Shown here in pieces: positions 1 to 64,000 of a stretch of DNA of 64,000 bases. Each line of letters starts with the position of its first letter. Positions within the stretch are counted from its first letter, which is position 1. The notes under the pieces were generated by a model. That model made no database searches, was not told the DNA's origin, and was given only the letters and a program-made list of their open reading frames with translations. This stretch comes from Obrimoposthia wandeli. Taxonomy: Eukaryota. Both the position numbers and the translations under genes were made by a program. The stretch covers positions 1 to 64,000 of the forward strand of contig CDROCS010000615.1 in the NCBI GenBank assembly GCA_977020255.1. The letters run 5' to 3'.

Positions 1-458
1 TATCCCTAAGACCTAAGATAACAACTTTACCAGAAGTGAAAATATTCACACACAATGGATTATATTTCGTTAATCTTAAGCATGGGAAAATTCCAGGTTC
101 AAAAGTGCATTCATTACGTAATACATTCCTCAATGTGAATAAATTAATAGTTTCACCTATATTTTTCACATACAGTAATTGACGAATTTTTGAAAGTAAC
201 TTTAGTTTTTTTAAAGGAAAGAAATACTTTTGATGGTTCTTTAGAACCCATAATTCGACATTTACCATTTTATGTTTCTAAAATTATAATTGTGTAATCT
301 TTACACTTATAAACATATTGGGCTGGTCTTATTTAAAATTTTAATTTTGAAAAATCACTTAAACAAATTCCTTTATAATTAATATTTGTCAACATTGTAA
401 GTATAGTACTTAATTTGAGTGTAGTATTTATATATATATATTCTTTTTTTAGATCAAA

Positions 459-1496
459 ATGTCTCAAGGTCAAACAATTTGCCAACAATATCCGTCTCAT
501 TGTCAAAAATTACAACATTTAGATTCAAGAAAATGTCACAATAAAATGAAACAGTATTATGGGTACAAATATCATCAAAATATTTATTACATTTGTCCAT
601 ATTGTTCAACTACAGAACTGGCTAATTATATGGATTTTATGAAAAACATTATCATCATTTAACTGCATTTGTAAGCAGTAAAAAAATGATGTTCAAAGTT
701 CCAGATGAAATTCGTAAAAATTCAATTCCGACTATTGATTTAAATTCAATTCCGACTACGGATTCAAATTCTAATCCAATCGCAGTTCCGGCTCCATCTC
801 GAAAGAAACGTTGATGATGGAATTAACTCTAAAACATCGATAGGAGGAAGTTATTCGACGATATCAATGAAAGTCGCTCATCTGGACCTGATTGATTTGA
901 AAGTTCCGGATAATCTTTTAGTGAAAGTAGTAGAAATAAAAATAATATGGGCAATGCAAAAATTCAATACATTATACGGATGAAATTTGAAAAAGAGGAT
1001 GGCGAAACTAAAAGAATGGTACGCATCTTATAAGGCAGTTATATTTAGTTACGAAAAATTCCTGAAATTGAAGAAACTATGGTTAAGAAAGTTGAAGAAT
1101 ATTCGGAAAATGGAAGTGGATGAAAATTGATAAAGGTTTTAGAATATGCATTTGTTATGACGAAATATAGTGAAATATCTGCTTTATCAGGACATTCATT
1201 CATTCCAACACCAAAATCGTTATCAAAAAGTAAAGCCGTTGTAAATGTTCAAAACAATGACAACCTCTGTTTTATTTATGCAATTCTAGCTGTTTTGAAA
1301 CATGATGAAATTACTAGTCATACAACTCGTGTAGGAAAGTATTCACCATTTTTGAAAGATTTGGTGTTGGACGAAATAGATATGCCAATTAAAATTTCAA
1401 ACATACCAAAATATGAAACAAAAAGAACCTAAATATAAGAATAAATGTATTTTTATACAACGATTTCGTCAATGAAGAAAAAGATGTTGATGTTAT
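459..1496 (+). pseudogene. PolB N-terminal copy 1, frameshifted and truncated
   Basis: Same sequence as copies 2 and 3 but with several single-base indels that break the frame. Confidence 0.85.
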
Positions 1497-1867
1497 AAGC
1501 ATGGCAAAATTCCAGGTTCAAAAGTGCATTCATTACGTAATACATTCCTCAATGTGAATAAATTAATAGTTTCACCTATATTTTCACATACAGTAATTGA
1601 CTGAATTTTAGTAACTTTGATTTTTAAAGGAAAAGAAATACTTTTAAGTGGTTCTTTAGAACCCATAATTCGACATTTACCATTTCTAAAAATTATAATT
1701 GTGTAATCTTTACACTTATAAACATATTGGGCTGGTCTTATTTAAAATTTTAATTTTGAAAAATCACTTAAACAAATTCCTTTATAATTAATATTTGTCA
1801 ACATTGTAAGTATAGTACTTAATTTGAGTGTAGTATTTATATATATATATTCTTTTTTTAGATCAAA

Positions 1868-2905
1868 ATGTCTCAAGGTCAAACAATTTGCCAACAATAT
1901 CCGTCTCATTGTCAAGAATTACAACATTTAGATTCAAGAAAATGTCACAATAAAATGAAACAGTATTATGGGTACAAATATCATCAAAATATTTATTACA
2001 TTTGTCCATATTGTTCAACTACAGAACTGGCTAATTATATGGATTTTTATGAAAAACATTATCATCATTTAACTGCATTTGTAAGCAGTAAAAAAATGAT
2101 GTTCAAAGTTCCAGATGAAATTCGTAAAAATTCAATTCCGACTATTGATTTAAATTCAATTCCGACTACGGATTTAAATTCTAATCCAATCGCAGTTCCG
2201 GCTCCATCTCGAAAGAGAAACGTTGATGATGGAATTAACTCTAAAACATCGATAGGAGGAAGTTATTCGACGATATCAATGAAAGTCGCTCATCTGGACC
2301 TGATTGATTTGAAAGTTCCGGATAATCTTTTAGTGAAAGTAGTAGAAATAAAGAATAATATGGGCAATGCAAAAATTCAATACATTATACGGATGAAATT
2401 TGAAAAAGAGGATGGCGAAACTAAAGAATGGTACGCATCTTATAAGGCGGTTATATTTAGTTACGAAAAAATTCCTGAAATTGAAGAAACTATGGTTAAG
2501 AAAGTTGAAGAATATTCGGAAAATGGAAGTGGATGAAAATTGATAAAGGTTTTAGAATATGCATTTGTTATGACGAAATATAGTGAAATATCTGCTTTAT
2601 CAGGACATTCATTCATTCCAACACCAAAATCGTTATCAAAAAGTAAAGCCGTTGTAAATGTTCAAAACAATGACAACCTCTGTTTTATTTATGCAATTCT
2701 AGCTGTTTTGAAACATGATGAAATTACTAGTCATACAACTCGTGTAGGAAAGTATTCACCATTTTTGAAAGATTTGGTGTTTGACGAAATAGATATGCCA
2801 ATGAAGATTTCAAACATACCAAAATTTGAAACAAAGAACCTAAATATAAGAATAAATGTATTTTTATACAACGATTTCGTCAATGAAGAAAAAGATGTTG
2901 ATGTT
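1868..2905 (+). pseudogene. PolB N-terminal copy 2, truncated at the repeat junction
   Basis: ORFs 1868-2536 and 2540-2968 are in frame across one TGA (ENGSG*KLIKV). Confidence 0.85.
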
Positions 2906-3278
2906 ATAAGCATGGGAAAATTCCAGGTTCAAAAGTGCATTCATTACGTAATACATTCCTCAATGTGAATAAATTAATAGTTTCACCTATATTTTCACAT
3001 ACAGTAATTGACTGAATTTTAGTAACTTTGATTTTTAAAGGAAAAGAAATACTTTTAAGTGGTTCTTTAGAACCCATAATTCGACATTTACCATTTCTAA
3101 AAATTATAATTGTGTAATCTTTACACTTATAAACATATTGGGCTGGTCTTATTTAAAATTTTAATTTTGAAAAATCACTTAAACAAATTCCTTTATAATT
3201 AATATTTGTCAACATTGTAAGTATAGTACTTAATTTGAGTGTAGTATTTATATATATATATTCTTTTTTTAGATCAAA

Positions 3279-5642
3279 ATGTCTCAAGGTCAAACAATTT
3301 GCCAACAATATCCGTCTCATTGTCAAGAATTACAACATTTAGATTCAAGAAAATGTCACAATAAAATGAAACAGTATTATGGGTACAAATATCATCAAAA
3401 TATTTATTACATTTGTCCATATTGTTCAACTACAGAACTGGCTAATTATATGGATTTTTATGAAAAACATTATCATCATTTAACTGCATTTGTAAGCAGT
3501 AAAAAAATGATGTTCAAAGTTCCAGATGAAATTCGTAAAAATTCAATTCCGACTATTGATTTAAATTCAATTCCGACTACGGATTTAAATTCTAATCCAA
3601 TCGCAGTTCCGGCTCCATCTCGAAAGAGAAACGTTGATGATGGAATTAACTCTAAAACATCGATAGGAGGAAGTTATTCGACGATATCAATGAAAGTCGC
3701 TCATCTGGACCTGATTGATTTGAAAGTTCCGGATAATCTTTTAGTGAAAGTAGTAGAAATAAAGAATAATATGGGCAATGCAAAAATTCAATACATTATA
3801 CGGATGAAATTTGAAAAAGAGGATGGCGAAACTAAAGAATGGTACGCATCTTATAAGGCGGTTATATTTAGTTACGAAAAAATTCCTGAAATTGAAGAAA
3901 CTATGGTTAAGAAAGTTGAAGAATATTCGGAAAATGGAAGTGGATGAAAATTGATAAAGGTTTTAGAATATGCATTTGTTATGACGAAATATAGTGAAAT
4001 ATCTGCTTTATCAGGACATTCATTCATTCCAACACCAAAATCGTTATCAAAAAGTAAAGCCGTTGTAAATGTTCAAAACAATGACAACCTCTGTTTTATT
4101 TATGCAATTCTAGCTGTTTTGAAACATGATGAAATTACTAGTCATACAACTCGTGTAGGAAAGTATTCACCATTTTTGAAAGATTTGGTGTTTGACGAAA
4201 TAGATATGCCAATGAAGATTTCAAACATACCAAAATTTGAAACAAAGAACCTAAATATAAGAATAAATGTATTTTTATACAACGATTTCGTCAATGAAGA
4301 AAAAGATGTTGATGTTATAAAACATCCCTATATAGACATTGCATATAGATCGAAGAAAAAGAATGGACAGATTGTTAATTTGCTACTGTTGGAGCATAAT
4401 GAATGTTTTCATTACATTGCTGTAACCAATCCTGATCGTCTTTTAAATATTAGGTCTAACTCCATAAGAATTTCTCGAAAATGGTGCGAAAAGTGTCTGC
4501 ATGGTTTTAGATCAGATGTAGCATTGGATAAGCATATTGTTTTATGTGATTTAAATAATGAAGGTACAACAATGTATACCATGCCAAAGGAAAAATATGT
4601 CAAATTCACAGATTGGTCAAAAACAGTGTCTCCTAAATATGTAGTTTACGCAGACTTTGAGGCGACTTTAGTACCTGATGATGAGTATTATCAAAAACAT
4701 ATGCCAATAGCATCGGGTTTGCTATTTATGAGTACTGATGAAAAATAAAAGTCATATTATTATAATGTCGGTCCTGATTGTGTATACAGTTTTCTATCTA
4801 CGTTGGAATATTTTGCAAATAACATAGTTTTACCCTGGTATGTAAGAGCAACGCAAAATAAAATATTACCGTTGACTTTTAAGGAAAACTTTGAATTTCA
4901 ACATGCTAGCAAATGTTATCTTTGTCGCGAAACTAGTGATTATTATGTTAAAGATCATGATCATAATACCGGGAAATATTTAGGTGCAGCATGTAATACT
5001 TGTAATCTTTCAAGAAAACTTCGACCAGTATTACCAGTCGTATTTCATAATCTACGAGGTTATGATTTACATCATATACTAAAGCATGCTTAACATAGGT
5101 TTCCAAAATGGAAAATAAATGTAATACCACAATCAACGGAAAAGTTTCAAGCCATGATTGTACACTTGGATAAAATATCAATTCGTTTTATAGACTCTTT
5201 ACAATTTTTACAATCGTCTTTGGAAAAATTAGTAAATACATTACCGAGTATCCCGTTGACAAGAACCGTATTCCCTTCTAAACTTATTGATGGAAAGGGT
5301 ATTTTTCCTTATGACTTTGCTACTTCTTTGGCTGTTCTGGAGAATAAAACATGTTTACCATCAAAATGGAGTGAAAAAATTACAGACGAAGAATATCAAA
5401 AGGCGCAAGATGTTTGGGAACTGATGAAATGTAAAAATATGGTAGACTATATGCTTGTATATTTGAAGACAGATGTGTATTTGTTAGCCGACGTCTTTCA
5501 AACGTTTCGAAGAAAAGCAATCGATGAAGATGGTTTGGAACCTCTTAACTTTTTCAGTATTCCAGGATTAAGTTGGGCTAGCGCACTAAAAATGCTAGAT
5601 CATAAAGTTGAACTAATGCAAGATCCTGAAATTTTTACATGA
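3279..5642 (+). pseudogene. Protein-primed DNA polymerase B (Polinton/adintovirus type), 5' half
   Basis: Four in-frame ORF segments separated by single stops (3945, 4746, 5091). Motifs include CPYC zinc finger, GSG(W), KAVVNVQNNDNLCF, VYADFE (ExoI), CYLC..DHDHNTGKYLGAACNTCN (endonuclease VII-like), VFHNLRGYDLH (ExoII), RFIDSLQFL, KGIFPYD and YLKTDVYLLADVF (ExoIII). Confidence 0.92.
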
Positions 5643-6534
5643 TTAAACTCGTAATATGTTGACGAATACAACCATGTACTTGAAACTATGAAATTCCAAT
5701 TTTTTTTAACCCTTCATCTATGGACGACCATACATATATGGATGAATTCGTCTTCTAAAGATGATTCCAACCTTGTATTCAAACCTTGACATTTAAAACT
5801 TGATTTTGTCTATATCCCGACCCCTTCATATATGACCGACCATACTTTATGGGTGAATTCACCTTCTAAAGTTGATTCCAACCATGTACTAAAACCTTGA
5901 TATTTTAAACTTGACTTTGTTTTTAGCCCGACCCTTTCACCTATGGACGACCACAACCCTTTAGATGTGATGGCCAACCATAGTTGACCTTAATTATACC
6001 TTCAAAGTTTCAAGTCAAAACTGACCTTGACCCTTTGAATTATGGACGTCCATGACCCTTTAGATGTGATGGCCAACCATAGTTGACCTCAATTATACCT
6101 TCAAAGTTTCAAGTCAAAACTGAGTCCAACCCTTTGACCTATGGACGACCAAAACCCCTTGGGTATGTTGGCCGACCATAGTTGACCTTAATTATACCTT
6201 CAAACATTCAAGTTCAAACTGAGTCCGACCCTTTGACCTATGGCCGACCACAACCCCTTGGGTATGTTGGCCGACCATAGTTGACCTTAATTATACCTTC
6301 AAACATTCAAGTTCAAACTGAGTCCGACCCTTTGACCTATGGACGACCACAACCCCTTGGGTATGTTGGCCGACCATAGACGGTCACGACCATACCTTCA
6401 AACCTTCATAACCTTTCTGAGCCAGACCCTTATGGTGTGGCAAGACACCCCTATGGTGAGGCAACATATACCCTTATGGTGTGACACCCTTTAACTTGGT
6501 GTGCGCACACAGGGGGGGACCCCCCAGTGGTCTA
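5643..6534 (+). mobile_element. Non-autonomous insertion with TGACC-rich repeats and a Helitron-like 3' end
   Basis: Interrupts PolB. Ends with palindrome GTGTGCGCACAC, a GGGGGG/CCCCCC hairpin, then AGTGGTCTAG. The canonical TC start and A/T target site are not seen. Confidence 0.4.
5930..6385 (+). repeat. 99-bp tandem repeat, about 4.6 copies
   Basis: The (C/T)TATGG(A/C)CG motif recurs at 5941, 6040, 6139, 6238 and 6337. Confidence 0.9.
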
Positions 6535-6849
6535 GACTCCATCAATGTACCTGCATCGGCGAAATATTTCACCATCTTAATCAATAATTAAGCTCCATTT
6601 AATTCCAAAAAATGTAAACTTAACAATTTTTTAAAAAATTTGTAAAGTTGGTTTAAAGCTTGATTCATAATTATTTAATTGATAAAATCGTTTAGAAATA
6701 TATATAAAAAAGTTATTTTCATTGATGCTCGAATTTTTCGAACTGATCGTTTTTAGAAGTAGGATTTTTAGTAGAAATTGGCGTTCTTTCTTATTTTGGG
6801 TTATTTTGGTAATAAATACTTAGTTTTCAGAAAATTTAGACATATATGT

Positions 6850-7330
6850 TTGGCTGTCCATATCTCAAGTTGTGTCAAACACATTGAAGGGTGTCATGAA
6901 TGGACTTATGCTCAGAAGATCTGCCCTCACAAAAATTATGAAGTTTGGTTTGGAGTTCAGTGTACATTTTCTTTGTTATTTTCCTCGGTATGATACCACG
7001 TTCATATTAGATAAGAATCCTTGTAAGCACTCAATGAGCTTCCAGACTGTATGATGATAATGTCCAACAAGTGATTGAAAATTTTTGTTCCATCCTTCTG
7101 AAACATTATTAGTGCATGGCTGGTCTGCGAGAGGGACATCGTGCATATTCCATCGTGTTCGTATAAATATGAATCTACCGGCCAGTTGGGTGCCCGAGGT
7201 TGAAGTTGAACGATTAAATACGTTCTGTCAAAGAAATCAAGCAGTGGATAAGCTTCTTGCAAGTGCATCTATTATACCACAAAATAAATGAAAGTCATTA
7301 TCAATTCCATACAGATTACTAAGACCCAAA
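6850..7330 (-). pseudogene. MULE (Mutator-like) transposase C-terminal remnant
   Basis: Minus-strand frames read LLDFFDRTYL and RWNMHDVPLADQPCTNNVSEGWNKNFQSLVGHYHHTVWKLIECLQ, matching the MULE WN..RTNN..EGWN..F...VG..H..IWK pattern. Confidence 0.7.
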
Positions 7331-7346
7331 TGTTATATGAGCAAGA

Positions 7347-8560
7347 ATAATATTTGTCAACGAGCACAAGGTTGATGCAGTGAATGGTTGTGAGCTTTTG
7401 TACATTGATGTGAATAATCTTTATAGATGGGCCATGTCCTAATATTTACCTTGTGGGCATTTTAAGTGGGTAACTGACCAGTTAGAGTTAGGGGTTATAA
7501 TTTCCGAGCTCTCATTTAAGGATTTAAGTTGTAGTAGCTTTGCTCATTTGATGGAGGTGGACTTATCCATTCCTAAAGAGATGCACGATAAACTAGACGA
7601 TGTCTCCTTAGCTCCGCGAAAGGAATGCCCTATTGGTAGTAAATAACCAAAACTACTTCTGACTCATTATCCTAAAAAGTATTATGTTGTGCATTCCAAA
7701 ATGCTTCAAATGTACATAACACTTGGTGCGAAAGTAGATTATGTACATAGTAATTAGTAACTAATGATTTTGCAAAGTATATTGAGGATAATTCCGCGAA
7801 AAGGGCTAGTGCTGCAAATGATTTTGAGCGGGAATATTATAAATTGAAGGTTAATTCTCTGTTTGGTAAGTTAATATATAATTTAATGAAGATAATTAAT
7901 CTCAGTATTTGTAATACGCCACAAAAGCTTGTTACATATTGTAAGGCCCAATTCCGTAGGACGATGAAAATTGACATTAACATAATAGCTGTTTTACTAA
8001 ATATGCAAACTGTCGTTTTAGATCATCGTAGTTATATTGGTCATGCAGTTCTGGATTTGAGTAAGTTAAGGATGTATGAGCTTCAATATGTTCAATTAGA
8101 GAAATATAGATGTCAGTTTAATTGCGACATTCAAATAATTGCTGGTGACACTGATAGCTTTTTTCTAAAGTTTGATAATGTAGATGTGCAAGCTACACTA
8201 TTACCAGCAATGATTTCGGATGAGTTTTTAGACACATCGAAATTCCCTATAAACCATCTTTTATTTACTTTAGCCAATACCACGATAGGCAAGTTTAAGG
8301 ATGAAAGTAAGGGTGTCTGTAGATATAAGCAATGGGTATGTTTACGCCCCAAATCATATAGCTTAGAAACTATAGACGGAAAGTCCCAGATGAGAGCAAA
8401 GGGAATTATTTAGCTGCATATGAGAGTGGGGTTAGTGAACGAGTGCAACAACAACGCATTACTTCAATTAATCCCCAGCTCTATACCGTAAATATGAGTA
8501 AGATCGCATTGAGTAGAAATGACGATAAGAGAAAATGAGTAGAGAAGAACAGGTCAGTTG
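7347..8560 (+). pseudogene. Protein-primed DNA polymerase B, 3' (polymerase) half
   Basis: LLYIDVNNLYRWAMS*YLPCGHFKW (motif A), YYKLKVNSLFGK (motif B), IAGDTDSFF (motif C), GKFKDES, LRPKSYS and RAKGI. Confidence 0.9.
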
Positions 8561-9780
8561 TCTACGGACAGCACCGACTTCCAGATGTTTTTTCACTTGA
8601 ATGATTGTTTTTGTATGTTTAAATTTATATGTCACAAATTTATTGTACCTAATTTTTTCTTTTAGGTTTAATAAATATTTGTATTCAATTTGTCTTTGTC
8701 TTTTTAAAATGCCATTTTGAAGTATATTTTTCGTAAAAATTCTAAAACATTTATAAAAGCTTTTCTTGGTGTAAAAATATTTTTAAATTTCTGTGTAAAA
8801 TTTTATTTCTTAATTATAAATTTTTTTTTTAATTATGTGTAACATTTTTTTTTAAACTATAAAAACTTTGTAAAAAATTTGTGTAAAATTTAAAAAAATT
8901 ATTTTTAGAATTTTTAAAATTTATTTTTTAAAACAGCCATTTTGGAATTTTTAAATTTTGCACATAAATTGAATAGTAAAACAAAAATGTGACCTTGGCA
9001 CGTGCCACAGTTACCATGACAACAATACACACATACGGCACGTGTCCGTATTATATAAATTTATTCAAACGTTTTAGCACGTGTTGGAACTATTCATCAT
9101 AAAGACATTATAAAAACACTTTGTATAAATACATCAAGTTCATACTTAGTAATTTAATATAAATTAGGTGAATGTATCTAGGTTATTATATATCATGTGT
9201 TTAATTCAAAATTTTATTATCCATTGTTAATTAAAATTTGTTTTACTGCATCAATAATGATGTAAATTCCATCTAATATGTTTTCAACTTGCTTACATCA
9301 CTCATGCATGTGTGTGTGAATAATTAGACAGATGTTGCCATTTAGTTACATCACTCAGACATGTGTGTGTAAATAATTAGATAGATGTTGTCAGTTGGTT
9401 AGTTCACTCAGACATGTAAATTATTAGACAGATATTGACACTTGGAAACATCTTATTAAAATTTTAACTACCTTAAATAGTTTACTTATATTTGATGAGT
9501 AACTAAAATCAATCAAGTTCTATAAATATTTACAGATGACTTACTTTGATTTATAAAATAACTTTAAGAATTAAATGTATCTATGTATGTATGTGAGCAT
9601 ATTTGATTACTAGTAGATTAACAAAGACATCAGATGACATATCTTGCACATATATAATAAAGCTTAATCATGAATGTATGTGTAAGTATGTTTCTATGTA
9701 AAGCTTAATCATGTATGTATGTGTAAATTTGTATGTGTTTAATAAAGCTTATGTATATTACCAGATATCTAATTACATGT

Positions 9781-10050
9781 GTATATCTATTCATTTCTCC
9801 TGCACCTGCTGTCCCCTCTACTACGCTTCCAGTTATGCTTCCTCCATCAACAGTTGATATGATTCCCGCGCTGTTACCAGCATCTACCCGCAAGAGAAGT
9901 GTTATGCCTACTTCAGATAGCTCTGTTGCAAAGTTGCCCAGGGTTGATGCCGTTAACGGCACGGGGATCATACCAAATGCTGATGGAGGAGGCTTAAATG
10001 GAAGTGCAGTAGAGGGGATAGCAGATGCAGGAGAAATGAATAGATATACC
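9781..10050. repeat. Imperfect inverted repeat (foldback), arms ~115 bp
   Basis: 9781-9895 is the reverse complement of ~9933-10050, e.g. GTATATCTATTCATTTCTCCTGCA versus TGCAGGAGAAATGAATAGATATAC. Confidence 0.85.
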
Positions 10051-10785
10051 TCAATAAATTGACATTAGATATTTTGATATATTTTAAAAGGTTTTATACA
10101 GCTATATTCATTCATGAATAATTAACGTGTTTGATATAGCAAATATTTACTATATTTGATTCATTGGATATTTGTTGTGTTTTACTAGGGGTTTAACAGA
10201 TTTACATGTATTTATTGTAAATATTAATGTATTTGATATCATATTTGAGTTATTTGATGTGTTTTACTTGTGGTTAAACATATTTACATGCATTTATTGA
10301 TTAACTTGATATGTGTGTTGATGTGTGTTTTACATGGAATATGCAGATATTTAATTAATTATCATGGATTTAGTATATTTGATTTGTTTTATGATTCATG
10401 AATTCAGTAGAATGAAAGTATTTCAATATATTTACAAGTTCTCATTCATGGGTTGACACTGATAAGTATTTTCATTGATTTTCATAAGTATTAGGATATG
10501 AGATTACCAGTCATGTAATTACATGATAATAATTAGTACTATAAGTTATTCTCACATATACTGATTTTATAGATTCTTGATGTAGACTGTTCTTAACATT
10601 CATATGTTTTCAAATACTTGCACAATCAGAACACACACATCTTTACATACATTTATTTCCAAATATAGACATGTACACATGCACCAACTCCCCTTGTTAT
10701 TGTCATCCAATTAGAAGCTTGCAATATTTTGCAAATACTTGAATCAATTAATCAGAACATGCACATATTCCCATATATTTATGCG

Positions 10786-10819
<34 letters not shown>

Positions 10820-11139
10820 CAGCAGCTCTCCATGAAATTATCTTAACTAACGCGTTATTTTCCTCTTAACTAGCACAAGATTTCCCTAACTACCATGTTA
10901 TTTTCCTATTTTTAAACCACACAACTCCAACGAGATTTCCCTAACTACCACGAGATTTAGCTAAATACCACGCTATTATCCTAACTACCGCGGTATTATC
11001 CTCTAATCATGTAAAATGACTTATAATAATCTCGTTCAAAATCATTATTATATGTATGAAATCTAGTCTACATCTAAAGCAATCCGGGGTTACATTTTTG
11101 GATAATGAGTTTAAAGTCCAATGGAATCATCCTAGATCC

Positions 11140-11470
11140 TTCTAAATATATATCAAATTGGGTGAACATATCAATAATTTCTCTAGAATCACTTAAATAT
11201 CATAGATTTCTTGAAAATATCATACATTTATCTTCTAGAATCTGCTCAATAACACGAATTTTCTGAACATATCATTAGTGTTTATTCTTGAACCATATAA
11301 ATATCAATAATTTCCTAGATATTTCATTAATTCTATCGCTAGAACAACCTAAATATCATAACTTTCCTTGAACATATCATTACTTTCTCTTCTAGAATCA
11401 CCTAAATATTGCAAATTTGCTAGATATATCATTAATGTTTTTTCTAGAAATACCTAAATATCACTAATTT
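11140..11470. repeat. Degenerate ~48-bp tandem repeats, with more copies at ~12060-12200
   Basis: Recurring CCTAAATATCA...TTCC..GAA.ATATCATTA motif. Confidence 0.6.
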
Positions 11471-12553
11471 CTGTGACCTCTTGTAAACAAAATGATAAAA
11501 GCAGTCTTCTTTGTATAATAAAGTCTTCCAATATTAGTTTCTAAGATTTTCAAGTATATCATGTTATTCATTCAGGATACTTTCATCTACTTCCATCTAA
11601 TTGATCAGTTACCCGGGTGAATCTCTAACTGGTGAAAATTGGGATTATCAAAATACATTCACCCTCAGAGTTAATAATAATGTTGATCGATAAACATGCT
11701 TCAACCGTGAATTATTCAAGCATAACCTTGGTACAATTCCATAGTAGATCCTGCTGTAAGGATATGAAAGCGCACGCAATCCTATGATAATATCTTACCT
11801 GGCGAAGATATTGATAAGTTCAGTCATTGGAAGTAGTCTTGTTGTAAGCATATCTGCATCCAATAAAGCAATGTAAAGAGATTCATACTTTCTCCACCAT
11901 ATTGATCACATTTTGGTAGACGTTATTGATTGCGGAGCAGTCTCTGATATCATCATATGGACTAAATTTTCAATAAGCCTACTAAACTGAATCAAATACG
12001 CACTCCATACATGTGTATTGTTCCCTAGATTTTCCCAATCAAGTGAAAGATTCCAAGCAATATTACTAAATATCATATAATTTATCCTTTAGAAGCACCT
12101 TAATATCAAAGATTTCCTGGAAATATCATTAATTTAGCCTTTAGAACCACCTAAATATCGTAAATTTCCAAAGCATATCATTAATTTCCTGAATATATCA
12201 ATACTTTTAGAATATAATATAGAACATATAGTTGTTATTATGATAAACAATATCGATACGGAATTGAAAAAGATATAGATGTAATGTTTTATAATTATAT
12301 TTTTGTATGTACCTTGTACATATTTTGTGAGTATTGTATTTTTGTAAGTATTCACATACAGACATGCACACACACAATAGTCTCTATGTTCTATTTTCTT
12401 TGTTCTATTCAATCAACTTGTAAATTTTTGTAGGTATTCACACACACACAAAATTACTATAGTTTATTTGTTATATATTTTTTCTAAGTATTCACACACA
12501 ATATTACTATAGTATATTTCCTTCCTCAATATATATATATATATTGATATATA

Positions 12554-12700
12554 TGTTGGGGTTTCTATTTGAAACTAGATCCTCGTATGGAGGCCCCCAA
12601 CGTAAGTTCTGTAGCAATAGGGCTTACATATGTGTGTGGCTTATTTAGATTTTATCTCACTTAACTAAGTCTCGAGTCTGAAGATTTTTTGTGCTAATGT
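12554..12700 (-). mobile_element. Ty3/Gypsy LTR 3' end fragment
   Basis: TGTTGGGGTTTCTATTTGAAACTAGATCCTCGTATGGAGG is the reverse complement of the LTR ends at 20613 and 58168. Confidence 0.7.
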
Positions 12701-13146
12701 AGTGTGAGGTGTGTATAGAGTTGTGTACATAAGGTACCGCAAAGGGTTTTCTTATTGTAGAATGGTGTATAGAGGGATTGGCATTATCTGATCCTAGGTG
12801 GGTTGATTTAGGGTAATAGTACTTGTTTGTAGGAAATATCTATTCTTTATTTCACACTAATATGTTTCTAAAACTTACAGACAACTAATCTTATGATACT
12901 TTATTCAATTTCACACACTAGATGAGGATGCCCTTAACCTAACTTATTGATTTTAGTTTTACCATGTCCTTCTGCAGGTTTCCAAAATTCAGTGTAATTC
13001 GAGATAACCTTTATGATTTAAACCTAATTATTTAATTCACTGAATTTTATATAATATTGCTTCACGATTTAAGTTAAATATAATATGGTTTCAAAAATTC
13101 AATCTAAACACAATATTATTTTTCAATACAAGTTAAATATAATATG

Positions 13147-13520
13147 AGTAGGTAGATGTGTGACTTCTGGAACAAAGTGCCTCCCTGAATACAAGTTCAG
13201 GTCATGATGAGGACAAAATGTAGGTCAAGTTAAGGTCACGATAAGGACAAAATGTAGGTGATGTGCGTCTTTCAGGATAAAGACATTTTGAGCATACCCC
13301 ACCCCTCTTGAGCACAGCTTAAGGTCACGATGATGTCATGACCTCATGAGGACAATGTTATTTAAGGTCAAGGTCATTTAAGGTCACGATGAGTTCAAAA
13401 ATATGACTCATTGCATGACTCATATTCTACTTTTAGTAACATACTTTAAAACTATATATATTTTATCTAAAGGTTGTATTAACACGCGGTCTTCACCAAA
13501 AGACATCTCGTGTGTGTCTG
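13147..13520 (+). repeat. Polinton long-type left TIR
   Basis: Starts AGTAGGTAGATGTGTGACTTCTGGAACAAAG. Inverted homology to 19600-19884 and direct homology to 56474 onward. Confidence 0.7.
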
Positions 13521-13859
13521 TGTGTTCAAGCTTAACTTATATAATTTATTTTAACTAAATTAAATTAAACTATCTACTTTTAAAAATAAGTATTATATAA
13601 TTTGATAAATATGTTTAAACGTTCGTGTATCTATCTAACAAAGACAGTCACGTACTGCATCTATATTGCAAATACTTGCAACTTTATGTAATCAATAGTA
13701 ACAAGTCACGTACTACATTTATTCTTATACATGTATGTATGTGTGTGAGTGTCGTAGATATTTGTACCTATATTTATATTTTTGCATTTTTGAAGACTAA
13801 ATTAATTAATTTTTATGCAGGCTTCTTTAGTATATGTTCCCAAATCACTTTCTTCTAAA

Positions 13860-14020
13860 ATGAATAATATCTGGAAATATTTAGAATACCACAATTTACA
13901 AATTGATGTATTGAATGTATTTCCACTATTAAAGTGCTCAATGTGTTTCTCAATCCTGAGACAGCCCATGGTGGCTGTGTGTGGTTCCGATTTCTGTGAC
14001 GAGTGCATCCACAACTATAT
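13860..14020 (+). pseudogene. TRAF-like RING finger gene, 5' fragment
   Basis: MNNIWKYLEYHNL...KCSMCFSILRQPMVAVCGSDFCDECI is nearly identical to the gene starting at 26163. Confidence 0.8.
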
Positions 14021-14024
14021 TCGA

Positions 14025-14330
14025 CTAAAACTAGTTGATGGGAACATTTATTTCGATATTAAAGAAATAACTAAAGGGATTAAATGTGATTGAGTCAAGC
14101 AATATTCTATGTTTTAGATGAATATAATGGAGATAAAATCAAGATTATTAATAAATATTTTCCTAAATTTAGAACAATAAGTTACTGTAAAACGTTGAAA
14201 GAGCTCACCCCCATCCCATAAAATATTAGTTGTCCATATAATGAGCATGGACAACATTGCGCGTATTAAAAATTACTTTCTACAATTTTGGATTATTTAA
14301 ATTATAAATAAACGTATTTAGTTCTAAATT
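14025..14330 (+). pseudogene. C-terminal part of the exonuclease-like Polinton gene, second copy
   Basis: IFYVLDE...NISCPYNEHGQHCAY matches IYYVLDE...NIRCSFRDHGPYCAY at 33185-33538. Confidence 0.65.
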
Positions 14331-14536
14331 ATCTACTTTCAACTACAAGTAGTTAAATGTTGAATACAATTATTTGATTTGCTAATTCTTCTTTTCTATT
14401 TTTATTTGTTAATATTATTTCTAGATTTAGCTATATAAAGAAGAAAGAATAGAGACAAAACACTTTTCAAATCAATTATGACAAAAGTGAGTATTTTTAT
14501 TTTATATTTTTAAACTTTATTTTGTTAGGTTTGCAT

Positions 14537-14720
14537 TGTTGGGGTTTCTATATGAAACTCTGTGTTCTAATATAGATCCTCTTGAATGTGGAGGGCCCCA
14601 ACGTGAGTTCTATAGAAGCAGGTCTTAGGGATGGTTGTGGCCTACTTAATGTTATAGTTGCCTGTCTCAATTCTTATCTGAAGGTTTGTTTTTTGATGTC
14701 TCTTACTCTGAAGGGCTTAG
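14537..14720 (-). mobile_element. Ty3/Gypsy LTR 3' end fragment
   Basis: TGTTGGGGTTTCTATATGAAAC...GGAGGCCCCCAACGTGAGTTCT is homologous to the copy at 12554. Confidence 0.65.
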
Positions 14721-15129
14721 AACAATGCTTTCTAATGTAGGAAATCGTTTATTGTTAACACACTAGACTAAACAAAACAATACGTTTACGTACGTATTTT
14801 CTAAAAAGTTGTAGTAAAATTCCTAAGACTTCTGAAAGTCTCTACACCAGTGGGGATGAACCACGTATCGATTTTAGGTTTTAGGGTTGGTTGACGCTAG
14901 AGTTTTTACTCTAAAATTTCGGCAAGTTCGCAGAGTGTTGCTCTAAAGTACAAGTAGTTTACCGAGCTGTTGCTCTAGCACGGGATGAAGTTCAGTAGAG
15001 TTGTTGCTCTAATTTAGGCAATAATGCGGAATAATCCAATTTCAATTGCGGGGTAATCTCAATACAATTTCGGCAATTTAACGTAATTATGGGCAATTCA
15101 ATTTTATTCGATAATTAGTTTCACAATGT

Positions 15130-15722
15130 AATCAATAAAATTTCTTTTTTACTTTAAATTCAATGCAATTGATAAAAATTCCTTTTTTACTTTAGGTTCA
15201 ATAAAACTGTGAAAATTCCTTTTTTACTTTAAGTTCAATAAAACTGTGAAAATTCCTTGTTTACTTTAATCCAAATAAAACTGTGAAAATTCCTTTTTTG
15301 CTTTAAGTTCAATAAAACTATGAAACTTCCTTTTTTACTTTAGTTCAAATAAAACTGTGAAAATTCCCTTTTTACTTTAATCCAAATAAGACTGTGAAAA
15401 TTCCTTTTTTGCTTTAAGTTCAATAAAACTATGAAACTTCCTTTTTTACTTTAGTTCAAATAAAACTGTGAAAATTCCTTTTTTACTTTAGGTTCAATAA
15501 AACTGTGAAAATTCCTTTTTTACTTTAATTCAAATAAAACTGTGAAAATTCCTTTTTTACTTTAAGTTCAATAAAACTGTGAAAATTCCTTTTTTACTTT
15601 AAGTTCAATAAAACTGTGAAAATTCCTTTTTTACTTTAAGTTCAATAAAACTGTGAAAATTCCTTTTTTACTTTAAGTTCAATAAAACTGTGAAAATTCC
15701 TTTTTTACTTTAAGTTCAATAA
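15130..15722. repeat. 37-bp tandem array, about 16 copies
   Basis: Unit AATAAAACTGTGAAAATTCCTTTTTTACTTTAAGTTC, with no spacers. Confidence 0.95.
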
Positions 15723-15903
15723 TTTTACTCCTATTTATCGGCTCACCTCCACTTTAAAATTCCGAGGTCTAAAATCCGTGCGAGGTGCTGTCCGCTTGTT
15801 GGTTCGGTAGCGCAGTAGCGAGTTGTCGGATAGATGGCTCGATCCGAATCCTTTCTATTAATTCTATTAACTCTATTGGGAATTTGCGTGTTTTACCTCA
15901 GTT

Positions 15904-16070
15904 TCTTCTCGGAATCAGTAACTTCTCGGAATCAGTAACTTCTCGGAATCAATAACTTCTCGGAATCAGTAACTTCTCAGAATCAGTAACTTCTCGGAAT
16001 CAGTAACTTCTCGGAATCAATAACTTCTCGGAATCAATAACTTCTCGGAATCAGTAACTTCTCGGAATCA
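15904..16070. repeat. 17-bp tandem array, about 10 copies
   Basis: Unit CTTCTCGGAATCAGTAA. Confidence 0.95.
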
Positions 16071-16719
16071 GCAAACTGCGAAACTGTAAGTGTGTGTGAC
16101 TTTATATTCAATTACCTCGTCAGTTGTCTCCCTGATCTGGTCCTGCTGGCGCGGCGGTGATGGCTCGATCACGATGACTGTTGCTGCTGTATCGCTGCTG
16201 TGTTGCTGCTGTATTGCTGCTGTGTTGCTGCTGTATTGCTGCTGTTTTGCTGCTGTGTTGCTGCTGTATTGCTGCTCCGACACCGTGGGAATTTGTTGCG
16301 GCGCTGTTGAATTCTGTCCAAGTATGACAGTTTCTTACTAATTTCTTTTTTCTTACGGTGATGATGATTGATTTCCTGACTGCAGCTGTTTTGGCTCCCA
16401 CGCTATTTGGTACTTATTCTTCGTCAATTAATTGATTAATTCGCTTCGTTTTCTTATTTCTTGGTTAATTCTTTTTGGGGCCCTTTTGTTTTGATTTAAC
16501 TTAATATATACTCACGCATTACACACGACCATCGTGGTCCTTTAATATTTATTTACTATTTAAACTCGACAATTTATTTTTGATATAAAATTTATTTAAT
16601 TCTAACCTTGCTTTCAAGGATTTTTATTCACTATAAATACACTTCATTATTTAATTTTTTACAATTCCTAAACCTAACAGCATCATAAACAAGAATCCTT
16701 GTTACCTGTGTAATAAGCG

Positions 16720-17200
16720 TTGTGTCGGGAGTTACGAGATGACGATCACATGACATGGAAATATCTTGGAGTAGCACTTAGCAAGTTCAATATATCCAGA
16801 CGTCTGCATCGTATTCTCCTAGTGGTTTTCCATAACCTGAGAGGGTACCATCTCCATCATATTTTGAAGCATGCGCTGAGCAAGTTTCCTAACTTCAGCA
16901 TTTCGGGGATTCCCCATTCAATGGGAAAATTTCAGGCAATGCTTGCGCACATAGATGGAGTGTGTTTTCAATTTATCGATTCACTGCAGTTCCTGGATAG
17001 CAGTCTCGAGAAACTGGTTGAGAATCTTGATGATGTGCTTCTAACGCACTGGGTCATCCACTCTTGTTACCGGAAAGGGCATCTTCCCATATGATAGGGC
17101 GGTATCAGATACTACTCTCCGATCAATCTCAAGCCTTCCCTCAAAATGGAATGAGGAAATCCCAAATGATCAATATGAGTTGGCAGATAAGGTGTGAACC
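16720..17200 (+). pseudogene. Second PolB fragment (exonuclease region)
   Basis: DDDHMTWKYLG, VFHNLRGYHLHHILKHA and FQFIDSLQFLDSSLEKLV are homologous to 4803-5642. Confidence 0.85.
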
Positions 17201-17613
17201 GAGCTCAAAAAAAAAAAAGAGCCAGGAGAAAAGTAAAGTTTGTCCAATCAGTTACAGGAGGTAGAGAGAAACGATAGTGATTCTACAAGACCGCATAGTG
17301 ATCGACAAAGAATCTGGCCACAAAGCTTGTCTTCGGAGGGGAAAACTGTCCGAGTGAGATAGTTAAAACTGTGTCCAGCTGCACTCACACGTAACATAAA
17401 TCAATAAATTGGTTCACATATACAGCTATGGAGAAAAAGGAATTATGTATGAGAGTGAGAGTTTGGATGTGAGTGTGGATGAGAGTGTGGATGATGGATG
17501 AAAATAATGGATCCTAAGTCAGTCAATCTGACAGCCGATCCTGACAACACTGGATCAAAGTCGATCAACCGCTGTATCCCGGCCAAATATGCGCATTCTG
17601 ATTCTTTTTCTCC

Positions 17614-17700
17614 TTATCTCTGACTTCGCGGGAATTTTGCCCACCGCGAAGCCAGATATAAGTTTGCCACCCCTTGATGAGCCCGGCGAGGCAAAGGATA
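17614..17700 (+). ncRNA. Hairpin plus degenerate hammerhead ribozyme (likely inactive)
   Basis: 18-bp stem with 16/18 pairs, then TTGATGAGCCCGGCGAGGCAAA, which aligns to the intact hammerhead at 18356. Confidence 0.55.
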
Positions 17701-17942
17701 TAACAAAAATGCCAAAGTGCATTATTAATCGAAAAAATATTTCCCTAATGAAGGAAATTTCAAACAACATTTCACTAGGGAAATGACTTCTAATTTTCTA
17801 TATTTTCAATGAATTATAATTTGTTTTCATTAAAATGTTTTAATTAATTCTAACAAATACTACTCATAAAAACAACATGCCCACAAAAACATTCCCAACA
17901 CAATTATGAATTCCAAGTTGAAATTGTTGAATGTACCAGTAA

Positions 17943-18197
17943 CTAATTTAGGTAATTCAATTGAATCCACTCTTGTCCTGGTATAATTAATTTTTGTATT
18001 AAACACGTCAAATTGTTATTTGAAAATTGTGACGATTTTCGTCTGCATTGGCGACTATATTCTGCCACAACACACAACGCACACAGAAGAATATGGATCG
18101 ACAGGAGAAAGACCTGCACAATAATTGTTGGAGTGCAGTAGTTGTTTATGCTGCTAATTTCAGGTAAGTTAAAAAGGGGAGAGAGATATGTGGCCAC
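17943..18197 (-). CDS. Hypothetical ORF inside the Polinton derivative
   Basis: 84-aa ORF starting with ATG; no motif recognised. Confidence 0.25.
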   Translation of the reverse strand: MATYLSPLFNLPEISSINNYCTPTIIVQVFLLSIHILLCALCVVAEYSRQCRRKSSQFSNNNLTCLIQKLIIPGQEWIQLNYLN

Positions 18198-18355
18198 GGT
18201 GTGTGTGTGTGCACATGATGATGATGTTGCTGATGATTATGATTTTGTGTATGTGTGTGATTATTGATTTTTTGCACATTTGCATTTTTAAATGAGTCAT
18301 TATTATATCTGGCTTCGCGGGCGTTTGCTCACTGTGATGTCATAGATAATGCCAC

Positions 18356-18401
18356 CTCCCTGACGAGCCCGGAAGGGCGAAACGGGTTTATTCCGTCGGA
18401 G
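18356..18401 (+). ncRNA. Type I hammerhead ribozyme
   Basis: CTCC (stem I) - CTGACGA - GCCC GGAA GGGC (stem II) - GAA - ACGG GTTTATT CCGT (stem III) - C (GUC cleavage triplet at 18395-18397) - GGAG (stem I). Confidence 0.85.
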
Positions 18402-18547
18402 ATTGAAAATAAAAATATCTCCCTGATTGTGGACACTTCAGTTAAATGTCAATTTAAATGAATTGACTCAAATTAATTAATTTTTAATCACAACATTTGG
18501 TTTCATTCATTCATTGTGTAATTTTTTTTTTTTTTTTTAGTATAGTT

Positions 18548-18906
18548 TTAATAATCAATTTCAGTAATCAAATTTAGAAAATACTTTTTAAACTTATTTA
18601 ATTTCATCAATCTATTAGCCTTTGTTAGAGTATTTTCCTTTTCCCCATTCCCATTCTTATGTGGCCCTAATGAGGAGTTCATGTGTTTTGTGCATGCCTT
18701 TATGCTTCTAGAATGATGCGGTTCCCATAAAAGCAGAAGCAAAGGAAGACAGGAAGCTCCGTAACCTCAAACGCTTCTTTATTTAAGAATGGCTCGATGA
18801 GGCGTGTCTTTTCTTCCAAAACGCACTTGCTTTCCATTATTTTTCTATAATATTCTCCATAGTTAAAATAATGACAAGACAGGAAAAATGTTTCTTCTTT
18901 ATACAC
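18548..18906 (-). pseudogene. Hypothetical frameshifted ORF inside the Polinton derivative
   Basis: Two overlapping ORFs (18700-18906 and 18548-18742) probably represent one broken gene. Confidence 0.25.
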
Positions 18907-19309
18907 TTTTGGTATAATTAATATATGATGCAGAAAAACAAATTTGATTTTTATTTAAAATTAATATTATAATATTATATGGAATTAAAAAAGAATCGTA
19001 TGATTAAAGTAATTATATATATTTTTTGCAATTACATAACATTAACATGATATATAATAACTTTAATATTTTATTTAACAATATTTGTTTATTATATTTT
19101 TTAAAAGAACTTAAAAGAGTAATTATATTCTATATTTAGAAACACAGAAAAATATTTCAACTCCATTTATTTATCTACTTTTAAAGTATAAGTAGATTAG
19201 ATATAAAAACGTTTATATATATTTTTGTAAAAATAATTATTGAATTTTTTTTATTACTTTATTTTAAAAGGAATAAATTTTTGAAGAAAATGAATTACAT
19301 TTTTTTTCT

Positions 19310-19884
19310 CTTGAAAATGATGTATAAGTGGTTTTAAAACTTTTTAATTTTGGCCCCAAAAATTTTTGAAAATTTAAATATAAAAATTCTTTAAATAAGT
19401 TTTAAACCTTTTTAAAAAAATCTAAAAAATTAAAGGTCTACCCATGAAGGTCTATCCAAGGTCTGACCGATCTCTGACCAAATTTATTATCTATAATATC
19501 AAAAAATAGAAAATTGAAATTTTTTGAAGGGTTTGAAGGTTTTTGACCATTTAAGGTGTAACCCTCGAGGGTCTGGTTAACCCTGGTCGAAGCTACGAAC
19601 TCTTATGTATCCTTTGGTGAAGACCGCATGTCAAAAATATGTATGGTTTATCTTGAAAGTACATAACTACTATAGTATTTCTCGACTGTCAACGGATGTC
19701 TGCGAATGTCTACGAATGTGAACTGAGTAGACATTTGACGGAGGATGAGTCATCATCCGTAACCAATGACATCATCGTCCGTTGAAATGAGTCATACTTT
19801 AAGAAAAACAAAGACACCTATCCGTCGAACGGCTACTCTGTGGGGTTCAAATGTCTTTGTTCCAAAAGACACACATCCCCTACT
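19310..19884 (-). repeat. Polinton long-type right TIR
   Basis: Reverse complement starts AGTAGGGGATGTGTGTCTTTTGGAACAAAG. Its inner part (19310-19560) is colinear with 57600-57915. Confidence 0.75.
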
Positions 19885-19947
19885 GACCGGATGATTTTTT
19901 TAGACTTCTACAATTTTAATGTAGATTAGGCTTTTTGATTGAGTTAG

Positions 19948-20613
19948 TGTTGGCTGCCACTATAAAATTAATACCGTTCCGTGGACGAAACTTTCTTTAA
20001 ACCCCAGAGGTAAGTTAGATTAAGAAAAATTGAAAATAAGATAAATAATAATTATTTATACTAAAAATGTTAACCTTAAAATCAAAAATCAAAATGAATT
20101 TAAATAGAAAATGAAAAATAAAATGATTTTAGAATAAAATGTCGAATTAAAATAAATTAGGACCTTGAAGAGGTAGTGGAAAATTATGTATAAAATAAGT
20201 AGAATAGTGTAAAAAAGGGCCGAAAGATACAGAATTGAGAAGATATATAAATAAAATTGTAAAATTAATCAACGAAGGTAAAAAGGTAATTTTTGGTGAG
20301 AAATTTACCATCTGTTAGAAAATCACTTGTCTTGAGGAATCTCTCAAGCTCTCACATTATCCCGATGTAATTTTGTTATATAAGAAAATTAATTGTTACG
20401 AGTTTGCAAAAACAATATTGACTGAATTGAAACGAATACGTTGTTACGAAAATTTTGCAGAAAATGTTGGAGAATCAGAACCTTCAGATTTGAGACTCGA
20501 ATTAAGTAAGATATAAATAGGTAGGCCAAAAACATCTGTAAGCCCTATCGATACAGAACTCAGTTTTGGGCCTCCATACGAGGATTTAAGAGTTTCAATT
20601 AGAAATCCCAACA
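19948..20613 (+). mobile_element. Ty3/Gypsy LTR
   Basis: TGTTGG...CCAACA termini. The last ~140 bp are homologous to the LTR ends at 12554 and 58168. The 5' boundary is tentative. Confidence 0.6.
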
Positions 20614-20972
20614 TGTGTGTGCATATAATGAGAGGAAGACCTAGAGATCGACGATCATGAGCTGCATGTAGTATTGATGGTAGAAGTTGACGACAAGAGT
20701 TTACAGCCGGAAAAATGGACAAGACTCGTTTAAGATAAAAGTTGTTCTCAAACTTTACTTCAATCACAAATCCAATTGGCTCTCAGTGATCCACTCTACC
20801 TGCGATACGATTTCCCTCACTTATCTCCAATCTCGTTAATGTCATTGTTATCTCTGGCTTTGCAGGTGTTTTTTGGACTCTCTTTTCGGTTGGGGTAGTG
20901 TAAGAATTCGAGCGGCTTTAAACTGCTAGATTTTGTGCTTCATCCCTTTTGACGCGATGGTTTGAATTTTAT

Positions 20973-22810
20973 TCAGCCTTTTGTGTAGTGCGTCAGAGAG
21001 AGGCTGCGAGTTGAAGGTTCTGCCTTTTGCTCGTCTAATCTAATGGGGTGAGGGTCGGGTTTTGCAGGAAGATTCCAGGAGATGACTATGAAATGATTGC
21101 CTCGCTCGAAATTTAAGGAAATTTTTTTCCTCGTGGTGAGAGTTGGGTGGCGTTTCGAAGTATAAACTCGAGCGCTGGCTAAAGTTCTGAGTCTGACGCA
21201 AGTCAGGCGGCCATGGAAACGGCTTCTAAATTTACCGTCTCTTATACTAGCTGGTATAGGGGGATGGCCGAGGTCCGGGTTGGCAATAACCTTCTCAGAG
21301 CACTCGGATAAAGAAGGGTCCTCGTTCGTTAAGGAGGGTCTTGAGTAGTGGTAAGAATGAGAATTCATGGCTTCGACACGTTAACCTTGGAACGTTGCCC
21401 AAGCGTTGGCCTTTTAAAGTCTTGTACTCGAACGGTCTTGCTAGTGAATGAAGGTGGAGAATAAAGTGCGATCACTCGCTCTAAACGCTACATTTGTAGT
21501 CGTTCGACAATAGGTTTCAGTAGAAACTTTATATCTCCACATCCGAGAAAGTCCATGCTCGTTCTTGTAGAGGTCCGGGTAGAATCCGTAAACTTCTTTG
21601 TCAACAAGAAACTGCATGGTGGCGTTCGATCAGAAACCTGTTTCAGGGAGCGGAACTCAGTCACGGGAAGCTGTCGGGATATGAACTTACGTTGAAGGTT
21701 GAATCGTTATAAAAAGGCATTGAGTAGTGGTCTGAATGAGAATTCTTGACTTCGAATCCCTGTCGCGGAACGTCAACCAATACTCAAGGAACGCAAGGAA
21801 TGGTCTCGTTAGTATCAAATGTGGGGAATAAAGTGCGATCGCTCGATATGATTATAGGTAGATTTTCTTTGTACCCTATGTTATCTTAACGGATAAGGTA
21901 CGAAAGTTGCACAGTAGAAACTCTATACCCCACATCGTGAAAGTCCAGTAGTAGAAAGTCTAGATGAGTTCCGACGTAAAACCCCGGTCCGGCAATTTCT
22001 AGTAGTGTCTTGGCGACGTCGGAGAAGTCCATGCCACGAACCGCGACTGTGTCCCGGGGAGCTACCGGATGATGGACTTACGTTAATGGGTTGATCGTTC
22101 ATCTACACTGGGTAGTGGTCTGAATGTGAATTCACGATTTCAACCTTGTGTCTCGGAACATCACCCACGCGGGACTTAGTACGGACCTTTAACGATGAAA
22201 GGAACGGCTTCGATCGCTCAGGCTGAATATGGAAAATAGAACATGAGTATCTTCAGGTAAGAAAAGGTACTCAAAGAAGTTCTATATATCCACCCGTTAA
22301 GTCCAGGAAATCTGGAGGAGGTACGGGGTAAACCAGACTCCACTCAGGAAACTGGCGGCGTAGTACTCAGAGGTAGGTGTCACAATTCGTTGGGCACTGG
22401 CATATGTATCTATGTTATACAATGGTTGAAGCGCTCATAAGAGGCAGGGGGCAGTGGTCTAAATGTGAATTAATGACTTCAGCTCTTTGTGACGTCAATC
22501 GAGAGGGGCCTATTACGAAAGGAACGGTCTCGACAGAATCGACGGTGGGGAGTAGCTATTTTGTTGCCAGGAGGCACATATTACATAGTTTTGCACACTA
22601 TTGCTCCGCACTTGTAAAATCCGTGGAGATCTGGAGGAGTTCCGGGGTCAAACCCAATCTTCACTATCCAGGAACTTCACGGTGGCGTAAGGACAGAAGT
22701 CTGAGTCACAAACCGTGATATCAGGTTCTGCTACCAACCTCGATTTTCGGATCGGGTACGGCGCTGAGTCCGTTGTGGGGAAGGGCAAGGATGATGGAAT
22801 TACGTAAACG
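20973..22810 (-). pseudogene. Decayed ORF with four ~120-aa repeats of an unidentified domain
   Basis: Repeat period ~340-390 bp. Motifs DVPR..E(V/I)xNSHxDHY, ETVPF and LFPTF recur with synonymous third-position changes. Confidence 0.6.
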
Positions 22811-23039
22811 CTCTCTTCGGAGTTGCCCCTTGAGCGGTGATAGTTAATGGGGGAGATCCTGCTACTGAATCAAGTCCTTCGGGTCTTGACTAAACGCCGG
22901 ATACGAGCTTGATACTTTCACGTGGCTTGGGGATTAACAGTCCTGACTTTAGGGACATTTCCACCGCATGGTGATAGCCGGATATTAGATTCGTCTACTA
23001 GCAAAAGTCCCAAGTCTAGCACGGTAGGTCCCAGTATGT

Positions 23040-24690
23040 TGGGATCTGCAGTTTTGATGTGCTATGGCGGCTCCGCATGAGCTTATTATAAATAACTTCC
23101 GATGGATCACACAGCGATGTGGTAGAAAGACGTCCGGAAACTTAGAGTTCACACCTTTGGGTTGACGGTTCTGTTTAGGTAACACTTGCCAAATCACTGG
23201 TGAGCCCATGTCAGAGTAGATCGGTCATATAAGTTGATTAAAATTTGGCCTTTGATGAATGTACAAATCCGAGAAGAGTAAAAAGATGGGAAATATCTGA
23301 AATGTTTTATTGCGCGATTGAGAAAGAAGTTCAAACTGCTCATAAAAGTCTCCACAATCACCGAGATGGAATACGCAAAGTGAAGGTAAATATGATAAAT
23401 GTCGATCACATTGAGCCAGAGGAAAGGGAAGTCAGAAGAGGGGAAAGGCTCACACAATCTCCACAGTGATGACGACAGAGTCCTTCTTCATGGCTCTTGC
23501 GTGTCCTGTGAGACTGAAATAAGGAGAAGAACAAACGCGGACTCGATCATCCTTCTGCGGTCTCTGACCATTGCCAGTCCACGACTTAGACCAAATCTCC
23601 ATCCCGGAGTCGGGGTCCGTCACCCACAGTCGCAGAGGCAGCCTCATTGGCCACTGCAGTGCGGCATCTTCTGATGATCCTACCAGGCAGAGTTCTGTCC
23701 AGATAGAGTTGCCACTAAACAACCCCAGCTCCAGTTGCATGTGGTATCCTCGGAGGAGGAATGTGCTGCTATATTGACCTCTCTCTATGACTCGTGTCGC
23801 AGTCCAGATGTGCCGGTCCGCGGTCGCCGGTGCTCGATGAAGCGATGTCGCTCCCGCTCGGCCCTGCGCACACACAAACAGCTGCTCATTCCACATTCCA
23901 CACAGCACCATCGTCCGGGCGACCTCTCAATCGCGACACCGATTTACCTCTTCCGAGAGCCACCGCCGATATTTACTACCCGGACAATTTACCGCACAAC
24001 CACAGCCCATAAAAGGGAATACTCGAAAAAATTACATACACCAAACACAGCAGGAATTATAACAATTCTCCACACCAATACATCAGACATTTGCCGGAGC
24101 TGAAACAACCACAATGAGAATACACTGCAGAAACAATCGGCAGAAAACAAAATAACAATTTCCCAATCAGAAGCTCAAACTCCGAAAACGGAGCCAGACA
24201 CCGCATAGTAACAAACAAGCACCATCGTCATCAAATGTTGGGCCAGAGCTGAAAAACGTCGAGTAAAGATGAATTCTACCTCGAAGAGCGACTACTGCAA
24301 ACTTGACTCAACAACACAAGCTGAAGTTCACCTCATAGGTGACGTCCTCACTACACTCAACAGAGCCGCATTCTTTAGCAAAATCAAAAAAGAATATGGG
24401 AACATAAAACAAACAGGGAATAGCTCCAAAAGAAACATCACACATTCAAACCCACACTAAAACACTCACAAGACGTTGTAAAATCACACAACATTCACAA
24501 CTTCGAGGGAGGAACCCACGTATCAAATAATACGATTAAACAAAGCAATAAAACCTCCACAATGAAGGGAAATGAAAGAGGCCACATACAACAAGAATCT
24601 CAAATCCAGGATAGACAAGAAGAGAAACCCAAATTCGACATTTCTAACCGAACAGGCCGCACTCAGATAATGCCAACCAATGCCCAAACT
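23040..24690 (+). pseudogene. Ty3/Gypsy gag remnant
   Basis: Across frames: GSA*AYYK*LPMDHTAMW, CQITGEPMSE* (major-homology-like) and LAFDECTNP..ISEMFYCAI, followed by a low-complexity tail. Confidence 0.5.
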
Positions 24691-24979
24691 TGACACTGCT
24701 GATCACGCTCGGATAAATGAAGATATTGTGGAAATAAAATAACCCCACACACAAAATTGTTCCACACTAAAATGAGGGAGGCTCACTGTGATGATAAAAT
24801 AATGAGTAGCTGGCGTAATAATCCCACTCGCACCTGACAATGTCAATTTACAACACTTATATTGATTAACTCCCTCGATCTCAGTTCCCAATGTTGCCCT
24901 TTCATCGATCCCATCTCAGCATCGCCGATTCCCTGTGAAAGTGGCTCCATTCGTCACTGATTTTGCTGCAGAACATCAA

Positions 24980-26163
24980 TTACCCCCGCTCCAGCTGCCT
25001 TCTCCACCCCGCTCGTCGTCGTCGCTCTCTCCTTTTCTGAATCTGCCTTCTTCTGCGCCACTTCCTCCTGCAATGCGTCATAAATAGAGCGAGGGGGATA
25101 ATTACTTTAACTCGGTCTATTTCCTTCTTCAATTGAGCCACTTCTCGCAAATATTCATCGAGCGCCGTCTTCATATCGGCCTTTGTCGCCAGAGTCGCTC
25201 TTAATTCGCCAATTTCCTTTCTCATTTTCTCTGAGTCCGATTTCTTCTCGTCAATCTTCGTCTGCCATTTCGTATTATCCTCAGACTTTGATTCAGTAAC
25301 CCTCTTTATATCTTCCTTCATTTCCCTCCGCATACAATCGATATTATCTTTGTTCTCTTTGATTGTTTGACTCATCTTCCCATTATCCTCTCTCAATCTC
25401 TCAACTTTCTTCTGCCACTGTTCAATTTCTCCCAAGAATTCTTCTTTATCCTTCTTAATTTCTGCTTCTCTCAACTCTAATTTCTTCTTCTTCTCCACAT
25501 TCTCCGCTCTCAGAGCCGCCACATCCGCCACAATCGCATCAATCGCCGCCTTGGATTCGTTATCTCTCGCTTCACACGCAACTCTCAACTCTGTGTGGTC
25601 TTCTTTCAGCTTATCCGTCTCATTTCTGATGACAGACTCGTATCCTTGCTCCGCCTGCAGTGACTCGAAACCGTTCTTGAGCAGACACAGAGTCTCGACA
25701 ATAAACCGACAGTGCGCCATTCTTCCTTCATCGAGATGCTTGTTCAGCTCCATCGCATTCAATTGCGCACTCATACATCCGATGCTGCTGAAAATGCAGA
25801 CCGACTTTGTTAAAGGACAAGATACAATGTGCTCCATCAGCTGCAGCAACTCGCATTTCTCCTCACATCCATCGTGCGGGCAAGTGACAACAAGCTTGTT
25901 TATTTCCCTCGTGGACTTCCTGCATTGATATCGCGGTCGTATCTTATTTCTGTTGTGATTTTATCCATGATACAACCTGGGCACGGCTTCAAGTCTTCCC
26001 CGAGATATTTGTGGATGCATTCGTCACAGAACACGCAACCACAAACAGCCACCATGGGCTGTCTCAGAATTAAGGAACACATTGAGCACTTTACATATGG
26101 AGATACATGCGATACGTCAAATTCTAAATTGTGGTATTTTAAATATTTCCAAATATTATTCAT
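24980..26163 (-). pseudogene. TRAF-like protein: RING, TRAF-type zinc finger and coiled coil; one frameshift near 25920
   Basis: CSMCSLILRQPMVAVCGCVFCDECI...CPGC, then REINKLVVTCPHDGC...LMEHIVSCP...CIFSSIGC, then a long E/K-rich heptad region. No MATH domain is visible. Confidence 0.8.
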
Positions 26164-27829
26164 ATTAAAATAAATAAATATTGTAAAATTATAGTAAAAT
26201 ATTCTGTATAAATCGAAAAAAATAGATAAACAAATATAGGTTAAATTGTCCATATAAATATTAGTTTAAAACCAGTTCAAATAATTAGTCAGTAATTAAC
26301 ATATACGCTAATTGAAGATACATTAGTGGCGGAATAAATTTGTTCAAAATGTAATTTTATGTTGAATAAAAATATTTTTGTAGTCTTGGGCAGTGGGATA
26401 TTTTATTGGTTTATTAAATATTTCGAGTTACTGAAAGTTAATAATGATAAGAAATAAAAATAAACTTTTTAATAATGTTTAGCCAAATCAGATTATCGAT
26501 TCAGTAAAAGAAATAAGTTTGCAGTGCGAATAATAAGAAAAACTGATGTTATATATAATGTTATAAATACACTCAAGTGAATTTATTTACTTTTGAAATT
26601 TCATTGAATCGAAGAATCAGGCATAGTTATCATTGATAATGAAATCTAATTAAATATTGTTTGCAAGCTTTTCATGAAGTCTGATAGTAAATATGTTAAA
26701 TTTAGGAAATATTTAATAGTCGAACTGTATGATGTGTTTTGTTATTTACTAAATGATTATTAAATATTATCGACCTGTTTAAGACTCAAAAATTATTCAG
26801 TATGAAATTTTTTTTTCTGATTTGATATCAAATTATGACATGAAAGTTCAATAGATTATTTTGACCAAAGTGGATTACAATATATAAGCACAAAATATGA
26901 ATATATTAAGCAATGGTACAAAACTTAATATTTGTAAATCTCAAAATTCCATTAACAAAGTTATTTTTTTTTAAATTAAAACTATTTTAAAGACTAAAAA
27001 GACGATCCTAATTATTTTAATATTGTGGTTTGGAAATATTAAAAAAATCTTTTGAAAGAAACATTTAGTCAATATCAAAAAAATTAATTTAATTGTTTTG
27101 AATATAACACGTTTAGAGTATTCGTCGATAGTTTACAATTGAAATCATATATTTTGTAGCACAAATTTGATTTTATAATTTAAAATCAATTTTTCCGTAT
27201 TGCTATTTATTAGACTAAATCGGACATTTGTATTAAATATATTTAAAAAAATTTAATATATAGTTAATAAGAGGAAGATTAAAAGAATAGCATGAGACCA
27301 TTCATAGTGTAGTAAGACATTTTTTTGATTACGAATGTAATGTGTATTATTATTATGTATACAATTTAAGTTTTTAGCAATTTTTATTTAATTATGATAC
27401 TTTTATGATTTTATTACTTCAACGTCAGAGGTCTGACTTTGATTTCCTCCATAGTATTGTTGAGAATTAAAATATTCCAATTTAAATCAATTTATCGAGT
27501 GCCAACAGTCGAACAGCGATTTCGTCAGTGATCTCCAGTTTTTATCTTGCGCTTCGCGGTAGGAATATTGCTCGCGAAATAGGAGAAAACACAGAAGAAA
27601 TGAATGCATCCGTTATCGATTTTATTGCCTACACAATTTAACTGCATCACATACACACATGTTATTGTACTGCTTCTATCTGTGTAGTGGTACCGATTAA
27701 CGTGTGTGTCTGCAAATTTATGTAATGTCACTTGCGACAGAAATATTAATATAAAATTGTTTGGCATAGAGATTTGATATAATTTCTAAAACTAATTTGT
27801 AAATTGCTACAGAAAAAAAGAATTATTGT

Positions 27830-28190
27830 TGATCATATTTATTACTGTTATTACAGAAACAGAGATTATTACTGACCATATTTATTACTGTTATTACAGA
27901 AAACAGAGAATATTACTGACTATATTTATTATTGTTATTACAGATTACAGAAATTATTGATGTTATTATAGAAAACGATACAAAAATTATTGCTGATTAT
28001 AATTATTATTTTTATTACAGAATACAGAAATTACTGTTGACCATAATTATTACGGTTATTACAGAAAATTATTGCTGACCATTCTTTTGCATTTACTGAT
28101 TAAAACAGAATTTTAACTGATAATTATTTTATTGTTATTGCTGGAAATATAATTTTGCTGATCATTATTTGTTGCTGTTATTACTGAAGA
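27830..28190. repeat. Degenerate ~44-bp tandem repeats
   Basis: Recurring TTATTACTGTTATTACAGAAA..AGA.ATTATT.CTGA motif. Confidence 0.7.
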
Positions 28191-28252
28191 TGAAATTAAT
28201 TGCTAATGAATTAGTTGGAAATAATTATCAAATATAACAAATTATCAAATAT

Positions 28253-28255
<3 letters not shown>

Positions 28256-28323
<68 letters not shown>
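28256..28323. repeat. (TA)n microsatellite
   Basis: Pure TA run. Confidence 0.95.
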
Positions 28324-28325
<2 letters not shown>

Positions 28326-29989
28326 TTTCACGTTGCAGTTAATTAAAAAATAAGATAAAAATATAATACAAATGAAGAAATAAATACAGATATAAAAATG
28401 TATTAATCAACTCTAATTGCCTCAAATATTTTCCATATAGGTTTCACCGATTCATTGAGGCAATTTTGTAACCTTTAATTCTAATGCAGTAAATCCATTT
28501 TAATCTAGGAGGAGGTCCATCGAATATTGCTTCATTCTCCCGCTTGAAACAGCATATTATCCTTTGATTATAAATTTGTTCTCTTGAATTTGATACTTGC
28601 TTCCATATTGATTGAAGAAAATATTGATTCTATCCACAACCACTGAAGTCAAATTTGATACCCGTAAATCAAATTTAAGTGCCTCTATGTTGACAAGAAA
28701 AATAAAATTATAGTGTTGAGGTTTCTTCAAGAAATGCATTTCATATTCATAATATTTTTCATATTTTCATATAGATTTTCGATATTAATATTTACAATTA
28801 AAAGTACAAATATTCATTTGTCTTATCCCCTAAAGCTCGATTCTAATTGATTAAGAATGTTGTTTATGAAAATCGCTTAGTATTTGTCAAATCCTTAATG
28901 GGCGTACGGTCAACGGTTACTCGTGCAGGACTTGTTATTGTCTGAGTTGATGGATTAGTATTTTCTATATGATTATTTCTATAATAATTCCTATTAGCAT
29001 ATAAATTTCTATCATAATCTACATATGTACTTCATTATCAAAATATTGTTTATACTGGTTTTAGTTTGTTCTCGGAGATAAGACATCACGTGACATCACT
29101 TGCAAAAAGAGCCCAAAGTTGCAATGTTACTAATTATATATTTGCAAATAGTATATAAGCTTAAAATTTCATCATTATGTTTGTTATGACTACTTAATTT
29201 GTTTCACATTATGTTTCGCGAAATGGAGAATTTAGCATTATACGTCTTCGTTTTGATAAAATTTCGAGGATAAGTGAGCCCGTTGTTCAACAAAGAAGAC
29301 CGTATTCTCCTTGTCCTCCATATTTCTGTAGAACAGGCAGACGTAACACACCAACCAAAGACTTTGCCTGATGATAAGCGGACAGGATTCTCCTCCATGT
29401 GGAGCCAAAGAAGCACAGTATGGTGGAATCAAGATGCAAGAATTTTCAAATAATAAAAAATATAATGTTTTTACCATATTTATTATTTCAAAAATCTGGG
29501 ATTGAAATAAAAAAAGTGAGAGCTTATATACTTAATTTGATACACATATGTTATTAACTTATTGGACGAAAATATTAATTTTTATTGAATTTATTCCTCC
29601 AATAAAAAGGATTGTTTATATGCATGACAGTTTTTATGTTATTGGTTGAAAATAATATGTTTTCTATATTTTATTCATCTAATTAGAAATATTGTTTATC
29701 TGCATGTCAAGTAATAATAAAATAGACTTATACACTTTTTATATGCACAATGTTCACCATGATCGCGATATGGACAGCAAATATTTATTATAATTTTTAA
29801 TAGATGTTCACTTGAAATATTTAATATATTCAATCTTAATTTTAAAAAATATTTTTTAATGTCTTCTACTTTTTGTGATTCATTTCATCTAAACATTAAA
29901 AATTAATTTTAAATATAAAAAATTATATTTAATTTTATGGAAAATACAATTTTTACAAAAATATTTATTTCCTTTCTTCCATTTTAATA

Positions 29990-30750
29990 AATGAAAATAT
30001 AGTTTGGCCTTCTTTTGGTGGATAGTCTGGGTTTTTTGAATCACTGCTTGTTTCGTGTCCACTGGTAGTATCTCCTCCTTCAAACATCTCCTCCATCAGG
30101 TCGGCTTCATATGTGAATAAATAAAAAAAAATTCTAATTTTAAATATTTTATCTTAATATTATCCAGAGACGCCAGATATCGTAGCTCACTCCTTGGCAT
30201 CACCTAGCTGCATTGGCTTACCAAGATTCCAGGTTTGAGCAGCCTTTCTTATGAAGTTATGACGGCTGAGTTGAAGTTTCTGAAAAAAAATTAACAACAT
30301 ATGAAATAAATAAATAATCTAACCTCATTCGTAGCTTTTATTCTCCTAACTTGTTTCACAAGAGATTGCAGTCTTCTGAATGGTTCAGGCACCGTATCAT
30401 CTGTAATCGGAGTTGAAGTAGCATAAGGAGTCAGGTCGTCCCATTCGTCTGTAAACAAATGCCACTTATCTTCATCTAATTCTGCTACCATCGATTCATT
30501 TATGGCTACAGCGTTGTCATTAGCTTTGAGACTCGGTGTGATTCACTTGTCAATGAATGGAGTCAAGTCCTTCTCTTGATCTGACGGTACTTCATCACTG
30601 AAGAGCTCTTCGTCAGAGTCCGGTGAGAGATATCTCCATACAGCTGCACCTCCATCTTTTATTTTATGAAAAATAATTAAAAAAGGTCTCATCATATACA
30701 CAACATCATACTAACCCATCTTTCATCGTCCAATGAAAGCGTGTTATTCA
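29990..30750 (-). pseudogene. Multi-exon acidic protein gene fragment
   Basis: GT-AG introns at 30656-30715 and 30280-30323 flank an exon reading WRYLSPDSDEELFSDE...RRIKATNE with one stop. Confidence 0.45.
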
Positions 30751-30959
30751 AATAATTTAATTAAAAATTCATAGTATTTTCTTAAGTTTTTTGACCACGT
30801 CTGTGTGTGTATCATGGGGTAGAAAAACATTTTCAATAAATTTAGTCGAAAACTTGTAGTATTTGTTAAGATTTTGTTGACTGTATGAAGTTGAAGTGGA
30901 AGAGATTTAAAGGGGGAATGTACCATTTTTGAGTGTATCTGCATAGTAAAAAAACTCCC

Positions 30960-31057
30960 CACACATGCCTGAAATATCACTTTACACAAGTGCATTTTAA
31001 AAAACAAAGATAATCCCGGGAAGAGGGAGTGGATTAGACCGGGCACATCCAACTACT
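30960..31057 (-). repeat. Polinton short-type right TIR
   Basis: Reverse complement starts AGTAGTTGGATGTGCCCGGTCTAATCCAC, matching the TIRs at 36709 and 41498. Confidence 0.75.
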
Positions 31058-32169
31058 GATTTATTATAACACTCATGTTGTTGTCAATTATTTTTTCGCT
31101 AATATGACGTTTTGGTTTTATTGGCTCAAAAATGTACGTAGGCCAAGCCATTTCTCTAATGCCATTTCTCTAAGCACATAAAATATTTTATATATTCTTC
31201 TAATTGGTCTTCTTTTGTGCATTCAAATAGTTAATCCATAATTTTACTAAATTTTAATACAGGTACATTACATTTGTTTCTAGAAATTGATGTTAGATCG
31301 ATGTTATATTACTTGAATAAATTGTCCTCTTTGTGATAATTTCGCACAAACCTAAATAATGCTAAAAGTTTTATAAAAATAATTAATCTGTGATATTTAA
31401 TGCAGTGATATTTAGCAAAAATCTCAAATGTTTCTTTTGATACAATTCTTACAAACCTTTTCTCGGAATTTAGGTTTCATACACGTTTTAATACGTCTTA
31501 ATTCTTTAGCAAGATCTGAAATTAAATTCAAATTACAGAAACTTTTTTTAATAATATTAGTCTTTATTTTTTATTTTCGTAGAAATTGTATTCCAGTTAT
31601 AATATAAAAAATAAATATTATAATAAAGTTATAATAAATAAACAAAGTTGTCAAATACACAGCGCAGCCCTCCGATAAAATAACTTGTTTCTCAACCTTG
31701 TATAAATCATTTATTCATGTGTTACTTTGATGTTAATGATATTGATATTCTTTAGGGTTGGTGAGAAAAGAACATAACATATCCAAAGTACCTAGAGTCA
31801 TAATGAAGAAATGATTTTAAAACTAAAGTGTTTCGATTATATAAAAACCTAACTTCAATATAATTGGTCAACTAATCAAATTAATCCTATATAATAAATA
31901 GAACGATTAAACACAAAAGTTGTATTAATATATATACAAGTGAAGGAGTGTGTGTGTGTAAATGAGTGTGTACAAATGATGATGATATTAAATAGTCACA
32001 ACAACAATAACAAAACTATATATCTTATTTAAAATTATTAAGTTAAATTAAAATTACCGTGAGCAAGACTTTTATTCTTACTAATTCTTTCATGTCTTTT
32101 GAAATAATACATGTATTTGCAAGTGTAAAGTTTTTTAAAATTTATTTTTTCTAGTTTATCGTTTTAAAC

Positions 32170-32563
32170 TTTCTGGTAGTTTTTCTACTGATGCTTCTAC
32201 TTTTCATCATTTTAAAATTTCTGATTTAACTCTAACTAAAAACAATGACTTTAGAGAACCACAGATTTTGTAAAAGATAATTATTGTAGTAAATATGTAA
32301 AATCAATAATACACAATATGGGTATTTTAGACAAAAATGTAAATAATGGAATTACATTTAGTGATTATAAAAACTTTTTTACTCTCTTTAAATTTGTTTT
32401 GGCACCCGATTTTGATATAAACACCACTCAATTACCAAAGAATGGTAATTTAAAACTTGAAATAAAATTTTACGAAGTGCTTGCTGCTCCTACAAGTGTG
32501 CTGATTTACAGAATTTTTGATTCTGAAATTCAAATTACAGGAACAAAAACAGTTATTGTATGA
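32170..32563 (+). pseudogene. Polinton major capsid protein (PY/hexon-like), C-terminal fragment
   Basis: GITFSDYKNFFTLFKFVLAPD...KNGNLKLEIKF..VLAAPTSVLIYRIFDSEIQI matches the Polinton MCP C-terminal pattern. Confidence 0.8.
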
Positions 32564-32933
32564 AGTAAGTAAATTTAATGTTTTTTATTTATTTTTTAGT
32601 ATTCTAGAAATTTTGAAATCTGGAAGATGTTTGCTCGGTGATGAATTTATTGGAGTATATTCTCTGGACGAAATTTCGAAACTATTTGATGGTGGCTATG
32701 TTATCAATACGCATTCAAGCAATCTCCCTGGTGAACATTGGATTGCTATATATGTAAAAAATGAAGAAATTAAAGTGTTTGATCCTCTAGGTTTCTACTA
32801 TCCTCCAAAGTTTGTATATATTATATCAAGTCAAGGTCGTCGAGTACATTATAATACGTATAAGGGTCAAAATCCTCTGACGTTTAATTGTGGTCCTCTA
32901 TGTCTCTTGTGGTTTAAAATACAAGTATTATAA
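32560..32933 (+). CDS. Adenain-like cysteine protease (Polinton PRO), with a 35-nt intron at 32565-32599
   Basis: FIGVYSLD, INTHSSNLPGEHWIA (catalytic His), VFDPLG (Asp) and QNPLTFNCGPLC (Gln/Cys). The ATG overlaps the MCP stop (ATGA), and GTAAGT...TTTTAG splicing joins it in frame. Confidence 0.85.
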
Positions 32934-33108
32934 ACAATAATATCTTTGTTTTATAATTTGTAATGAAATTATCTAATCTGGAAAAGATTTTTAAAAAAAT
33001 TAGGTCCACAGATAGAAAGAGATTTTATTAGAAAATATATGTATAGCTCTCCAGAAGAATTAATTAAAGCTATAATCAATTTTATTGAAACTCACAAGTA
33101 TTTATTAT

Positions 33109-33538
33109 ATGGCATTTATTGATTATGAAAATTTCATCGATAATGATGGATATGTAATAATCAAAGAATTATCTTGATAATATTTTGAAATCTCATCATT
33201 TTATATTAAAAAGTCCGTGTATGTGGATTGATTTGGAGAATAATGCTAGAGATTTGAATCTCTATCTTACAAACTATCATCATAAAATACATTGGCTTGA
33301 AGGTATAGATTTGATGCCAATCATTGAAGATGTTGAAAATATTTACTATGTGTTGGATGAAAAGAAGAAAAAGGTTTTGAAAAGTATATTTGCTAGCTTG
33401 AAATTTGCAGAATTAAATATGCATACTCAAAATGTTGAATATCCAAAGAATATTAGATGTTCGTTTCGCGATCATGGACCATATTGTGCTTATCTTAAAT
33501 GTTTAAACATGTGTATGTATTTTATATCAAATAAATAA
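33109..33538 (+). pseudogene. DEDD-type exonuclease-like Polinton gene
   Basis: MAFIDYENF...IIKEL, HFILKSP, YHHKIHWLEG and C-terminal C..H..CA; stops and a frameshift are present. Confidence 0.55.
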
Positions 33539-35142
33539 GTTTATCTTGTTTTAAATCCATTTATTCCTATATTATTATTTAAAAAGTCAATTCTACTAAC
33601 GAATAAAAGCCAATAGTTTAAATAACCGAAAAAAGTAGAGGTCGTGATATTTGCTTACAATGCTGAATAAATAAATATATAACATTATTATTTTCAACTA
33701 ACTTCTTCTAACTGTTGATTATTTGTTTTAATATTCATTTGTATTGATTGTCGTAGAATATTTTTCAACAAAAAAAATTATATAGATTAATATATACCAT
33801 ACCTTGTGATATTTTCCATTTAGATGAGAATTTAATGAATACTCATTCATAACTTCAGTTCTGCAAAGCTGACAGTACATTTTAAGACCTTAATTTCAGT
33901 GATTGCTTATATATTAGCATTTGACCCTATTATTTTTCATGTAATACTTTTGGGAAAAAAAGTATGTCCCGATGTTTCACATAGGTTTGTTTTAATAATA
34001 TATTGATATCATCAGGTATGTGTTAACCTTTACATAGTTATGTAATCAGTTATGTATGAAAGATAAAGGTTATGTATGTCAAGCTTCAGAATCATCTATG
34101 ATATGATTATTTGAAGCGTTGGGTCGCATGTATTTAATGAAGAAGATTCTCTGATGTTTTGTATATCATTGTTATGTATTGTAATTATTGACAAGTTAGT
34201 AGTCAGGATCTACACGGTTAAATAATCTCATGAAAAATATAAAAGTCATATGCTGTTTATTTTAATATGATTTAATAAAATGTTTTATTTATGATTTCAA
34301 AACTTAACATTTCGTGGAACTTTGTATTATTAAAGCAAAATTAACTTGATTTTAAATATTTGAAGTCATGTTTAAAACCCTTTTTGAACAGACTCATATG
34401 AAAAATTGTAGACTTTAGAAGACTATCGAATTTTGATGCATAAATTTAGCTTCAAGTTGAACTGATATATATTGAACTGATATATATATATATATATATA
34501 TTGAATTGCTAGTCAAAAAATCATCAAAAAGATTATAATCTACACCTTTCGTCATGTATTTTTCTCCATATACCGTTAAGTTCTTTTAGTCTATATAATA
34601 TGGTATTTAGGTGTAAAATTAATACTTAAAGATAGTAATTTTAAATAATAGTTAAATTTATAATAAAATTCTAAATTTATATATTAAGTAATCTCTGAAA
34701 CATATTCTAAAAAAATGCTATTATAGTTTTTGAAAACAATGTCTTATAAAAATGCATTGGCTATTAAATAATCCATTAGTCCGCAAATAGCGACAAAAAT
34801 AAATGTGGCATTCGAAAAAAAATCACAAATCTGATCAAAAAAATTAGTACACTAACATTACAGGCCTGATAACTTTTACTAGATATAAAAAGAAAATATC
34901 TTTAAAATAAATACTAAAAATTGCACATCTAAGCTAAATATTCAACATTAAAAATGTGAAATCAGAATATGTGATGTTTACAAAGTTTGTGACAATTATA
35001 TCTCGTGTATTGTAAGAATATAATAATGTTTAAAGCAAATTTAGGCTTTATTATCAAATAATTATTTTGAAAGGCTCTTGTGATATTTAGGCCGATCATT
35101 AAGAACTGTACTCAAACAGTCAGAAGAAATTGAAGACCAAAT

Positions 35143-35401
35143 NNNNNNNNNNNNNNNNNNNNNNNNNNNNNNNNNNNNNNNNNNNNNNNNNNNNNNNNNN
35201 NNNNNNNNNNNNNNNNNNNNNNNNNNNNNNNNNNNNNNNNNNNNNNNNNNNNNNNNNNNNNNNNNNNNNNNNNNNNNNNNNNNNNNNNNNNNNNNNNNNN
35301 NNNNNNNNNNNNNNNNNNNNNNNNNNNNNNNNNNNNNNNNNNNNNNNNNNNNNNNNNNNNNNNNNNNNNNNNNNNNNNNNNNNNNNNNNNNNNNNNNNNN
35401 N
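35143..35401. other. Assembly gap (N run)
   Basis: 259 N characters. Confidence 1.
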
Positions 35402-37230
35402 CATGTATTGCCTGAAGATAAACTAAAATGTCCTAAAATGTAAATATATTTATTTTTGTTTAAGAATTCAAATCTCATATTTTTTGTCGGCCTCATTGTT
35501 GCAGTTATTATCAAAACTTATATGTCGCACTTATATTTAATTTCTCTAATACCCTTCTTGTTATGAAAGATCTTAAAACGTCCTTCGTAATATTTTCTGA
35601 TTTATAAAGTCTTCATCTGCTTGAATTATTTTACTTCGTTACAGTTTCATATGCCTAACGGTTCAAATTTCAAAGCCTAAATTTCAAATATTCCCTCACT
35701 CTGTTTATTAATTGAGAATTCCTGGAGCGTTCCAGGCATCAGAGATGTTGGAAAATACCAGATAGTGACCAAACTAAAGATAACAGACATATCAGGGGAT
35801 AATTATCTTAGGTCATAAAATCCAAACAATCAGATGGATGTTTTTACTGTATTGGGGAAATTTTCAAATATTCCATCACTCTGTTAATTGGAGAATTTTT
35901 CACAGTTGTTGTCATCGTTGGTCCTAAGATGTATATACATGTTCACGGCACCAGTCTCGAGAAGATCATATAAATATTTAGGATTTTGTGAGAGAATACA
36001 ATTTTTGATATTAAGTAGGATAATTTTTCAATTCTGACACTGATCAGCAGTCAATGGAGGTTCAATAAATGTTTACTTGTACTAACTCTAATGCTAGGGA
36101 TTTAATTAAGAGTTGGAATATTAAACAATAAATCATTTTGAAAATGAAGCTTTGATGTAATAATCACACGCGTTAGCATTGTAGTTATCTTAGTAGTCGG
36201 TTATCTTCTTATTAGATAAATCTTTTTCATAGTACTGTCGCATGTTCTTATCATTTTATTTATTTGATCATTCATTGTAATAATTTCATCCAGCACGCCA
36301 ATTAATTTTTATGAGTTTACTTTTAAATTGTACTACCTTTGACAATGTCAGTGGATATGGATAATACTCCATGTTGGTGTAGAAACATGTGTCGATAGAG
36401 AGGAAAAGTCGGTATTTGATGTTTCTAATTATGAAAATCTCTTTCTTAAAACCTGATATAATTTTATCGCAGATTCCACGAAGATAGACTAAATGATGTT
36501 CTATGGATAAATTAGGCAACATAACATAAGAATAAAATAAAGATTGCAAATATTTTTAGCAAACAATTTCAAATGATTTTCTAATGAAATGATAAAATTC
36601 TAAAAATATAATCTCGAGATTGTAAACAATGCAGATTTGGAAAACTGAAAATTTATTTTGATATTAACTTTTAGAAGTATATTGATCTGTGTTTACAGAA
36701 ACTGTTAGAGTAAGTGGATGTGTCCGGTCTAATCCACACCCCCTCCCCCCACTGTCCTTTAAAACCGTGCATGTGTGTGGAGTGAAATTTCGTGTATGTG
36801 TGTAGGAAAAAATAAAAGAAGCAACGAATAGGAGGGAGGTACCACTGTCCTTTAAAACCGTTCATGTGTGTGGAGTGAAATTTTGTGTATGTGTGTAGAG
36901 AATTTTTTTTGAAAAAGCAACGAATATGAGGAGGGTCCCCCCCCCCCACATTTTTTAAAAATTTTACTTTGAAATTTACCACGAATCTGAAAAGTGATTA
37001 GAGAAGACCACAGGAATCCATATTGGCCCCGGCGGCTTATCACAGACAAGATTTCAAATAATATATTACTACTATTTTTAAGAAAGATTTTAGATTAATA
37101 AATTACTACATGTTTTTTTTAAAATATCTATGTCAGTTTTAAAATTTATAGGATAAAAAATCGGTCAGATCTATATAATTGAGAGGAGAAAAAACAAAAT
37201 ACGGGTCAAAATTATTTTTCAAAACATTTA

Positions 37231-37677
37231 TTAAACATAAAACAACATATTGGCTTCACTCAAAGTCCAAAGAGGCTGCATTTTTCCGTCATCAGCAAAA
37301 TATCCATTGAGACGTATTGAGATATTCCATAGTTCTTCATCTAGAATTGGAGCAATCAAATATCCTAGATCATCTTTAAAATCCAGACTGGGATCAGTTT
37401 CAAGCTGGAAAGAATTTCCTTCATAATCAGGAATGTAAAACCCCAAAATATTTTTCAATTGATCAATATCAGATGTTGTTAAAATTTCGATGAGATATTT
37501 ATTCTCCACTTTAGATATTTTCACAGGATTCATAACTCGTATAATTTGATGCCTCTTTAATATATTACATAGTTTTCCTTTTGAAATTCTTTCTGGATAA
37601 TAAAAATTTCCTACACATCTCTTATCCATTCTAAAATAAGGAAACAGATTAAAAACAATGTTTATAAAAAAATACAT
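37231..37677 (-). CDS. Hypothetical Polinton protein
   Basis: Uninterrupted 148-aa ORF divergent from the TBP-like gene; no motif recognised. Confidence 0.5.
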   Translation of the reverse strand: MYFFINIVFNLFPYFRMDKRCVGNFYYPERISKGKLCNILKRHQIIRVMNPVKISKVENKYLIEILTTSDIDQLKNILGFYIPDYEGNSFQLETDPSLDFKDDLGYLIAPILDEELWNISIRLNGYFADDGKMQPLWTLSEANMLFYV

Positions 37678-37922
37678 ATAAGATACATATAAGATACAAA
37701 TATTTAAAAATTAAAACTGATTATTAAATGAAAGAAATATAGTAAAATCGATTACAATTTATTACACGCAAAAGAAAAAAGTTAAAACTTAGAAATATGA
37801 GCACGTTCAATTTTCCACATAGGCAACTTTGTTCCCATTTCATCTTTCTTGTAACCATAAAGTCGAATTGTTACAGTACATTGCTATATAAAGAAGAATT
37901 TACAGAATACAATTTTAGTCTA

Positions 37923-38425
37923 ATGAAACTCGTAAATATAAATTATAAAGGTAGAATAGAAGATGAACTATCATACTTACCATTCAATGAATGGAAGCCT
38001 AGACAATATGTGAAAAGGTTTAATGATTTCACAGTTGTTATTTTTCCCACAGGTTAATTTTTTTTATTTTATTTTCATATTGAATTCTTTAAAGAAGTTG
38101 TCGTGTTATGGAATGCAAAATACCTATGCTTGAGATCAATTTACCATTTGGAATTCGAATCTCTGAAATACAATTAATCACAATATCAGTTAATCTCGGG
38201 AAACAAATAAATCTTTATAAAATTGCAGAGAAAATGAAAAAAATATGCATGTTTGAAGCGGAAATTTTTCCTGCTCTCAGTTATTTGAAGTTTAAACCGC
38301 TATGTGTAAATATATTTTCCAGTGGTAAAGTTATGATATTATGATTGAAAAATTTTGATTATCCAAACATTGTTGATTCGATTTTAGAAAATATATCTTA
38401 TTACATCTTGTTATCTTTTCTATAA
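37923..38425 (+). pseudogene. TBP-fold (TATA-binding protein-like) gene, copy 1
   Basis: Repeat 1 reads MKLVNINY...TVVIFPTG|SCRVMECK. Repeat 2 reads QINLYKIA...FEAEIFPALSY..PLCVNIFSSGKVMIL(G)LK, matching TBP YEPELFPGL..LIFxSGKxVxTG. Intron-like insert at 38053-38094 and one TGA. Confidence 0.75.
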
Positions 38426-38444
38426 ACAAACCCGTTTAAACCTA

Positions 38445-38726
38445 TTGTTTCAAATGAATAATACTATAAATACAGACAATGAAGTGGATCGTCTTGTCGA
38501 CGAAATATTTTCTGGAAAAATTAAGCTTAAACTAATTTTATCAGAATTAAAAAATAATGATATAACAAGAGATAACATTGAAATATTGGTTAGATTACAC
38601 GTTATTCGAGAATTTAAAAATCGAACACAAATAAATAAAATTATAGCCAAATATTCATTAATTAATTTTTGTATTTCATCTACAATAGCTCTAACATTGT
38701 ACATTTCAATAAGGAAACTTCTATGA
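38445..38726 (+). CDS. Hypothetical protein with hydrophobic C-terminus
   Basis: 93-aa ORF between the TBP-like gene and the ATPase. Confidence 0.4.
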   Translation: MFQMNNTINTDNEVDRLVDEIFSGKIKLKLILSELKNNDITRDNIEILVRLHVIREFKNRTQINKIIAKYSLINFCISSTIALTLYISIRKLL

Positions 38727-38763
38727 TAATATAAACAATATTAAAAATGAATGAGTATATGTA

Positions 38764-38868
38764 ATGGAGCTAAATAATAATGCTGTATTTCAAATAGTTG
38801 GCCCCAGTGGAAGTGGAAAGACACATTTCGTATGTAAATTGTTGCAAAATAAATCTCTTGCAAAATGA
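38764..38868 (+). pseudogene. Packaging ATPase, N-terminal stub
   Basis: FQIVGPSGSGKT Walker A, truncated by a deletion into the penton gene. Confidence 0.8.
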
Positions 38869-38880
38869 TGCCCGAAAGCT

Positions 38881-39833
38881 CAACCAGATAATGACGCTAG
38901 AATTTTTGTTTTTCGATTGAGAAAATCCTATAAATCTCCAAGAAGAATGGGATGCGGCTTTAACAGAATTTTTTTTTTATTATTATCCTATTACTATCAG
39001 AAAAAGCTTACATATTTCGTTTACAAAAAAAAATATTGAAAAAACAAATGAAGTTGTGATCGGGTTTGATAGTAAAGGAAAATTCTATTACAATTGTATA
39101 GATAAAGAAGTGAAAGTAATATATGAAAATAACAAAGTCACATTTAAAAATCGATTAAAATTTATTCAAGTTATTCATTTGAATCTAAAAATGAAGCTCT
39201 TCAATTCAGTTTTGATAGTGAACAAACATTAGCTCGTAATATATGGGATATAGTCTCATCTAAATCGGTTAGAAATGTTCCTGGTAGAGTAGCAAGAGTG
39301 TTGTTACTTGAAACGAGAGTAAATGATATAGCTAAACTGAAAACTTTTCAAAAGATTATAAAATAGATAATGAAAATAATTTCAGTAAAAATTATACAGA
39401 AGGAATTCAGTGAATATTTGGATAAATGTGTAACATTAAAAAAATTGTAAATTGACGTTTACAGTAAAGAGCAATGTAAAACGGGTTTCATTTGATGATA
39501 AACTCGCTAAAATCCTCTGTTTAAACAGAAATACCTTTGAAACCCATACAATAAAAACCAATAAAATACAATGCTGTTAATCATTTATATATTTATACTA
39601 ATTTAATCGAACCAACGCTTGTAGGAGGACAACAAGTTCTACTTTTGAGAACAATATGGATATCTCAAAATCAAACTAAAGATGGAGACGTTATCGGTAT
39701 GCGTATAGATCAACCAATGTATCTTCCAGTTGCTCTATTTTCTATAAACAATATTGAAGTAAATATTAGAGATGATTCCGGACAACTAATAGATTTCACG
39801 TACAGAGCCAAGACAAGTTTAACAATACATTAA
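38881..39833 (+). pseudogene. Minor capsid (penton/PX-like) protein
   Basis: N-terminal DNDARIFVFRL-ENPINLQEEWDAALTEF. C-terminal YIYTNLIEPTLVGG..LLR...MYLPV...IEVNIRDDSG. Confidence 0.75.
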
Positions 39834-39866
39834 AGAAAGCAAAATAGAGAATCCGGCAATAATTGA

Positions 39867-40199
39867 AGCTTGTAGTCAAAGCCAACAAGGTGGAGAATTA
39901 GCATATTTTGTTGGCTTAGAACATTAAGTAGATTTACCTTTCCTCTTTTAAAGAGACTCAAGTGATTTGTATCAAATTTAGGACAGGAATACTTTTCATC
40001 TAAGGACAATAAACTAATACCAACTTTTAAGAAGGATGCACTTAATGAACTTGATGATGTTTTACCTGACGTTGCTAATTTGATTAGAAAATGTAAATCA
40101 AACGAAAGCCAAGAAGGTATTGGATTTGAAAGTAAAAAGAAGCAAAAAATTAATAAAAACAAACGTAAGAAAGTTGAAGGAACAATATTTGCAAAATGA
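39867..40199 (+). pseudogene. Polinton core/PZ-like basic protein
   Basis: QQGGELAYFVG motif and a basic C-terminus; lies between penton and MCP. Confidence 0.5.
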
Positions 40200-40985
40200 G
40201 TTGAGCCAAAACCGAATTGAGTATTTTTGATAAACCTATTTCGCAAGTAGATGTGGATAATGCTTCCTATGCTCAAAATGTTTTGATTGAAAGTCTATTG
40301 AATTATAGTACTGATACTCAAAATACTAATTTGATAAAACGGATGAAACTCGCAAAGAATAGATTTCAAAATCTAAAGCTTAGGAAATGTGTGGGTCTAT
40401 GAGATTGAACTTCTTTGAACAACCGAAATATTTAATTCCCGATGTCAATGTACATTTTCGTTTGAAACGTAATAAATGGAATTTTTCTTTGATAAGCACA
40501 TACGTTTTAAAACCTAGACTTGATAATTTGGATGCAAAACTATAAAATCGAAGAGTTAAAACCGAGCAATAAGTTTTAATGGCACATAATATAGGAATGA
40601 AAAAACAATGCTTGTTATCCTATTAGAGAAACTAAACTTATAACCTACTCTTTGGGTACAGGTTTTCAAGCTTTTAATAAGGATCAAATTTTTGGTGATG
40701 TAAGATTACCGAAATTCGTTTTAATTTCTTTTTCAAAAAACTGTAAAGTTTCTAGGAAATTATACGACAGATGGAACTCAATTTGACAATCTTAATGTAG
40801 GTTCAGTGACACTTTCAAGAAATACCGATTATCGCAAAACATATAAAACAGATTTCGAAGATAACGCTAATGCTCTGGCTTATACGCAATCTATTATTCG
40901 AAATTTGGGTCAACTAGAAATTAGATTCAATGCAGCTCTAACATATCCTACTACGGTGCTTATTTACGTAGTATTTGACACACTT
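40196..40985 (+). pseudogene. Major capsid protein, internally deleted
   Basis: KTELSIFDKPISQ, LIESLLNYSTD, FFEQPKYLIPDVNVHFRLKR and LGQLEIRFNAALTYPTTVLIYVVFD. Confidence 0.8.
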
Positions 40986-42677
40986 TCGGCCTTATATGGC
41001 CTCCCAGGTACTTCCTCACTCTGTGGGAGCACTATGAGATTTTCAATTTTAAAGGGTGTTAAAGGATGTTAAATGGGTTAATTAGTTTTTAGGTTGTTGG
41101 GGGTGGGTGAGATAGAAAAAACACGTATACGTTACTTTATATAATTCATAATATCATATATAGGGATTTAGTGGCAGTGGTATGGACAAATTGCGTACGG
41201 ACAAATTGATGGATTTTAGAAGGTAATGGTAAGCCAGGAATCGCAGGGACCTGCTCGAATTCGCTCTTGACAGAATTCACGTATCCCGTGCGCTTAATTT
41301 TCCAATTTCATTTCCTCACCTTGTCCACCGTACCATCCACCGCCAGTAAACTGCACTTGTGCAGTTGAAAGGTGTATACATGTCCCAGGACATGTATAGA
41401 TTTTTTTCACTCCACACACATGCACGGTTTTAAAGGACAGTGGTAGCCCCCCAGGGGGAGGAGGAGGGGGTGGATTAGACCGGACACATCCACATACTTG
41501 CGCTGCATAACAGACACACGAAAAACCATTAACTGAACGATATCCATTTTTAGTTTTAATCATCTTTCAATTGTTGTGAAATTATTTAAGAAACACACTG
41601 TAAGTAATGAAATGGACGGCACAGGAAACGATCTGATTTGAAACGATATGAAAACAACGAAAAAGACGAGTAGAATAATGATGAAAACATCACTAACTCG
41701 TACAATAATTTTCTGACGCCGGAGCGGGCTTAACGCTGCCTCTTAAGTGGCCCGATCAATTCAGAGATGAAAGAAACTTTTTATAGTCTATTCTAGAAAC
41801 TACATTTTGTTTAACATGGTTTATTTATTTTTAAGATTCATGTTTAATCTCTCTTTGTTAAAATTAGACAAGGTATAATGTGACTCGACATCAATTTTTA
41901 ATCAAACGAAAATGTAATGGAGGTTTTCTTTGTATGACCATGTTAACGTAAGCTTTTCTAAAAATGAACCTGCGCCTTATTATAATATCATATTGCAAAA
42001 CTAAGAAAAAGGATTCTGTAAAAATTACAGCAAAAGTAATTAAATAAAATGTACATTTAATTTTAAATCAATAAATACAATCAATAAAAATAATAAAAAT
42101 ATGTATTCTTCAATATTCTTCATATTAATTACATAAGTTAATAAAATTTAATTGACAATGAATCTGTGCTCAAACTGAAATTTATATTTAATCCATTTAA
42201 AATTTCTAGTATTTCCAAAATCAAAAGTGATTTTGAATGGATTAAATATAAACTTCAGTTTGAACATAAAATAAACTATATTAAAAGTTATAATATTGTG
42301 TAACTAAATGAAATGGTATAAAAGCAATTTGGCCTTCCAAATAATTAAAAAGTATTTTTATTATTAAATTCTTTTTAATTCATGTGCAAGAATTTAGAAT
42401 AACTTTTTTATTAATATAACCTAGATCCAGAATTCGATCCAGTTTCGTTTGAAATTTTGATTATTGGAGATCATTTAAATAAAATATATTTGTTCAATTT
42501 TGCTATTTTTTACAGTTATAATAAAATGATATTTACGAAACTGTTTAAAGTCGTGTCTTCTTTAATATTTAGATCTGCCCATTTGGAAGTGTTGTAATGT
42601 AAAGATTTTTGAGTTTGAAATCTTTATGATTAAAATAAACACTTAAACGTTTATCTAACATCATTAACCTCTTAAAG

Positions 42678-43870
42678 CAGTGTATTCCTAATTTTATGTT
42701 ACTACGACGCCCTTTAAGAAAGATCTAATCTCGGTCCCTCCCTCTTTATTTCATAAAATAATACGGACAAATTTTTAAATGATTAAATACTTATTAATCA
42801 AAAAATGAGAAAAACTTGTTTGACGAAATAATAACAAGGTTTTTCCATATATATTTCATATTAATTTTAATGCGATGGATGTACTTGTTTAATTGCAGAA
42901 AGTTTCTGACATTTTTATGTCATTGAGGAGTGCTACTCGTAGCTCTTTTTTCTACTACTAAACGATTTGATATTTGGATTCCATTGCAGTTAGTGCAGAA
43001 AACCGTGTTTCTCTTAAATACGATACTATGAATGACAGTAGTACTTTCTTTACTTTGCATTCTTCACTTCGATTTAACCAAAATTTTGTAGGGTTTCAAT
43101 CTGGAACTTTTATTTAAATGAAGTTTCGCATGATAATTCTATCATTTTGTTCTTTTTAATAGCTGTTATTCTAAATTCATCATCTTTTGCAATAATTGGA
43201 TTCTGCATTCACGCCAATTTTTAACCAAAATTTTGTAGGGTTTCAATCTGGAACTTTTATTTAAATGAAGTTTCGCATGATAATTCTATCATTTTGTTCT
43301 TTTTAATAGCTGTTATTCTAAATTCATCATCTTTTGCAATAATTGGATTCTGCATTCACGCCAATTTGGTAAAATCAAGGTCTTCGAAATAATGTGAAAG
43401 GTGCATTTACAAACCAGCCAAGTGTTATGTAAATAGATTTGTGTGTGCTTCAATATGTTCTGGTACAGAAATCATTTAAAAGATGTAACTTGTCGAACTT
43501 ATTTTTTGTAAATTTTATTTCTATAGCTTCAAATTTTTTATAAATGGTTTTACTTTGTCTTTTTGCACCAGAAAATGCATTTGTGGTCCTTGCATTGATG
43601 TATTCGAAGCACTCAATTTGCCAAAGATTTTAACCAAATATGCAAGTTAAACCATAAAGTTATCATTCCTAAACATATTTGCCTCATTATTATGATTTCC
43701 ATCGGAGACGCTGTAATCTCTTCTTTAAGTTCAAACATCCTTTGAATCCCTTTTGCACGAGATAGCCAGCGCACTTCACAATAGTATAGGAGTGAGGTAG
43801 GATTAGCTTCAATGTCTTCACATAGCTTTACAAACAACCTTTATTTTACGAAGTTTATAACTTTTGTATT
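42678..43870 (-). pseudogene. hAT (Buster-like) transposase remnant with CAGTG-type terminus
   Basis: LLYYCEVRWLSRAKGIQRMFELKEEI and SYLRETRFSALTAMESKYQNRL.VEKELRVAL. TIR-like CAGTGTATTCC at 42678. A ~147-bp internal duplication at 43074-43367. Confidence 0.85.
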
Positions 43871-45190
43871 CTTAAGAGACGGGTATCAAATATTTTCTAT
43901 CTTTAAAGTACTTGTATTTTAGCAAAATATATTATTTTTCTCCTAATTGTAATAATTTTAAAAATTCAAAATTGAAAAATGTTTATTTGAAAAAAAATAT
44001 ATTTATTTAATAAAGTTTTCCTTAACAAAAATATACGTACATTTTTTTTATTGATATACATTGTTTTGAAAACTATATTTTTGTTAAAATTTTTGTGCCT
44101 CCCTTTGCACTAGTCGCTGTCTTAAGGACTATTCTCAGAATTTTTTTTTCATGTTTCTTATATATTTTATTAAGAGTAAGTAAATAAGCTATTTACATGT
44201 TTAAATTTGTTTTTTATTCTAAATGGAATAAATTATGATATTCATTATATTTAAAAGTTGTTAATGTAAAAATTCTAATAAAAACATTGTTTCTAAATTT
44301 ATCGATGAACACAAAGTTTGACTTCAGTTTAAACAAAAGCTTTGGGAGAAAGTTACATTACAAAAGAAATTATGTTTTTACCTATATAATGTCCATCTAA
44401 GATGCAATTGGATGTTATTATCAAATGAACATTAAATTTGAACCTTTCTAGAAATAAGCGTTTGTACGCTATACTTATTTTTGTTCATGTTACACGGATA
44501 AAAATGTCCGCCTTGCAGGAGTTAATTGCTTAACTAGAAATATTTTCTTTAACTTCTTATATTTATAATAAAATTTTAATAATTTTAATTATACTTCATA
44601 TTTAAAAATTTTGTTATGTTAAAATACAATTTTTAAAAATTAAAAAAATATCTCTAAATATAATAACTTAATAATTATTATAAGTTAACAAAATAATTTT
44701 CAAAAAATCAAAAGTTGAATAATTTTATTCGGTAAATGCAATTTTTTTATTACTTATATTTTAAATTCTTTTAATGTTAATTTTCTTAAAAACCGCATAA
44801 TATGTTCACATTATTTTTATAAATATTGAAAAATACATTATAACTACTAAATAAATACTTAACCGTTATGAAAGTTTTTTTTAAATGTTTTACGGATATT
44901 TCGAAATATGGAGCTCAAACTTCCAATTGTCGTTAGAGGTTTAAGACATTTTAAAATCATTTCATTTTTAAAACAGTACAAACAAAAGAGACGAAAGATA
45001 AAATAATCGGTTTTTTTATTCTTGTCGGCCACAGTTCATTTAGTATTATTTAAATTCTTTAATTTAAAACAAAAATGTGTTCAATATTTATAATTAATTA
45101 TATTTATTAATTGTTATGGTTTTTTTAATGTCCGACATTATTTGAGTCATATCAAAATGCAGCGATCAGTGTCTCTCGTCCCCTTTCCAG

Positions 45191-45520
45191 GCCTGGTGAT
45201 CTCGGGTCCCGACCGCGTGGTGTTGGGCTCGCTGCTGCGGCTGCGCTGCCGTCTGCGGACTGGACGGCCAGTGCCAGTGGGGCGTGCCATCGTGTGGCAT
45301 CTTAACGGGACGCGACAGCGCACCTCCAGTCCGCGTGGGCCGCCCCATCGACCACATCGAGTTCTAATCAGCATGCGGGTGTTGCCTAATCACACGCTGC
45401 AGAGCCAGCTGGAGCTAGCTCCGGTCACCCCTGAGATCCGCGATCGATGGAGCTGCTCTGAGACTGACGGCGATAACCATGATCGCTTTCCACTATCGAC
45501 CGCATCGCTCTTCGTCCGAG
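45191..45520 (+). CDS. Immunoglobulin-like domain exon of a host-type gene
   Basis: TTTCCAG| and |GTACGT splice sites, 330 nt, phase 1-1. Reads LRC...IVWHLNG...SQLEL...WSC. Confidence 0.75.
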
Positions 45521-46983
45521 GTACGTGGATTAGTAGCCCATTTCTGCAGCTGTTATCATTGTTTAGGCCGGATGTTGAACCCTAATCTAAACCAGTTCAG
45601 AAAGTGACCCCGTACTGAACTCAAACAATGCACTTGTCTTCCTCCTCACCATATTTGTGGCACTACTCATCCTCTTGGAGCCCTATCCCGTTGCAATAAT
45701 TCATCGGCTTCAGCGAGTGTTCAAATTTTTTCTAGACTAACCGGTCACGTACATCATGCAAGTAACAATCGACGCCACCCACCGTCTGTTCTTCTTTCTG
45801 CAGCTCTATCAGAATACAGGACTAGGTTGTACTTGCCATTTCTCTTCTCATATTCTCTCTATCTCTCTATCTCTCTCTTTCTCTCGGTTCCTCATTTAAT
45901 CTGTTGTTGCTATTTAACCCCGCTCCTTCTTAAATAGATCCCGAGGGAGATTGTCTTAACAGGTTTCAGGCAAAATTCTGTTATGGACCACATGTCGCTT
46001 TCAAACCGTAATGCTGCATTAGTCTACAATCATCATCTTAAAACTAGAAGTCATTACAGAAAAATCGTTTTTATTAAATATTTATTCATAAAATTTACAA
46101 AATACAAGAACAAAGATAATGACAATAACGTCAAACGAGGTTATATAAAGTTACTATCCTCCGAAATAACTTGTATGTATTGCTCTACCAATAATGCCCA
46201 CCTTCCTTTGCATTGTCACTGGTGTCAAATTCGTCAGTGTCCTCCAAATGAGCCTATATTGATTGTCAGCAGTCTCATTTTGTTTCTTTTTATTTCCAGA
46301 CATGCAGTCCATTCCACCTAAACGTTTCACCAATAACTTTTATATCGCAATAGAAGAAGAAAATAAAACTTCAACTTTATGTGGCTCTCCTATCAAATTT
46401 GAATATTAATAAAAACATTCTTTAATAAAACGAATTCCTTTTGGTGATGACTTCAGTAAACTTGTTTAAAAATTTGCTATATTTAAATTATTAGGAAGGC
46501 AATTATTTTATTATTACTGTCCAAAAATATCGATTTGCCAAATCTTGCTCAACAATGTGCGAATCAAATCTGAATCTTTTATACCATTTACTGAGTCAGA
46601 TATCTCATTTGAATTAGTACTTTATCTAGAAAGCATTTCGATAAGTACTGTTGTAAAACCAGCAATGATTGGAGGTTTAAGTACACTATAATGGCGAAAA
46701 TAGAAAATCAAATATTAATTAGAACGCATTGTTTAATCCACCGTAAAGCACATAAGAAGAAAATGTAAAAAGTATCTTCGATGTTGTATTCAAAATAAAA
46801 AACTATGGCATCAGATATGAAAATTATGCATGAAATGGATTCAGCACATTTTAACTTGCTACGGCACACATAAATATGCTGGCCATCACGAGATGAAACC
46901 CTATCAAGAATTTATGAATTTGAAGAAAAATAACGGAATTTATATATATATGTAAACATAAAATCTTCTCGAATTTACGGGTA

Positions 46984-47400
46984 GGTTGATTAAAGGTAGT
47001 TTTCTCTACACATTCGTTGTTTTCTGAAAACTTCATTCAGAATCTGATTGTGTCTACTAAAAGCCATTGGGAATTTTTTTAAATATATTCTTCACACTAA
47101 ATACCAAACATTTACACGTTGTAAAACAAAAATCCACTAGTACAAATTGCACTGACTCACAAAATTAAACTTTAATATCGTCAAACAAAGCAAAATTAAC
47201 GTAACTGTAACACTACTGAAAATTCAAATAATGCCTGGCCATTATAAAGCCATATACACAAGGTTGATTAAAGGTAGTTTTCTCTACACATTCGTTGTTT
47301 TCTGAAATGTTCATTCAGAATCTGATTGTCTACTAAAAGCCATTGGGAATTTTTTAAAATATATTCTTCACACTAAATACCAAACATTTACACGTTGTAA
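46984..47400. repeat. ~140-bp direct duplication (46984 and 47262)
   Basis: GGTTGATTAAAGGTAGTTTTCTCTACAC...TTTACACGTTGTAA occurs twice. Confidence 0.9.
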
Positions 47401-47661
47401 TGAAATTATCAATGATATAAACTTAGAACAATAATCCAATGCAAATAAATAAATAAATTTATTTTATCCATAATCACAATAGTTTAAATTTCTTTAATTT
47501 TTACAGAGCTAGAATTAAAATCCAGCAGGTATTTGTTAAAAAGAAAATTAATGTACTCGTTGCTACAAGTTATTTAGCGTGTCAAAATTCTCAATTATTA
47601 TAGTAATAATTTATTGATCAATTAATTTCAATAATTTAATATATTTTTCAATGATTTTTTA

Positions 47662-47998
47662 GTATGATTTCAAGTGAAAATTTTGATAGACTAATTGACA
47701 ACGAATCATTGCTTTATATATACTAAATAAATATATTCAAAGTGAAATTAAGTATTGGTTAAGTTAAATTTATTAAAAATATTGTTTTAAGTTTGTAGTA
47801 TTATAAACTATATTTTTATTTGTGTTTATTTGGGTATGATTTCAAGTGAAAATTTTGATAGACTAATTGACAACGAATCATTGCTTTATATATACTAAAT
47901 AAATATATTCAAAGTGAAATTAAGTATTGGTTAAGTTAAATTTATTAAAAAGATTGTTTTAAGTTTGTAGTATTATAAACTATATTTTTATTTGTGTT
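47662..47998. repeat. ~172-bp tandem duplication
   Basis: GTATGATTTCAAGTGAAAATTTTGATAGAC...TTTGTGTTT occurs twice. Confidence 0.9.
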
Positions 47999-50520
47999 TT
48001 AAAAATGTGATTTTAAATAGGTTAAATTATATTTATATTTGTTAAATAAATAATTTTACAAAAATTAATTTGAACTTCTTTTTAAAAAAAACATCCGATA
48101 TATATAAGTTGCACTATATGACTGATTGCAGATGTCTAAATACAGACAATAGTTAAGAAAATCCGATCTGTCAAGTAGAATACAAAAACATATATTTGTA
48201 TAACTCGATATTTTGCTATTTCTCTTCATTTTCTTTCATTTGCAGTCTTTTTCTGCCGGGCTTGTCGCAGCTATATCCGTAAATTGGCACACATAATACC
48301 TACAAAAAGCTGATGAAATAACCTCTAAGCTCGCACTAATGGCCTTCGTGGCCCAAATTCAGGTCGTAAACTCTAATTGTTCAGTAAATGCGAATAAAAT
48401 CTGACTTAGCTATTATCATAATGAACTCAGCTTCGTACTAGTACAAATAAATCACATTAGACTACACCACTAAGTCATGATTAGGTTCAGTTATATTGAA
48501 TAGTTATATTTAAAAATTCCGAAAATTGTAGCCATATTTTACATTGAAAAGTAATTAGATAGTGATTACAATAATGCAATAATAAGTATAGAAAGTAGTA
48601 TAGGAAACACTTAATCAATATTGTCTAATTGATAGTTAATATATATTTATAATAAATTATTTCCATACAATATTTAAAATTCAGCTTTAAAATACATTTA
48701 TGATTATTTTTGGGTGTAAAAGCTGAGAAAGATTTCATAAACATAAATTAGGCAGATTATTGTCATTTCATGATAAAGTATATATTTGGGCCTTTAATGA
48801 GCAAGCAATTTTTCATAATGAAGACAAATTTACATATTATTGCCGCTCAAATTATGCAATATTTCTATTGAATTTAAAATATTTTTGAACTTTTTAAACT
48901 CAGCACTATAAAATATTATTTATAAACAAACTTCACTTACTTTAATTGAGTCACAACTTTATGTCTCATGGTTATTTTGCAATAACTGTAACTGAATATT
49001 TTAGATAGAAAGTTCCCAATGATTTTTGTACTTTGTCCCTTCTAATGAAATATGATATTATGTAGTCTTGAAACAAAAATTGATAACCTTTATGAGCATC
49101 ACAATTATTTGTAACATACACCTATTAACTTTCAATTGCTTCAACAACAATATTGACAATATGTACATCTACAAATATAAGTGTACTAAACACGAAATAA
49201 GTCGAAGAATGCAACCTAGATTGTAACTGTCCTGGTTTTATTAATCCACCAAGTAATACTTGGTAAAAAAATTATAAAATAATACCAGATTTCAATTCAT
49301 TTCTATGAAATTATCAGAAAAATCCTTTGACGACCAAACGTAGCGAGATATGAAACTTTTCCCAGGTTTACAGAATCTTTCCTATCTTTCTGCAACCGCA
49401 TGGAGTGGTTAGTTTTCTGCCACATCAAACCATGTATGGTAGATTTCATTCAACAGAAATAATAAGTTTCTCATATGATAATACTATAAACATAATGCAA
49501 AAAAGTGCAGAAAATAAAGATTTGATGTGCTGAAAAAAATGTCATGAGGATCAAAATCGAAAAAGTCCAATCCCATAAGCCCAATGAGTAAAAAATAAGA
49601 ATGCAATTTTTCCGCCCTCATAAGATATATATTAAATTATGAGATAGCTAAAGGATGAGGTCTGCCTGAATGCATATACCCACCAAGTTTCAGCTGACGA
49701 AGACTTAAAATGTAGTTGTACGATAAGATCTATATTCTAGACCAATCTATATCCCTAGAAAATTTTGACTCAAAAAAATCTATATCTTATCTACAATAAC
49801 CGACCTCTATGTCAAATATATACATTTAGCACTTTAATAAAACATAACAGTCACATGGATATCATATTCGGAATCCACAATACAACTTAACATACAAAAC
49901 TAATACTTCTATAACTGGAAATAATGCATATGCATAGGAGATATAGGAGATGTAGGAATTCATTGCAATGGAGATGCAGAAGCCAGAGTATCAGGACCTT
50001 CACTCATACCATGAAGTTTTTCAAACCTTCATTCAACTATTTTGTTTTGGCGATTAAAGAATTAAAACTTTCTTTGCAGATATTTTCTAACCTAAATTCC
50101 CGATAAAATTTAGCTATTTTTTTAACAATTTATGTAATGGCCACAAAAATTTAAATCGATTATATAATATATATTTATGTTATAAACTGTTATTAACTTA
50201 TATATGTATCACGCATGAAAAAATTAAATAGGGCCTTAAAAAATTAATATTGGAAAAATAAATATTTTACAATAACTGGGATTCAATGATTCAAGGATTC
50301 ATAGATAGAAAAAACAGGTAAGATATTAGGTAACTTAATAAAACTTAAGAATTAGATATAGGTTATACAACTGTTTATTAATTTATAAAATCAAACTTTC
50401 AATTGACAAAAAATGTGGCTCTGTGTGACTTTGTAAAACAACAGCCAGATATAATTGCTATATAATACAAATTGTTGTTTATAACCATCAAATCACATCT
50501 GAATAAAATGGGAATGACTA

Positions 50521-50699
50521 CAGTAATTATTCACCTGTAAGGGTATTCATTAAAACATGTTTTTGAGAGAGACCGACACCGAATCACTTATAGATGAATC
50601 ACTTATAGATGTCACCGGGCACCCTTATAGGTGAAGCGTGAAATTTTCGGTGACCGGACATCCTTATAGGTGGGACCCCTTATAGGTGAATAATTACTG
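50521..50699. mobile_element. Tc1/mariner-pogo-type MITE
   Basis: TIR CAGTAATTATTCACCT(G/A)TAAGGG at both ends, flanked by a TA target duplication. Confidence 0.85.
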
Positions 50700-51502
50700 T
50701 AGTATTCAGTCTAGTCGATTAAAATTATTTGATTTTAAACATAAGAAAGTTATTCTAAATGTTTATATAAATTATATTCTTTTTGAGTTATAGGCTGTGG
50801 ATTATATGAATCAAAGGTATTATATATAGAATCTTGAGCTATTATTTTTGTAGATATCATTCATAACTCAAGATTCTAACTTTTTATTCATATAACTCAC
50901 AGCTTAAAACTCGAAAAGAGGACAATATTCATATAAATATGTAAAGATTTTCGCAGAGAATACAAATACTTTTATGATAACAATATACAAATGTATTTTT
51001 CCATCAAACCTCCAGGAGTTCACTTACACTCTGGAAAAGCCGACAGTTTTCGAGCCCCGATGTTAGAAAAATTAACAAAACTACTTCCATAAAATTAATC
51101 AGCGCTTTCAGTAACATATATTTATGTAATAAATGAGGAATGAGAAAGAATACAACTATTTAAAAGCTAACGTACCAGTAATAGTTGCTTCATTCAAGAG
51201 TGCCAAACCATTTATTAAAGGTTGATCTTCATTGCAATTTGCATCCGCATGTCTCATCTCCTAGATTCTTCATATTCATGTTGAGGAATTAGAATGGATT
51301 TCTCCTCATTAAGAACAAATAAATTCAAAATGTTACTCTCTTCGTCACTTGTAAAATGAATTCCGTTATTTATTAGTTAAACAGCTGTCATAAGGAAAAT
51401 ACTATTGTTAAGAAAAAATATTTGATAAAAATCAGTTACTGACAATTTTAAGTGCAAGATTCAAATTTAGATATTCTTAGTTGTGTTATCAGGAGAAATA
51501 GA

Positions 51503-51575
51503 AGGTGAGATTGTTCAGTGGTTAAATGCGCGACTTGAAAGTAGTGACTCGGGGTCCAATTACCGATTGTGGAAA
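51503..51575 (+). other. Degenerate tRNA-derived (SINE-like) head
   Basis: A-box-like TGTTCAGTGG and B-box-like GGTCCAATT at tRNA-like spacing; stems poorly paired. Confidence 0.3.
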
Positions 51576-52789
51576 CTAATTTTCTCATTTACCTAATGAT
51601 TGAAAAGAAAGAAAGCCATACCAATAAAAGAAGACCCATTCAATTTGAATATATAATGTAATTAGGACTACCGTGACTTCTACTTATATATGTTGTTATT
51701 CATCTAACATATATGTTAAAGCCAATTGTCGCTGAATTGACTACAGAGTTACAGATCACCATCAATATCATATTTATCCCTTCTTTCTTTCTCTACCTTT
51801 CATTGAAGAAGGAAAATAAGGGAATCTACAGATTTTAATTAGGCTCAATTAATTTTTAATGACTTATCCAATTGCGAATTTGGCTATCACTCGATTCTCA
51901 GAAGGACTATACACGTAACTTAGCACTTTGGCGACATAATTCATCTTGAGACATAGTGTTTAGTATTACATCATTTGTGTAGTCGTCAATTAGCTCTGAT
52001 TTGTGAACATTCACATGTTTTTGTGATGAACTGTCAAATATGTGTAAATGTCAAAATGAGTTACTAACAAATATTACAGCTAAATTTCAAATTAGCATTC
52101 CTTGATGTTCTGTGTTCGATTACTGGTTAGAAAAAATTGTTATAGACTAGAATATAAGGAACTTTATTGAAAGTGGTGGTTGTTTATTCAATGCAGAAAA
52201 ATCATTATTATTTGAAATGCAAAAAATAGCTAAAACTCAGTAATAGGTTCAAAATTGGGTTCTCGGAAAAAGGATTTGATTATAAAAGTTGTTAATTAGC
52301 AATATTTCCTGATCCACATTCAGAAATATATTCCATAAATATTAATAGCATATACTGGGGAAATTTCAACAGAAAAATCACATACAAATAAAGAAAAATT
52401 GAACGATAGAAATAAATAATTATGGTTATTATACTTTGTTTTTGTTTTTATAGTAACTTAAGTATTACACAAATGCAGCTAAATTATTTGAAAACACGGA
52501 GCTTAGCAAACGTCAATTATAAACATCGAAGGCTTAAGAAATGAAATGTTTTTCTTCAGGAACGAAGTCAGTGTTCTACCACACAAGAAACAGAGAATTT
52601 ACACAATATTTTAATCTAGGCAACGATTCTCAGTACTGCCTAAGTATTCGAAAACTAATGGAAGCTATTGGAATAAATGATTTGTAGAAGAATGTATTCT
52701 CTTCATAGACTGTTCAGGAAATGTTAAAAAGTTACCTTGTTATATTACAAAAAGGACTTACCAGCAGTTCAACTTACAAATATACGACA

Positions 52790-53345
52790 AGCACATGAAG
52801 ATTGTGATAATTACACAAAAAATAGGTGCAGTTTATCGATTTAAAATCTTGATTGGTATATTTGTCTTTCAAAGTATTAAATATTTTAAATGGATGACAG
52901 AGCGGAAATGTAAAGAACCCATGTTTAGATTGTTTATGAGACAGTCGTGATCGAAAGGAATATTGCGAAATCACTGAATAGTCATTATGCAATAATGAAA
53001 TTGAGGATTTTAATATGAACAATTAGATAATACTTTTAAAATAATTCTAACCCCATTATTTGTAAAGTTATGTGTGTTTAGCATTATGTGAGAGTGATAC
53101 CCAAAGATAGAAAAATAGGGTGAAAGCAAAATGGAAGAAGGTATATTTATTGGACTTCAGCTTCCATAGTTACTGCCTAAAGATGACTTCTCAAAAACAT
53201 CAAACAATTTACAACTCTATATTAAACACTTTTAAATTTTTTCGTTCATGAGCTCACATTTAATCCAGTATTAGTAAAATAAACCTTCTTGAGTCATACG
53301 AAAGATTAAGTTACAACCTGTCATTCAAAATACATTATTTATAAT
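52790..53345 (+). pseudogene. DNA transposase remnant (Chapaev3/CMC-like)
   Basis: KNPCLDCL*DSRDRK, EEGIFIGLQ and NLSFKIHYL resemble the C..C.WDSR, KEGIF.GPQ and MSLKIHFL motifs. The family name is from memory. Confidence 0.5.
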
Positions 53346-55929
53346 TCCATATAAAGTTTTAGAAGAATTGCTATGGCTTATATCTGAAGTTTCACCAAAC
53401 AATATTATAATCAAAAACAATTATCCCGGAATGATACAATCAGATTTTGAATCGAATCAATTCAATGTTTTTACTGAAAAATAGAGAGATAATATCCAAT
53501 CTTGGTAATACTTTAAAAATCTTTGATTCCCAATTTTCTTATTGTTTATTTTAAATTGATTACTGCAATTTGACAATTTTGATATAATAAATTTTATATT
53601 TTTATGCTTAAAGTGTCAATACCAAAATGATTATTTAATTTATACCAAACTACTTTCTGTTATCAATACCATATCTAATTCAGTGATGCCAGAAGACGCC
53701 AAAATTCTCCCGTACACTCTCGTTCACAATCAGACGTTACAACTCGTCAACACAGACCTCAACTCAGTTCCCTCCAAATCTGCGATACTCATTCCCTTTC
53801 TTTTTCTGCGCACACAATCTCATTTAACCCTATTATCTATGTATGTTCTTTACATTTTCTTAACTTCGATATTTTATATTGTTTTCGTCTGATTCTCATT
53901 TGTATTCATCCACCCGATTTTAATATTTTGTGATTCAGTTTCCTGAAATGACCATGAAAATATTGTGACATGTGCTTAGTCATAAGCCTTCAGATTTTCT
54001 ACCTCTACGTCATTTTAGTCAGTATTTCTAATTACTCCTGTTGGTAACTTGATTTGAGGTCAATTTGTCAAATAAACTGGTTTAAATGAATGACATTTAA
54101 AACGTGAATTAATTTTATTAAAATATGAACTGTTTATTTTGATGATTTCATGATTATTAAATCATCACTTTAGTTGTGCTCTTTTTTTGACTTTGATACT
54201 CTTCGCAATGGCTTATCAAATACCTGATAATTTATAAATGTTCAGAGGTGAGGAAATATCTTGTTTATAATTATTTTGTGACTAAATTTGAAATAATAAT
54301 GCTTCATATTTTAAATCATTTATTAATTATTAAAGTATTTGACGAAAATAAATTATTATCATTTAAGAAACTATAATTATATTTTATTAACCTACCTTAT
54401 TTTTTTAGTTCTAATACAGTAACAGTAATTTGGATTATAACAAACATTGTCGACACCCTTTATAAAAATTATATGTTGCATTTTACATTTAACTATTTAA
54501 ATAAGTATATCTTAAAATTATTTAAAAATATAAATTTTGATAAAACATTTATTTTTTAATAATTAAAATAATTAAATTAAAACTTTGAACTTTTACATAT
54601 AATCTGATTTCAATTTCAAAATATGTGTTAAAAATGATTATTGTTCACAAAAACAATGATATCTTTTATCTTTCCTGAAACAAAAGTATATAGTGATATT
54701 TATTCAATTGTAGTTGTTTTAATAATTCAAATATAAAAATTTGGCATCATCAAATTATTTTAAAAATATCAAGAAAAGATAATTCTGAAATTCTGGTTAA
54801 TCAAAACAATTATGTTAATTATATACATTGAGCAAGTTGGACATTTGATAAAATGTGTACTGAAAGCCAGTGTTAATTTTGTTATATTTTAACCGTAATT
54901 ACAATGATGTATTCATCCAGAGAAAATCTAAATTGATTAATCGAAGCTTTTACTAATTATTGTCAGTTCTGTGTATTAAGAGTATGTCATATTTCACAGA
55001 TATTTATGCAAAATCTGTTTCTTAATGAAAACAATTTTGTCGGATGTGATTCTTGGAAATTCTTCATATTCGGGAGCAAAACTGGATTGATGCCAAAAGA
55101 TAAATCATGTTTGATGTGTGAACCAATTGGATATTTGTTGGATAAAAATTGATTTTTCTATCATTTCATTTATATAAAACCATTGTCTGTGTTGTATTTT
55201 TTATTGGCCCAAAACATTTTGGTTTCGAAATTACCCATTCGAATATAATAACTTGTCATGTCGGGTTATTTTTCTAGTCACTCAAACCCGAAATTTCTTA
55301 ACTTTCATTCTAAATTTATGCATATTTTTTATGAATTTGAACTTAGTTGAAAACTATTTTACAAATAGTAATCTTACACATTATGGTACATAAAATGTAT
55401 GGTACGTTATGGGTACAATAAATACATTAACTTTTAGTTAAAAATCAACTTATATTTAATTAAATTTTAAATTGTTTCTTTTCTATTTTCAAGTTATTAA
55501 AGTAGAAATCGCAAATCTTCTTCATATTCTCAAAATGTTCTCTAAAATATTGTCTGAAAAAATATCAGGTACAGAAAAATATTTTGAGATATTTAAATAA
55601 ATCAAATTTTTGTACATAATAACATTGCTCAAGAGTTGTAATGAAAAATAAATTAATGCATTGAAAGCAACTTTAAAATTAAAATACATAAAATCAATAA
55701 AAGCAGATTTATGTTTAGAAACATTAAAATAAATAAACCCTCAAAATGAAACAGATTGAGTGACTCATTATTTTTAAATATTATTGTATATCTACTACTT
55801 ATAGACATAGGTAGAACAGTACTTGTTAGAAATAGGTTGGAAAAGTAGAAAGTTGTCATAAGTAGAATATATCATCGAAAGCGAAGAACGCTTTTTGCAC
55901 TAGTACATACCATGAATGAAAGCTTTAAT

Positions 55930-56300
55930 AGGAACAAGGTACTTTTTCTGATGATATATCAGTCAAATTATCGTCACGATGGCGTATAATCGTTTGAAGA
56001 ACGGAAATTATCAGAATCATTCGTTATATAGGCTGATAAATGCATGTGGAGAAAAAGTCAGTTATTTTTTGGGTATGTAAATGGAGGTGGATTAAGTTTC
56101 TTGATGACTGTATAAGGGAATGTATATTCAGTTAAATGAATTCTCGAACTTTCTTAATGACATGTCTTCAACAAAATCGAGCTCCATCTCGATATTCCAA
56201 ATTAAAAAATAACTTTTTCAATCGAAATAATATCGAAATTTTGCGATTCTGGTTTCCAATCTCCCTAGACTTAAATATAATTGAAAATATACATATTAGA
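55930..56300 (+). pseudogene. Tc1/mariner transposase remnant
   Basis: KVLF(S)D and QQNRAP...RFWFPISLDLNIIEN match QQDNAP...WP..SPDLNPIEN. Confidence 0.7.
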
Positions 56301-56473
56301 AAAGATAAACTTGAAATAAGTACCTTTTAAAACAAAAGAGCTACCATCAAGCGATCACACTAATCATAATAGAATCATAATAAAATTGTATTTTTATATC
56401 AGATCTAAACAGAACAAATCTCCCCGACAATATTGATTTTAAATTGTTGGATAAACATTGTATTTTTATGGTA

Positions 56474-57915
56474 AGTAAGTGGATGTGGCACTTCTGTAAC
56501 AAAGCCTTGGGGGTATGAGGACAAGTTAAGGTAATTATGAGGTCAAAATGTAGGTTAAGGTCATCTGAGGTCAAAAAGTAGGTTACGGTCATGTAATGTA
56601 GGTCACATTTCTCACGAGTACGCATGATATTTCAAGGTCATGTCCTTTGTTATATAGTGCACTCATAACTTGAGCTCATATGCTTACTATGAGATCAAGG
56701 TTATTATGAGATCATGTGTCCACCATGAGCTCAAGGTTATGATCTAGGTCATGAGCCCATGTGCCGACTATGAGCTCATGCATTTGTCTTGAAATACACA
56801 ATCATATCAGCTAAAAGGTATATTGCTTTCTAAAACCCATATGATGATTAATCAAATAATGTTTGAAAAACACAATAGAAGCACAACAATCAATAGATAT
56901 TTATCCTTCTACTAGGTCTCTCAAACATATATTAGAATAATAAAAAATATCTTACCTAAATACTGCAGCAGAATAAAAAGAAAAATAAAACTCACTTGAA
57001 TTGGCACTGCAGCTGCATAAATAAATAAAATCCATCGGCAGACTGATGTGATTATTACATCAACAGCTGCCATTAGCCGCACACACCCTCAAATACAAGA
57101 CAGAGAAAATCTCTGCCTTGTATTGGAGTGTGTGTGCGTGCCGCAGGGAAGATAAATTCCCATGCTCACACAGCACAGACGTGATGAAAATGTCACGTGA
57201 CTGTGTGAGTGTGTGATTTACAAGTATTTGCACTTGTTTGCAACATAAGTACACGTGATGTGCTTTGTTCTTTGTGAATTTTTCCTATGGGAACTTTCAC
57301 TTGCTGAGAACATGAGTCTTTCAGAACAACGACTATGAGCTCATGGTTACTCACTCACTCTTGAAGGTACTTCTTTTAAGGAAGTTATTTGAGTTGCTTC
57401 TTTTAAGGAAATTCTTTGAGTTACTTCTTTTAAGGAAGTTCTTTCAGTATCTTCTTTAAAGGAAGTTCTTTGAGTTGCTTCTTTTAAGGAAATTCTTGAA
57501 GTTTCTTTTTTAAAGTACTTCTTATTGCTGATTCTTCGAGTTGGTTCTTTGAGCTGATTCTTTAATATAGTTATTCGAATAGTGTTCTCTCAAAGGTTCT
57601 AAAACCTTAAAGGGTGGACACTTAAGGGTTCAAACCTCAACATTTTTATTTTTCTCTTTTTTAAAGTTATATATAATAGGCTTGACCTTTAATGGTCTAA
57701 AACCTTCAAAAGTTTTATTTTTCTACTTTTCAAAGTTATATATAATAGGCTTGATTAGAACTTAGTCAGACCTTCGTGGGTATCCCTTTAAGGGTTTTAA
57801 ACCTTCTAACATTTATTTTTTTCAAAAAGTTAAAAACCTTTTATGTTTGAATTTTCAAAATGTTTTGGCGCCAAAATTAAAATGTTTTTAAAACAATTGT
57901 ACATCATTTTCAACA
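56474..57915 (+). repeat. Polinton long-type left TIR region
   Basis: Starts AGTAAGTGGATGTGGCACTTCTGTAACAAAG. Contains AAGGTCA repeats and a 29-bp sub-array at 57365-57500. Its outer and inner parts match 13147-13520 and, inverted, 19310-19884. Confidence 0.7.
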
Positions 57916-57959
57916 AAAACATTCGTGTATGATGTGAGATATATAAGGTATTTTAAAAA

Positions 57960-58168
57960 ATTACAACCAACACGGAAACCTAGTTTAATTAACGAAAATC
58001 GAGAAGAAAGAACAAATTAGTGAAAAGAAAAATCCATTGGAGTCTTTAAGCATTAATCAGCCGGAGGAAGAGCACTCCGACGGAGAAACAAGAATCCATT
58101 AGAGTCTCTAAGCATTAATCAGCCGAGGATCTCCATACGAGGATCTACTTTCAAATAGAAACCCAACA
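57960..58168 (+). mobile_element. Ty3/Gypsy 5' LTR (3' part)
   Basis: Ends ...AAATAGAAACCCAACA and is followed by a PBS and gag. Confidence 0.7.
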
Positions 58169-58176
58169 TATTAAAT

Positions 58177-58192
58177 TGGTGCCCCGAGTGAG
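58177..58192 (+). promoter_or_regulatory. Putative primer binding site
   Basis: TGGTGCCCCGAGTGAG starts 9 nt after the LTR end and resembles a tRNA-Trp-type PBS; the tRNA identity is uncertain. Confidence 0.55.
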
Positions 58193-58831
58193 TATAGTTC
58201 GTCGGACACAGCGAATTCACGTATAATAAGACAGCGAATTGAGAATAAGTTATATAAAAAGAATATATAAGTAAATTGAGATAAGATAATTGAGAATAAG
58301 TGTTAAACCGAGTAGATAAGTTCCTCGAAGTAAATAAATTGAATAAGTTGATAAATCGAGAAGATATATTCCTCGAAGACATAAATTAAATAGGTTGATA
58401 AATCGAGTAGATATATTCCTCGAAGAAATAAATTAAATATGTTGATAAATCGAGTAGATAAGTCCTCGAAGAGACAAATTGATAATAAATTAAGACAACG
58501 AATAATAAAAAAGGACCTGCGTTTAATACTACAGGACAAAATCAGATTCCACAGGAGGTTATAAATAATAATAGTTTGAGGCGAATTGAACAGGTTCCTC
58601 GAGCAGATAAAGAAGTTATAGAAGAAGCTAGAATCGAAGAAAACGTATCAGAAATCAATCAGCAGTTTCAACCGGCAGTTTTGAATTAACTGATTTGTTT
58701 GGTGAAGTAAACCCAGAAGAAACTGAAGTCATTGAAGTTGTGAATCAAGAAAATATTGAAATTGTTAATCCAGAAGAGATTGAAGAAATTAAGGAAATGA
58801 AGCGGATAATATTAAAGAGATAGTCGAAAAC

Positions 58832-60437
58832 ATGGCTAACGCAGGAGCTAATGCAGGAAATAATGCAGGAAATAACGTAGGTAATATGAATGCAGAACAG
58901 TTGGCACAAATCTTGAATGCGACGTTGAGACCCAACATTTCAGGATCATTGCAGATTACAAAGTTTAAAAGAGATGATTAAAGTATTTGCGACTTCCTCG
59001 AGGAATATTCGAGTTGCACAGACGTTCAAGGATGGAACGACAGAGAAAAATGTGTCCGCGTACAGGCGCATTTGACAGGATTAGCACTCGGAGTGTATAA
59101 ACATTTGACATAAGTAGAACATGCAGATTGGGAAACGTTGGAAAATACTTTTATAGGAAAATTGGTATTGGGAAATCTAACAAAAGTAAATAAGCGAATT
59201 TTGAGAGAACGGAAACAGAAATATGATGAGAGCGTGAATGAATACGCGTATGTCTTGAGAACCTTGGCAGCACGAGTGCATCCAAGAAGAATATTGAGAA
59301 ACCAGGAAGGTGAACCTCTAGCTGAAGATGTACAATTAGCGGAAGATAATCGGAACAAAAATGAAATGGCAGAAGTTTTGCTGAATATTTTCAGAGGAGT
59401 ATTAAAAAAAGACATTAAAGTATTATTGACAGTATCAGATACAAATGATTTTGACATTCCGTACGGAAGGCGAGAAAAATTGAGAAGAATATAAAGAATA
59501 ACGCAGCATTAGCCATTTACGCAATGGCCGCAGTTGATGATGATAAGAACAAGGTATTTGCAAATAAGACAGAATCAAGTAATTTTCAGAATCAAAATTA
59601 TGGACAAAAGAAGTTCGATAAAGGAGATAAATCCAGTAACGGGAATATAATTAATTTCCGAAGTAGAATTAGAGATGATTCAAGAGATAGAAACAATAAC
59701 GAGTCTTGGAATAGGAATCAAGACGATTCAAAAAGTAGAAATAGTAAGGATTCGTAGAACAGGAACATATATAATTCCAGAAATAGATTTAGTAGAGATA
59801 ACTCAGACAATCGCCTACCTTGGAGAGGAGACAATCAAAATTATAACGCAAACAGAGGAGAGTGAAATGAATTTATCTTCAGAAATATACCGGAGACAGT
59901 GATGGAAGATTCAATAATTGAGGAAGTGGTTATGAATCGAACTTTCGAAGAAATGATTTTAGAGGACGGTATGACAATAGACAGAATATTCGCCGACTAC
60001 AGTTCGAAGATGAACAGAATAAAATATATATTCGAGGGAGAATAATGTGTTAACCGTGCAAACAGATGGGTCACTACTCAAGAGATTGTACACTGAGTAA
60101 GGAATTCGGAAAAAGTAGATTCGGTAATAATAATTTTGGAAATAATTACAGAGGATATAATTCACCCCACCATAGAATAGAGGTGGTAGGTTTACTCCGC
60201 CGCAATGGAGAATGAATAATCAGTACATGGATAGACAACAGTCGCCAGGCAGATATAATAATTATGCAGACAGACAACAAGGAACATAGAGATATAATAA
60301 TTCAGGAAGATATAATTATAATGTTGATAAGACAAATAGTCGTGAAAGCTCACCAAAACCCAAAGGAAATTTTAGTTACATAAACGATGAAAGCGACAGG
60401 AATCGCGACACCAAACTTAGACGCGAAATAGATTTTG
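58832..60437 (+). pseudogene. Ty3/Gypsy gag
   Basis: GWNDREKCVRVQAHLTGLALGVY...WETLENTF...RKQKYDESVNEYAYVLRTLA, followed by an N/R-rich tail; stops present and no pol. Confidence 0.8.
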
Positions 60438-60610
60438 AAGATAATGATCACCCTTGAAGGTTTTAAACTCTTAGAGATAACCGTATTCGAATAACCATAT
60501 AAAGAATCAATGAATCAGCTCAAAGAACCAACTCGAAGAACCAGCAATAATAAGTACCTTAAAAGAAGCAACCCAAAAAGTTTTCTTAAAAGAAGCAGCT
60601 CAAATAACCA
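60430..60610 (-). repeat. Inverted copy of TIR segment 57440-57615
   Basis: GAATCAGCTCAAAGAACCAACTCGAAGAA is the reverse complement of 57530-57560, with homologous flanks. Confidence 0.85.
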
Positions 60611-60714
60611 GCTCAAATATATCAGTTCTAACTCTAAAGTCATCAGAACAATCTTGAGTAAAATCTATAAAAATGTATCCATGAGGAATAGTAGTATCTT
60701 GAAATGAATCAATT

Positions 60715-61204
60715 AAGAAATTTCTATTATTCGGGTAAGCTTGTCTTGAAACAAAATCAACAACCGTCTGATCACGTGGATAATGAAGAGAACAAGGTAA
60801 TGTACATGTAAATTACGAGTTCTATAATTCCCTCCTTGATGAAATAGATTTTGCGTGATGAAAACAATAGTTACTTCTCGATGTCGTGCTATTTTAGTGA
60901 ATAAATTATTGAAATCACTATCTTTATTTGCTTCTTGATATAAATCATCAATAACAACAACATCATGCCGTTGTAATCGCTCAGAGCAATTATCATCGAA
61001 TCCAATAATGACTTTTATATTTTTGATTTTCTTAAACTCTTTACTGGTTAAACCAGCTTCTCCATCTCCTCCCTAATGCTAATATATCTTATTAAACTTA
61101 AAAGTAAAGTATTTATTATTTTACAGTAACTTACATACAAAATAAGTTTTCCCACTGCCACTAGGACACACAATCTGAAAAACTGAATTATTTTTAAAGT
61201 TCAT
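60715..61204 (-). pseudogene. Packaging ATPase (A32/FtsK-like)
   Basis: FQIVCPSGSGKT (Walker A), VVIDDL (Walker B), ARHREVTIVFITQNLF and RNLHVHYLVLF; three in-frame stops. Confidence 0.88.
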
Positions 61205-61340
61205 ATTAAAAATATTAGATTATCGGGATAATGTTTATAAGACAAAGCTATTTAAAATATTTTATTATAATACATCCACCAACAAACAATAAAAATAAAT
61301 TCTCCCAGAAAAAGCTCCTTTTCTCTTCTTTCTTGGCAAA

Positions 61341-61535
61341 TTATTCTTTCTTCTGATCGTATGATAGAATAAGACGATTGACTGCCTTGTCGTGCACCAT
61401 TCTTCGTACGTGGTCCTCCAGGGGTTGATTTGAAACATCAATGAGTTTCAGAACATCTTCTTCTATAACATTCTTCGAAATGAAGCTCTTCACTGCCTTG
61501 TCAACATCTTGCTTGAAATAATTCGGAGTAGACAT
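61341..61535 (-). CDS. Small hypothetical ORF
   Basis: 64-aa ATG ORF co-oriented with its viral neighbours. Confidence 0.3.
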   Translation of the reverse strand: MSTPNYFKQDVDKAVKSFISKNVIEEDVLKLIDVSNQPLEDHVRRMVHDKAVNRLILSYDQKKE

Positions 61536-61592
61536 AATGAAGAAGCAGTAAAAATTAATCTGCTATATACTATACATATAAAATCTGATTGG

Positions 61593-61777
61593 TTAATAAA
61601 GACACTGACCAATAAAGACACTAACTAATAAAGACACTGACTAATAAAGACACTGATTAATAAAGACACTAACTAATAAAGACACTGATTAATAAAGACA
61701 CTAACTAATAAAGACACTGACTAATAAATACACTGATTAATAAAGACACTAACTAATAAAGACACTGACTAATAAAG
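61593..61777. repeat. 16-bp tandem array, about 11 copies
   Basis: Unit TAATAAAGACACT(G/A)A(C/T). Confidence 0.95.
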
Positions 61778-61778
61778 A

Positions 61779-62258
61779 TTAATATAATTTACACATGATA
61801 ACGATTAAAAATTCGTATTTGATGAAGCATAGCTTAATTGGGAGCGGCAATAGTCCGTTTAGCTTTAACAAGATTGGAAGAGATAAAAATGTAATAACAA
61901 TGCAAGCAGCATGTAAACTACCATAATGGCCACATACTAAAATCTTACCACCATTTTTGATAGTTTCTTTAATTATATTATTAGTCTGTTTATAATACGT
62001 CATTATTGTTTCTCCTAACTTTGAGTTTACAAAGACAGAAGTATATTTAAATTTCTTATAATATATCTTATTCAGTATATATGTATTGATTACATGAGTG
62101 AATTCGGATTTCAAAAGTTTAGTTTCATCAAAAGCATCTCGATAATTGCCAATATATAATTGATTTACAAAAATCTCACGCATTTTTGTTTTGTTTAATT
62201 TTTCTACATTAAGTTGAGTAAATCTAGTACTAAACAAACTATCAAAAAGATGGGTCAT
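61779..62258 (-). CDS. Dual-specificity phosphatase-like protein with a degenerate active site
   Basis: EIFVNQLYIGNYRDAFDETKL..FTHVIN and IKNGGKILVCGHYGSLHAACIV, compared with the canonical VHCxxGxSRS. Confidence 0.75.
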   Translation of the reverse strand: MTHLFDSLFSTRFTQLNVEKLNKTKMREIFVNQLYIGNYRDAFDETKLLKSEFTHVINTYILNKIYYKKFKYTSVFVNSKLGETIMTYYKQTNNIIKETIKNGGKILVCGHYGSLHAACIVITFLSLPILLKLNGLLPLPIKLCFIKYEFLIVIMCKLY

Positions 62259-62524
62259 GTGTTTGATTTCATTGGAGTATCAGTTTCATTATAGACACGT
62301 GATTTGATTGGAGTATTATTCAACTTTTTCATTGTACTTAACATCTCATGTATATGTTGTTGATGACGTAACCTAAAGAATTAAATAAACTACAAATAAA
62401 TATTACTCATGACTATTTTTCCTAATTAAAGCATTGAGAATAACTGAATATCTTTTAATGCATCCTGTACATCTTTACATTCAATAATTTCATTCATTTT
62501 ATGATAAAGCAAATCAAATATTGT

Positions 62525-63053
62525 TTATAACCCAGAAAATTCTATTTTTAGTAACATTGCGTCTATTTGCTTGTCTTTGTTTAGGAAATAAATAACACAA
62601 ATGTGAAGATCTATATTAAACAAAATACATTCAATCTGATATTCATAATTTAAAGATTTAACATCAATTATCATAATCTTCCCGCTCGCAAAAATGTTCA
62701 CGCATTGTGAATTGTACTTGACGTATCGAAGTCCCGGGAAGATCTCTGGCTCGTAAACAGCTTCCGAACCCATACTCTTGCTCATCTTGCTCAGGTTTAT
62801 TGATGTTTCTAGATTGCTTCTGAGACTGAGTGATATGATTGTTTTTGATTTTTATATCAAAAGGAAGAGTGCTTTCATCCAACACTGTTTTACAACCCAT
62901 TATTCTGCATGTCATTAAATTATAATTATATTTAAATGTAAAAAATAAATTACCAGATTTGAAAATGATAATAGTATAACCTTCACACTTGAGTCGATAC
63001 TGATGAGGCTTCGAAGTCCGAAATTGTAAGTGTTAAATGTTACTTACAACCAT
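62525..63053 (-). pseudogene. TBP-fold gene, copy 2
   Basis: YTIIIFKSG|TCRIMGCK and AVYEPEIFPGLRYVKYNSQCVNIFASGKIMIIDVKS. 39-nt intron-like insert at 62915-62953, one stop and one frameshift. Confidence 0.8.
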
Positions 63054-63170
63054 TCCCTTGTAATTAATATTCACTAATTTGATATTGTGAAGTAGCATTT
63101 CTGATTATTATAAACTGATTTCTTCTTTTTATACTATTTGAATATATATTTTTAGATTACATGTCTTTGT

Positions 63171-64000
63171 TTAATTGTCTATACTATGAAATATAATATT
63201 TCTTACTCGTCTAATGATAATTGTCTTGAAATATGGACGATCTGAACATTTAATACACGTGTTTAAGTGTCCGCATGGTAAAAATGCAACGGAAATCATA
63301 TCTGTCATGCAAACAACACATTCGGGATTTGGTAAGAGGTATTCGAGATAATTTATACGATGTTTTGGTTCAGATTTTATTTCTAAAGATCTTAAATCCA
63401 TTATAAACTCATATATAGAATCATATTTATTACCGAATGTTTTAAACCTATTAACTAAAACGGCTTTGATTCTATTATCGCTATAATCACGTTTCAGCAA
63501 AACATTTTGACGAGTTTCCATCTGAGCATCAATTTCATCATTACTAATATGATATTCAACAATACATCCGTTCTTGATTTCCATACTAGATGCTTTACAA
63601 TCTCGAGTATGAAATATTCTTTCAGGCAATCTATCAATAAACTCAAGTCGAGGTACTGCTTTCTGACAGAAACAACATCGATAAGAATCATTCCAAATAT
63701 AGACTGTGTGGGAAAATCGATAATGTAGGTATTTAAATATCATTAAAATAATTATTACGTACAATTACTACTTTATCTATTGGAGTTGAATCAAAATCAA
63801 TTTGCTTGATGCTGGAATCAATTATTGGTATATTTGATACATTCATTTTCAAAACAAACGGACATGTTGGGAAATATAGCATATGCTGCTTCATTGATTT
63901 CAGATAGTACTCACATTCCGATATTCCTCCCAGACAGTAAACACACTTTACATTGTCACTTGAATCATCGTGCTTATTAATTCCTGCTTTTGCTAAAGCT
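63171..64000 (-). CDS. Inhibitor-of-apoptosis-like protein (BIR, BIR-like, RING); 5' end lies outside the window
   Basis: LAKAG...DNVKCVYCLGG...KQHMLYFPTCPFV (BIR), DSYRCCFC...H..DC and CVVCMTDMISVAFLPCGHLNTCIKC (IAP-type RING). A frame change near 63760 may be an intron or a lesion. Confidence 0.8.

Follow-up and report, generated by a model that had tools for sequence, protein, structure and literature searches.

According to the accessible portions of their descriptions, plant LTR retrozymes carry a hammerhead ribozyme in each LTR and are non-coding, the ribozyme being of type III and located on the same strand as the primer-binding site (PBS) (PMC4918200, PMC7761336, PMC5680766). They are presented as non-autonomous, with 600-1000 bp inside, and their likeness to autonomous gypsy elements is limited to the end boxes (Cervera et al. 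2016; PMC4918200, partial text). In animals, the type I hammerheads described in the excerpts drawn on here reside in the repeats of Penelope-like elements (PLEs) and in non-LTR retrozymes (PMC4209133, PMC7229834, 10.64898/2026.07.22.740005). As for gypsy-like elements of animals, the Burro/GYPSM1 elements of planarians are reported, in the sections consulted, to exceed 30 kb and to encode MATH, BIR, BCL2-like and ankyrin domains (PMC6431247), and the Juno/Vesta LTR retrotransposons of bdelloid rotifers to carry a DEDDy ORF3 (PMC5408684).

In the mostly open-access literature, Repbase reports and supplements aside, we found no publication that describes a hammerhead for autonomous LTR elements of animals (on either strand), for Burro or for Polintons. 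The portion of PMC6431247 at hand makes no mention of a ribozyme in Burro LTRs, the word hammerhead is absent from the main text of PMC5408684, and term look-ups for LTR hammerheads returned no match in PMC3088659 or 10.64898/2025.12.11.693146.

Here, we analyze a 64,000-nucleotide stretch of DNA (the window), in which a preliminary description had placed a complete type I hammerhead at 18356-18401 and read it as a feature of a Polinton derivative. Sequence comparisons indicate that this old passenger copy leads to a young gypsy family, envelope-bearing and high in copy number, whose LTRs hold an antisense hammerhead that is very probably under selection. All of the evidence comes from one genome.

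Results

Sequence and fold of the hammerhead

The motif on which the analysis centers is the following.

18354..18403, plus strand: type I hammerhead ribozyme motif, antisense to its host LTR, predicted cleavage after C18397 (sequence, Rfam match, family covariation)

Read 5' to 3', positions 18356-18401 contain the stem I 5' strand, CUGACGA, stem II, GAAA, stem III, GUC and the stem I 3' strand. The core is hence of the form CUGANGA, GAAA and NUH round a three-way junction, with three covariation-backed helices of which helix I is open, as in type I hammerheads. The complete hammerhead of the preliminary description is borne out, with all core nucleotides seen, and the Rfam model check that it had suggested returned a match to RF00163 (Hammerhead_1) at 18354-18403 that extends over the full model (positions 1-45 of 45; 32.1 bits, E 5.8e-6). 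Since 32.1 bits is just below the gathering score of 34, an Rfam scan of the whole window at the gathering score was blank. The three 4-bp stems originally proposed need amending: stem II does have 4 bp, with a GGAA loop, but stem III has five pairs if A-U and G-U are counted, and stem I has four contiguous pairs followed by a C-A mismatch and then an A-U pair. The minimum free energy fold of the isolated 46-mer is not a hammerhead (z -0.54). At the sequence level, what argues against a chance origin is covariation across the LTR family, and not the fold energy of the 46-mer. The window thus contributes an old passenger copy that has decayed in part, with its core intact.

Insertion site

The surroundings of the hammerhead comprise two nested LTRs and pieces of a Polinton.

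16698..17208, plus strand: Polinton pPolB fragment, the insertion target, outside the ribozyme's element (match to a TIR-bounded Polinton)
17214..17900, minus strand: second LTR (LTR-A), of subfamily A, lying within LTR-B and oriented alike (exact 4-bp duplication)
17901..18495, minus strand: solo LTR-B of the Ty3/gypsy family, subfamily B, decayed; TG start at 18495, reading leftwards
18496..18499, plus strand: right copy of the LTR-B 4-bp target-site duplication (2 of 4 bases equal the left copy in the paralog; the length fits the empty site)
18500..18615, plus strand: Polinton resuming after the LTR, an AT-rich intron-like pPolB segment (pPolB copies)
19833..19884, plus strand: end of the Polinton terminal inverted repeat (TIR) (match to a TIR-bounded Polinton)

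The surroundings are confirmed as a deleted Polinton derivative. The pPolB and terminal-repeat pieces, including a second terminal-repeat piece at ~13630, match a TIR-bounded reference Polinton of 15.6 kb that encodes an A32 ATPase, an integrase and pPolB, which upholds the physical location originally given. The attribution of the hammerhead to the Polinton as a viral feature did not survive comparison with other Polinton copies, absence from which had been named beforehand as its refutation. The ribozyme and its LTR are absent from all 28 other pPolB copies (1.5 kb on each side), in 27 of which the empty site is seen, with sequence running straight across. Four larger Polinton regions (100 kb), of which two extend from TIR to TIR, likewise showed neither ribozyme nor LTR in a profile search; in none of these copies does the same site hold a hammerhead. 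Compared with the empty site, the filled one has the insert and 4 bp more, with 2 of the 4 bases still matching.

When the genome (1.35 Gb) was searched with 18250-18500, the best 40 of 3,257 candidates were scored. Among 29 other loci with the window repeat, the window flanks are common to only one, a paralog, while the remaining loci have 200-500 bp in common, all ending at ~18495. It is nearly certain that the hammerhead is of LTR rather than Polinton origin. It lies ~100 nt inside the edge of LTR-B, and its location on the PolB strand reflects nothing but the reverse orientation in which this LTR inserted. A reading of the repeat as a PLE pLTR or retrozyme, based on a sharp 3' end and a ragged 5' end, was rejected, the sharp end being the TG start of the LTR.

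The U5 end of LTR-B is deleted in the window and retained in the paralogous locus (C6348). A 420-bp window deletion took the far ends of both LTR-A and LTR-B, which are kept in the paralog, and LTR-A holds a decayed hammerhead at ~17670-17697. B-type LTRs adjoin the pre-LTR motif and the DEDD open reading frame (ORF) of the family described below at C6442, C3719 and C3126, and subfamily B therefore belongs to this gypsy family. A full-length B-subfamily element was not found among 29 + 16 B-type loci, the internal side being viewed at three.

Several side observations concern the Polintons and the rest of the window. The pPolB gene is apparently split by an AT-rich GT...AG segment of ~130 bp (C1455, L117:2130-2290; window 18500-18615) with PF03175 matches on either side; the segment resembles a spliceosomal intron, here within a gene of a Polinton. 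The insertion point of LTR-B is exactly the 5' boundary of this segment. The TIR-bounded Polinton at C1455 carries an ORF with BIR and RING domains (IAP-like; L232:6047-7069). Elsewhere in the window are an older pPolB copy with a 1.4-kb triple tandem repeat at its start (77-4320), minus-strand exons for a TRAF-like zinc finger and MATH (23450-25960), and a dual-specificity phosphatase together with a RING ORF (61779-63743). A third family LTR with the pre-LTR motif (27400-27700, plus strand) is of subfamily E; ~45 unrelated bases replace the hammerhead in it, and both flanks are kept.

The retrotransposon family

The hammerhead pattern has 1,409 exact matches in the genome (control, 0), many of them same-strand pairs ~13 kb apart. 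Eight of nine pairs spaced 13-16 kb apart are direct repeats of 1.0-1.3 kb (one of 2.7 kb, a tandem copy) that are 97-100% identical. These repeats are LTRs with TG...CA ends, the first of which is followed by a putative tRNA primer-binding site, a TGG-starting motif beside the LTR end. Exact 4-bp target-site duplications flank five of eight young copies, and the elements are 14,252-15,261 bp long (eight copies). The genes are arranged in the order gag, a fusion glycoprotein of Monjiviricetes type (PF24664), protease (PR), reverse transcriptase (RT), RNase H (RH), integrase (IN), an ORF without Pfam match and an RNase_T/DEDD exonuclease. Direct LTRs with TG...CA ends, a short duplication and the order PR-RT-RH-IN after gag are those of Ty3/gypsy elements. 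In the C203 copy, a single frame of 1,621 aa runs from the gag position through the glycoprotein into the protease. The motif before the 3' LTR is conserved and is not purine-rich. All element genes are on the strand opposite the ribozyme, and each LTR of the young copies carries a ribozyme antisense to gag-pol.

The ORF that follows the integrase is 370 aa long and has no Pfam match. Between subfamilies with ~85-95% identical pol (~90% for RT-RH-IN), identity of the DEDD exonuclease ORF is only 37-43% (L049-L050, D-type copies). At C46 (L226-L229, C46:1-42000) and C203, tandem elements with a common LTR occur, as do runs of four same-strand LTRs spaced 1.2-1.6 kb; the four at C46 are 75-93% identical to each other over their ends. 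An internally deleted derivative in this set keeps the gag start, part of the ORF without Pfam match and the DEDD ORF. The tandem elements and the nested pair in the window hint at insertion into the family's own LTRs. At C208, a chimeric LTR contains two different hammerheads ~110 bp apart (L098:3881-4095).

Two 10.4-kb arrays, at C3296 and C2584, were considered as LTR pairs and rejected, each consisting of near-identical tandem repeats with one B-type copy. A more distant gypsy element at C227 (~50% RT identity) has direct repeats of more than 3 kb, in which no hammerhead profile match was found; the hammerhead at this locus was rejected as the element's own, since it sits in an inserted solo D-type LTR. 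Protein homologs of the family are 54% identical at best. A search for other hosts gave no match in prokaryote genomes and, as candidates, one metagenome locus at 29% identity and three viral contigs that fit a hammerhead pattern.

Distribution, covariation and loss

A hammerhead-blind sample was taken from the PBS matches, of which there are 2,133 in the genome (control, 3), and the first 30 loci were examined. The sequences 1.5 kb upstream form 16 clusters. An antisense hammerhead match is present in the 5' LTR of 24 of the 30 loci (21 pass a strict three-stem test), and a sense-strand hammerhead in none. The other six are one false site and five blank loci, the latter comprising a full-length element without ribozyme in both LTRs, two members of subfamily E (hammerhead replaced), an internal deletion and a locus with no LTR end before the site. 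That these LTRs lack the ribozyme rests on profile search and reading by eye; an Rfam scan of the hammerhead-less LTRs gave no match, but missed the positive control (L200) as well. Since hammerhead-less LTRs have transposed, as the full-length element and subfamily E attest, the ribozyme is dispensable.

With the stems fixed and the core and loop left free, there are 3,495 genome matches (control, 0). A hand count of the first 100 listed found CUGANGA and GAA kept in 96. N7, the only core base that varies freely, is U in 47, C in 49 and A in 4, and the last base of loop II is A in all 100. Across 20 variants, both partners have changed in 9 of 15 pairs, with pairing in 96.7% of cells (an initial set of 30 rows gave 7 of 15 such double changes). 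None of 500 shuffles and none of the slid controls reached the covariation of the 20 variants, although these rows are related and partly hammerhead-picked, so that the shuffle counts are not probabilities. Wobble pairs favor the ribozyme strand, with 7 G-U vs 1 A-C in eight variants. When young LTRs are compared with those of subfamilies D, B and A, the ribozyme is 70-80% identical, vs 40-60% for the next 50 nt inward (shuffles, 44-60%) and 54-74% for the 50 nt outward; part of the ribozyme's conservation may belong to the LTR edge. No antisense ORF of at least 100 aa is common to all eight copies, and three of the eight have one of 108-192 aa ~4.2 kb from the 3' end. All 10 matches returned by a genome Rfam search, in which the best 74 candidates were scored, belong to this LTR family. 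Judging from these patterns, we consider it very probable that the motif has been selected as a catalytic antisense ribozyme.

Among 12 old B copies picked blind, four have deletions over all or part of the ribozyme (L063, L065, L072 and L073, the last two of which look like duplicates); hairpin-driven deletion and host selection are both possible explanations. Three more of the 12 are interrupted before the ribozyme. A long inverted repeat lies immediately 5' of the ribozyme (window 18304-18349) and is common to subfamilies A, B and D and to the ribozyme-less subfamily E, and is not seen in the young Y LTRs.

Tertiary contact and competing hairpin

Two short segments downstream of stem I bear on the activity of the ribozyme.

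18404..18406, plus strand: conserved UGA that follows stem I (in 20 rows, G and A do not vary and U is kept in at least 90%)
18417..18422, plus strand: downstream competitor ATCTCC, pairing with the stem I 3' strand at 18398-18403 (partition-function folding)

U18404, located 7 nt past the cleavage site, is the predicted partner of A18374, the last base of loop II. In the hammerheads of the blind sample, a U is found at +7 in 21 of 23 and an A at the end of loop II in 23 of 23. The trans-Hoogsteen contact of fast hammerheads uses U1.7 and loop-II A bases (PMC9217987, partial text). The bases of such a predicted helix I-loop II contact are present here.

The preliminary description had suggested that ATCTCC competes for the stem I 3' strand and might act as a switch. 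The competition stands for the window copy, in which partition-function folding (row L014 was left out of the set) lowers the stem I probability from 0.70 to 0.00 once 30 nt of downstream sequence is added, and in young copies the competitor hairpin lowers stem I in most settings. A universal switch does not hold up: 18 of 23 blind-sample hammerheads have the competitor and those of subfamilies A and D lack it, which makes it a subfamily trait. The loss of stem I at equilibrium when the competitor is present could mean weak cleavage.

Discussion

What is observed directly is the identity of the LTR, its orientation, its copy number, the covariation and the absence from other Polintons. On function, we lean slightly towards the view that the hammerhead at the U3 end of the LTR, opposite gag-pol, is of use to the element in that it would cut antisense transcripts shortly before their exit from the LTR. 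Its antisense location means that the ribozyme cannot cut the element's own genomic RNA. Possible substrates would be RNAs copied from the opposite strand, i.e., host read-through, divergent LTR transcription or a piRNA-cluster precursor. By hammerhead chemistry, such an antisense RNA would be cleaved after GUC, ~100 nt from the LTR edge, leaving a 2',3'-cyclic phosphate and a 5'-OH. In the 3' LTR, the cut would uncap host read-through or divergent transcripts ~100 nt ahead of the DEDD and pol genes, and less long antisense or double-stranded RNA would feed silencing; in the 5' LTR, it would sever read-out into host DNA. A cut made by a ribozyme can set off exonucleolytic decay and termination. 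In subfamilies B and Y, the downstream hairpin might capture the first bases of the 3' product, which would make cleavage co-transcriptional and one-way, or else damp it. The role in ending read-through transcripts that had been proposed for the Polinton is likely to persist in altered form, on behalf of the antisense strand of the retrotransposon and not of the PolB strand.

A further step, possible but doubtful, would be that the 3' end of the element is an anti-silencing module, in which the U3 antisense ribozyme severs piRNA-cluster or read-through RNA and leaves a 5'-OH unfit for Piwi, beside a fast-evolving DEDD exonuclease. Piwi loading requires a 5' phosphate. If true, such a module would represent a transposon counter-defence by self-cleaving RNA, as well as a candidate source of the hammerheads of LTR retrozymes.

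It is unlikely that the two antisense ribozymes of an element, or of LTRs in tandem, set free an antisense RNA of unit length that becomes circular, as happens in plant LTR retrozymes, and that is then the product used by the element. The ribozyme does occupy the same position in both LTRs, tandem elements with common LTRs and same-strand LTR runs with a spacing of 1.2-1.6 kb exist, and hammerhead products are circularised by RtcB (PMC7229834, partial text). However, the primer-binding site is reversed on the antisense strand, so that RT could not prime as proposed in the available account of plant retrozymes (PMC7761336). The unit would be 13-14 kb, vs 0.6-1 kb in plants (PMC4918200, partial text), and the four same-strand LTRs at C46 differ (75-93% over their ends), so they are no monomer array.

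Also unlikely is that the ribozyme forms one end of a functional antisense RNA, be it the 3' terminus of a short capped transcript started at a divergent U3 promoter or the 5' terminus of a long message or regulator, comparable to the antisense transcripts of retroviral 3' LTRs. This would accommodate the fixed position of the ribozyme near the U3 edge, the hairpin that would cap the 5' end of the 3' product in B and Y, and the antisense ORF found at about the same place in three of eight copies. Yet no such ORF is present in all copies, the sequence 5' of the ribozyme has shuffle-level identity between young and older subfamilies, and an uncapped 5'-OH RNA is a poor message.

We consider it quite improbable that a Penelope-like element or retrozyme was the donor of the motif, which would then have been kept, without catalysis, as a DNA or sense-strand structure such as a promoter, LTR-edge or priming signal. 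Type I hammerheads of animals are mostly borne by PLEs or retrozymes in the texts available (PMC7229834, PMC4209133), the adjoining LTR edge is conserved, and loss of the ribozyme is tolerated. Against this stand the unpaired catalytic bases, which are kept while N7 varies freely, the covarying stems with wobbles that favor the ribozyme strand, the retained contact bases U1.7 and loop-II A, and the lack of a visible donor, the 10 Rfam matches (best 74 candidates scored) all falling within this LTR family. The original reading of a Polinton feature that ends PolB-strand read-through is scarcely credible: the hammerhead does share the strand of pPolB within a Polinton derivative, but it is missing from all 28 other pPolB copies and from all four larger Polinton regions, the site is empty in 27 of 28, and the window flanks recur at 1 of 29 related loci, a paralog.

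The cutting of antisense transcripts would set this hammerhead apart in its task. Retroelement ribozymes are known from the copied strand, as in plant LTR retrozymes, at the 5' ends of R2 and L1Tc and in PLE repeats. A ribozyme on the opposite strand cannot process the element's genome, and a hammerhead maintained there by selection, in a young LTR element that is coding and present in many copies, points to another task, namely antisense RNA control. The solo LTRs, of which there are thousands, could in addition cleave host transcripts running through them in one of the two orientations. Since a single genome holds both thousands of copies and subfamilies that naturally lack the ribozyme, the idea of antisense control can be tested directly.

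The family compares with four groups of elements as they are described in the parts of the literature cited. Like PLE pLTRs and non-LTR retrozymes, it has a type I hammerhead in the terminal repeat of an animal mobile element. The hammerheads of those systems have a minimal or short helix III and lie in PLE repeats or in tandem units of 150-450 bp, without LTR, PBS or 4-bp duplication. Here, in contrast, helix III is a full 5 bp, the repeat is a true LTR and the element bears an integrase; neither short tandem units nor the PLE combination of RT with GIY-YIG characterizes the family. With Burro, it shares a mononegavirus-like fusion glycoprotein in frame between gag and protease, the gypsy domain order and thousands of copies (PMC6431247). 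Going by this architecture, the host is probably a planarian. Compared by domain content and length, it differs from Burro in being 14-15 kb long and in its 3' DEDD exonuclease, and MATH, BIR, BCL2-like and ankyrin domains were not found in 18 ORFs of the family. The extra 3' ORF for a DEDD-type exonuclease in a gypsy-like element recalls Juno/Vesta (PMC5408684), for which the available text mentions no glycoprotein between gag and pol such as is present here. As in plant LTR retrozymes, there is a hammerhead in both LTRs, together with Ty3/gypsy-type ends, a primer-binding site and 4-bp duplications (PMC4918200). Unlike those retrozymes, this gypsy family is coding, 14-15 kb long and from an animal, and its hammerheads are of type I and antisense in 24 of 24 blind matches.
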